Of a stretch of 64,000 bases of DNA, positions 1-64,000 are shown one piece after another. The stretch spans positions 2,666,001 through 2,730,000 of the forward strand of contig NC_135767.1 in the NCBI RefSeq assembly GCF_052425735.1, written 5' to 3'. The DNA is from Oculina patagonica (Eukaryota). Under the pieces are notes generated by a model that worked only from the letters and a program-made list of their open reading frames with translations, was not told the origin of the DNA and ran no database searches. The first letter of the stretch is position 1, and each line of letters opens with the position of its first letter. The translations under genes and the position numbers were made by a program.

Positions 1-221
1 TCTGTAGTTGAATGGTTTCGAATTTATTTTTTGATTGCGTGACAGTGAAAACCAGCAATTGAGATATGGTGTCACCTAAGGAGTGAAAATTCCCATTTTG
101 CACATAATGTTGTTTGAAAGTTTGACTTCAGCTCTATAAAGTACATGGCAATAGTTCCTGAGTAAAGTCAATAAATGTGGCCAACTCTTAAATTCTGGTT
201 CCAAAAAATAACACTTGTTAA

Positions 222-546
222 AGGCCCGGTAATACGGGGAACATTTTTGTTCAACTTGTCTCGCAACATTGTTGCATTGCAAGTTGAACGAGTTGTTGCC
301 CGTATTACTACCGTGCGCTCAACTTGTCTCGCAACATATTTCGGTGTTGCAAGTTGAAAAAAGTTGTTGCAAAAAGTAGAACTCGGTTCTACTTTGTGCA
401 ACATGTTGCTGCAACTTGCAACATCAAAATTTGTTGCGAGACAAGTTGAGCGCGCGGTAGTAATACGGGCAACAACTCGTTCAACTTGCACTGCAACAAT
501 GTTGCGAGACAAGTTGAACAAAAATGTTGCCCGTATTACCGGGCCT
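222..546. mobile_element. PIF/Harbinger-type palindromic MITE
   Basis: Termini AGGCCCGGTAATACGGG ... CCCGTATTACCGGGCCT, flanked by TAA on both sides (219-221, 547-549). The whole element is a near-palindrome centred at about 384. Confidence 0.85.
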
Positions 547-2294
547 TAAAGAGCCTATTGGCTTACATGTTACCTTTAAAAACTTATTGTTTATGGGCTG
601 TGTATGTAAGGTCGTAATTTTATGCAGTATAGCTTACATCATGTCTAGTTTATCTTTTCCGTGTATATGCAGAAATTAAGGTACATTAACCCCAATAAGT
701 TTTGTGAAATAAGCTTATATAACGCTTATGTTACTCACCAATTTGGTTCCTCGGTCACTACAATAATTGTATAGTGCTTCAAACATCAAGCAGGCTAGTT
801 ATAAACCAACTAGAGCTGTCCAAAACAGAACGCCTAATGCTTGCATTTCTTCCTCAACAAGATGATTCTTGTGTTGAAAACTCGCCAAAGAACTGTAAGA
901 CGTCAAAAACAGTCCACAGTCAATATAAAATGTCCTCGTGCTTGGGTTCAAAACATTGAATTATCCGCCATCTTTGTTCCTGGCGAGTCTTGGCGCCAGG
1001 TTACACGCGGTCACAATCAAGAAGCTCCAGTATCTTCAGTTGGCACCCGGGGGGAGGTGGTGGGGGCCCGAGGTCCAACGACTGTCATGTTTTTGACAGA
1101 AATGGTAACCCTTTTGAAAACCTTTCAAGAAAAATGGTACCCTTTCTCATACCTGCAGCAAGAGATATTTTGCTTATGACGACTAACAATTTTTTTTTTT
1201 TTTTTTAAAAAAAAAACTTAAAAAGGTACCCGTTAAAATTTAATTTCGGGCGGAGCGCCACTACAGAGATGCTCCCGGGAACGGACCAAGAATATCAACA
1301 CGAAACCAGGTTTCAAGTGCGAGTGAAGAGTGACGGTGGGTTTTTCTTGCTGCAATGAGGGGAAAAGGGAGTTCTTGCCTGGGGGGGGGGGGGAGCGGGG
1401 ATACTCTTAGGGGTGTAAATTTTGGATTTTTGGTCTCACTTAGGGTGTTCCGGGCAAAACGCCAATATTTTAAGCTACAGTATATTCGTCTCGTTTAGGG
1501 CTGCAAACGAGAAAGAAATCTACAAATATAAATTCTATTCTTAGATTTTTAATATTTTTTAGGGGTAAAGAAAAGCTTGTGCCACACCCAGATTGGTCTC
1601 TTTTAGGGTTTTTTTCATTTCCGATGAACATCCCCGCCCCTTTCATGTAGGAGTCCCCAGGGGGTTCGGGTTGGATCCCCCTGAAAACTTCCCGTCCAGA
1701 TACCTTCCAACCTTTTGGCCTGAAATTGCATGACGTCACCGAATGACACCAACACTCGCGACTCACTCCCAGGTTCTTACCAGTCTCAAGTGTAATTTGT
1801 TTGTCTGCATGGGGAAGAGGACGCCTAGGGACTAGCCTGATCAAAGTTCCAGATCTTCTAGGCATTGGAATTATTTCCCACACTTGTTCAAGGTCAAAAT
1901 GTTTTCCAGATGAGTGGGAAAGGTCATTACACAGAATAGGAAGGAGAGAAAGCGACAGAAAGGGTAGCAACAAAGTAAAGGAAAGGGGAAGTAGCAAGGA
2001 AAAAACTTCAGTCCCTCTTATGTGCACAGCATAAATAATGAGGCCATTATAGGGAGTACCCCCCCCCCCTCCGAGTGCAAATTTGTCGACAAAGGGTCTG
2101 TTGTATTGTAAGGGGTCTATTGGATTCTAGATTCAGGTCTGGGTCTGTTGGGGCAATGGGTCTGTTGGATTCTAGATTGTAAACACACACACAATTTGCT
2201 ACCAAACTCATTCTAAAACATCTTTATTTTCAATGCTAATAACATTTCATTTACAAACAATTTTAAGTACAAAAAGTTCAATTTATTTTTGTGT

Positions 2295-5200
2295 TCATGA
2301 TGGGACTTTGTGGATAGCAACTGTGACGTTTCCTTCTGACCGTACAAGCAAGTTACTGCAAGAAACAAACAAAATAAAAAAAAAATGTGCATGATAAGTA
2401 ATGACATCCATAAGCATAATTATTTAGCGCCGGGGTTGAAGGGCAGCAGTGGGCCCCTTTTTGACTGGAACAAATTAAATTATTTTACATTGGCTCAAGG
2501 TTGCTACAGGGGCTAAGTGGCTGATTAAGCCAGCACCTAGCACCATGTTCTATAGCATACAGCATCATGGAGTATCCCCCTCCCTGGATGGGTTGCCAGC
2601 ACATCATAGGTAACCCCACCAGCTAGTCTGTCCAGAGATGTTCCTTTTTGTTTAATTTTTTTTTCTAGTTAGATAGTGTGCAATAGCGAGTGGGGCCCCC
2701 TTGCGCATTCAGATTCCCTGTGGTTTATAATTATTCTGCTTGCAGGCTCTTGATGAAATTTAGGGTGAATAGAGACGGTCTGTAAGCAGGCTGCCCCTAG
2801 CATGTTTGGCAGGTTCCCTCCAGGCACCCATTTATACCCCTGGGAAGTTATCTACACCAGTACTCAAACCTGGGACCGGCATTCCAATACATTAGGCATT
2901 AGGCAATGGCCCTTCCCAATTGGTAAGTGTGTGCAAAACACCATAGCCAATAGTTTAAAATACTGCCTGCATTACTGATTACTCCCTTAGGGCGCATTTT
3001 TTTTACCCACAATTCTGGAATAAGAATGGCTGGTATAGAATTCTAGGAATAATCGGGAGTGCCTGCATTAAAAAACGCCCATGTAGTCGAGATGATATGC
3101 ATGGTCCTAGCAGGACCGTAACAAATAACTATGGCAGCCTGTGAAGAGGTTACCATTGCAGCCACTATCACAGCAATTTTTTTGTCTAAATAAAGAGGAG
3201 GAAGAAAGTATGGAGTCTTAAATGTATTTGTCGTAAGTTCTGGTAGTGCTATTTACAAAGGAGAAGAGACACATCCCTCAAATCGCGGGCTTTGCTGCCG
3301 CCATCTTGGATTTCATTCGCAACATTCTGTTCATTCTGCCCCCAGGATGGAAATGCGGAATAGAAAAACGCATGCATTTCACATTCTGGCCATTCTCATT
3401 CCAGAATTGTGAATAAAAAAATGCGCCCTTAGTTTCACACTTTAACCAATTTCAGGGGCAGTTTGGGATCTTTATGGAGCATTTATGATTGAATCAAGGA
3501 AATGTAATTTCTTTTGGATGGCCAATTTTTGGAGGTTAATAGGCAAAATTGGCAGTAACTGGGTTTGGGGTATATTGCTCTTGCATAAAATTTTCTGTTT
3601 AGACTATGTGACTAAAACTCAGCTGGTTTGATTCAAAATGCTTACCACAATTATTTTAACATGACTGACCAAAATAAAAACATTGTTGAGAGCACACAGA
3701 CCTAAAATGCTTTTTCCAACTATCAATAGTACAAAATCAGAGGTGCTATGATTTCAATTCTCAGCCGTGACTCAAAATAAAATTACCTGACTTTTCATGC
3801 CTTCAAGAATTTCATTTTTCCCTGACCATTTCCAGACCTGTGGCGACCTTGCAGTACTGCTAGATTTAGTTGCTATACATCCTATGTGACACATAATGCT
3901 TACCATGCATCTGACTCTAAGCAGATAACTGGCTGAGGTTCACTGTCTGGATATAGTTTCTTTGCATTTTCCACAAGAGAACAAATAAGTCCTGCATACA
4001 TGGGATTTGCAGTACCTTTAGCTGTTTAAAGAAAGTACAGAACAAATAAGAAAAAAGATTAAAATACAACATGTGCACTTTTTGTTGCTAATTGTCATGG
4101 ATAACATATCTTGAGAAAACTGGCTATTACATTTCTTCATTCTTAGTTTGACGTTAACCATCTTAATCTTACTCTGACTAGCCCACCACCTTAGAAAACT
4201 ATTATTTTTTGCGTTTTTTTTTTTTCAGTTTAAAAGCTTACGGTTGGCACACAGAATGGCGCAAGTGATAATGAGCCAATAATTATAACTTCAATCGCAA
4301 TAAAGCATAAATGATTGTGGATGTTACCCTTTGACATAAATAGGAACTTAAAATACAGTTTAAAATACACCCTACTCAGGGTAGGTACAATATTTTTAGT
4401 TTTTGTGGTGTAAAATAGGGTCAGGGTTTCAAATCCCCAGCAGCACCCCCCAGGCCCCTGACAAGTATTTTGTCAGGTTACTCAGCAAATTGGATGTATA
4501 CCCTAATGAAGTGTTTTAGTGCCTGCACACTTGTTTCATTTTGGAACAAGCCTGCTAAAACAAATCATTGCCACCACATGGGTGAAGAGAGGTACTGTAA
4601 GATTGAGGTGATTTGACTGAGAACATAATAAATGGATGTTGGTCAGTTCCCGGGGGGAGGGAGGGGGGCTCCCTATAATGACCTATATATTAAATGCTGT
4701 GTAAAAATGGCATCAAGACTTCCTGGTTTAGGCATATGGCATGTCTTTTCAGTATATGTAAGGGGTTCTTTTTTCGGTAAAAGGTATACGAAAGGGGTAC
4801 CTTTTCTGTCAAAATGGTATATATGAGGGTAAGGTGTTGGACCTCGAGGCAGAGCCTCCCCGTACAAAACGTTTTTGAGTAGCCCCCCCCCCCCCCCAAA
4901 GGTTTCAGTCCGTGTCAAATGTGGACCTATTGCTGTGGAATTTGTGCTGAGGTAATGACATAAATTAAAGCAACGCAAATTAAGGGCTTGCATTTTCTCT
5001 ATTTTTTTACTGTTTAAAAGTAGTTAACATTAATTAAAATGGCGTAAAGGCGATCTGCAATCCCATTGACAAAAAAATTCCATAATAAAACTTGAAGTCA
5101 TGTGATCAGCGAGTGACTCAATTTCCTTTACACGTCCATCTACCAAATTATTATGAGCTCAGGCTACTAGAAACTCTAGGAATTAAGGATTGACAAAAAA

Positions 5201-5440
5201 ATAACTGAAGTTTTATTCTGATGTCTGTAAATATAAAATGTAAGCCTTATACTAACCTGACAAAGCTAATCCTTGCTGATCGCTACACAACACTCCGATG
5301 ACGCCATGTTCTGACATGCTGATAGAGGATAAAGGAGAAAACAATACAAATTTTGCTACAAATACTTGTTACTCTAACCACAAACAACATATGTAGCAAA
5401 CTTACATGTCATCTAAATGAGAATCTAAGGATTTTTCCAT
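2295..5440 (-). CDS. LAMTOR5: Ragulator complex protein LAMTOR5 (HBXIP), 4 coding exons, 91 aa
   Basis: Exons 5440-5406, 5318-5257, 4021-3904 and 2355-2295; all introns GT-AG and phase-consistent (276 nt). Translation MEKSLDSHLDDIMSEHGVIGVLCSDQQGLALSAKGTANPMYAGLICSLVENAKKLYPDSEPQPVICLESDACNLLVRSEGNVTVAIHKVPS matches the LAMTOR5 motifs GVLCxDxQGL, PVxCLESD and TVAxHK. PolyA signals downstream (TTTATT on + at about 2282 and 2223). Confidence 0.95.
2990..3428. mobile_element. Harbinger-type MITE in LAMTOR5 intron 3
   Basis: TIRs GGGCGCATTTTTTT...CACAATTCTGGAAT and ATTCCAGAATTGTG...AAAAAAATGCGCCC, with TTA duplicated on both sides. Confidence 0.75.
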
Positions 5441-5647
5441 CTTTCAAGATCGAAAATATCTTCGACTCGAATGTTGCAGTTAGTGTGTAGTAAGCTTATA
5501 TGAAGATGCTGCCGATTTAGGTATCATCCGCTGACAACTTTTTGCGCGCTCGTGCCAGTTCGCTCGCGTTATTACTTCCGCCTTTCGTCGACATTCCCTT
5601 TCGCTTTGGAACGCTTTCAGAACATTCGTTTTACTATCTACCTAGAA
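5441..5647. promoter_or_regulatory. Bidirectional promoter region (LAMTOR5 / BTB gene)
   Basis: Only 207 bp lie between the two divergent ATGs. The region is locally CpG-rich with an ETS-like ACTTCCG at about 5574. Confidence 0.65.
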
Positions 5648-6979
5648 ATGGCTAAGGTAAATACTGACGAGGTTTATCAATGGCAGCTAACAAAGAAGAC
5701 AGTCAGTGAAAGAATCAAGCATTTGTACAACAACCCGTTGATGGCAGACGTCAATTTTGTTGTAGCAGACAAGCAAGGAAGCGATCACCCTAAAGTTAAA
5801 ATTCCTTGTCACAAGATTGTCCTGGCTGTCAGCAGTCCTGTATTCTTCGCAATGTTCTACGGAGAGCTGCAGGAGATATCAGAATCTATTGAACTTCCAG
5901 ACTGTGATTCTGAAGGACTTTTGGAGTTCTTGCGTTACATTTACTGCGACGATGTCCGGTTAACCGGAAGTTGTGTGATGCAAGTGCTGTACTTGGCCAA
6001 GAAATACATGATCCCATCACTGACGTCCCAATGCAGATCCTTTCTAGAGGCAAATATTAACGCTGAAAATGTTCTGGATGTGTTACCTCTAGTGGATAAA
6101 TTAGAAGAGGCTCATTTAACTGGTGTTTGTTGGAAGGTTGTTGATGCCCACACTGAGAAAATTTTGCCTTTTTCCTCCGCCACCCTGCTTGAAGAACATG
6201 AGGAACTTGTAGCTTCCATGTTAAGTAGAGATACTCTTAACGCCAGTGAAGTCAAGATCTTTCAAGCTGTGAATCGTTGGGCGAAGGATATCTGTACAAA
6301 GCGAAGACTGACGCCCAGTGGAAAGGAAAAAAGGAAAGTTATCGGGGAAACAATTTTGAAACTTATACGTTTTCCTTTAATGCTACAACAGGAATTTGCC
6401 GAACAAGTCCCCAACACCAACATACTAAAAAAAACTGAGGTTATTCAAATGTTTATGTATTTCAATTTGAATAAAAAGCCTGGAGAGTTTTCGTGTATTC
6501 CAAGGTGTCCAAAAAGCAGCGTTATTCACCGTTGTAAACGATTCGACGGATCTAGCTGTTTTTGGTATTATAATCGTGGCAGTGTTGATTCCATTTCATT
6601 CACCGTCGATATTCCTGTTTTACTAAGAGGAGTTCGTTTGTTTGGATTTAGAGGGGAAACCTATTTTGTTAAAGTAAAAGTCTGCGGTGAAACTGTCCTG
6701 GAAGACCGATTTCAAACAGAAACTGAAGAAAAGGATGGGTATTATGGATTTGATATCATTTTCGAGCAATGCCGTCAGCTGAATCCAGGTGTACCCTGCG
6801 TTTTAGAAGCTTTAATCAGTGGACCGAAATCTCACTACGGGATTTCAGGCGAGGAAGAAGTGGTCTGCGACAAAGTTACTTTTCGATTCGATGCGACACA
6901 TAACTCACAGAATGGTTCTTCTGTGAGCAGGGGACAATTTGCAGAAATTCTATTCACATACTCCCCAACCAGGAATTGA
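5648..6979 (+). CDS. Intronless BTB/POZ-BACK-PHR protein (BTBD1/2/3/6-like)
   Basis: Open ORF from ATG 5648 (MAKVN). BTB motifs ADVNFVV, HKIVLAVSSPVFFAMFYG and FLRYIYCD; BACK motifs EVKIFQAVNRWA and IRFPLM; PHR-like C-terminus (DSISFTVD ... NGSSVSRGQFAEILF). Confidence 0.93.
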   Translation: MAKVNTDEVYQWQLTKKTVSERIKHLYNNPLMADVNFVVADKQGSDHPKVKIPCHKIVLAVSSPVFFAMFYGELQEISESIELPDCDSEGLLEFLRYIYCDDVRLTGSCVMQVLYLAKKYMIPSLTSQCRSFLEANINAENVLDVLPLVDKLEEAHLTGVCWKVVDAHTEKILPFSSATLLEEHEELVASMLSRDTLNASEVKIFQAVNRWAKDICTKRRLTPSGKEKRKVIGETILKLIRFPLMLQQEFAEQVPNTNILKKTEVIQMFMYFNLNKKPGEFSCIPRCPKSSVIHRCKRFDGSSCFWYYNRGSVDSISFTVDIPVLLRGVRLFGFRGETYFVKVKVCGETVLEDRFQTETEEKDGYYGFDIIFEQCRQLNPGVPCVLEALISGPKSHYGISGEEEVVCDKVTFRFDATHNSQNGSSVSRGQFAEILFTYSPTRN

Positions 6980-7928
6980 CTCATCGATCGCATCGCGGGA
7001 TTACGCCAGCAAAAAGAAATCTTACATGAAAACTGTGTCTTCGCTCGCTGTGATAAGCGCACGAATTTGGTAGCGCGAGCACCAACGAACTTTTCCTGAA
7101 CTCTGATGAGTGAAAGTCACCAAGAAAATTTAGTTTGTAAAAACAGATCGGCTTAAAAACCGTTTCATTTCATAAATACCCTATACCGATCGCAATACTG
7201 GTTCCAGTATTTTCAGTTTTATCACGATGTATTTTAGATCTGGATTCAACTACTTGTTAAGAGTTAAATGTGAGAAATAGATATCTCCTTGAAGAACAAG
7301 CTTTCATAGTGATGCTGCTCTATAATGGCTTGAAGTCATAGTACTAATTAGGGCATTTCATTTTGAGATGCACAATCTGAGCAGATAATGGATGAAATTC
7401 TAATGAAATCACTTTTCATGTCGTCCTTAGTATCTAGGTGAATACTCGTTTCCTATTCGAAACATTTTGTTCGATGATTTAAAAAAAAAATCGAAAATGC
7501 GCGAGGACACCAAATGAAAAAAATATTTGGTTGATGCTTCGTAAAATAATTTTCCGAAGTACTTTGATTGTAACGAGCACATTTGTATTGATTTTTTAAT
7601 TATTTAGTTTAAGCTATACATTTTTAAACTTTCAGTGAACCTTAACGTAGCTACGGGTCACTGTTGCAATTAAGTTAGTTTCTAGTGTTTCTGGAAAGTG
7701 TAAATGCGCGATATAACGCTGTTTAATGATATAGTCGAATTTTAGCATTTACTGTATAGTTTCCACCAGAATAAATACACTTATTGTAATCATACTGTAA
7801 GCGCATTCTTTGTTTGTTGAAAAATGTCACGGCAACTAGAAAACCGGACAACAACAACAACAACAATCTACAAGCAAACGAGACATCGTTATGATAACAG
7901 CAACATCCGAGTGTACATGGCTGTACAT

Positions 7929-8179
7929 TTACATCTGCAAATGGTTAGACATTCTAGTCTTCTCGGAAAAGGACGATAAACCGTAGGTCCCGTCTCCTGT
8001 ATCTTCAGTCTTATAACAGGGGACGTTAAAGAACCCACACACTATTCGCAAAGAGTAGGGCACGAAGCTCCCGGTGTTGTGGTCTGGCCTTGTGTAGTAA
8101 ATTACAGTATGTGTACAGCGCATTTGAACATATATATATATGAAAAATGCGCTATATAAATTCATTATCATTATCATTA
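7929..8179 (+). mobile_element. 5'-truncated copy of the Deu/Nin-domain SINE
   Basis: Near-identical to 8519-8780 over its 5' part; ends in an (ATTATC)n tail. Confidence 0.8.
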
Positions 8180-8391
8180 CTTGCATGTGACCAGAGGTTC
8201 GATTCTGCGATTGCTTTCGTTTTTTCTCTGCCCGTCCTCGACCACAATCAACGTTGTCGAATCGGTTTTTAGTTCCACCTCTAAAGAGGTCACTCTTCGG
8301 TCCTCGGCCCCAGTCGTCCACGGAAAAACCTCCCTTCACGCCGTTCTTATCCATATCCATATCTTATCCATATCTTATCCATATCCATAGA

Positions 8392-8460
8392 CCGCCGCCT
8401 GGTTAGCTCAGTTGGTAGAGCGCCGGACTGCTGTGCGGGAGGTCGTGGGTTCGAACCCCA

Positions 8461-8501
<41 letters not shown>

Positions 8502-8781
8502 TGTGCTGCCTTTGTAATTACATCTGCAAATGGTTAGACATTCTAGTCTTCTCGGAAAAGGACGATAAACCGTAGGTCCCGTCTCCTGTATCTTCAGTCT
8601 TCTAACAGGGGACGTTAAAGAACCCACACACTATTCGCAAAGAGTAGGGCACGAAGCTCCCGGTGTTGTGGTCTGGCCTTTACAATTGTATCTTAAAATT
8701 ACAGTATATGTAAAGCGCATTTGAACATATACACATGGAAAATGCGCTGTATAAATGCATTATCATTATCATTATCATTAT
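8392..8781 (+). mobile_element. Full-length tRNA-derived SINE with a Deu/Nin-like central domain
   Basis: A box TAGCTCAGTTGG and B box GGTTCGAACCC; central GGACGATAAACCGTAGGTCCCGTCT ... GGACGTTAAAGAACCCACACACTATTCG resembles the Deu/Nin domain; (ATTATC)n tail. Confidence 0.85.
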
Positions 8782-9171
8782 ACCCAGGTCTCAACTCGTA
8801 TGTGATCCCAGATCTCAATGACTCGCGCTTACCGTTTTGATGAGAATGTGAGGCGCGTAGAAACAACATCGCATTAGACCCATCTACTTAAATTGAATAT
8901 CCGATTTCAGAAAAATAAATTGTTTACCAAAAATAAATAATAGACAAAATGGATTAAAAAAAGATTTCGCATTATCTTTAAGCAGAATTTAGAATGCCCT
9001 TTTAATTTACTTCAAGTTTGAGCGACTAGCGCATTTTTTGTGGGCAAAATAAACATTATTTCAGGTACATTATTGTAAAAATTTTTGTTATTTAGTTGAA
9101 TCCCGCTAATTTGAACCCTCAATAACTCGAACCTTTTTCGATTCCCCTCCAGGTCTTTTTATTACTATAGC

Positions 9172-9336
9172 TACAGTTGAATCTCGATAACTCGAACCCT
9201 TAATAACTCGAACCTCCCGCAAACTCAAACCTTTTTCGATTCCCCTCCAGGTCATTTACTTACTAATTTTGCCCTTTGATAACTCAAACCTCTTTCGATT
9301 TCCCTTGAAGCTTCGAGCTATCGGGATTCAACTGTA
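9172..9336. mobile_element. Tc1/mariner-type MITE with a duplicated left-end fragment (about 9092-9160)
   Basis: TACAGTTGAATC ... GATTCAACTGTA termini with internal ATAACTCGAAC repeats. Confidence 0.65.
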
Positions 9337-9675
9337 TATAAGATTTTCCTGGTTGACATGTTTACAGCTCAAATGCAAATTAGGTAGCCTATTCATATTA
9401 AATAAGTTATTCTCCAAGTGGTATCAGCTGCTCCGCAGTAAACTAAACATCATTCATTGTGTTAGGGATCGAATGGCAAAATTTTCGCTTTAATTTGTTT
9501 GCTGCCTTTGGGCTTTTTTCTCAAACATAAAAAGATTGTGATGTCAAGCCGATAAAGATTTGTTTATGAATACACGGAATTACAGAAAACTCCGCTAACG
9601 ATCTGCCATCGCTAGCAGGCAATTAGCTGATAAACATTTCTCGAGTAAAGAGACTGGTTTGTCATATAAACAAAC

Positions 9676-12600
9676 ATGGAAGCACAAAGAGCTTTTCTCT
9701 CGGCTGTGTTGTCCGAAAGACAAAAATCTTGGAACAAGGTATTTTTCTTATCCTTTTTTATTATTTAAACAATTTTAAAGACAACTACAATCAGAGTGAT
9801 ATTTTTCGGAAATTAAAATGTGTCGCTATTGGTAACGGGGAGTAAGACAGTTAGCCTTTCTGTCGCTTTATACAATTAAAATTTAATATAAAACCGAAAT
9901 ATTATTTTTCTTGCATAGAAAACCCGTGTCAAAGCTAGGCTTTTTTATTACTTTTTCACTTGAAATGGATGTTATTCCCACGAAGTTAAAAGCGTTTGTA
10001 CCCGTCTTTTTTATTTATTTTTTTTTTTTTTTTAATTTTTTTTTTTTTTTTTTAAAAATAATTTGAAAATTTTTATTTATAATTTAACTTTTCTTTTTCC
10101 TTAAAACCTGGCTTAAAATTTAAAATTTGTAGTGCCATGGAAACGTAAGTTCAGTGCAGCGGGATAAATATAGCCTGCGAACGCAGACAAATTTCCTTTT
10201 GTTCCTTCGAATTCACACAAGCGGGAATTCATCTGCGCTGGCAGGCTATGATAAATGAAGTGAAAAAAAACCTTCAAAATCAGTATAGTCATGACTTGAA
10301 ATAATATTAAGCGAAAAGCGTCTAGAAAAGTGTATATTATGATTTTCTACTAAAGACTCATGCTATTTTTTTTTCTTTATCAGCATAAAGATAAGCGTAT
10401 TAAGTACATACTAAAACGGTGGATAGCGATTAGTGCATTTGGAGTACGCTGAGGTTGGCTTCTCAAACTCTGAATATCCTTTGCAATTCACCTCCGAGCA
10501 ACGCGCGCGAGAAAATTGTAATCTGACAGGAACAAACTAGTCTAAAAGTCATCCTTTCTGGCTATATTAGTCTCGCTGTTTTCTGGGAGTATATACTAAA
10601 ACAACTATTCACCTCAGTGTCGGTGGCCAGTGGTGAAGTATTTTTAGTCACCTCCACTTAAGTGAATAGTTGTTAAATAGGACACGACGTTTTTGACGAA
10701 ACTACTGGTCTTTGTCGAGAGCTCCTGGTCTTATTCTATGCTCATATGTGGACCTCGACTTTGCATCAGTACACATATGAACAAGAAAGGATTACTGGAC
10801 TTCAAGCTTGGTCAATAATATCTTATATTGTAAGGAATCTTTTTGGTCAATGTAACTAAACAGTACTTGATGTCATTCTTCTTGAAATGTCTCCAGGCGG
10901 AAGCCAATTACGAGGAAGTGTTACGCTTGATCTACAAAACAAAATGGAGGAAGCATTTGAACAAAGAAAAACTGCGACTGCTGGTATGTTGCACGAAAAG
11001 AAACTTATTTAATACTTAACAATTATTCCACAAGCGGCGTTGGATTGGTGTAGTTCTTCCTCTCTTTCCGGTGGATATTTTTTTTTTAAACCTTTTTTTT
11101 CTTTTTTTTTTTTTTTTTTTTCTTATTTCTAATGTTTTTAACAATATTTATTCGTGTGCTGTAAATTAACATTTTTCGATTAATTTCACAGTTGTTTGAA
11201 TGCCATTTTCACTGCGCAGTCGCACTACAAAACCTTCAAAACTACCAGAGGGCATTGCGGCACTTTCAGCGAGCCATGGAGGTGGTCAGCTGGAGGAAGG
11301 TCTGTACAGTACGTCATGTACGACTTCATTCAAGTGTCTGTAAATTGTGATTCTCCCTCATTTGACACGTGTGTATCAACAATTTGTGCAAATGCTGCAA
11401 ATACGTTTCCATTTTAGGATGAGTGCCAAGCAGGTTGCATCACAGGAAGGGTTCTACACCTGCACGTCCCTACCCTGGCAAGGATGGCTTGTTGTCACAT
11501 CCACTCAGGTTTGCAAGGCCATGCTATTCAATCCTTCCACGACGTATAAAACTTGGTTCACTATTTTGTCACATGCCTGCGAATCAGATGCATGACCACT
11601 TTGAATAAAGTTAGGTCTTGTGCCTTTTGTTATGTCTTATTGTTTATCGTAAGAAATCTATTTCCTGCTTTTTAGTATATTCCCCCGCTGAGCCTCCTGG
11701 TGTATACTTGAAGGAAACTTACGTTATTAACAACTGTTATAACCTTTGGCATTACCCTTAAACATTTGCCAGCAACTACCAAAGTCTAGCTTTTTCTTAC
11801 TGCTACTGTTCAGTATTGATTTTTTCAGTATTGTTCAGTAATCGTCTCTGTGATCATTTTAGTCTTAGGTTTGTCAGTTCAAACTTGGTCTAGACGCACG
11901 TGCATGTCTTTCGCCTACAAGAGCTTAAAACATCCGCCAGATACTTGTCAGTAATTTAACTGTATATTTTTTTTCATTTTTTTTCGCCAGGGGACCTCAT
12001 CGAAGCTCTAAACACTATCGAAAAGACTATCTTACTTGATTTCAGAAATCCGGTAAGTTACGTTATAATAATGAACTCTTTCCTCAAACTACACCAAAGC
12101 GATAAAGCTAGCTCCGGTATTTTCTATAAGTGCATTTTAAGCTAAGACGTGTGTGTTCTTAAACGACTTTTGGCACTGATTGAGTTGTTTTTAATTACTT
12201 TTTACAGGATTTATTCTGCGTCAGATCATTGGTCAATTTCCTTCTAAAACGACAAGAAAAGGTAATGTACATAAAACTGCTAACACCAAGCGATATTGAT
12301 GAAATATCCTCATTTTTGTGCTGAGAATTTATTTTGTCATATTTTATGTTATGTTTTGTTAAAAGATCTTTCTAACTTATTCGAATATTAAGTGACAATT
12401 TTTTTAAAATAATAGTCCTAGAAATTATTTTAGTGTTGTTGATGGATTGCAAAAAAGGACGAATCACACATTTTCTTGTTGCATTTTAAGAAAGAAGCCA
12501 TGAAACAGCTACCCTTTCATGCTAACTTGTATCTGATATCATTTTGTACTGCAGGCTCTATCTGATGCTAGCTTTGCCATACAGTTGAGCCCAACGCAAG

Positions 12601-15600
12601 TTTGCGGATGGCTTCTCAGAGGGCTCTTCAAGAAAATAAAGGTTAGAAAAAATGCTTTACAATGGACAATGGCTAGAGAGTCTACTTACACAGCCTCAAG
12701 AGTATTCAACAGCTTTGTCACGTCAGTTTTTCGCAAGTTCATGTTAAGGTGCCCCGCAAAGATTGTAATTGTCCAGTTAAAATGAAAAACCAGCGGCCAC
12801 GTTAATACTGCGAAGGCTCTTGCATCGACTTCCTATAAGCACATATTGAAAGCTCAATTTAAGTTATTTTACGCAAATTACCGAAATCTAGACCACTTGC
12901 GCTTTACGAAGCCTTTCTGCAGGAAGATGCGTAATTTGCTTGGATTTGGGAATGAAGTTATGTTCATTGTGGTATTCGGTGATTAACTGTCAAGAGATGC
13001 ACTACTAAGCACGGCCGTACCTAGGATTTTTTGTCTGCGGGGGCAAACTCCGCTGAACTCCGCTGCGGGGGCAAACTCCAATATAGCTAAAAGAAATAGC
13101 CCAGCAAAATCAAACACTATGTTGAACATTTAGTTTTCCTGGCGGGGGATGCCCCCCCCCCCCTGCCCCCCGCTAGGTACGGCCCTGCTAAGAGGCATAA
13201 ATATAAACGTTTACGAATGATGACGTTTGGTAGTATCTCTGCCAATACATTGCATACTTGTCCTTTGCTACAAGACTAGAAGTGTTTAGAAACCCTAGCT
13301 TAAGCTGTAAATGCTCTCATCTGTTAACAGAGAGAAGAAACTGAATGGAAAATCTCCAAGCAAGAACATGACCTTGTAAAGGTAAAAAATACTGAGAAAT
13401 GTTTCCGAATGGTAACGAAGAGCGATCTTTAACGTAGCAGTACACAGTAGGACAAGGGCTGTTTAAGTAATTCTCAATCAATCGAATCATTGAAATGTCG
13501 CATTACCTAAGAACGTTTATAAGTTTCCTCGAGACTGTTGTGAAATCTACCCTAGAAATGTTCAGACGTTTTTTTTGCTTGACATGGTCTTTTTGCTTTA
13601 GTTATCGTGTAGGTTTCCCTTTAGTTGGACGCATTTTTACTCGCTAACTACTAAGCCAAGTGGTGGACTATTTCCAACACATCAAACTTTGTGTATCGAT
13701 AATTTAATGAAAAATCTCAATGTATTTTCCTCTAACTAACACAACTGTTAGTATTTTTGGAGGTAACGGACCACCTAGTCTTGTCACGATCATAAAAGAC
13801 CGTGTAAGCTCGTGCCCACCCTGAACAACTCGCATTGTTATGTGTATGTATTGCAGACCTATGTTTCTCGTCTGCTCGATAGGCCTGTGACGTCAATCCT
13901 GATGCAGTGATGTTTATAAACGTCAAGGACCTGCGAACTCACTTTCAGGCATTGTTTGATCGGTAGGTTTGATTGGACATCTGATTATGCCGAAGCAATG
14001 TAATTCAAGTCAGTCAGTCAGCCAGCCAGCGCCAGCCTGCCAGCCAGCCTGCCAGTCAGTCAGTCTGTCAGTCTGTCAGTCTGTCAGTCATTCAATCATT
14101 CAGTCATTCAGTCATTCAGTCATTCAGTCATTCAGTCATTCAGTCATTCAGTCAGTCAGTCAGTCAGTCAGTCAGTCAGTCAGTCAGGCAGGCAGGCAGG
14201 CAGTCAGGCAGTCAGGCAGTCAGTCAGTCAGTCAGTCAGTCAGCAAGTCCGTCAGTCAGTCAGTCATTCAGTCATTCAGTCANNNNNNNNNNNNNNNNNN
14301 NNNNNNNNNNNNNNNNNNNNNNNNNNNNNNNNNNNNNNNNNNNNNNNNNNNNNNNNNNNNNNNNNNNNNNNNNNNNNNNNNNNNNNNNNNNNNNNNNNNN
14401 NNNNNNNNNNNNNNNNNNNNNNNNNNNNNNNNNNNNNNNNNNNNNNNNNNNNNNNNGACAGAGAAGAGAGTCAGTCAGTAGTCAGCCAGTCAGTCAGGCA
14501 GGCAGGCAGGCAGGAAGGCAGGCAGGCAGTCAGTCACTCAGTCAGTCAGCAAGTCCGTCAGTCAGTCAGTCAGTCAGTCAGTCAGTCAGACAGACAGTNN
14601 NNNNNNNNNNNNNNNNNNNNNNNNNNNNNNNNNNNNNNNNNNNNNNNNNNNNNNNNNNNNNNNNNNNNNNNNNNNNNNNNNNNNNNNNNNNNNNNNNNNN
14701 NNNNNNNNNNNNNNNNNNNNNNNNNNNNNNNNNNNNNCCAGCCAGTAGGTCAGACAGACAGCTGACAGGAAAATAGGCAGTCAAAAACCAACACTCATTA
14801 TACAACTTGACATAAAAACAAAAATATGCCTTTAGTATATCTCTCGCAGAGTTTTATTTTTTTTATCAGTTGCATTTTCTTCGTGCAGGTTTCTTCCTTC
14901 TGTTCGTGTGTCCCACTCGATATCTGTCCGTGACGTCATCGACAGTGAGATGACTGCAAAACCGTGGTCAGCCAAGGGAAGAGTTGAATCAAAACAAACT
15001 TTTTCACTACAAACAGGTACTATTTTTTTATTTCTCAGAAATATTCAGTCCCTTTTATCACAAATTATGTTGCATCTAACTTATTGTCGGTTTATCGGAA
15101 TTTTAAAACGCCATGTTCAGTAGAGGAAGTCTTATTAAGCGAATTTTGTTTATTGATTAAAAAAGAAAAACGGAATTCCAAGAAGGTTGCAACCCATGAT
15201 TTCCGGTTCTAGCAAATAATTTTAGTTCCTGTAGCATTGAACCACCTCCATTTATAATGTTGTCCTGTACTGATGCTGGTCTATTTAACAATTATTCGAC
15301 GAACGCCCGTTGGATCGGATATGACATGGTAGATGGTTGTTTCCAACAAGCGCGAGTGGAATAATTGTTTTATTAAATACACCCACAGAATTGCAATATT
15401 TGAGCTCCCCGGCTGTTCTAGCGGCGCGTACACCTATCATATTTGTGGCCAATGGTATATCAGGTACCATGGCCTGTAAGCCAACCAAAACTCAGGACTC
15501 GCAATATACCATGGCTAGTCATTAATAACACAGGTTACCCCGGCCTATAGCATTTTTGTTAAGTCGTCCAGACCATCCACTAATATCCACTTCTATTCCC

Positions 15601-16216
15601 AAGCGGAGAGATGCACTATACGAGAATCTGGATCGATAGACCATCACATAAGCACCCCTATCTCTCTTAAGAAACGCACACAATTCCAACATGGAATTCG
15701 AAGATACCAATAAGCTCAACCCTAAAGAAAGTATTCATGAAGTTGTTAGGTTATTTTCTTGACATCCTTGTTAACAACTTCTGATTTTTTTTTTCAGAAA
15801 ATCCTTCTCCTTTAAATAAAACGACAACAGCTCCTTCACATTCTCCAACGTTTATGTGTGGGATAGCGAAACCACAGCGGCGAATACGGACATGTCCCCC
15901 TCAACACGTGAAACAGTCAAAAAGAAACCTTGAACGCATGCATACCGAGCCAAGTATTTCACATCACAAACATTCTCTGAGTATCAAAAGTCAACTTCCA
16001 CAAAGGCCAACTTTACATACGGCTAGCTCAAGAAGTATCAGTGAATCACGTGCCCAGCGCGTGACTCTTAGAGATGTGGTAAACGTTAAGAGCGCGTGTG
16101 TATGTAACAACAGAAGGGTCATTGGGATTCAAGATCTGCGTAAGAGACAGGAGGATCTGGAACCCACTGAAGTAAGAATTATTGGCGGAATAGTTCGTGT
16201 TGTATATCGTACATAA
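9676..16216 (+). CDS. Uncharacterised TPR-like repeat protein, 11 coding exons
   Basis: Exons 9676-9738, 10897-10983, 11192-11299 (alternative donor 11281), 11418-11508, 11991-12052, 12208-12261, 12555-12641, 13331-13381, 13883-13962, 14889-15016 and 15798-16216 join in frame with GT-AG. TPR-like helices: AVALQNLQNYQRALRHFQRAME, GDLIEALNTIEKTILLDFRNP and ALSDASFAIQLSPTQVCGWLLRG. AATAAA at about 16467. Confidence 0.75.
13010..13187. mobile_element. hAT-like MITE with 5-bp TSD (CTAAG)
   Basis: CACGGCCGTACCTAG ... CTAGGTACGGCCCTG termini; CTAAG at 13005-13009 and 13188-13192; same family as 53271-53457. Confidence 0.85.
14008..14760. repeat. (CAGT)n/(CAGG)n/(CATT)n microsatellite containing two assembly gaps
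   Basis: Visible tetranucleotide array; N runs at 14283-14456 and 14599-14737. Confidence 0.95.
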
Positions 16217-17885
16217 GATGTCTTCTGTGACGGTAACCTGAGATCATGCCCTCCCCCCCTACTTAACCTCCCTCTCTCTTTAAAAAACTGACGGTCACTA
16301 CAATGCAAGGAGAGAGGAAATTCTCTGTTTCCTAAGAGAACCTATCTCAATCTGTTTTTAAATTTGTTAAATCATTTATACCCGCGCGAATTTGTGTACT
16401 TCTTGAGGGACGCTTGTAGAGCTACTTTGTATCATATAAGCAGCTGTAAATACAAGATTATAAGGGAATAAAGAAACCGTTAAACAATCAAACTAATTTA
16501 ATGGAGTGGCCATGTTGATAAACTGCGCAACAAGTCAGATCTGGGAAACAAACATCTTTTTCTGTTAAGGTATTCTGAAGTTAATTGGCCGCACTAAAGG
16601 GGTTTTACAGCTACTAGCTTTAAACGCGATTAACTTCATTGCTATGATTTGATTTTTCCTGTTAAATTTTTTTCAGGACCTTCAATATGTAAGCGAAAGA
16701 ATGTACTCAAGGTGAGATAACCGCTCAAAATTTCATTTTTTTTAAAAAAAAAAAATGCCTAATTTTCAAATCAGAATCCGAGACTACTGATCTCTAGCTT
16801 TATTATTTGTTTCCTTCCGCAGAAAGTGGTTGCAGGATAGAACTCCAACAAAAATTCCGGATTTTGCAGGCTGCCGAAAACTGTGACTTAGTAAAAGGTT
16901 TCGTCAAGTATCAACGATTTTTATACACGCGGAGATTAAAGTGCAAGCCAATGGCGGCCTCCTGGTCTCTGTGAATTGACTAAGCCGCATGAGTTTTCGT
17001 CACCGAAGTGATGAATTTCTAGAATGGCTGATAAAACCCACGCTTGCGGCTCGCAATTTTTGTCTTAAATAGATGCAGAACGCCAACTTTTCAAAGGAAT
17101 AGAGAAACCTTAGAATTTCTTTATCACACGAAAGAGGACAACTGGCCTCGCATAACAACTGAGATGCTTGGTGTTTGCACGTGTTTTGTATCATGTTTAG
17201 ACTGTTTAGTTAAACCAGTTTAACAAAATAAAAATCCCTTTCCAAAGTTAAAGCAAGTTCATACTTGCAGTTGTGGTTCTATTATTGAAATCTTTATTAA
17301 GTCATTAAATCTGTGTTATACGGCTGATCCTTTCTAAATTAAATAAGTTTCAATGTGAACTTTTTAAGTGTGAAACTGGTGTGGTGTAGGAATAGGGCTG
17401 GCCGTGGCACTCCAGTTTCTTAAAAATTAAATCACGTATAAGTTTTTCTGCTTTAATTTTTGACGCAGTTGTTTTACACTTAAATCAAAGTTATGTTATG
17501 ATGTTATTTTGAGATAAAAGGTATATATAAATCAGTTTGTATGTTTTTAAACATACAAACAGATTGGGGAAGCATGCGGCTTCAGTTATAAATCTGAAAG
17601 CGAATCCTGACAAAAAAATTTAAAACTCAAACCCCTAACACTTAACCACGTCGCTGAGTTCTGTCATAAAATTTGCTCAGCTTTTTCGGCCAATCAGGTT
17701 AAAAACCAATCACAATTCACACACGTGACATTTCCCGCCCTTTTCGACGTTAACCTGTATGTGTTTGCTTCGAGTTCTGATTGGATTTGAAGTTTATGTA
17801 CCGTCCATGTGATTGGTTAGGGACAACGCTGATTGATGTTAGGTTTACAACACATTTTATTGAATAATATTGCAAAGCTATTATT

Positions 17886-18929
17886 TTATACAACAGTAAT
17901 TAGTTGAATTGCTTCTTGGTTTTCATCTATTGAATTCACTACTCGTGTTAAGCAAGCATTCACTTCAGAGGTTTTGGTGTGTCTACAGAGCAGTCTACAG
18001 CAAAAAATCTTCAATCTACGATATAACAACAACACTTCTCTTTTAAAGTCACTCTTAAAGTACGTGTAAAGCAGCGGATTAAAAAGGCCCGTGGAAAACT
18101 TAAAAAATAACGAAATTTCATGCAACCACGAAGGAAAGACGAAAAAGGTGCGGTTAGAATCGGCTTCAATGGCGAGAAGAAAATAAGGGATCCATCCCGT
18201 GATGAAAACACCAAGCATGGCGACATAAATCAATTGCGCGTTCGTCTTTTCTGTTTTCTGATTGGCTGTTCGCAAGTGGTCGGTTTGGCGCTTGATGGCG
18301 CGAATCTGTTGCCTAGCAACAACCAGTATGTGAATATGGGCGTAGATCATGAATACAAGCGGAAGTAACACAATAATTGTCACGCAGAAAATGTCGTAGA
18401 TTAAATCGTTGTTCGGAAGCGACGGGGTTTCCTTCCATTCGGGGTCGTACCAGGCGAGCTGAATTAGCGAGACGAGCAGGGAGATAAACCACGTATATCC
18501 CAGTAAAGTCAAAATACGGGATTTTGTCAGAATTCTGGGGTACTTCATTGGGTAAACAATCATGATATACCGCTCAGTGGTGATGACCAGGAGGTGAATA
18601 ATTGTCGATATCGCCAAAAACCTCTGACATAAGTCCATGGCCAGACACAGCTCTGGAATAATACACGTGGTCGAAGAACAAGCTATCGTAAGTGGCAACG
18701 CAATGAGTCCTGCCATAAAATCGCTCGACGCCAGGCTACATAAACAAAAATTTGTTTGCGTTCGTAGAGAAATTCTTCGTACAACCAACATGATAACAGT
18801 TAAGTTTGCTGCTAGAATAAACAAAGACAAAACCACAAGACTTGCACAAATGATAATGGCTGATGAAGGAAGCGGATCTCCACTACAAACGCTTGCGGTT
18901 AAATTTGTTATGTTCTCCGTTTCATCCAT
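17886..18929 (-). CDS. Intronless class A (rhodopsin-family) GPCR, aminergic/adenosine-receptor-like orphan
   Basis: Seven hydrophobic segments; SLASSD (TM2), ERY...YPMKY (TM3/ICL2), WIPY (TM6) and NPLLY (TM7); N-terminal N-glycosylation sequons NIT and NLT. Confidence 0.93.
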   Translation of the reverse strand: MDETENITNLTASVCSGDPLPSSAIIICASLVVLSLFILAANLTVIMLVVRRISLRTQTNFCLCSLASSDFMAGLIALPLTIACSSTTCIIPELCLAMDLCQRFLAISTIIHLLVITTERYIMIVYPMKYPRILTKSRILTLLGYTWFISLLVSLIQLAWYDPEWKETPSLPNNDLIYDIFCVTIIVLLPLVFMIYAHIHILVVARQQIRAIKRQTDHLRTANQKTEKTNAQLIYVAMLGVFITGWIPYFLLAIEADSNRTFFVFPSWLHEISLFFKFSTGLFNPLLYTYFKSDFKREVLLLYRRLKIFCCRLLCRHTKTSEVNACLTRVVNSIDENQEAIQLITVV

Positions 18930-19557
18930 TATAAAGCTTGTAACGTTTAACGACCAACGATTAAAGCTTCAAGTCTTTATCCCAATGTTTGTTTTTTATA
19001 ATTCTAAAGTAAAACCTCAAGAATAGACCAGTCCTTGTTGAATAACCATAAATATCCAAGTATGAATCTGCAAAGTAAATTACAATTTTTTTGATTAGAA
19101 TTGATTGAAAAATGTACGAGAATTTCAAATATACTTTCGTAATAAATTCACCTGTTTTATGTTTTAGATCATGCATTGAAGCAAAACAGGATAAAAATTA
19201 GTAATGCATTCACCTGCATATATTTCTGGTATACCATTGATTTGAATATTTGCCATTTTCTTTGTTATTGGAATGAACTTGTTAAAGGAGAAGTTCACTC
19301 CAGGATGGCCATTTATTTTCTTTACGCCAATTAAAAGTTTATACAAAGATATGATATGCACCAAAATTTTAGCCTCCAACGTGCGCTATAACCCTACGAA
19401 ATCTTTCTTTGAAGTAGCCAAAAACTCGATAACTGAACGCCGCCATCTTGGAGATGGTAATGTATGCGTGACGTCAAAGAGCTCAACCTGGAGTTTGGCG
19501 GGAAAATTTTAATAGTCGAAACTCCTTGTTTCTTTGTAGTGGCTTTTATTTTTCAAA

Positions 19558-19800
19558 ATGCCTTTTTGTGCAGCTGCGTGTTGCTTAAAATCTTTTCACC
19601 GTCTTTCAATATCTAAAAGAAAAATTGCCCAAGAATGGCTTATAAGAATAAGTAGGGACGAAAATCCCTGCCAAAGCGAACACAAATATTTGTGTGTTCC
19701 AAAAACTATACGGAAGACTGCTTCGAAGAAGATCACAGATACAGTCTCCTACGTGAAAATACCCACAAAAAAAAAAGAAAGAGCCAGACGCAATATAGAC
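19558..19800 (+). pseudogene. Degenerate THAP domain (left arm)
   Basis: MPFCAAACC...FHRL...EWLIRISR...; deleted and frameshifted relative to a C2CH THAP. Confidence 0.7.
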
Positions 19801-20138
19801 TGTCCACAGCCTCTCAGGGAGGATTTTTAATCAACCAGAGAAACTCTTCTTGATCATATATAAGATTGCAACTCCCAAAGTGAGCTCTTTGTCATTTTTG
19901 TAGTTGACTGACTGAGCTAGAAATGTTCGAATTATTTCATTTTAGATCAAGCAAAATTTTAACTTTACTTATTACTTGTTTGTATCTCTTTCTCTGTCTT
20001 TTCCTTCTATATTTATTTACATGCACAACCCAGTCATTGCATTCAAAAATGTTTTAACAACTTAGCCCGTTTTGTTATTTCTATTCTGAGAAGTGTTTTT
20101 GCCAATTTAAGTCAATTTTTGTTCATGCTGTAATAATT

Positions 20139-20821
20139 TGCCGTCGTCGTATTTGCTCGATTAAACGCGGGTCATCGATTAAACGCCGGCTTCGTATAAA
20201 CGCCGGGTCAAAACTGCTAACTTTTAATAAACTCCGGGGATGTTTGATCGAGAATCCCGGCGTTTATTTGCGGTCGAGCAAACAAGTAAATATATTCTCT
20301 TAAATAGCACTGCTACGACAAACTGGTACGGTTTGCTTCTTTGGTAATTTTTCATATGATGTTCAAAGAAACGTCCGGTGTAAAATAACTAGGATGGATC
20401 CTGTAAACAAAATGAAACAGCAATGTTCGCGTTCGTGTTCACTTGTCATGACTGACGCACTGTTGTTTATTACAGTGGAAGAGGACGTTGGCGACATTGC
20501 CGTTTATGGACTCATTGGTTGTTTATGTTCTGTTTGTTACAAATCTTGATTGCAACATACACGGGCCGTATGCAATACTGTTACTTAGCTTTGGTAAAAA
20601 TCATCCTCGGAGACCCAGGAGCAGTTTGTCGGCCGTGACGACGAGAAAAATCGTGGTTCTCGAAGGATAGAAAATAATAAATCAACCTGAAAAAATTACA
20701 GAAAATTGCACTTCGTTAATAAACACCGGACCCCGATTAAAAGCCGGCTTCAATTAAACGTCGGGTTTACCAGGCCAAGTTTGAAATAAACTCCGGAGGT
20801 GTTTGATTTGAGAAAATACGG
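20139..20821. mobile_element. Nested TA-targeting MITE inside the Kolobok element
   Basis: Right end GAGAAAATACGG|TA; degenerate left end CGTATTTGCTCGATTAAACGC; internal TAAACGCCGG repeats. Confidence 0.55.
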
Positions 20822-20859
20822 TAAGAAAAATGACTAACCTCTATTCTTTCCTTATTCTT

Positions 20860-21149
20860 TCGCCTCCTTTCGCTTGCATGTCGTTTGAAGGGAGTTACAG
20901 AAGGAGATTTCTTAAAAATGGTTGGCATTGCGTCTGGCTTTTTCTTTCTTTTGTGGGTATTTCCACGCAGGAGACTGTATCTGTGATCTACTTTGAAGCA
21001 GTCTTCCACATAGTTTTCGGGACACACAAATATTTGTGTCTGCTTTTGAGCAATTGTTCTTTTAAATATCGGAAGACGGTGAAAATTAACACCTCTTTTA
21101 TATTTCTTGGAGGTCTGTTTGAGCAAAATGGAGCTGCACAAACAGGCAT
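20860..21149 (-). pseudogene. Degenerate THAP domain (right arm)
   Basis: MPVCAAPFCSN, a frameshift, then GVNFHRLP...VCPENYVEDCF...KPDAMPTIF (THAP AVPTIF box). Confidence 0.75.
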
Positions 21150-24100
21150 TTTGACAAAAAAGCCACTACAAAGAAACAAGGAGTTTCGAGTATTTAAATT
21201 TCCCGGCCAAACTTCAGGCTGAGCTCTTTGACGTCACGCATACATTACCAGCTCCAAGATGGCGGCTTTCAGTTGTCGAGTTTTGGGCTACTTAAGAGAA
21301 AGATTCCGTAGGGTTATAGCGCACGTTGGAGGCTGAAATTTTGGTGAATATCATATCTTTGTATAAACTTTTAATTGGCGTAAAGAAAATAAATGGCCAT
21401 TCTGGAGTGAACTTCTCCTTTAATGGGTTTCCAGTTAGTACGACTTTGTGTCATCTCGCTCGCGCTTATCTTTAATTAAATTTAGTAAAATTTGCATGTT
21501 AGCTGGCTTTCATCTGTGCAGGCAAAGTTGTCGCTGGCGACTCAAGAAAAGATCGTAACGAAATTGCAGGATGTTGTTGTTATTTTTGTTTTAACGGCAG
21601 TGTACACATAAAGGTTATATTACTTATGAATTTCGTTCTCTGATGGTCAGTTTTCAGGAAAAACTAAGCGTTATTTTTGCCAAAATCATTATACGCCACT
21701 AAAGGACCTTCTAAAACAGTCAGTATTTTAGCCACAGAAATACGCTTGCTTTCGGTGCAAACTAATAAATTTGGTTTGTGCTTGTAAATTCTGCTTGCAA
21801 TAATCAATGAGGTGCCTAGTTTAGCACTGCGGTATGAGGAACAAACTTATATTTTTAAAAATTCAACTGATAGGAGGGCCCTAACGTTGTATTAGAACGC
21901 CCAAAGGATATACGCCAACGAGTAAATAAGCTAGCAAAAAAGGCGAGTGCAGCTCTCTTTTGCCTACTTTCTCTAGTTCTCAGTTCTCCTTTTCTCTTGC
22001 CTAGCTCGCACTTCACAGCTATCGAGGGCCTGGAAAAAGCTGAAAAACACCACGTACCGCGCGAGGACGCACAAAGGCTTAAATAATATTTAAACAGGGG
22101 GTCCATTTCACCGCAGTGCTTTCAATGGAGCTCTGCAGTGGCTTTCCGCGCGCACGATTGCATATATTTAGAAAGAAGAAGTAAGCTAAGGGAAAAAAAT
22201 CTGCTTTTTGGAAATGCACTAAATACAACATTTTTGTTGCATTTGGCCAGATTTTTACTTGCTCGTATTCAGTGTTTTGCAATTATTACTGAGACTAATT
22301 TAAAGTTCTGAAGGTGATTACCCCCGAAAGTTACGTTACAATTTTACGGCCGTTGTTAGGAAATCCATAAAGGCGTGACCCTCCTCATCTTACAGCTTCT
22401 CACAGAAGCAACCTCAACAGGAGCCTCCTGACCTCAAACGCCAACGTAACTTGGCTTTTACGGATTTTAGTCAAATTTAGGCATCAGAAAATGGCCATCA
22501 AATTGAGCGAAATATAAAAATAACCACTTAAAAATTAACAATAAAAAACAGTGAAGGAACATTTCAATAACACAGGAAATACAAAAGAAGGTACGTATGG
22601 ACAAAAATTAAAGAAGATTAAAACAGATTTCGATGGGTTTTTGAAAAAATGTTAGGCCGAACATTTCTTCAAAATTAATCTCGTTTTTTCGTAACTTTTA
22701 ATTATAACGTCATGGACATATTTCAGTGTTTTTAACTAAATAAAGCTACGGTTTTGTCATTTAGATTCATAAAAGTCATGTCGATTCTTCGCTAACATCA
22801 ATGCAAGCGAGTGTTTGGCAAAAATTAATAAAATAGTCTAAGCTTAAGCTCTAGCCTGATTTGATGTTTCAGTTTATATGACCTTTATTCCAAAGACAAT
22901 ATATTACTCTGTTCTGAAGTAATATAAATTCTTTTCAGCGAGTTTATCCTCTTTACCTATAAAAACACTCTGTTTCCTTCCGCCAATTTTTTTTTAAAAA
23001 AGAACGACTTTGCTTTTTTTAAAAAGCAAAGTCGATCAACATGAAATACAATTTTTGATTGAAAAGAAGTGGCCCTCGAACTCCGAAAGTAGAGTAACGT
23101 AAATTCGTTATTTCCAATTTTTATGGTAACACCAAATTATATAACTGGAAATATATTGTATTCATAGAAAATAATCAATTTACCTTTCATTCGGCCACAT
23201 TGACAACTGTTTAACACTTAATTTGTTTTGGTTCTAGTGATTAGAAGTCAATTAACGCCTTTCGTTTTCAGGTGATTAGCACCTAAAAGAATTGGCGCGA
23301 TGTAAGCCCATTAGGCCGTTTGAATATGCCACCATTAAAATGGCGGAGCGTTTTACAATACAAAAACCCACTGTGGTGACAAACATGACCCTGGCATTTA
23401 AGATTTATGGTTCACCGACAAATTACTGTTTACCGTCCCAACGAAAGTGAATAAAAAAAAGTCGACAAGGTCACAAAATTGTTCTTTATGACAAACGAAG
23501 ATAGCTTAAGTTTCCAACATTGAGACAGTTCGTAGATACGGTCGACGAGCTTTTCGTAATGTCTTAGCTTTAATCGTAGTTGACCCCCTTTAGTATTTCA
23601 TTAAAAACCGGAGTAGCCAACAAGAATTATTTCATGCATAACAACCCTGAATGTCAGGGCTGAATGTCAGCAGAACATGCCTTTACTATTCCGTAAACAT
23701 CCGTTGCTTCAAGAAGTTAAGATACAATGTCGGAGAATAAGCCAAAATTATCATCCAGGACTATGTAGGAACTTATTCGCATAACATTTAATTGCAATTC
23801 AGTTCCGCCAAAACGTCGCAGAAATGAAACGTTCCGTCTAACGTGTGTCATAAAAATCTCAATTAATAATTCATAGAACTCCGATTTGCAGGAGTCACTT
23901 TGGCTAGAACACGAAAAAGAAATCCAACATTTCAATACCAAGTGACATGTATTTATAAGTGAAATTTACCGAGTAGTACCTTTATGTGATACCACTGTTT
24001 ATCATGCTGTACAAGATGCTTCTAACTTTTAAGTTTCATGTGGATCAAATCCAAGTGTGTGACCATTCAAATGAAGGCTATTGAGTAGTACTTTTATGTG

Positions 24101-27100
24101 GTGCTGTTTACTATGCTGTACAAAATATCAAAATAGTAAAAAACCACCCATTCAAATAAAAGCCATTGAGCAGAACTTTTATCTGAAGCCGCCAAATTAA
24201 ATTTGGTTTTTTTCTCATTTTAACTTGGGTGTTCTAGGTAATGAAGGGCCAAAGATGAATTGAAGAGTTGTCAATTTAACTTCGTCAGATATCAGTTAAA
24301 ATTTAACCATTTCTCAGTTCTCAGTTTGCACTGAAAAAGAGATAAATGCAAGCCGGCCGAAAACAGTTGAAAAAACTATAGCTGAACAATTAACGCCATT
24401 TCGTTACTAAGCAATCAGTTCTCAACGGAAAAATTCTACTTTAACGAACCGTAAATCAAACGACTTTCGAGCGCTGAAGCGGCCTGGCGTCCGAGAAACG
24501 CATTACAACTGTTGTCCCGAAAAGGAACGAACAAAAACTGCAAAATAATGTAAAGGAAAATGAAACGAAAAGCTTTCTGATGTTTTGATACGAGGGAATA
24601 TGAGCGCGCTAATGAATTTATGTCTTCAACAGCCGTTGAATATGGGTTTAAAATGCGTTTGCTGGTGAAACTCGGGCATAAGTTTTTTAAGTCGTTTACC
24701 GCGATATTTACCAGTAAAAATATACTTTTTAAATTGCCAGAAACGATCATTTTGGTCCCGGATTGTTTTTTCGGTGTAATTTCCCGAAAGAATATGCGCT
24801 TTTAATTCAATGCACAATGTTATAACGGGATGTTTATACCAACCTTTTCTGGTGTCAGTAAACCTTTCTTGGTTAAAGTTTGCTTCTACGCCAAAAAGTC
24901 AAAAGTCATCGTAAGAGATTTTGATCAAGAGTTCTTTGCAACTCCAAAAGCTTCTGTCAACTCCGCATCCAACCTCTTCGGCGCTGCTATACACTGAACC
25001 CTGATTTCTTGTGCTGCCAATAATCAATGAATTTGAATAAAGATTATTCAATAAAACCGCTCGTTATTGGCGAAAGAGCTTTTCAATGCAGTTCGCACAT
25101 TTACTGTTATATTAACTAGACCGCTCGTCTAATTGCCTTCATTGAATGAAAACACTCAAATATTGTTTCTTTAGCGCCACACGGTGTTCAAACATTTTCT
25201 ATTCAAACAGAACTTTACTCGGCGCTACAATACAATGAGCATAATCAGTCGGAAAAAAACTAAAAATGAAAAGGAATTACTTTGATCTTTCTGAAAGCGC
25301 GAAAACTTCGGTGTATTAAAGCGAGGTATAATTTAAGGCTATTCATTTATCGCCAAATTATTTTTATAGAAAATTATTTTAGCGACTTTTCGGCGATTTA
25401 CAAACTTACATTAGCAAACACGGTAATTTTTTTTTCAATAAATCATCTTAAGTAGATTTTTCTTTTTCTTTTTTAAATATTTTTGCAAATCACTCGGTCG
25501 AGTTTCGTTTTCAGTTGTTATTTTTTATTATCAACAACTTCTAACCAACCAACTCTAAGCTTTTTAGATCCGTATTTTCCCCAATTTCAAATCAAAAACT
25601 GCAAGCCCTCCCGTCTCTGACCAATAAATCCCTCAATTTTTTAAATAAGCTCCGTCCCTATTTTAAAGTCCTAAAATCGTTTCCCGTGAAAAATTATTAG
25701 GTGCAAAAAATCAAGCTTTAAATTACACCTTCTTTAAAAATACAGACTCTTTCACGCTTTTATAACAGACAAACATTAACTTCTTTTGATCTCTTAACTT
25801 GCCCGTCTGACATGTCTGATTGTGCTAATTGTAATGTTGCGCCAAACGACTTTTCGGCGATTAGCAGCCGTGGCAGTAATTATTATTTAGAGTCGTTAAA
25901 TTTTCTTAATAGTTTATATTATTGCTGAAATTATTGCTGTTGCTTGAATTTCTTTTAAGTTCTTTAAATACTGAAAATTTTCGTTAAATGTTGGCAGTCT
26001 GAGTATAGTGGCTTAAAACATACTCCCCTTTCATTAAGCACCCCTCCTCTACCCTCCACGGTATTTTGCAAAGCCTTTTTGACATTAAAATAATTCGTGC
26101 TGAAGGAAGTGTGACCATATTTTCAAGTTTTATACAGTTAAGGCTTAACAATTCTGAATAGGCGACCGGATTTCCTAAATGTGAAAACTTTATAATAAAA
26201 CAGACTCTGATATTAATTGGACTCTCCTACACCCTCCAGCATTCAATCGATATATTTTTCATTTCTTTTCCTCGGAATTTCGAAAACTATTCCTTCATTA
26301 CAAGAGACAAGTTGGATAGATAGGGGATACGAAAAAGTGTGTGCTGAATACGCAATTTCTTAATCATAAATGCTTTCCCTACGTATTCCTGCTGAGACAT
26401 TCGTTTTGCTGTTATTAGCGACTTTGCGCATTTGGCCGAGGTGAGACTGGGACGAATAATTCATGATACCTAGAAAAAATGTTGTGTATTCAACAGCAAG
26501 CGGCGTGGTACAGTCCTAAGAACATTCGCCTTGAAGCGGTTGGTCTGGGTTCAAACCCTGTAGTTGCAAATATTAGGTAATAAAACAAAACTGCAAAAAA
26601 TCAAATTAGGTGAGTAAGTGTAATAAGATAAAAGTAAAAAAATGTAAAGTTGAAAATAATGGTAGAGGCTAGATTAAGGGTAACGGAAGCGTAACCACAG
26701 GGGGAGGGGAGGAGGATTCATGCAGAAGGGTATTCATACTCTGGGGCAATTGAGCGGGACAGATTGGGAGCAGGAAACGGAAGGGGTACTATACGCAAAG
26801 TAAGACAGAAACGTTAACGTCGCCGTAAGGTGGAGGGGAACCGGTAAATAAAAGTAATAAGAAGACGTGTGGGAATGGGGTTCGTGGTAAAGGGGGAACG
26901 AGGCAAAGATAAAGGAACTTAAAAAATTAAATGTGCACAAGACTACGTTATTACTTTTTGCTACATTTTTTATTTACCCGTTACCTTACATTGGCGGTGC
27001 GTACTGCAAAACGCGTTCAAAGTTCTGAGTTTTAAGAAAGAAAAGCAATGTGTTCTCAAAAATACAATAAGACTGTTTAAATTATGTAGAAAACACAACG

Positions 27101-27237
27101 ACCACCTTAAAAACAGGAACTGAGCCCTCTCTCTTATATTATATAGTATCAAGAATGGATAAAAAGTAACCATGGTTAGATGTACCTAATTGAAAAAACG
27201 TTAAAAAGCATAAGCCCTGGACGAAACGACCAATGTT

Positions 27238-30200
27238 TTTGGATCGTATGGATATTTTTGGATCGTATGGATGTGTTTAAATCATATGGATGTGTTTGGA
27301 TCGTATGGACGTGTTTGGATCGTATGGTTGTGTCAGGATCGTATGGATGTGTTTGGATCGTATAGATGTGATTGGATCGTATGGATGTGTTTGGATCGTA
27401 TGGATGTACTTGGATCGTATGGATGCGTTTGGATCGTATGGATGTGTTTGGATCGTATGAATGCGTTTGGATCGTATGGTGTGTTTGGATCGTATGGATG
27501 TGTTTGCATCGTATGGATGTGTCTGGCTCGTATGGGTGTGTTTGGATCCAATGGATGTGTTTGGATCGTATGGATGTGTCTGGATCGTATGGATGTGTCT
27601 CGATCGTATGGATGTCTTTGGATCGTATGGATGTGTCTGGATCGTATGGATGTGTTTGGATCGTATGGATGTGTCTGGATCGTATGGATGAGTTTGGATC
27701 GTATGGGTGTGTCTGGATCGTATGGATGTGTTTGGATCGTGTAGATGCGTTTGGATCGTGTGGATGCGTTTGGATCGTATGGATGTGTTTGGATCGTATG
27801 GATGCGTTTGGATCGTATGGATGTGTCTGGATCGTATGGATGTGTTTGAATCGTATGGATGTGTCTGGATCGTATGGATGTGTTTGGATCGTATGGATGA
27901 GTTTGGATCGTATGGATGTGTTTGGATCGTATGGATGTGTTTGGATCGTATGGATGGGGTTGGATCGTATGGATGTGTCTGGATCGTATGGATGGGTTTG
28001 GATCGTATGGATGTGTTTGGATCGTATGGATGTGTCTGGATCGTATGGATGTGTTTGGATCGTATGGATGTGTCTGGATTGTATGGATGTGTCTGGATCG
28101 TATGGGTGTGTCTGGATCGTATGGATGTGTCTGGATCGTGTGGATGCGTTTGGATCGTGTGGATGCGTTTGGATCGTATGGATGTGTCTGGATCGTATGG
28201 ATGCGTTTGGATCGTATGGATGTGTCTGGATCGTATGGATGTGTTTGGATCGTATGGATGTGTTTGGATCGTATGGATGTGTTTGGATCGTATGGATGTG
28301 TCTGGATCGTATGGATGTGTTTGGATCGTATGGATGTGTTTGGATCGTATGGATGTGTTTGGATCGTATGGATGTGTTTGGATCGTATGGATGGGTTTGG
28401 ATCGTATGGATGTGTCTGGATCGTATGGATGGGTTTGGATCGTATGGATGTGTTTGGATCGTATGGATGTGTTTGGATCGTATGGATGTGTCTGGATTGT
28501 ATGGATGTGTCTGGATCGTATGGGTGTGTCTGGATCGTATGGATGTGTTTGGAACGTATGGATGTGTTTGGAACGTATGGATGTGTTTGGATCGTATGGA
28601 TGTGTCTGGATCGCATGGATGTGTCTGGATCGCATGGGTGTGTTTGGATCGTATGGATGTGTTTGGATCGTATGGATGTGTCTGGATCGTATGGATGTGT
28701 CTGAATCGTATGGATGTGTTTGGATCGTATGGATGTGTTTGGATCGTATGGATGTGTCTGGATTGTATGGATGTGTCTGGATCGTATGGATGTGTTTGGA
28801 TCGTATGGATGTGTCTGGATCGTATGGGTGTGTTTGGATCGTATGGATGTGTTTGGATTGTATGGATGTGTCTGGATCGTATGGATGTGTCTGGATCGTA
28901 TGGATGGGTTTGGATCGTATGGATGTGTTTGGATCGTATGGATGTGTTTGGATCGTATGGATGTGTTTGGATCGTATGGATGTGTCTGGATTGTATGGAT
29001 GTGTCTGGATCGTATGGGTGTGTCTGGATCGTATGGATGTGTTTGGATCGTATGGATGTGTTTGGAACGTATGGATGTGTCTGGATCGTATGGATGTGTT
29101 TGGATCGTATGGATGTTTCTGGATCGTATGGGTGTGTTTGGATCGTATGGATGTGTTTGGATCGTATGGATGTGTCTGGATCGTATGGATGTGTCTGGAA
29201 CGTATGGATGTGTCTGAATCGTATGGATGTGTTTGGATCGTATGGATGTGTTTGGATCGTATGGATGTGTCTGGATTGTATGGATGTGTCTGGATCGTAT
29301 GGGTGTGTCTGGATCGTATGGATGTGTCTGGATCGTATGGATGTGTTTGGAACGTATGGATGTGTTTGGATCGTATGGATGTGTCTGGATCGCATGGATG
29401 TGTCTGGATCGTATGGATGTGTCTGGATCGTATGGTTATGTTTGGATCGTATGGATGAGTCTGGATCGTAAGGATGTGTTTGGATCGTATGGATGATGTG
29501 TTTGGATGGTATGGTTGTATGGATGTGTCTGGATCGTATGGATGTGTTTGGATCGTATGGATGTGTTTGGATCGTATGGATGTGTTTGGATCGTATGGAT
29601 GTGTTTGGATCGTATGGATGTGTCTGGATCGTATGGATGTGTTTGGATCGTATGGATGTGTTTGGATCGTATGGATGTGTTTGGATCGTATGGATGTGTC
29701 TGGATCGTATGGATGTGTCTGGATCGTTTGGGTGTGTCTGGATCGTATGGATGTGTCTGGATCGTATGGATGTGTTTGGAACGTATGGATGTGTTTGGAT
29801 CGTGTGGATGTGTCTGGATCGCATGGATGTGTCTGGATCGTATGGATGTGTCTGGATCGTAAGGAAGTGTTTTTGGATCGTATGGATGTGTTTGGATCGT
29901 ATGGATGTGTTTGGATCGTATATGGATGTGTCTGGATCGTATGGATATCTTTGGACCGTATGGATGAGTCTGGATCGTATGGATGAGTCTGGGTCGTATG
30001 GATGTGTTTGGATCGTATGGATGTGTTTGGATCGTATGGATGTGTCTGGATCGTATGGATGAGTTTGGATCGTATGGATGTGTTTGGATCGTATATGGAT
30101 GTGTCTGGATCGTATGGATATCTTTGGACCGTATGGATGAGTCTGTATCGTATGGATGTGTCTGGATCGTATGGATGAGAGTGGGTCGTATGGATGTGTT

Positions 30201-33016
30201 TGGATCGTATGGATGTGTTTGGATCGTATGGATGTGTTTAAATGGTATGGATGTGTCTGGATCGTATGGTTATGTTTGGATCGTATGGATTAGTCTGGAT
30301 CGTAAGGATGTGTTTGGATCGTATGGATGATGTGTTTGGATCGTATGGATGAGTCTGGATCGTAAGGAAGTGTTTTTGGATCGTATGGATGTGTTTGGAT
30401 CGTATGGATGTGTTTGGATCGTATGGATGTGTTTGGATCGTATGGATGAGTCTGGGTCGTATGGATGTGTCTGGATCGTATGGATGAGTTTGGATCGTAT
30501 GGATGTGTCTGTATCGTATGGATGTGTCTGGATCGTATGAATGTGTTTGGATCGTATGGATGTGTCTGGATCGTATGAATGTGTTTGGATCGTATGAATG
30601 TGTTTGGATCGTATGAATGTGTTTGGATCGTATGGATGTGTTTGGATCGTATGGATGAGTTTGGATCGTATGGATGAGTTTGGATCGTATGGATGTGTTT
30701 GGATCGTATGGATGTGTTTGGATCGTATGGATGTGTTTGGATCGTATGGATGTGTTTGGATCGTATGGATGTGTTTGGATCGTATGGATGTGTCTGGATC
30801 GTATGGATGTGTTTGGATCGTATATGGATGTGTCTTTGGATCGTATGGATGTGTTTGGATTGTATGGATATCTTTGGACCGTATGGATGAGTTTCGATCG
30901 TATGGATGTGTCTGGATCGTATGGATGTGTTTGGATCGTATGGATGTGTTTGGATCGTGTGGATGTGTCTGGATCGTATGGATGTGTTTGGATCGTGTGG
31001 ATGTGTCTGGATCGTATGGATGAGTTTGGATCGTATGGATGTGTCTGGATCGTAAGGATGTGTTTGGATCGTATGGGTGTGTCTGGATCGTATGGATGTG
31101 TCTGGAACGTATGGAGGTGTTTGGATCGTATGAATGTGTTTGGATCCTATGGGTGTGTCTGGATCGTATGGATGTGTCTGGATCGTATGGATGTGTTTGG
31201 ATCGTATGGATGTGTCTGGATCGTATGGATGTGTTTGGATCGTATATGGATGTGTCTTTGGATCGTATGGATGTGTTTGGATTGTATGGATATCTTTGGA
31301 CCGTATGGATGAGTTTCGATCGTATGGATGTGTCTGGATCGTATGGATGTGTTTGGATCGTATGGTTGTGTTTGGATCGTGTGGATGTGTCTGGATCGTA
31401 TGGATGTGTTTGGATCGTATGGATGTGTTTGGATCGTATGGGTGTGTCTGGATCGTATGGATGTGTCTGGAACGTATGGAGGTGTTTGGATCGTATGAAT
31501 GTGTTTGGATCCTATGGGTGTGTCTGGATCGTAAGGATGTGTTTGGATCGTATGGGTGTGTCTGGATCGTATGGATGTGTCTGGAACGTATGGAGGTGTT
31601 TGGATCGTATGAATGTGTTTGGATCCTATGGGTGTGTCTGGATCGTATGGATGTGTCTGGATCGTATGGAGGTGTTTGGATCGTATGAATGTGTCTGGAT
31701 CGTATTTGTGTGTCTGGATCGTATGAATGTGTCTGTATCGTATGGATGTCTTTGGATGGTATGGAGGTGTTTGGATCGTATTGCTGTGTCTTGATCGTAT
31801 GGATATGTTTGGATCGTATGGATGTGTTTGGATCGTATGGATGTGTCTGGATCGTATGGATGTGTTTGGATCGTATGGATGATGTCTCTGAATCGTATGG
31901 ATGATGTGTTTGGATCGTATGGTTGTATTTCGATCGTATGGAATGTGTTTGGATCGTATGGATGATGTGTTTGGATCTTATGGAATGTGTTTGGATCGTA
32001 TGGATGATGTGTTTGGATCGTATGGATGTGTTTGAATCGTATGGATGTTTCTGGATCGTGTGGATGTGTTTGGATCGTATGGATGTGTCTGGATCGTATG
32101 GATGTGTTTGGATCGTATGGATGTGTTTGGATCGTATGGGTGTGTCTGGATCGTATGGATGTGTCTGGAACGTATGGAGGTGTTTGGATCGTATGAATGT
32201 GTTTGGATCCTATGGGTGTGTCTGGATCGTAAGGATGTGTTTGGATCGTATGGGTGTGTCTGGATCGTATGGATGTGTCTGGAACGTATGGAGGTGTTTG
32301 GATCGTATGAATGTGTTTGGATCCTATGGGTGTGTCTGGATCGTATGGATGTGTCTGGATCGTATGGAGGTGTTTGGATCGTATGAATGTGTCTGGATCG
32401 TATTTGTGTGTCTGGATCGTATGAATGTGTCTGTATCGTATGGATGTCTTTGGATGGTATGGAGGTGTTTGGATCGTATTGCTGTGTCTTGATCGTATGG
32501 ATATGTTTGGATCGTATGGATGTGTTTGGATCGTATGGATGTGTCTGGATCGTATGGATGTGTTTGGATCGTATGGATGATGTCTCTGAATCGTATGGAT
32601 GATGTGTTTGGATCGTATGGTTGTATTTCGATCGTATGGAATGTGTTTGGATCGTATGGATGATGTGTTTGGATCTTATGGAATGTGTTTGGATCGTATG
32701 GATGATGTGTTTGGATCGTATGGATGTGTTTGAATCGTATGGATGTTTCTGGATCGTGTGGATGTGTTTGGATCGTATGGATGTGTCTGGATCGTATGGA
32801 TGTGTTTGGATCGTATTGATGTGTCTGGATCGTATGGATGTGTTTGGATCGTATGGATGTGTTTGGATCGTATGGATGATGTGTTTGGATCGTATGTATG
32901 TGTCTGGATCGTATGGATGTGTTTGGATCGTATGGATGTGTCTGGATCGTATGGATGTGTTTGGATCGTATGGGTGTGTCTGGATCGTATGGATGTGTCT
33001 GGATCGTATGGATGTT
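27238..33016. repeat. 19-bp satellite/minisatellite, consensus GGATCGTATGGATGTGT(T/C)T, about 300 copies
   Basis: Directly visible tandem array, with internal 422-bp and 698-bp higher-order duplications in the right half. Confidence 0.98.
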
Positions 33017-33429
33017 TGTTCAAATCGATATCGCTTGAACACTCAAAGATTAATTTCATATCTCCGCGCAATCATGTATTATCTTGTATATAAAAGAGAT
33101 TAGGAGAAGTTTTCTTTGACCCCTAAAAATAAAAGAGACCAATTTTCATGCTTGATCGATCTAGACCGCCAACGTATTGTGAAGGCGTTTTTTATTACTT
33201 TTTTGTGCAGCATTAAGCGAGACCTTGACTGTTAAAAATATTATTATTCTGTCCTGAACACCTTAAATGAGACCAAAGGGACACGACGAGCATCCCTGTC
33301 CCATTCATATGAGAGTCTTCCCTCTCTCCCCCCACCCCTTTTCCCGGGCTTCTACACTAAAAGCTTTACTGAAATACCTTAAGAGTTATCACGATATGAC
33401 TGCTGTGAGCAATTGAAAATGAAACCCTT

Positions 33430-35598
33430 TGTGTATATTTTTAACCCCAAAAGTACGAGAAATATTCTTGCATTTTAGCAGTCACTGCCGGTGGTAAAGG
33501 TGACGAATTACGTAACAGAAGCGCGCACGTGTTCAATGCACGTGAATCTGGTATTAAAAGAAGAAAAAATATTCAGTTCTCAAACCTTTCGTTTCTTGCA
33601 GCAAAAATGATGCAACATTTTAAGGGCGCTGCGTGTATTAATCAAACATCTTGTACTGTATAGCATACTGGCATGTTGCCGCTGCTTTGCTAACCGCATA
33701 GGAACTGTTCAATGATACAGGCTGGAACTGTTAACCCACGATATTTTTCACACCCTTTAACAGAGTTGGTCTTACTGTAGTCCTGTTAGTCCTTCACTTT
33801 GACTGTGCGCAAAATAAAACACGGTAAAAGGCTGGAAATGCGGGAAATTAAGAAAACCCTGTTGGATTTCCAAAATACAGCAAACTAATAAAAATGTTGA
33901 GATGTAACGGCGGAAAGCGCAACACGGTAAACGCGGTGACGGTGTCACCATGCATCTTGAAAACAGAATCTTCTCCTTGTTCGATTTCCCACCTTTTTAC
34001 CATACATCAGCCAGGTCGTGCAATGCCCAAGTTATGATAATTTATTTTCATCGCTACAGTACGCCAAGTTTAATTTTTCAGTGCTACAAAATGGCTAACC
34101 AATGCACTGCACACAGATAAGCAGCATAGTCAAAACAGACATTTATCCCTACTTATTCGTTGCCGTCTGAAAAGAAACGAGATAAACAAAAATTGTAAAG
34201 CCCACTCTGCTATGTTGTGGTCCGGGGTGGGGAGGGTGGGGGCTCCTCTCGACAATTTTAAGGGAACTTCTGAAAGAATCTTGTGTTTCGAACGTGGCTC
34301 TAGGCCCCAAAGGTATAAGTGTACCAAATACCAAGATCTTGCAGAGCGAAACAGTGTAAAGATTTCTCATTTCAATGGTGTTCTCTTCATTTCTACTCGC
34401 ACAGGCTAAGTGCCCTTGTTTGAAACACCTTAAAAGGATACCGTAAAGAACATTTCTGAAACGAACATCCTCAGGGGGGAACAGTATTTTTAACCCTTAA
34501 AATACGACAAGCATCCATTTCAAACATCTGTTGCAAGTTGATAGTGGATTACATAATATATGACTGAACTGCACGTGCATGATACATGTGAATTTGTTTT
34601 ATAACTTTTACTTTCTTTAGATGTACATTTTTAACCCCCAAAGTACGACAAATATTCCTGCATTTCAGCAGTCAGTGGTACAGGTGACGGATTACATAAC
34701 AGAAGCGCGCACGTGAACAATGCACGTGTATCTTATAAGGGAGGAAAAAAATCATTTCTCAAACCTTTCGTTTCTTGCAACAAAAATGGTGCAAAATTAC
34801 TCCTTGTACTATATAAACAGCTGAAACTGTATATCATACTGACATGTTGTAGCTGCTTTGCTAACCGCATAGGAACTGTTTAATGAAACAGGCCTGAACT
34901 GTTAACCCACAATATTTGCCACACCCTCCAACAGAGTTTGGTCTTCCTGCTGTCGTGTTTGTTAGTCCTTTACTTTGTATGTGCGCAAAATAAAAGACGG
35001 TGAAAGGCTGGAAATCCGTAAAAGAAAAGAAAACCTGTGGAATCTAAAAATACTGTGTGACTCCAGTCGTAAAAATGTGGAGATGTGACAGCGTAAAGCG
35101 TTTTAACGCGTACCCTACTTTGTGAATTAAAATTTCAACGGTACGCGCGGTGTCCGTGCCACCATCTTGAAATTGTAGAACTTGTAGAACCCACTTAACG
35201 ATGTTGTGATCAGGGGGGAGGGTGGGGGCTACTGTCGACAACTTTAAAGGGAACTCTGAAAGTTATTAGAGTTTTGAGTTTCGAACGTGGCCCTAAAACC
35301 CCCAAGGTATAAGTATACCAAATACCAAGAACTCGCAGAGCGAAACAGTCTAACGATTTCCCATTTCAGTGCAGCTGTCCCAGGTTAACTGCCTCTGCTT
35401 GAAACACCTCAAAAGGATACGGTAAAGACCATTTAAAACGAACACCCTTAGGGGGAACAGTATTTTGTACCCTTAAAATACGACAAGCATCCATCCAAAA
35501 CATCTGTTACTGCAATTTGACAGTGGATTACATAATATATGACTGAACTGCACGTGCATTGTACACGTGAATTGGTTTTAGAACTTTAACTTTCTTTA
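33430..35598. repeat. Diverged tandem duplication (about 33430-34619 and about 34620-35598)
   Basis: Collinear shared blocks, e.g. TTTTTAACCCCxAAAGTACG, AGAAGCGCGCACGTG, CTAACCGCATAGGAACTG, GCAGAGCGAAACAGT and GTGGATTACATAATATATGACTGAACTGCACGTG. Confidence 0.9.
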
Positions 35599-36499
35599 AT
35601 AAGAGAAATTCTCTAGCATTACAGCACTTTAGCTTATAGTGCCAATACAATACCATTACAATGCACATAAATAGAACCATTCAATGTCAAAATATATAAA
35701 ATAAAATAGAAACCTGCTTTCAGGCAAGAATTCGAGTGAAATACTAAAGGAAGTTTGAAAAACACTTGAAGCTGCTATAACCAGACAGAAAAGAGTGCTT
35801 CTGTTAAACTAATCCAGACTACAGCGTCGTTGTAACTCAAGATATTTTTCACAGACTTAAGTGCAGGGGAGTAAAATAGCAAGTCTTCCCTCGGTGTCTC
35901 TCAAAGAATAGTTCACTGCTGCGGTTAACAAATTACTAATGAAGAGCAAGCCATTTTATAGTGATTTGTAGACCATAATAGCCTTTTCAAATTTGGCGGA
36001 TTTTTACCAACCAAGTTATCCGAAAAATTTATGTTTTCCCACGGTCAAAATCTATAAGCGCTCTCCTTAAAACTACAAAGCAACTCTCGCCAAATTATAA
36101 GCGCGCTTCATTAACTACAAAGCAATTTTTACTGTAAAGCATAAATAACTGACTCAAGTTCTTTCTTTGCTAAGCCACATAGTTATTGTAGGGCGGAATC
36201 GTTCATCGATGCATGAATGATGCAAGCCGGAACTGTTTAAATAATAAGCTTTCCCTGTAAAAGGCTGGTCTGTAAAGCTAGTTACAATAAACCTACCGCA
36301 GCAAAAAGGCTGCGTATTCATAGTGCTCCTCTTTAAGTTTTGAATTTATTTTTCTGACGTTCATATGTTCATGTCTATGGTCAAATCTCTAGGCGTTTTC
36401 ATCAGTAGTTTCTTCACTAGACAAACATCGCGCGCAGTGCTTAGAAGGCTGATAAGCCACAACTATGAACCAGACACGGCAAATAAGTTATGCCCAGTT

Positions 36500-37123
36500 T
36501 TAAGGCACCATAATAGTGTTTCTCCACCCGTGATTCAAAGTTAAAGACTTGCTTGACTTAGAAATTGTGTTCATGTTCAAATCCTCAGGAACTAGGCTGA
36601 TCATAGAAGCCCGCGTACCTCTACTGAGCGAAAGTTTGCTACGGCATTTTTGTAAAACGTCTTTAGCGGAGGAAAACCGGACATTGCTTTGACCGGAATT
36701 AGCAAGCTCAAAGTCCAAGGGTTCTGTTGTTTGCTTTTGGCGTTTGCTCCCCATCCACGCAGTTGGATCGCTAACCAAAGCCATTGCTTTCGCTTGGAGA
36801 ATCTGCGTCAACCATTCGTTTCTTTCCAACTCAGAGAAGCAACACAATAAAAACGTCCGAGCTGGGATCTTGGGCGATAATGACCTTTTGACGATTCTTA
36901 AACAGTACTTTATGTGCTTGTCTGGTAACTCATCAATATACAGTGACATATCGTTGAAGAATATAACCTCTTTAGGTGCGTCCTCTAACGATTCCTTCTC
37001 AGTTCGATAGTAGCACAAACATTCTTTGCTGAGGACAAAATAACGGCGATGCCATTGCTTCAGAACTTCGCTTTGCTTCAGTAGGTAGCCATCCTTTAAG
37101 GGTTTTCTGTACGCACCCTTCAT
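36500..37123 (-). CDS. Intronless single-PH-domain protein (paralog A)
   Basis: PH signature KDGYLLKQ...WHRRYFVL...LCYY...ERNEWLTQI. Start MKGAY chosen by alignment to paralog B; an in-frame upstream ATG exists at 37210. Confidence 0.9.
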   Translation of the reverse strand: MKGAYRKPLKDGYLLKQSEVLKQWHRRYFVLSKECLCYYRTEKESLEDAPKEVIFFNDMSLYIDELPDKHIKYCLRIVKRSLSPKIPARTFLLCCFSELERNEWLTQILQAKAMALVSDPTAWMGSKRQKQTTEPLDFELANSGQSNVRFSSAKDVLQKCRSKLSLSRGTRASMISLVPEDLNMNTISKSSKSLTLNHGWRNTIMVP

Positions 37124-40100
37124 TTTTCTACGGAGTATTCTCAAACACGCCTGCAATCGAATCTCGAAAATAATTCCTGTAGATGTACTTGCGCTGCTAT
37201 CTCGATGCATCAAACATCTCTCTGCACAGAGCGGAAGAGTCTAGCTTGCCAACGGGAAATTCGTCCTTGAAATGCGCAGATATGCTTTCCAAGAATCTTA
37301 ATGAGGTCAAACAAATTCTACAAGTATGGCAAGTCATATGATAGCACATGACCAGCTTATGTTTCTGTGTGGGTTATTATTGGTTATTAGGACATCGCAT
37401 TCAATCAAAACAATAGAGGCTTTTGTTTGGCAAGGAATTTTTCCCCGAAATAGTAACCCACAACAATTCTGGTTATCAGCGCCTGTTTTCGTGCGTTGTT
37501 AAGTGTAGACAAAAACATCATTTACCTTCTCGGAATTATGACGTCTTGTCATAGAATGAGGTCTATGAGGCAATTATGAAGCAAAAATAGCTTTTCTCAG
37601 AACTGAGTCACTTTAGTTCAGTTTTTGAAATCTATCCATGACGACTTCGTCAAATTTTCTATCCCATCTTCGATTGATTTTGGGTACAAATCTCAACTCT
37701 TTCTGGCTAGAATCAAAGTTATGCTCTGACCAAAAGAAATTACACTGCATTTGCGCGCAAGAATCGTTATGTTTGCGTGATCTCGTGTTACTCATACATT
37801 TACCTTTTATATCGCGTGACTTCGTGTCGCAATCACCGCTTTCTGCTTACGACTTACGTCTTCAAAAAGGCTTTACCCACCGTCTCAATGACTATTTTCC
37901 CTGTTGAAGCTTTATTTTCCTTGTTCATTTACAATATTTAACATACCTTAGAAACATGATAGAAACATCTACGCAAAAAAAAAAATCTGCTGTGTGAAGT
38001 GTCTTCCTTATTGGCGCGCCAAAGCGATGTTGGCATAATTATAAAGAATACAGACTGCGCCTGAAATTGCGTATAAACTGTTCATGGCTACTGATTTTAT
38101 TTAAAAAATATATCAAAAATTGCACATAGCGCTTTCTCTTGGCTAAAGAGCTCCTAGCTTTGTGGATGTCGCAATTTTGTTCGTAGTGCGAGGTTAGACC
38201 TCCCGGTAGTCCGGGTTTTTTGTGGCAACTGTTCATAGAATACGGCAGACATGAAATCGGATAAACTAATTAATAAAACTTTTTTCCCAGGATGTCTGTA
38301 GCTGGTCTAATGCCTTAAAATTGTTTATTTAAGTATTAGCCAGATCTCGAAAGCTCTAAAAGTCGGAAATCTCTGCTCTCAACAATTTGTGTCAGACAGT
38401 GTCAACAATCTATTGTTCCAACAGTCACAAGTAATAGTACCAGGATTGTGGGAGGGAGGCCGGGGTCCTTAATGTGTGCCTCTAAGGAGTCTCAAACCCC
38501 ACTCACCCGACCCTTACGTATAGAAGTATGCCGCCTGTCTTCCAACACTTAGGGCGTAAATTAAACATAGTTGTTCGTTAAAATGAAAATAGATTGCTTT
38601 ATTCGGTCGTCTGCCCGCGATACTGCAAAAAGTCCGTTTATTTTTTAGCCATATGCTTTCTGCCTTATTTTCGCGATCGCCTCTACACAGTGTCTATAGC
38701 ACTGGCCCTTAAGAAGAAGACTAACTCCGTCTAGTTGAAATATTGGAAAATAAATTTAGCCTTTCTGCCGTAGTACCAGCCTTTCAATCAATTTAGTTTT
38801 ATTCACACTTAAAGTGACGTTTCGTACGAGCAAGAGATTCGGCAACAGACAAGCCAAGCAGTTTTATTCTTCGCTGCACGGTCCTCTACATCCAAACGTT
38901 TTTACAAGTAGAGCGATTTGTATACTGCCTACTATTTCCCTCCTTTACTCCGGAAACAATTTGCGGATCAGACAACCGTGTTAAATTTAACAACTGAGAT
39001 GATAGGTCGAGAAGAGAACCCCCTGCGGAATCTCCGATTTCTTTAATAACATCTTCTGTCGCTACATCACGGTTAAAGTCCAGAAAAGTTCTGTATTTAG
39101 GTCTATTTAGAGAACGAGATGTGACACTAACGATGCACGTTTTCTACTAACATTTCATGACCTATAGCAGCGTTTCATCGAGAAAGGAAATATCGATTCA
39201 GATGCTCGAATGTTTGCTGCACGTACAGTCCGTATATAGAACATGAACATATGCAAGTAGCCTGGTTCCAGTCTTTTCGTCAAGTGGCAAAAATTCGAAA
39301 CGGTGTGCGAACGAGAGGGAGAAAAACCGGTCCCTCAGTGTTTTTCTTTCACTTGCGTGCCTTTTCACGTTTTTTCACTAGCTTGATAGCATGGAAAAGC
39401 TACTGTGGGGAAACCCCTCATTACGTGTCACACGTGAAACGTTACGCAGAATTACGTTATTAAAATTTATCGCGTGCAGTTCAAACCACATTGCATGCCG
39501 GGTTTTGGTCTATCGATGACAGATGAACACCAATGTAGTCTCTTTCTCACGTGAAATAGATCGGTCAAAAAATTGGAAGAAACTAAAAACTAAAGAAAAC
39601 CTCTTCTCTATTGGAAAATGATAATGAAACTTCCTTTGAATCCCCTCTGCCCTCTTTATGCCCTCTCCAAAACAAACAGTCAATCAAAAAATAAAACTGA
39701 AAGCAAAAAGGCTACGGGGCAAAACCCGCGTGAAGCACTGAGCATTTGACACTTTCAGTTTCTAATCATCACTACCCTTGACTATCTATACAGGGACCAC
39801 GTTAACATGAATAAACACTTTAAATTGGTAAGGAAAGTATGGTTCTAAGGCTTTTCTTTGCGCCATTCCTCACAGAACCGAATCATGTTGTTTGTCAACA
39901 CTTTATAACACAAGCAAAGATGTTTTTGTACAAGGTGCTGATAAGCAAAATTGTCATGTGAGTCGTACTATTTTGAGACAAAAAAATAACTGCAAACAAA
40001 GCACAGTATTGTTCAGCACAAATTGCACCCCTCACTTGATACGCCCAAGGGAATCTAATCGCATGGCTGTCATAAGACATTCGATCCTTTAAGTCAAATA

Positions 40101-40423
40101 GTGTTGTTATTCCTTGACCTTTCACTCCATTTAATGTACACGGGATGTTCAAAAGCTTCGTTTCTAGTATTACGTGGGTGTCATAAAGGTGTGTGCAAAT
40201 TTGCTGCGTTTACTTGCTTCACGCACGCTATGAGCTTTTGAGAGTTTGCGCTTGCTGTTATTAGGAAGTTTTCACACCGCCCTCTTCGTGATAACCGGTA
40301 TTTTTAAGGCTCGAAGCACCTCAGTTTGCACAGCTGAGAAGTTAAAAGGAACGCAACACTACAAGTACCGTTTGCAATTACGGACTTGAGGAGATTAAGT
40401 CTGGGATAAAGACACCGGCAAAC

Positions 40424-41044
40424 ATGAAGAGCGCAAGCGAGAATCCTAGCGGGAGAATCTTGAAACACGGCTACCTACTGAAGCAAAGCGAAGTTCTGAA
40501 ACAATGGCATCTCCGTTATTTTGTGCTCAGCAAAGAATGCTTGTGCTACTATCGTACAGAGAAGGAATCGTTAGAAAACGCACCTAAGGAGGTTATATTC
40601 TTCAATGACATGTCACTGTATATAGATGAGTTGCCAGAAAAGCAAACTAAGTACTGCTTAAAGCTCGTTAAACGGTCGCTATCTTCTAAGATCACTGCAC
40701 GGACGTTTTTCTTGTGTTGCTTCTCTGAGCATGAGAGGAACGAATGGCTGTCGCAGATTCTTCAAGCAAAAGCCATCGCTTTGGTCGTCGACCCAACTGC
40801 GTGGATGGGGAACCAGGAAGCTTCAACAGAAGAAATGGACTTTGAGCTTGCTAATTCTAGCAGCAGCGCGAAGCTTGCCTCCGCTAAAGAGATCTTGCAA
40901 AAGTGCCGACGCAAGCTCTCGCTTGGTGGAAACCCGAGGGATTCCCCGAGTTCCTTATTTCTGGATGACTTTAGCTTAAATAGACGACGTAAGTCTACAC
41001 CCCGCTTGAGTCAAGAGTGGAGAAACACGTTAATGGTTCTTTAG
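40424..41044 (+). CDS. Intronless single-PH-domain protein (paralog B)
   Basis: PH signature KHGYLLKQ...WHLRYFVL...ERNEWLSQI; collinear with paralog A through the C-terminal WRNT(I/L)MV. Confidence 0.92.
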   Translation: MKSASENPSGRILKHGYLLKQSEVLKQWHLRYFVLSKECLCYYRTEKESLENAPKEVIFFNDMSLYIDELPEKQTKYCLKLVKRSLSSKITARTFFLCCFSEHERNEWLSQILQAKAIALVVDPTAWMGNQEASTEEMDFELANSSSSAKLASAKEILQKCRRKLSLGGNPRDSPSSLFLDDFSLNRRRKSTPRLSQEWRNTLMVL

Positions 41045-43728
41045 CTGTACGTAGTTAAAACTGCGAAAAGAGCACTCACGGTTTTGAATTGGAAGGAAGT
41101 TTATCAGATTTGGGCAAAATTGTCGAGCAGGGGACATTAGCAAAAACATTTTTCGCATGTGTAGCGAATGTTTTGCGCAGTTTTTAAAGATTGAATGACT
41201 TTAACTGAGCTTCAACCGTACCGGAAAGTGTGCTTTGATGGGTTGAATGACTTTTACCGAGCTTTAACCATAACGGAAAAGTGTACTTAAGTTGCTCTCT
41301 CAGAAGTTCCACTGCGGTTGACGGAGTTTTAATGATTGGATCTCACTTTACACGATTTCCAAAAAAGAACTTTTGACTGGCCAATTGTCTTTAATTTCGA
41401 GGTTTAAAATTTTTATTTTTCACCGATCCGTCTTATAATTTTATGGGTTCCAATCCATGGCCAGTCATCATGAATTGAAAATACAACCAACTAATTTGTA
41501 CGTTAACTTAAGCTTATATTATCAAATTCTCCTAACTAGTACCATAAGAAATGTATTGAGACCACTAAGGAGAATTTGTTTGTTTACAGTTGTACACAAT
41601 GTATTCGATATTTATAGTCTACCACGATGATCGTTGTTCTGTAAAACCGAAAAAAGTACATTTTGTTATTAACTGAACACTATATTGACATGATGCAAAG
41701 AAATTTTATGTGGAAAATGTCCCCTTTATTTCAACAGTAAGCATTGTTCGGTTTTCGCATAATCCAAAAGAAAAATACTTTTACTTTCAGAATTTTTCCT
41801 GTCAATGTCGGTGACAGATGAAGTATCTGTGCTATGCTGCGCAGTATTTATAATCCCCAGTTTCATGAAATTTAGAGCTATTTAAGGAAATATAAATGAG
41901 AGATGTGCTATCCATATGAACAAATGTAACAATTTCAGTTTTGCGTTAAGGTACATATTCAAAGAAAAACTGAGAAATATACGGACAGTTTTGTGTTAAT
42001 ATCACTGTGTAAAATAGTTCGTAATTTGAACTACAAAAAGATAAAATGATGTAAATTTATCGATCCAACGAAAGATAATAATAAAACATCATAGCAAATG
42101 TATGGAGTAAATTGATGAAACAGTGGCCATGCATGCGAAGTTAAATTTAAGGCACGTTTTCGAAGCCTGGGAAAAAACCCTTACACTAATTGAGTGTATC
42201 GCTAATGAAGTTGATAAACAAGTGTATTTAACAGATTTAAGTTGTTTTCCAAGGTTCGGCTTATCTCCACAAAAATTTCACGTTTTAATTAAGTTTGGCT
42301 CTCTGCCATTATTGTTTTTCGGAACATAGCCAGTGAAGAATGACTCTAATTTGTTTTTGTGATTCAAACAATGTTCGGCATTATGTTTGTGACAGATGTA
42401 TCCAAGATTAAGTGATTAGCTATGATGCCTTTGTCAAAAAGAAAACTTCCAAATATCTTTGGCTTTATGCCAGTATTGTCTGAGAAGAAGAGGCAGTTAT
42501 TTTCTCAAGTGTTTTGTTGTTTTACCGTTGTAGGCCGCATCAAAACAATCTCGCAGGCTACATATGCTTATGGTGTTTTGTTATGACAGTGGGGGGGGGG
42601 GGGGAGAGGGTGTAGTGCGTGAGGGAGAGGGGACTGGAAATTGACCCCTCATTGAACCTGCGCGCTACACGCTGAAGGTCGCTATGACTTACAATGACTT
42701 TTGTGAGGTTTACTCCAAACCAACTTTTATCGTGCAAAGAGTCCATTGCTTAGCCGAGTATAAATGGACTCTCAATGCACAATTTTCCTGTGAATTCGCA
42801 AGGAATATCACCGACGGGGTCGTATGCATCAGATATCGTAGGATATTTCTTATGTACGGATGACAGATAACAAAAACCTTTTGACCTTATTTGGGCATCG
42901 TGACAATTTGTTGAATAATAATAATGTGCATCTGTTTGCCTGCCGTTAAATAATCATACATAAACTGTATTTCCGCTTAGCAACCATTTGGGCACTACTG
43001 CGCACACTCTTTTTCTCGGCACCTCTCAGTCCAGTTGTCAGTTCTCAGCAGACCCAGTCCTCTAGGCCAGTTGCTCCTCTCCCCTCCCCAACTGGAGGCC
43101 CATGAAACTCTAAAACGAAGGGCCTCAACAGTGCATTTTAAGAACTACAGCATTCACCCAATAAACACTTCGTAGCCCTACTGCGGTCGTCACTCTGTAC
43201 TGGAAGGGATTTTGACACTTGTTTTATGCTTTTGGCGAGTCTGCTTTTTACGACTTTTTACAGATTTTTCTACTCTACCGTCATTTGCATCTAACCAGTC
43301 CGGGACATGTCGCAAAAACATGCCCTAAACGTGACGCTATTGCCGTTTTAAAGATGCATTTAATGAACGTTCGCTCTCGAGCTAAGGTCATGATGTTTTT
43401 TTAGAGGCCAGTCAGTTACTGATTTACATGTGGGCTCGACGTCCAAACGCGAAGGACAAAACTCGGCTTCCCCTCCCCGCCACATTGCAGCATTTGCGCA
43501 AGAGGGGACTTACTTTTGCTCCGCCCCCATTTTCTTCCAAGCAGAAAGGTATCAATTTTTACTTTGTCTTACTTTGAGCCCCCTGCTCAATCCATGACTA
43601 AGTTCTGGGTCATTGCTGCTCACAGGCCATCTTTATTCAAAAGCTTAGAGACACTACCGCTTTCTGGAACCCATTTAGTTCTAGCACACGCTCATACCCT
43701 GAGATCAGGTTTAATTTTTTAAGGCTAA

Positions 43729-44103
43729 AACTGCAAGGGACAGCAAACGATAATGCTGCTATTCGTAGGATCTACTGAGAGATCTGATCAGCAATAAAAT
43801 AAAAAACCAACCAACTGCAAGCAAGGATGATCAAGCGACGTGAAACTGTAGACTTTGTGAGACAACACCACGACTAGAACAGATACAGCAGGATTGCAAC
43901 CGCAGACAGCTGTTTCGTCCTTATTGGGACTCTTCAGTGCGGTGTAGTGAATCTAAATGACGCCAGCTCGGAGAGCCAACGCAAATTAATTGCCCAATAA
44001 CTGCAAGGGACCGCAAACGATAATGCTGCTATTCGTAGGATCTACTGAGAGATCTGATCAGCAATAAAATGAAATAACAAACAACTGCAAGCAAGGCTGA
44101 TCA
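43729..44103 (-). mobile_element. Candidate non-LTR retrozyme / Penelope-related repeat, about 1.4 units of 270 bp
   Basis: 43729-43833 is repeated at 43999-44103 (period 270); the part between the repeats holds a hammerhead ribozyme. Confidence 0.75.
43899..43943 (-). ncRNA. Minimal type I hammerhead ribozyme
   Basis: Minus strand reads ACCGCA CUGAAGA GUCC-CAAUAA-GGAC GAAAC-AGCU-GUC UGCGGU: perfect 6-bp stem I, CUGANGA core, 4-bp stem II, GAAA, minimal stem III with a palindromic loop, and a GUC cleavage triplet. Confidence 0.9.
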
Positions 44104-45546
44104 TACAAACTTTCATTCTTTTATGCGACCCCGGAAAAAAGAGCGTGACCTTCTGCCTGCTAATGCGTGGGTGTCCTGTGTTGTCATATCCTCGTACCCA
44201 GTTCCTTTGGAGTGGAAGCCGCCGGCAGAAAGAGGTTGGCCATCTGATACGGACACGGCAAGAGTTATAAGCCCAAAATCAGGAAATCTTGTAAGTTATC
44301 TACAACTATTTTACCTCTGGTGATAACTTAAAATGTATTAATAACCAAGGAAAGTAACTTTTCCTTGATCGAGATTCGTACAGACCACTTAATGTCGGCG
44401 AGTATTTGAGCTTACTCTGTTAACAAAATCGATCGATGTGAAATGGATCTTGTTAACCTGTTGTCATGCAATATCATATTTAATTTGCTTTTGCGGATGT
44501 ATATGCTACTACTTTTACTTATTAACGTTCGCATGACTGCTAAACGAGTGGCAAGTTTTTAGTCGAAATTTCATTCGGTTTTTGATCATGCATGCATGAT
44601 ATGATATATAAGCTTATCTCCATGGGGCTTTTGTTGATTTGTTGAATGTTTGTATACATTTAAATTCGTCAGGGTTTATGTATCAAAGAGCTACAATATT
44701 AAAACTTTGATGTAACTGCTTCACTTGCACCGGAAAAGCTCTGTAACCAATTTGCTAAAAAAAAAACATTATTTTATAAAGTTTCTTTTAATTAATTTCT
44801 GCTCAGTGTGAAGTCCATCTTTATTAAAATTTTTGTAATCTGATTGGTTGCCTGGCAGACAGATCTTTTTATCTGGATTGCTAGTGCTCATGTAAAGCTG
44901 TCTGCATGTAATTTTTCAACAGACTGTGATCTGATTAAAAAGTAAGGCGGGAAAGTATAGTGACTTTTTTGTTTGTTTTGCACTGCTTTACAAAATCAGG
45001 CCATGGATATATCAAATCGAACAGGGCATAAAAAAATTTAACAATTATCCTGCGAAATCGTGCAGAAGATCGCCTGTTACTAACTAAAGCCGAACGGGTT
45101 AAAATCAGACGATATTCTACAAGATTGAGCTGCAGGATAATAAATTGTTTTATTATTTGACAAATTGTCAACAAAACCCATTTTGCAGATAGAAAAACTG
45201 TAACTATGCAGCGCTTTACAAGTCTTCGGACGAATCTTCCCAACTTTCATATATCGCAGGATATCTGTTATAAATCTCAGATGACAGATATATAACATTT
45301 TGACCATGTATGGGAAGCACATGCATTTGTGAATAATAATGTCTGATACCCGTCGTTCGATTTTGTACCATGTGATGTGTTTGGTCCAACTATTGTGTGC
45401 AAAATTTAATTGGTGGGTTGTAAATACCTCTTATTAATCGACTTATGGCCCAAGCGCGAAGCGCGCGGGCCATAAGTCGACGGGAAAAAAACGAGGATCC
45501 GTATTTTACAGTACGGACCGAGAAAACGAGGTTAATAAGATATTTA

Positions 45547-46061
45547 CCGTAAATGATCTAATAAACGCCCGGGGCGTCTATTAAATTTTTGGGGTCCTAG
45601 GGGAGGCGTTAAATAGATATGAGGCGTTTATTAGAGAGAGGCGTTTATTTCAATTTAACAGTAGCAACGTCAAGACAACTAATAGGATGGGTAGTTTTCT
45701 ACTGGAGTAAGATACATAACAGAGTTTGTAAGTAGGAGACTAATCTAATCTGCGCTAATGCAAAGCCTTGAGATGCCGTTCATAGTTCGATATCGACGTT
45801 TTTTATCGTCATCGGGGTTAACCATGTTGGCGTTGTTGGCCTCTTCGATGTCCGAGTCAAGCAAAAAACTAACTTTATTGCGTGAAATTACTCTATGGAG
45901 CATTTCCTTGGTTTTTGAGATGATTCCTGGAGGGGGGCGTCTATTAGACACGGGGCGTTTATTAGAGAGGGGCGTCTAATACAAACTTAACACCTCAGAG
46001 GGGGCGTTTATTAGATAAGACGCGTTTATTTGAGAGAGGGCGTTTATTAGATCATTTACGG
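45547..46061. mobile_element. TA-targeting (Tc1/mariner-like) MITE nested in the Crypton remnant
   Basis: TA|CCGTAAATGATCTAATAAACGCC ... GGCGTTTATTAGATCATTTACGG|TA, perfect TIRs. Confidence 0.88.
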
Positions 46062-46463
46062 TATTATATCTCTCACTCTGGAGAAAAGAAAACATTTCAA
46101 GTCAAGAGTGCTGGAAGCGGCTTCGTTTGACTGACGTACGTCAAAGGCGAAAGGACGAGTGAATTTCATTGGCTTTGTCGTAAACAATTCGGCCGTTTAA
46201 TAGCTCGATTGATAAGCATATAAACATAATTTAAATCCAACCTTTACTACTTTATTTCTGCAATTAGTTTTACAGTAATTTCAGTGACAGGATGAAACTA
46301 GATACAGTGCAAGTTTCCTTTGGAATAACTTCTAAAGTTCTTTGCTTGGCGACGAAAGTGCCGCGATTGACAACATGCGTTATAGCTTATCAAACTTTCG
46401 AAAACTTATGGCAGTGTTTGTAGAAAATACTGAACGAGAAAACACGTATAAAGTTTGAAGGAA

Positions 46464-46916
46464 CTACTTAAAAAAACTTAGCTCTTTAAGGCGGCGTTGA
46501 ATGCTACGTTGAAAGCTTGAAATGCTGTCTGGCTCGTACTCAGCTCTATCGCGTTTGCGTACGTCTCCGAGGAGCTTATCGAGGACGTCAGCAGGTACGG
46601 TTTCTACATGAAATGTTCCATCAGTCTGCTCTTGACAATAATTGTCGAACCGTTTCCATTCACTTTTCGTCTTCTTGACCGTGTTTGCATATTTCTCGGC
46701 ACTGATGAAACTTTCAAGTTCTTGACTTGAATCCTGCTCGGGTTGCTCTAAGTCCGCCACATCAGGGAAGTTTTCTCCTTCCAACAGATCACAAAAATTG
46801 AGTTTAAAGTTCGGTAGACCTTCTTCGCTTCGCCTTTGTTCCTCGCTATTTTCCTCTGACTGCGAACGTTGTAGCAAGTTTTGAAAATCTTCTTCGCGAG
46901 ACATTTCAACTTGCAA
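46464..46916 (-). pseudogene. Truncated Crypton/DUF3504-associated (ZMYM/QRICH1/KCTD1-like) N-terminal coding relic
   Basis: FISAEKYANTVKKT...LDKLL...VRKRDRAEYEPDSISSFQRSIQRRL resembles the N-terminal region of CryptonA recombinases; no catalytic half is present. Confidence 0.65.
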
Positions 46917-47131
46917 AGGCGTACGGCATCAGGAGAACTCTCAGTCAAATTTCGCGGGCCGTACTGCAGAATACGGCCCGTAAAATTGACCAATCACAGC
47001 GTGCGTACTATCTCAGAGATATAATAAAAGTATATATAGTATGACCAATTATGTCCTGACCATGCTTGTTTTATTTGTGTTATTTTTCATCCACTGTGCA
47101 TTTGGTGTCCTATATAGTGGTGCTTTGAGAC

Positions 47132-50100
47132 ATGAGTCAGGGGCCATACCCTCCTCCAGGGGCCCAGGCGGGACAACCAATGTATCCAGGTAGGTATAGT
47201 ATAAAAAATCAATGGCGCAATTTAACATAGTATGTGAAAATATGGTTCACCAGTAAGGAATCAAAGTCCGGTTTCCTGCTTACAAGGCAGGTGTGATAAT
47301 TCACTATGCCATGGGTGAGCCAGCAATATTAGTGGGTAATTATCACAAGGGCTGAGCTCGGGCAGGGAGTCTAATTTCACTTAGGATTGACTGAAGTGAC
47401 CTGACTATTCCAACAAACACAACATACGAAACTGACAACAAGAAGAATATGGTTCAGTGATTATACTAATTAGTATGAATATTGCTGTTACTTTCATCTA
47501 AAAATCAAAGTTCTTAGTCACTTTATTAAGTTCAATGGTCAACATTTTTGCTAATTTTACCTTTGAACATTATACATTTCAAGATTGTTGTGTCAAGACA
47601 AGGCCTCTTTGGCTAACTTACTTATAAAGCACAATACTCAGGACTATGGTCCTTAACGTACAGCACCTTTCAACAACGTACGAGCTCTGCAAAGTTAACA
47701 TTTTTTTGCTGTCATCAATCATCTAAGCAGCGCTCTCAGGAAACAACTTCTGAAATCAACTGGTTTAAAAGGTCCTCTGTTGTCTGATTAATAGGTCAAC
47801 AACAACCAGGTTACGGATCTACACCTCAACAGGGTTATCCACCTCAACAAGCAGGTTATGGACCGCCCCAACAGCAACCAGGCTATGGACCTCCCCAGCA
47901 ACAAGCAGGTTATGGACCTCCCCAGCAACAAGCAGGTTATGGACCTCCCCAGCAACAACCAGGTTATGGACCTCCCCAGCAGCAACCGGGTAACGGACCT
48001 CCCCAACAGCAACCGGGTTATGGACCTCCCCAACAGCAGCCAGGATATGGACCTACGCCAGGACAACAGCAGTACCCTGGAGGACCACCCCCTCAACAAC
48101 AAGGCTATGGACCCCCACCCTCTCAGCAACAAGGTTTTGTTCCCCCTGTAGGTCAGCAAGTGGGTTATGGTGCCATGCAACAAACAGATGGTACTAAACC
48201 TGCTTTTGGTCCACCACAAGGTATCATTATGATATGTTATTGATAACATAATATGGGTTAAATTGACCAAGCATGAGGTCATTAGATATAGAGGATATTA
48301 CACGGTGGCGAGAAGATATGAATTTTATGTTCGAGTGGCAGAAACGATATCTCACGAGTGAGCGTAGCGAACGAGTGGGATATCGTTTTTGCCACGAGAA
48401 CATAAAATTCATATCTTTGAGCCAACGTGTAATGTTCTTTTTATTATATGGAGACCAGATGTAGTTGACGTTGCCGATTTTTATTTCATTGTTTTTGAAT
48501 AATCGAGCCAGTTTTACAAATCAGCGTTCGTCTTCATAGAAAATACAAAGCACCCGTGCCCAGGATAACACTAAAAACTGAATTCCGATCAAACAAAATG
48601 CTGGTCAACTAAATAACACGTAAGAACTGAAACATTACTGACTTTGACTTGAATCCGATGCGGCAAAGTCTTGCTGGCCGATCGATAGTTTTCAACTGCT
48701 TTTGTTTTCTTCTTCACGACATCTTGCAATGGTGAAATTCCTTGCGAAGAATTCCCTCTAAAAACTTTGAAATCGTCAAGGTTTTCATTATTGTGTACTA
48801 ATTCTTAACTTTTTTTGGAAAACTCATTCTTTTTCGTTGCTTTGTTAAACAAATTTAACCTTCGTGTCGATGCTTGCTAACAACAAACGACACGAAACCA
48901 AGTTCATTCAGCAAAATAGAAATGGCGCGAATCGTGACGTCAATGAGCGATATGTCACTCGCAAGAGTGTCATACGGAAAATACGCCACTCGGGTCCCGG
49001 ATGGAGTGGCGTATGGAATCTACGAGTGGTTTAGTTCCCGGTAAAACACTCTCCTCCATATAATAAAGCTGGATATTGGAGAAGTTTTTTTACATCAAAC
49101 ATGTTACTTTATGGACCAAGATACAGTCTAGTTCCACATGCAATCACACAAAACACGAAGTAATTTCTGGCCATCTTGACCCAACAAGCTTGGTGAATAA
49201 AGTGTTAGGGACTGTATAAATTACACTAAAGAAAGCCATAAATAACACCTCCGTTTCTTATGGGACACAACTTATTATATCATAATGGACAAGAAAGCCC
49301 CAATTTCCTGCCCACTTGGTTACCACAATCACAGCACAAAATTTGGTTTTCCTAATACCCACACGGCAACTAGCCATACAATGGCGAAGGTTTGGAGTTT
49401 GTTTGGCATTTGGGGTTTCAATTTGGAGCCCCTTACCTTGGTTGGTGGAAATGTGATTCAACATCACTGCAAGGCTTTTATAAAACTTTTAACTGATAGA
49501 AACTGGAATTCCCAGCCTTTGTGAAGAAGTTCAAACTATACAGCTGGCCATTACTTTTGCATGAAGCAACAAGCTGGGTATCTAGAATAACTGAACTGGT
49601 ATCCATCTATACCCTTGGTGAAGAGAAGCATTTTGAGCAAGTGTTAAAGTTCACAGAAGCACAACACCTTAAGACCAAGGCTTGAATCCAACAAGCTGAC
49701 CAATTTAATTAATAGTCTGTCAATTGCCTAGCACAGGCTACTGCATGTAATTACCCTATTAAAGTGTACTTTGTGCCAGGTGTTGCACAAGCCTTGTTAA
49801 TTATTTTGTTGCATAGAGTTGCTAAAATATTGTCTGTGCTAAAAACAAACTAACTTAGTTTGTTCTCTCTTGTTAAGGTGAAGCACAAGCTCCAAGTTAT
49901 ACTGGATCAGATGTCCCTGATCAAGATGTGGATGATAATGAGAATGCCGCACCCCCTCCCCCAAGTGCTCCACCAGCTGATATGTTTGGCAAGTTTGCGG
50001 GATATGAGAATGTTAATTTTGGTAAGTGATGACATGCAGTGTTCGAAATGTTAATATTCAATATCTGGCCAAGTTCAGGCCGAGTGGCCCATCAGGCAAG

Positions 50101-51034
50101 AGCTTATTAATTATCCCAATTTACTGGTAGTTACTACATTATGGTGGGAGGCATGGTGGCTTAATGGGTAGTGTGCCAGACTCCGGTTTGAACTGTGGTC
50201 CTGAGTTCAAGCCAGGGCTGTCATTAAGGGCCGTAACCCGTAACACCTGCTACGGCTGAGCTCACTCAATGTTACGGGTGAAAATGTTGATTTGTGTTAC
50301 TTTACACTTGCATTCAGAACGAAATGCTACGGGTGATAACTTCAATGTTACGGCTGCATAAAAACTTAATGACAGCCCTGCAAGCCCTGGCCAGGGTCAT
50401 GATCACTGCATTGTGTTTTTGTGCAAGATACTTTACTCTCATAGTGCTCTCTCCACTCAGGTGTATAAATGGGTAACGGTAAATTTAATGTTAGAGAACA
50501 ACTCTGTGATGGACTAGCATCCTATCCAGGGGGGAGTAGAAATACTCCTAGTCGTTTAATGCTAGGCAAACCAAGAAAAGCTCTGGCTAACAGGCCACTA
50601 GACCCAAATACAGACTTAACACAACCTTTACCTTTTATTACAATCCTGTTTTTCAGGTGCTGATTATTTGCCCCCTCCACCGCCATATGAACCACCTCCA
50701 CAGCAGCAAACACCAGAACAGATTTTCCAACAGTAAGTTGATCAAGGAGACTACATAATTACCCTGAATAAATGAGCAGACTTCATGCTACGCTGTGGCA
50801 AGCAAGCTCTCTTAAGTGTGGGGGTGAGGGAAAAGAGCTCGTCCCACCATCCCTAACAGAGCTTGCAACTCACAGGCTAAGTCATGCATTAAAGGGTTCT
50901 CTTCAAGACCTCAGGTCTTCTTCTACTTGATATTTTATGTTATCGCTGTGTTTCTTGTTACCTGCATGTGATAACATCAAACTGTGTATTTTGAGTTACA
51001 AGATAACTTTATGTTTGGTGAATGTGTGATAATA

Positions 51035-51078
<44 letters not shown>

Positions 51079-54000
51079 AATTTAATAATTTTTAGAGCGC
51101 CATTTACATTTGCCGATCAAAAGCACTTCACAATAAAATAACAATAATAATAAAGTACATAATTTAAGAACCCAACATGCAACATGACTGTGCACCTCTG
51201 AAATTTGACCCCAAAAATTCTGTGCTATAATGACACAAACTCATGTACTGTTTCATAATTCCAGAAGTTGAAAATTTACCAGCTTAATCATTTTTGATGC
51301 ATTTATCAAATTGTTTGTCTTGTTGAAGGGCCACAGCCATAACAGAAGAACAAGCAAGGGATGCACTGCTGGCCTTTGTAGCTGAGAACTGCTGTTATGG
51401 AAAGAAAGCTGCAACAGACATGGACATCAAGGACATAACTCCATCAAGTGCTTATCATGTAAGTGTGAAATAAGTAATTATTACATGTATAAATTCTTTT
51501 AGCTCTGTGCCAGGCACATGTCAACATGCAAATTGATTGGTTACTTTTTTGTTTCAATTCTAGTACAACTTGGCAAGTTTCTGTGAATCCAGATCCACAT
51601 CCTGGAAGTATGAGCCATACCGAGGTGACTTTGGAAACAATTTGCACTAGTTGTACCGTTGCTTTAAATGGATGTCATTCTGTTGTATTTTAATGATTAC
51701 CATAACTATTAGATCTATAGACAGGGACGGCAGAGCCGGGGGGGCTGGGGGGGGGCTTTAGCCCCCCCCCCCCACTTTTTCCGAAAAAATAAAGACTTAC
51801 TAAGAGAAGAGTCTCTTAAGCCCCCCCCCCCCACTCCAAGTCACTAGTCAGCCCCCCCACCTGGAAAAATGTTCCGCCGTCCCTGATAGAGTTGTGGTGG
51901 GAGGTGCAGACTTCCCAAAGGTTAGTGCGCTCAACTCTGGATCGAGTGGTCCAGATTCAAGCCGTGGTTCAAGCTCTGCATTGTGTTCTTGGGCAAGACA
52001 CTTTATTCTCACAGTGCCTCCCTCCATTCAGGTGCATGAAGGGGTACTACAGGGTTCGTATGGCTACTGGAAAACCTGGAAAGGACTGGAAATTTATTGT
52101 GGCACTTTTCAGGACTGGAAAGTCCTGGAAAGTTCTGGAAAACTCAAGTAACACCAGAATTCTCAGAACTAACAAAATGAGAAATGTATGGCAGACAGTA
52201 AGGAGAAATAATATTGAGATCTTGGGAGTGAAAGAGTTAATGTGAATTTTGGAATCCTGGAAAAATCAATCTGAGTCCTGGAGAAGGCCCGGAAAATTGT
52301 TTGTGAAAAAGTGTACAAAACCCTGTTACTAGGAAATTAAATGCTGGTGCTAACCCTGCAATAGACTAGCATCCCATCCAGTGAGGAGTAAATTTAAGAG
52401 AAAAAAATTAATACTCCACACTGGCCTGATGGTCACTTGGCTCAAATGCTTTAGTTACCTTTTACCATAGATCTGGTTATTCGAAGCTTGGGTATGGGGT
52501 GGGGCAAAATTAAGCTTATACATTGTTGGGTGGCATAGTTGGGTCTTAGTAGGTTTGTGGAAGACTAATAAAAACTAATTTTTATTACTCCAACTATATT
52601 CTGTTAGTCCCCAAAATATCAGCTTGTCCATATTTTTAATCTTTTTCCATTCTCACCACTGTTAGTCAGTCATCTTTACTCTCTAACAAGTTCCTGTCAT
52701 ATATCAAGAACTGTTCTACAAAATGAAACCATAAAGTGTCAGTTTCCCCTGATCTAGTTAATATGTTCAAAAAAGGTGATCACACGCCTTGAAATGTTCT
52801 CTTATAGGTCAGCACATTGATGGTCCTCAGAATGGCCCCGCCCCTCCACCATGGGCCATTCCCGCTCAAGCATCCCAGTTGTTTACACCCCAAGAAACTC
52901 ACATTGAAGTGCCGCACACTGCTACAGTTAAGGTACCTGTATATGCCATGCCTGTCATGAGAGTGTGGGACCAGATTGTGGATTTTTAGGCCATTTTGAA
53001 ATGGGTACAAACAGGACACCCAATTAAAATAATTCGTGTAAAAATATTTTACAGCTTAGGAAATTTAAAGAAGAGCTGTATGACTTGACAGAAAATGGCA
53101 TTTGTTATGACTGAATTGATAGAAGGTAGATGGGTTTGCCAGTTGACAAATTTGGGGATAAAGTAAGTGTTTGATGTCAGAAGGGAGGTAGATGGTTTAC
53201 TGCATCATGTGAGTGTGCAAAGCATCAATCCTGAAATAGGATCACACCGTTTATTTGCCCCTTTGGCTGTCAGGGCCGTACCTAGGATTTTTTGTCTGTG
53301 GGGGCAAACTCTGCTAAACTCAGCTGCCAGGGCGAACTCCAATATGGCTATACAAGAAATAGCCCAGCGAAATCAAACACTTTATTAGAAATTTAGTTTT
53401 CCTAGCGGGGCAACTGCCCCCCTGCCCCCCCCCCCCTGCACAATAGGTACGACCCTGGCTGTAGATTGTGAGCAGGCAGGGAGCCGCACTGACTGGTGTT
53501 GTTTGCTTTCTTGTTCTCATGGCTTTGCCTCTTGTTGTGTAAACTTAAGGTGGGCCTGCTTGCAGCAAACTCGACTCTAAATCTTAAAACCCCACATTCA
53601 TAAGCCAGACATATTGAACTCTCTTACTTATTTTATGACTTATTCTATTTCTATTAATAATTGTAATTGTAGCCTTGCCATGAATGTTTAGCCATGGGCT
53701 ATAAACGTTGTTACAGATGCTATGGAAGAGGACGGGTAAGAATCCTTCAATTTGTCTTCATCTGAATGCTATTTGGTCTGAAATAAAGTATGGTTTATGC
53801 ACTTTTGTTAGTAATAATAATAATAATATTAAATATAATTCTTGGTCTGTTCTGAAATAAGTATTGATTTTTGGGTTAGGTCTGAGATAGGATAGGGAAA
53901 ACTGCATATTTTGGTCTGAAGCAGGGTAAGGATTTCAAAAAGCACACCACACATCCCCCTTCCCAAATTTTCAGGGGGGTAATTCCTCCATCTCTCCCGG

Positions 54001-57000
54001 CCAGGCTTAGGAGAGGTGTCCACTTATAAGAGGTTAAAAATGGAGTAGCTCAGGTTGTATGTGGCTGCCGGACCATGACTTAGTGTCCGCTTACAAAAGG
54101 TGTCATAAGCAGAGGTTTGGCTGTAAATGTAGCCTGCATTGATGAAGGAGGAAGCTGAAAATTGCCCAGAAACTAATACAGTGGGTGAGTTTTTGTATTC
54201 ACAAACCATCCTCTGCATTTTCTTTCAGACTCGTTGTACCTGGTGTCATGGCTCTGGTCGCCGTACAGAGTACCGCGATGGACATCATCATCATGTAAGC
54301 TGCACCTGGTGTCATGGATCAGGAAGGAGAATGTAAGTACTGTTCATAACCGGCAACTTCAAAATTCTCCTGAGTCCTTAACATACATCTGTCATGCACT
54401 GTGGGAGAATATGTATTTAGTTACCTTTGTAGACATTATTTGGATGGTCATGCTACAATTCTTTTGGATCTTGAGTATTCGGTTGTTGCGACTTTCGCGC
54501 CAAAGTAACGACTTATCAAAGACGCTACTGTACATAGCCTTCTATGCAGACATTCTTTTGACTCGTCACGTAGATTGCGTGATGAGCCAAAAGAACGTCT
54601 GCGTAGGAGGCTAATATCCCATTCACATTAAACCAGGTTTAACAAAATGAAAATCAGCAACCAACGTGGAAGACTGCATTTTGCATAACTCTCAAGTAAG
54701 CTCTAGCTTGAGCTTTCATTGTGCTAACTTTAAAGTGGACAAGCATTAGTTAGCAATTTCAACGAAGAAAACGATTTTAGACCGTGTTTTATAAAACAGC
54801 TTTTATTAAAATGTGTTTTAGCTTTGGTTTGAATGGGATATTATATGCTACATGGATATCTGTAGGGTAGACCTGCATCAGCGTGCAAATTGCTTCGATG
54901 AAGCGCAAACGCACAAAACGTCAGCTTTGCAAATTTGCTATGGCGGTTAATGAGGTGTAAGGCACGCATTAGTTTATCATTCTTTTCTTAACGGCTGCAC
55001 TATAACGGATGCCAAACATTTACATAACCCGTTAAAGGAATGCTTGTTTTTCCTAACAGCTCTGTCAACCGTTCTAACGGATACAGAATTTTTGTTAATG
55101 GTTATGCTGTCCGTTCTAACGGGCTGACGTTAACGTTTAACGGTTAGGCTAACACCTCCAACGTTTTTGAGAAAGTTTTTTATCACGGACAACTAACGCA
55201 GTTTAACGGATTTCCTGTACACTGTCACAACTCTAGTTAACAGATTTGGAAAAAAGGTAAATTACTTTTAATCAACATTTAAGTTGATAATTAACTTTGA
55301 TGTAACTAAGTTTGTTTTTTTTATTTGATTTTTTCAGCTGTAACACGTGTCATGGTCACGGCCGTGTCATGTGCTGGACATGTCAGGGACAGGGGCAGCT
55401 CAAGATGTTTATTCAACTTACAGTCAAATGGTGAGTCCCCCCCCCCCCCCTTCGCCCCCTTCACTACCCGGGCCTACTGAACCTCCACATTGATGAAAAC
55501 CTCAAACTAATAGATTTCTCAGGTAGAAAAACGCTTAAAAGCTAAATAATAAACCGATGGAAAAAGGATGGTAGATGTTATAGATAACAAAGAAAGAACT
55601 TAAAAATCTTACCTATTGTAACTAAACTGGAACATTTCTAGATTATATTCCGGTCAGAGGAAGCGGGTGTTGTATTTCTTCTAGTTGCTAGTCAGTTAAT
55701 GTTATCCTATAATTATGTTGTATGAATTTGTACTGGTTGTTTTCTTTTTAATTCAGGGAATGCCACATTGATAATCATGTGACGGAGAGAACAGATCTGC
55801 CTGATCATTTGATTGTTGGATCTCAGGGGACAGATATTTTTACTCAAGAACTTCCAAGGGTAAGCACTTATCATTTCCCTAAAAATCCTTAACATTCGTT
55901 ATAGTTTTGAAAAAGAACTCAGCTGCATTCATTTGATTAACAGACTAAATAATACTTGATATCTGAATATCCTACAAACGGTAGCCCAATTAATGGGACG
56001 CCTCTTCGCACCCTCTCTTTTACCCCCGGGGTTCTGCCACATATGGACTAAAGGCTCAGTAATAAGGGATCATTTTCTTCCAATTTGTCTCGCAACATTG
56101 TTGCACTGCGAGTTGTAAAGTGGTATTGCGCGTATTACCTTAAGGTTACTATTTTTAGCGACTACTAATTTTGGCGATTTTTGATGAGCAAGATTTAGCG
56201 ACTATTAAATTTAGCGATTTTCCGAAAATTAAAAAAAAAAACAATTTTAATATATAGCTAAGATGGAAACAAATGTTCAGTAATAGAACAAAGTCACTTA
56301 AAATTGAACGAACATTACCATTGTCAGAAAGAACAAAGTGAATTGCAAATGTTAGAAAGTCGTCCTCGTCAGAGAAATCAGACATATTTTCCACGATGCC
56401 GGCGATCCCAGCTCTTTCCCAACCCTTCGAAATTGTTGCCTTCATAGTTGCCCTACCTTCTGACGTTGTCAAATAGTTGAAAAGGGCCACTGTATTTAAT
56501 TTTGTGTTCCTCTGGCGGGCGGGGGTATTACATTAACGCGTATTAAATGTGACTGAGACAAATTTTAGCGAGTACTAAATTTAGCGATTTTGTCCCAACT
56601 CGCTAAAATCGCTAAAATTAGTAGCCGCTAACAATAGTAACCTTAAGGTACCATTCGTGTGGCAAATTGCGGCAACATGTGCGCAAAGTAGACATGAGTG
56701 CAACTTTGTGCAACATGTTGCTAACTCTTGCAATGCGGGAGTTAATACGCGCAACAACACTTTACAACTTGCAATCCAACAATGTTGCGAGACAAGATGA
56801 AAGAAAAAAGTAGCCCGTATCACTTTGCCTTAAACCATCCATACAACAACTCCATACGTATTAATTTCTGTGTAATTGATATATTTTTTTCTGGAATTTA
56901 TATACTCGCAGGTTTATCCCATTACAGCGTTCCATGATCATGATGTCAATGGTGGTTCACAGCGACTTGTTGACGCTCATTCTCGAAACTGGCCATCAAA

Positions 57001-57829
57001 ACGAATCCTTATGCAGGTATAAAACAATGCAATCGCTTGAAAAGAAATGTGAATTAAATCGCACATCCACGAAATCCCGCGGGATGCTTAACTTACAAGG
57101 TTCTTTATAAAACAACTACATTGCAGAAATGAAAGCCAATTTATGCTGAGCAAAGCGTGAGTTCAAGATGGCTGGATATTGGGAAAGTGTTTTTTACGTG
57201 TTTATGGACTGAAAAGCAGTTTACAATCCTGTCCAAACGTCCTTGGGACACTTGGGAAAATACTAGTGGTTATCATAAGTATCATAAGGATGTCGATTTG
57301 TCACAGGTGAAGTGAATATGACCGTTCCTTTCTCCAACCCCTACTCCCATATACCGTACTCCAGTACATGAAAACTACGAAGTGTGTCAATACTTTTGGC
57401 AACGGTTGTAGGAAAATGCATTTTCACGCAAAAAAACAAAGAACTACGCCAATAGCCAGCCTCTTGACCGATCAAGCTTGGTCAATAAAACATTTATTAT
57501 ACAGCATGAAGAACATCATTCAGTTTCTCGCGAGAAGCAGTGGGCAATCACTAGTGACAAAAATGTTTCGTCCCACCCCCACCCTCCTTAAAGCGAAAAA
57601 GCGCCCATACAAAGTAAAGTAAAGCTGAAGAAAGAGAAGTTACAAATACTCAGTACAATTTCTTTTTCTTTTTCCATTTCAGCGTCAAGTCTTACGCGCT
57701 GTTCCAGTATCTGAAGTGAAATATGAATGGAAGGATACATCTACTCGATTCTGGGTGTACGGGCTTGATCACAAAGTGCACGCCCCAGACTACCCCCAAC
57801 AGTGCTGTTGTGGCTGCACTATACTTTAG
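47132..57829 (+). CDS. SSUH2: SSUH2-like protein (copy 1), 13 coding exons
   Basis: Exons 47132-47189, 47795-48220, 49878-50021, 50657-50732, 51329-51458, 51564-51624, 52808-52932, 53673-53735, 54229-54332, 55338-55430, 55757-55859, 56912-57016 and 57683-57829 join in frame with GT-AG. Motifs: TEEQARDALLAFVAENCCYG, DGPQNGPAPPPW, VPHTATVK, repeated CxxCxGxG, and FWVYG...PDYPQQCCCGCTIL*. Confidence 0.9.
47851..48056 (+). repeat. 27-bp coding minisatellite, (GYGPPQQQ[P/A])n
   Basis: About 7 tandem GGTTATGGACCTCCCCAGCAACAA(G/C)CA units in SSUH2 exon 2. Confidence 0.9.
48284..49066. mobile_element. Non-autonomous Crypton-type element in an SSUH2 intron
   Basis: Subterminal hairpin AGATATGAATTTTATGTTC...GAGCGTAGCGA...GAACATAAAATTCATATCT; ends in CCATATAATAAA, the same architecture as 45421-47028. 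Confidence 0.55.
50146..50632 (+). mobile_element. tRNA-derived SINE (CORE-like domain) interrupted by a MITE
   Basis: GGTGGCTTAATGG A box and GAGTTCAAGC B box, then GCAAGATACTTTACTCTC...CAGGTGTATAAATGGGTA; ACCTTT tail. Confidence 0.7.
50213..50380. mobile_element. hAT-like MITE with 5-bp TSD (CAAGC)
   Basis: CAGGGCTGTCATTAAG ... CTTAATGACAGCCCTG perfect 16-bp TIR; CAAGC on both sides. Confidence 0.9.
51034..51078. repeat. (GAT)n microsatellite
   Basis: Visible trinucleotide run. Confidence 0.9.
51722..51885. mobile_element. hAT-like MITE with 5-bp TSD (ATAGA)
   Basis: CAGGGACGGC ... GCCGTCCCTG termini; ATAGA at 51717-51721 and 51886-51890. Confidence 0.88.
51893..52466 (+). mobile_element. 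Degenerate SINE interrupted by a CAGGG-ended MITE (52050-52325)
   Basis: TTGTGTTCTTGGGCAAGACACTT core; the inserted element reads CAGGGTTCGTA...TACAAAACCCTG with CTGGAAA repeats. Confidence 0.65.
53271..53457. mobile_element. hAT-like MITE with 5-bp TSD (GCTGT)
   Basis: CAGGGCCGTACCTA ... TAGGTACGACCCTG; GCTGT on both sides; homologous to 13010-13187. Confidence 0.85.
56052..56830. mobile_element. Older copy of the 222-546 Harbinger MITE family, interrupted by a nested element
   Basis: Shared TTGTCTCGCAACATTGTTGCA and CAACAATGTTGCGAGACAAG; TAA flanks. Confidence 0.75.
56138..56648. mobile_element. TA-targeting non-autonomous element (pogo/Tigger-like) nested in a MITE
   Basis: TA|CCTTAAGGTTACTATT ... 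AATAGTAACCTTAAGG|TA. The internal minus-strand relic ISKGWERAGI resembles the C-terminal end of DDE_1 transposases. Confidence 0.75.
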
Positions 57830-58524
57830 GTCAACAAAACAAAAGAAACAACTGTTATTTGCAACAAGCAAATTGTAATGTAACCTTGTTTTAAAGGCCG
57901 TAGTTATATTATACCTTGTTAAACGGAATTTTCGTCACAACTGAATTTCGAGGTTTGAAAGAGCAACATTTCAGAACACTTAATTTTCGCACATTTGAAA
58001 AATTTGTTTAACACAAAATCACTAAGCGATGTCGGAAAATTTTGTTCAATAAGTGGTTTTATTATCTAGGTGATGCTATTGTATTCAGACTGGTGTAAAG
58101 ACTGAAAGGCTTTACGCGGAGATCGCGCTGGTGTTTTAAGTTTTAGGTGAATGAGTTTCACATAAAGAAACATAGCTATAGGTTTTTCTTCTCTTAATAT
58201 AGATTAAAGTAATGCTCAGTTAATAGGATTGCTAACTCATTTTAAAGTGAGAGAGTGTAGAGTGTACGTATTCAATTAAGGTCTTGAGTTTTCAAATTTC
58301 ATTATTGTGAATAGAGGTCGTGTAGATGACGTAGGGGAAGGGGTTGGGGGGAGTAGTAATTAGATTGTTGTGTATAATTTTAACTATAGTTGACTAAATT
58401 GATGGTAAATTTAAAGTTGAATTTAAAAGTTGACTACTCAAGAGTTAGTCCTTTGCCCGAGCGAGCTGATTTAAGAAGTTTGATGCAAATTACGAAAACG
58501 AATTTGAAACATAGATCGCCGTTA

Positions 58525-58670
58525 GTGTGCTACTCCGGTTGAGGGAAGTTCTGAAAAGATCTTTTCCCACGGCTCTGAAGATGACTTCCGCTCAGCTTGT
58601 CGAATAGTCAGCCACCAACAACAGTTCTTCTCAGAACTACTCTCACCCGGACGATCACACTATACGAACT
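58525..58670 (+). mobile_element. Penelope-like element terminal fragment with a degenerate hammerhead core
   Basis: CTGAAGA-TGAC...GTC-GAAT (GAAA mutated), followed by CAGCCACCAACAACAGTTC...CACCCGGACGATCACACT, recalled as a common cnidarian PLE-type end. Confidence 0.55.
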
Positions 58671-61115
58671 ACAAATGCCCTTGAGCTCAAGCCATATGTT
58701 GTGTTAAAGCATATAGGTGCAAGTTCAGTTTTTAGACTCACAAACGACACCTCTTGGGGGGGCGTAACGAGTCTGTTTTAATCAATTCTGATTTTTTTAA
58801 CTTTATGTTAACGTCAGGTAATGTAAAAACTCCCTTCAAACGTGAGAATGTCACGCTAAAACCGACATCGTATCTGCACGCGCATCAGGAAATAAAAATT
58901 TTCCTAGACTGCATCAAATTCTTAAAATAAAAATGTTACTTAGTTCCTCTCTGAATTTCTTAGTTGATCGCTGCGCGCCAACTGAACACCATTTTCTTAA
59001 CAAAAATACCCATGTACCTCATTGGTCGGGTAGCAGCTCTTGTAAGGTCTCACATGAATGGCTCGGAGAACAATAGAACAAACAACATGAACAATGCGCC
59101 TAGCCTCCAACACAGTAGCAAATCCACAATGAAGGACCATTAGAAAAACAAGCCTATGAGAGCTGGGCAACACTCTGTTGTACCTCTTGCGAGTTTTAGA
59201 ATGTGGTTCAGCGGACGATTAGCTTGACAGTTATGCCCTTCTCCGTTATTCTCAGCTCACACAAGTTAAACGTTCAATTCGGACGATCATAAATGGCCAT
59301 CTCCAACGCGGTACGTTTCACCCAGCTCGACCAATTCAGCTAAGTTATCCTTCAGCCTCGGGACTAGTTATGCTCTCACTTAGACAAGCTATAAGTGAGT
59401 TATCACCCAGCTCAACAAGTTACCTTTCGAGCCACCCGGCCCTGTTCGGACAACATATCGTCCGACTCGGAAAAATTGTCGCCCAGCTTATAACTTAGGA
59501 AAGTTATCGCCCTGTGCAGCAAAAAAACAAACAGGAAAACATCAAGGAGAAAGGTACAATATTTTGATGTGGAGGATCGCTGACAGATGAAAGGGAAACC
59601 TGGGACGATTCAAGGGGAGACGTAAGGAAGCTTAAGTAAAGAGAATATTGTGGTTGGAGGGTAAACTAACCCAATTGTATCAAGGGTAAAACTGACCCAC
59701 AACATAATCATGGAATTTGGAGGTAGGTGAGAGGGATATAAAGGGAATGAAAATAATCATAAGGGGATAAAAGTACAGATATTTCCATGCGAGACATGTT
59801 TTTTTTTTCCTTTCTTTTGACAAACAAAGAATCGACAAAGAAACGATCGATAGCCACGTGTACACATTGCGGACCTATCAGATCAAACAAGCGCAGGAAC
59901 GTTGCGTGACGTCCCCGGCTGGGTTTGACACGTACGCCTCCTTCCAATCCCCCCTCCATCCCCTCCCTTTCTCTTCGACGTGAGCTAACCTACGGATCGG
60001 AAAGTACCCAATATTGAAATGATGTTATTTATGTTCTTATCTCATGGCACAGATAGCATTTTTTTTCGCTACAACTCCGGAAATCCCTTATCGACCATTT
60101 CTGCTCGCGTCGGATTGGACTACCTACCGTCCCTCCCATGGTGTCATTTTGCTTGCCAACTGCAGACAAAATATCGATTTTCTTCCGGCAGCTTGTAGTT
60201 CAAACAGATCGGTGTCGTTTCGGGTGCGTTTGGCGCGCTGTAGATTCTGAGTTCTGAGAAAGGTAATTCAAAGAAAGTATACTTTACAGACCTTCGTTCG
60301 CTAACTAAGGTAAGGTGACATGTAATTAATACTTTGTTTTTTGTGTAGAAAAATAGAATTGGATCGCCTTTGTGCTAGCTAGCCTCAGCTGAAATGACTG
60401 ATTACGGTAAGCTTTTTATGCAGTGGCTACCTTCTTTTGCACGCTGATCATCAAACGAAACTACATTTAGACTCGGTGATTTTATTATGTATTTTATTGA
60501 AAGGTAAAATTAGTAAGGCTTGAATAGTCTGTCGAGCTTGTGGCGGAAAATTTGCTTGCGTGCAAGATTGTCTTACAAGAATATGATCCACTCGCAAAGT
60601 ACATGATGGCTTCCATTTCATGATAAACAAGAGTGACGCAAGGAAGCTTCTACGTTACAGAAACGACTAAAATTTGACCATAACTTTAAAACACTTAAAT
60701 AAGCTTTTTTAGTTTCAAACGTTCTTTAGTATAAAAGAACAAAAGTAATTTTGCAGCTCAGAGACTAAGTGAAACACGTGCGAAACCGGAAAAAATTATT
60801 AAATCGATTAAAAATGGTCTGAAAAATTAGCAAGGCGGAAAGAACCAGAATTTCTAAATAATATATAATAAAAGCTTTGCTCTAAGGAAAAAAATGTGAA
60901 AGCTTAAATTATTAATAGGCTACCCAACAGCATCAATTGCCCCCCCCCCCCCACCAAAGAAAAACAACTTTTCAGCCTATCAAATCAATAAATATTTAAT
61001 TAAAATAATATTAACCAACAAGTAACTGTACTGCACACATTGCAAAAAACGTATTTTGCTTCATGAAAGTAAAACTCTGACTTCTTATGTCATGAAAATT
61101 AAAATCCTAGGCACC

Positions 61116-63624
61116 ATGAGTCAAGCACCTTATCCGCCTGCTGGATATGCCTACGGACCTGGACAAGGATATCAATCAGGTAAATAATGCTATTAATTTC
61201 CAGTGAATAATTATGTAAGGCTGACACTCAGTGGTCAGATTGTACATTTCCATTGTTTTTTTGTACATAATGTATTACTGAGGTTAGTTACGTAAAATTA
61301 TTTTTTTCGCAGGTCAACCTCAGGTTGGTTTTGCTCCTCAACAAGGCTATGGACCCCCACCCCCTCAGCAACAGGGCTATGGACCCCCACCCCATCAGCA
61401 GCATGGCCATGGTCCCCCACCCCCTCAGCATGGGGGTTTCAATTTGGCCATCAGTGGTAAGCAGAACTTAATGTTCTATTAATGATTAACAGACTGTAAA
61501 CATTATCAGCCTAAGGAGTTTCATATTTGTATATAAAATATTAAATAAATATGCATAGAGATTGAGACAGCTAAGTGGTAAGAGATCACGGTGTTGGGTT
61601 GACTTCTTGGGTAAAGCTCTTTTTGCTATAAATTATTATTAATGTGTGGGGATAGTATTATGTGGAGACACAGTGGCCTAAATGACTATGAACTCCGGAT
61701 CCAGTGATCCGGGTTTAAGCCCTGGCCAGGGTCATTGTGTTGTGTTCTTAGGCAAGACACTTTACTCTCTCATAATACCTTTCTCCACCCAGGTGTATAA
61801 ATGGGTACTAGGAACTATGCTGGGGGTAACCCTGCGATGGACTGGCAGTTCATCCAGGGGGAGTAGAAATAGCCGTAGTAATGTTTAATGCTACAGAAAC
61901 TGGGATAAACTCCAGCATATATTGGCCACTTGGTTCAATCCAGACTTTACCATTTTTTTATTATTACAGTCAACTCTTGCCTTGCGGACACCCCGCTATT
62001 ACAGACACTCGCTATTACAGAAAAAAAAACCGAGATCCCCGGCGAATGAGGTTTGACTGATAATGACGCCCGCTAATACTGTCTCTCACTATAACAGACA
62101 GTCAATGATGCCCCGAGCATGTCCACTATAAGGAGAGTTGACTGTATGATATTAGTTAAATCAATGAGTTTATGAACCATTTTGTTTTACTATAGGGAGA
62201 GTTGACCGACCCACATACTCAGGGTCAGACGTGCCGCCACAGGATGTGTTTGATAATCAGTTTGCCAAGGCTCCTGTTCCCTCTGCACCCCCGCCTGATA
62301 TGTTTGCACACTACTCTGGATATGAAAATACACAGTATGGTAAGAAGCAATGTTTATTCTATCAGCCTAAAGTGATAAGCATTATTATGAAGGGTGTTAA
62401 AAGAATTTTTTTCCTTTTGGTCACCTGTTTTAACAAGTACTAGAATTGTTAGAGTTTTTGTCTCCTGATATAAGAATTCCAACTCGATCGGAATCAGTGG
62501 ACGAAGAGCCACCCTGTGGAAGCGCCACTGCAAATTCCCATTTTAATAATTATTATTATTTTATTTGTTATTAAAAAGAACCTTGTTTCTGAGGCAAGGT
62601 GCCCCTTAAGTATGTTAGCCCTTAGCCTCTGGGGTGGGTTCAGAGCTGTGCTCTAGCAGAGCCTGGGTGCCACAGGTGACCCACTTTTGTCTTTGGCCAA
62701 ATTGTACAACTTTGCTATAATAAAAGCTTTTAAGAGCTGGGTATCCAAGATTTCTTAATAAGAGCCTTCGGCACCCTGCAATTTTTCTTTGAGCACAGCT
62801 TTGCAGTTGGTATACCCTAAATGATATAATAATTGCCCGGGGCATCTATTAAATTTTTGGTGTCCAAGAGAGGGCATTAAATAGATATTATGAGGTGTTT
62901 ATTTGAGAGAGGTGTTTGATGTCCAAGTCAAACAAGAAACTAATTAAAATTTACTGTGTGATTTTACTTTATGAGGCGTTTCCTTGGTTTTTCAGGCGAA
63001 TCTTGGTGGGGCATCTATTAGACAGGGCGTTTATTAGAGGGGGGCGTCTATTACAAACTTAACACCTCTGTCAGCAGAGGCGTCTATAAGATACAAGGCA
63101 TTTGTTTGAGAGTAGGCATTTATTAGATCATTTATGGTATGTTTGAGAACTCGTGCAGGCTGGAGTGTTGTTGGGCAAGACACTTAACATTCATATAGTA
63201 CCTTTCTTTAATCTGGAGTACTAATTGGCACTGCATGACCAACTGCTAGCCAGCAGCCTGCCAAACATTCTGGGCATGGGGTAACCTGCAATCTAGATGA
63301 GTTAGCTATATCATTCTATCCAGAATAAGTACAGAGTACCTTCATGATACAGAAACCAGGAAAAAGCCTGGCCCAGTGATGTAGAGCAGATTTATTTTCA
63401 AAAATTATCATAGTCACATATTGATAAAAATTTCAAGATTGATAACTGGTGCAGCAGCAAATTGGGGATGAAAGGGTGATTAAGTGCAAGTATCAGACGA
63501 ATGGACATTGTTCATTAAAAATGTCCTTAATGATCCAATTTTTTGCAGGCAGTTCATTTGTCCCTCCTCCACCCCCATATGTGCCTCCACCTAACTCACA
63601 GATGCCAGAACAGCACTTCCAACA
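61116..63624 (+). CDS. SSUH2: SSUH2-like paralog (copy 2), first 4 coding exons; continues beyond the window
   Basis: Exons 61116-61179, 61313-61456, 62196-62339 and 63549-63624 have the same intron phases as copy 1, and exons 3 and 4 have the same lengths (144 and 76 nt). MSQAPYPP...YSGSDVP...PSAPPPDMF...PPPPPY...PEQHFQ. Confidence 0.85.
61664..61955 (+). mobile_element. tRNA-derived SINE (same family as 50146)
   Basis: GTGGCCTAAATG..., GGGTTTAAGCCCTGGCCAGGG, GGCAAGACACTTTACTCTC and AACCCTGCGATGGACTGGC. Confidence 0.75.
61967..62144. mobile_element. Tc1/mariner-type MITE
   Basis: TA|CAGTCAACTCT ... AGAGTTGACTG|TA. Confidence 0.8.
62815..63137. mobile_element. Degenerate copy of the 45547-46061 MITE
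   Basis: Collinear homology; ends TTATTAGATCATTTATGG|TA. Confidence 0.75.
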
Positions 63625-64000
63625 GTGAGTTTTTTTAATATGTTTGTTACTTTAAGCAATGCTACTAGATTCAGTCATAGTAGCTTGGAAATACTGTAAG
63701 ATGTTTCTCTTTGAAAGCATGATGGCCATTACTCCAGGGAGATATTCAAGGGGGGAAATTCTTTTAATTAATAATGAAGCTGTGCAGAGATCTTTGAAGT
63801 ACCTCTCTGTAGTAATAGGTACTTCACTGCCTGGACACACCAGAATAAAAATTATATTTGACTGCATTTCTTAATTCTGTTCCCTTTGGGTAGTGGATGA
63901 ATATGATTTAGGCTTACAAAGGGTGGGGAGAGGCGGGGGGGAGGGGGTGATTTGTCCCTTTATTCTGTCCAGGCAATGCCTTGTTCCATAGGTCTGCAAT

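Follow-up and report, generated by a model that had tools for sequence, protein, structure and literature searches.

At positions 43729-44103 of the 64-kb window (the whole 64,000-nt stretch of DNA that was analysed), a single hammerhead ribozyme motif is enclosed by a direct repeat, which raises the question of whether the repeat delimits the unit of a ribozyme-bearing mobile element or came about in another way. A first-pass annotation had interpreted the locus as a 1.4-mer insertion of a non-LTR retrozyme family making a ~270-nt circular RNA, with the hammerhead lying between two direct repeats of ~105 bp at a period of 270. The repeats have the described form: they are 105 nt each, 94% identical and spaced 270 nt apart. 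Features of the locus are as follows (pieces 1 and 2 are defined below).

43729-43833: left 105-nt direct repeat, part of piece 1
43999-44103: right 105-nt direct repeat, part of piece 2
43899-43943, minus strand: type I hammerhead ribozyme motif (RF00163 profile match and complete core)

An Rfam search matched the minus strand of 43899-43943 to RF00163 (Hammerhead_1) over all 45 model positions with 42.4 bits (gathering cut-off, 34 bits; E = 1.2e-8 in a 4-kb search and 1.9e-7 for the whole 64-kb window), and this was the sole ribozyme match in the window. The RNA reads ACCGCA-CUGAAGA-GUCC-CAAUAA-GGAC-GAAAC-AGCU-GUC-UGCGGU and contains all of the hammerhead core (CUGAAGA, GAAA and GUC), a 6-bp stem I (ACCGCA/UGCGGU), a 4-bp stem II (GUCC/GGAC) with the loop CAAUAA, and a stem III of 2 bp within the palindrome ACAGCUGU. 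The intact hammerhead read from the letters, with every conserved nucleotide, stems I and II and a palindromic stem III, is therefore also recovered by the Rfam model, at full length and above its cut-off. Cleavage is predicted 3' of C43905, between 43905 and 43904, the same position as in the first-pass annotation. Matches to Yfr19, mir-35_2, suhB and sR19 near the element in the 4-kb search scored far under their cut-offs and were thus taken as chance. The only other RNA family match in the window is a tRNA gene at 8397-8469 on the plus strand (RF00005, 39.2 bits).

Relatives of the 270-nt stretch are numerous in the window's own genome (529 Mb, 14 large contigs), and the period of 270 is absent from the 29 loci examined. 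In nearly all of these loci, similarity begins at the base equivalent to window 43720, beside unrelated flanks, and most copies run on beyond the base equivalent to 44001 into a conserved 231 nt that the window does not have. Mapping with loci L015 and L007 as queries gave a full unit of 511 nt (L015:1491-2001), and further full 511-nt copies are found at L009, L010, L013, L016, L025 and L027. The unit (44.8% GC) is numbered here on the hammerhead strand, with 1 as its 5' end and 511 as its 3' end, and carries one hammerhead at 288-332 with the predicted cut at 326/327. Where units lie head to tail (L013, at C14:11069239-11070025, and L014, on C5), their hammerheads are 520-524 nt apart. Two hammerheads or hammerhead-containing segments stand in tandem at three of 26 independent loci (L013, L014 and L025); both motifs are intact in L013 and L014, and one matched the motif search in L025. 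Two family-specific words, allowed up to three mismatches, occur at 90 and 114 places in the whole genome with none for the controls, so the family has about 100 copies. A lack of other genomic copies with a conserved core had been named in the first pass as grounds for giving up the ribozyme element; other copies do exist, and a conserved core is kept among them.

Two pairs of copies share identical flanks, L007/L008 (C4:7689384 and C4:7678224, 11 kb apart) and L002/L023 (C14:15632635 and C14:15563084, 70 kb apart), and are thus segmental duplications carrying the element rather than separate insertions.

Alignment with the full unit divides the window locus into two overlapping pieces.

43720-44001, minus strand: piece 1, an old 5'-truncated copy, unit 232-510 of the ~511-nt element, aligning with L015:1492-1770 and 25 other copies
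43999-44109, minus strand: piece 2, a younger fragment close to the consensus, from the 3' part of the element, unit ~391-501
43999-44001: junction of the pieces, AAC on the plus strand (GUU in the RNA), which fits both pieces as a 3-nt microhomology

The 3' end of piece 1, at 43720, is the constant terminus of the family. Its nearest relative (the best genomic match) is 93% identical, and its hammerhead agrees letter for letter with that of L004, which belongs to an older subfamily. Piece 2 (111 nt) has neither the hammerhead nor the final 10 nt of the unit; many copies match it over this part at 98-100% identity, and it carries the sequence common to young copies. Private differences number 16 in 282 nt (5.7%) for piece 1 and 0 in 107 nt for piece 2; within the shared 107 nt, on which the age contrast is based, there are 8 private changes vs 0 (p = 0.008, Fisher's exact and binomial tests). 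With an 81-nt query across the repeat junction, for which 40 of 176 candidates were scored, 43 matches were obtained; among these the junction is spanned in the window only, and each remaining match covers one side of it. The genome-wide search for 270-bp tandem multimers suggested in the first pass thus yields a period-270 junction in the window alone among the matches scored, and the family does not form the 150-450-bp head-to-tail hammerhead repeats by which retrozymes are recognised, its unit being 511-520 nt and the 270-nt period private among those matches.

Predicted RNA folds also separate the window from the full unit. For L013, the 520-nt monomer from cut to cut has a folding energy of -198 kcal/mol vs -142 +/- 6 for shuffled sequences (z = -8.8), with its 5' and 3' parts pairing together, whereas the 270 nt of the window, for want of the 231-nt 5' body, are no more stable than their shuffles (z = 0.05). 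Among eight full copies, double changes occur in two hammerhead pairs only and nowhere else in the long-range fold. The first-pass model of a 1.4-mer from a family with a ~270-nt circular RNA, here taken as copied by rolling reverse transcription, would explain a period-270 direct repeat enclosing a single hammerhead, and metazoan retrozymes of 170-400 nt are known (PMC7229834). The family unit of 511-520 nt, the junction confined to the window among the matches scored, the different ages of the pieces, and a 270-nt stretch with no excess structure nevertheless make a 1.4-mer of such a circle scarcely credible.

The manner in which copies were inserted is visible in their ends. The 3' end is fixed at ...GUCUUAC (GTCTTAC in DNA) and is followed by 0-6 nt of CUUUUA (CTTTTA), a tail that looks like variable priming by microhomology, and the 5' ends are spread over unit 1-477. 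Partial tandems, consisting of a 3' fragment, 9 nt and a unit, are present at about 8 of the 26 independent loci, and the duplicated stretch in most of them is 54-124 nt long and excludes the hammerhead. An inverted 5'-truncated copy abuts the 5' end at about 15 of the 26, and the complete canonical layout of tandem plus inverted copy is seen at L016 and L024. The inverted arm has its outer end at unit ~419-434 rather than 511, which amounts to an extension on one end. A constant 3' end with 5' truncation, together with partial tandems and inverted copies, gives the family the insertion mode of Penelope-like elements, for which 5' truncation, partial tandems, an inverted truncated copy at the 5' end and one-end extension are all described (PMC8557442). 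Comparison of the flanks of 12 copies and of the window gave no convincing target-site duplications, the longest common words being 4-6 nt. Among the copies mapped, 5' ends do not cluster at the predicted cut (unit 326/327), so that nothing in them links cleavage to copying. The unit also contains a 72-nt imperfect palindrome at 137-208 (L015:1794-1865; ~80% self-complementary), whose hairpin is the longest in the predicted fold. Inverted copies often break at this palindrome (L016, L017 and L021 have 5' ends at 137-138).

No RT or GIY-YIG ORF was found in the unit or within 1.5-kb flanks at 29 loci; ORFs neighbouring sampled copies correspond to a P450, an RmlD-like reductase, a LINE tail domain and a tyrosine recombinase. 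The family therefore resembles retrozymes, which are non-autonomous with no ORF in or beside the unit, and is unlike autonomous Penelope-like elements, whose RT and GIY-YIG ORF is lacking in and beside its copies. Insertion scars of the Penelope type combined with the absence of such an ORF near the copies identify a non-autonomous element, and we infer that a Penelope-like enzyme mobilised it. The first-pass annotation had allowed that the locus would be an ordinary Penelope pseudo-LTR if all copies adjoined an RT/GIY-YIG ORF, and none of the 29 loci has one within 1.5 kb. That the locus is what remains of a pseudo-LTR from an autonomous Penelope-like element, with the ORF lost here, is accordingly very unlikely: at many loci full 511-nt copies have host genes and unrelated sequence at their borders and neither an RT nor an endonuclease ORF, even though hammerheads occur in Penelope-like pseudo-LTRs (PMC4209133), GIY-YIG domains are abundant in this genome, and one family relative (C3:27450218-27452422) lies 1.8 kb from a GIY-YIG match.

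GIY-YIG domains number 860 candidates in the genome, often as inverted pairs, and all 150 of 150 that were scored exceeded the cut-off. Twelve GIY-YIG loci contained no hammerhead at the Rfam gathering threshold and had no similarity to the unit except a 43-nt core-like match. In Chlamydomonas, similarity between the 3' ends of the non-autonomous Chlamys elements and their autonomous partner is documented (PMC8557442), whereas none was found for the present family among these 12 loci. At L060, a hammerhead lies 2.7 kb upstream of a GIY-YIG match, and the downstream stretch has no RT-like ORF. Two places are candidates for an autonomous partner: C4:51594488-51598111, where 3.6 kb separates two diverged 3' modules of the family that are inverted relative to each other, and C3:27450218-27452422, where the relatives form an inverted pair and the GIY-YIG domain is on the same strand. 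Separately, at least 10 places (C3:1323294, C3:16302769, C5:25727195 and C6:17966754, loci L069-L072, plus six more) have a GIY-YIG domain of 40.2 bits each inside a 1371-aa open frame. This looks like a young, intact element, conceivably a Naiad-type one whose endonuclease is N-terminal; no hammerhead was present within 1.5 kb of the four places examined (L069-L072).

Taken with the two pieces and their ages, this anatomy makes it probable that what the locus contains is the dead, composite remnant of a non-coding retroelement family with ~100 copies and a unit of 511 nt (520 in tandem). The RNA strand of the element would be the minus strand of the window, and copies would be made by target-primed reverse transcription in a Penelope-like manner, with the RT/GIY-YIG enzyme presumably borrowed; copying of this kind accounts for a constant 3' end, for 5' truncation to varying extents, and for partial tandems and inverted copies that abut. 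The first insertion would have been the old copy, whose 5' truncation lies at unit 232. Later, a short cDNA (unit 391-501) was most likely primed at the 5' edge of that copy through the GUU/AAC microhomology, and would have started 10 nt short of the RNA's usual 3' end. The join of the two pieces created the private 270-nt period. Two insertion events with the old truncated copy first is the simplest reading and is held with moderate confidence.

A single event would instead have reverse transcription stall at unit 232, jump through GUU to position 501 of a second RNA and stop at ~391, so that both pieces would be of the same age and the changes private to piece 1 would have been inherited from a source copy that had already diverged. 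Penelope-like partial tandems are usually explained by template jumps, the family has many canonical jumps (39x-511, then 9 nt, then 1-511), the junction has its 3-nt microhomology, and the upstream fragments of L009, L010 and L027 likewise start at 388-396. The 8 vs 0 private changes in the common 107 nt (p = 0.008) are difficult to reconcile with equal ages, and the private changes of piece 1 are in no sibling copy, the best genomic match being 93%; a single event is therefore considered unlikely, though not negligibly so. In the favoured reading of two insertions, new cDNAs may more generally prime, by preference and through microhomology, on the edges of resident copies, so that the hammerhead-bearing tandems of Penelope-type elements and retrozymes would be built by stepwise "self-homing" and not in one rolling-circle event, and rare tandems such as L013 and L014 may release structured, hammerhead-processed RNAs of ~520 nt, possibly circles, that seed the family. 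This extension is offered as speculation. The window locus itself, which has a single ribozyme and lacks the 231-nt 5' body on which the long-range fold of the unit depends, would release no monomer or circle, in agreement with the first-pass view that its single ribozyme cannot excise a monomer.

Conservation of the ribozyme was assessed in 42 family copies, which reduce to 13 distinct 45-nt hammerhead variants. When the variants are set against the hammerhead structure, pairing is kept in 96% of cells, and double changes occur in five of 14 pairs, comprising A-U/G-C and C-G/U-A in stem I and U-A/C-G, C-G/U-A and C-G/G-C in stem II. None of 500 shuffles reaches these values and slid controls collapse. 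Compensatory changes among relatives, as expected of a type I hammerhead, are thus present in stems I and II. The pattern of the hammerhead motif has 319 exact matches in the genome vs 0 for a reversed control pattern. Stem III, ACAGCUGU, is invariant in the family and is common to the other hammerhead families of the genome, which are set apart by further compensatory changes.

As a hairpin, stem III has 2 bp at most. In cofolding, two motifs are predicted to join as a double hammerhead whose 8-bp helix III is intermolecular, at -35.3 kcal/mol vs -29.6 kcal/mol for two monomers (2 x -14.8), and the predicted catalytic fold of a monomer reaches only -9.7 kcal/mol, 5 kcal/mol weaker than the alternative fold. 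Metazoan hammerheads of the short-stem-III kind are viewed as acting as dimers (PMC4209133). The invariant, palindromic and short stem III leads to a prediction of dimeric cleavage, and from the modelled energies the family hammerhead would cleave only as a dimer.

Judging by the pattern of changes, selection on the ribozyme would have acted on the source copies of the family. At 5.7% divergence, zero changes in 45 nt have a chance of about 7%, so the intact motif in the window requires no selection. This bears on the proposal that the host recruited the lone hammerhead to cleave antisense transcripts arising upstream of a neighbouring gene, for which the motif is suitably intact, on the minus strand and to the left of a possible exon-like stretch at ~44120-44290. 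Besides the chance value, a single motif of such architecture is predicted to be a poor cutter (cofolding; PMC4209133), and the element is separated from the proposed SSUH2 stretch by a TE-like ORF and tandem repeats, leaving host use with a probability close to nil. To the left, the nearest recognisable coding stretch is a PH-domain ORF of 206 aa at 40424-41044 on the plus strand (PF00169, E = 5.8e-18), with the element 2.7 kb downstream of it. To the right, a 150-aa ORF rich in acidic residues and with no Pfam match is located at 46464-46916 on the minus strand, with 18-nt tandem repeats nearby at 45603-45649 and 45930-45978.

Transcription of the family is suggested by contigs from polyA RNA-seq, in which the element has high word depth and the unique flanks of L013 are uncovered. 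One 187-nt RNA-library contig spans the unit-to-unit junction; these data are contigs that carry neither strand nor molecule ends, are compatible with DNA carry-over, and are no proof of circularity.

Metazoan non-LTR retrozymes generally measure 170-400 nt, and those described in the coral Acropora millepora 220-245 bp; they are found together with Penelope-like elements and regarded as non-autonomous derivatives of them (PMC7229834; 10.64898/2026.07.22.740005). The present family is similar in being non-coding, with a type I hammerhead of classical helices, a GC content below 50% (44.8%), a highly self-paired unit RNA and co-occurring Penelope-like elements, and differs in its unit of 511-520 nt. 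The retrozyme assignment made in the first pass is thus right as to the class, a non-coding, Penelope-linked hammerhead retroelement, but not as to a 270-nt unit. Copies of the family are mostly solo, truncated or inverted, with tandems of up to about two units seen, unlike long head-to-tail retrozyme arrays. Newt satellite 2 and Schistosoma Sm-alpha are likewise dispersed or tandem non-coding repeats bearing a type I hammerhead with a weak helix III, and the newt satellite 2 hammerhead works as a dimer; both belong to other phyla, have other unit sizes and have no sequence relation to the family.

The short palindromic stem III, which by modelling implies dimeric action, is shared with the hammerheads of Penelope-like pseudo-LTRs (PMC4209133). 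Unlike those pseudo-LTRs, the duplicated part of most family tandems excludes the hammerhead, and the helices are of classical type I length (6 bp and 4 bp), unlike the Penelope-like "min-HHR" with its long helix II. Chlamys elements, such as MRC1, are also short and non-coding, with pseudo-LTRs and head-to-tail insertions, but have no canonical hammerheads (PMC8557442).

The element class is already known in corals and other animals, and the locus is ordinary: as a decayed copy of a described class it has little importance by itself. A published survey of Acropora millepora reported 16 hammerhead families (PMC7229834), and the letters of the window motif do not occur in the portion of that paper's supplement text that was available. 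The locus does carry a caution, in that a direct repeat around a hammerhead need not equal the retrozyme unit, and the real unit has to be established by comparison among copies. The family itself is a small, clean example of a non-coding element with Penelope-type scars, an apparently selected hammerhead and a 520-nt RNA predicted to be strongly folded, and could help in testing how such elements are copied.

Near one family copy, L005:988-1081 forms a near-perfect hairpin to which several unrelated microRNA precursor models match on both strands, all far under cut-off (mir-609, for example, with 55 bits vs a cut-off of 98); it is probably a small fold-back repeat and not a microRNA. A second hammerhead family accounts for 25 of the 30 best-scoring loci, which carry an identical 45-nt motif of 50.8 bits (examples L032-L056, at about 1501-1545 of each). 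It is very young, is ~68% similar to the present unit from the hammerhead through the 3' end, and has a tandem spacing of 554 nt (C4:4735745/4736299 and C4:60429995/60430549). Spacings of 377-379 nt are seen in other hammerhead families of the genome.
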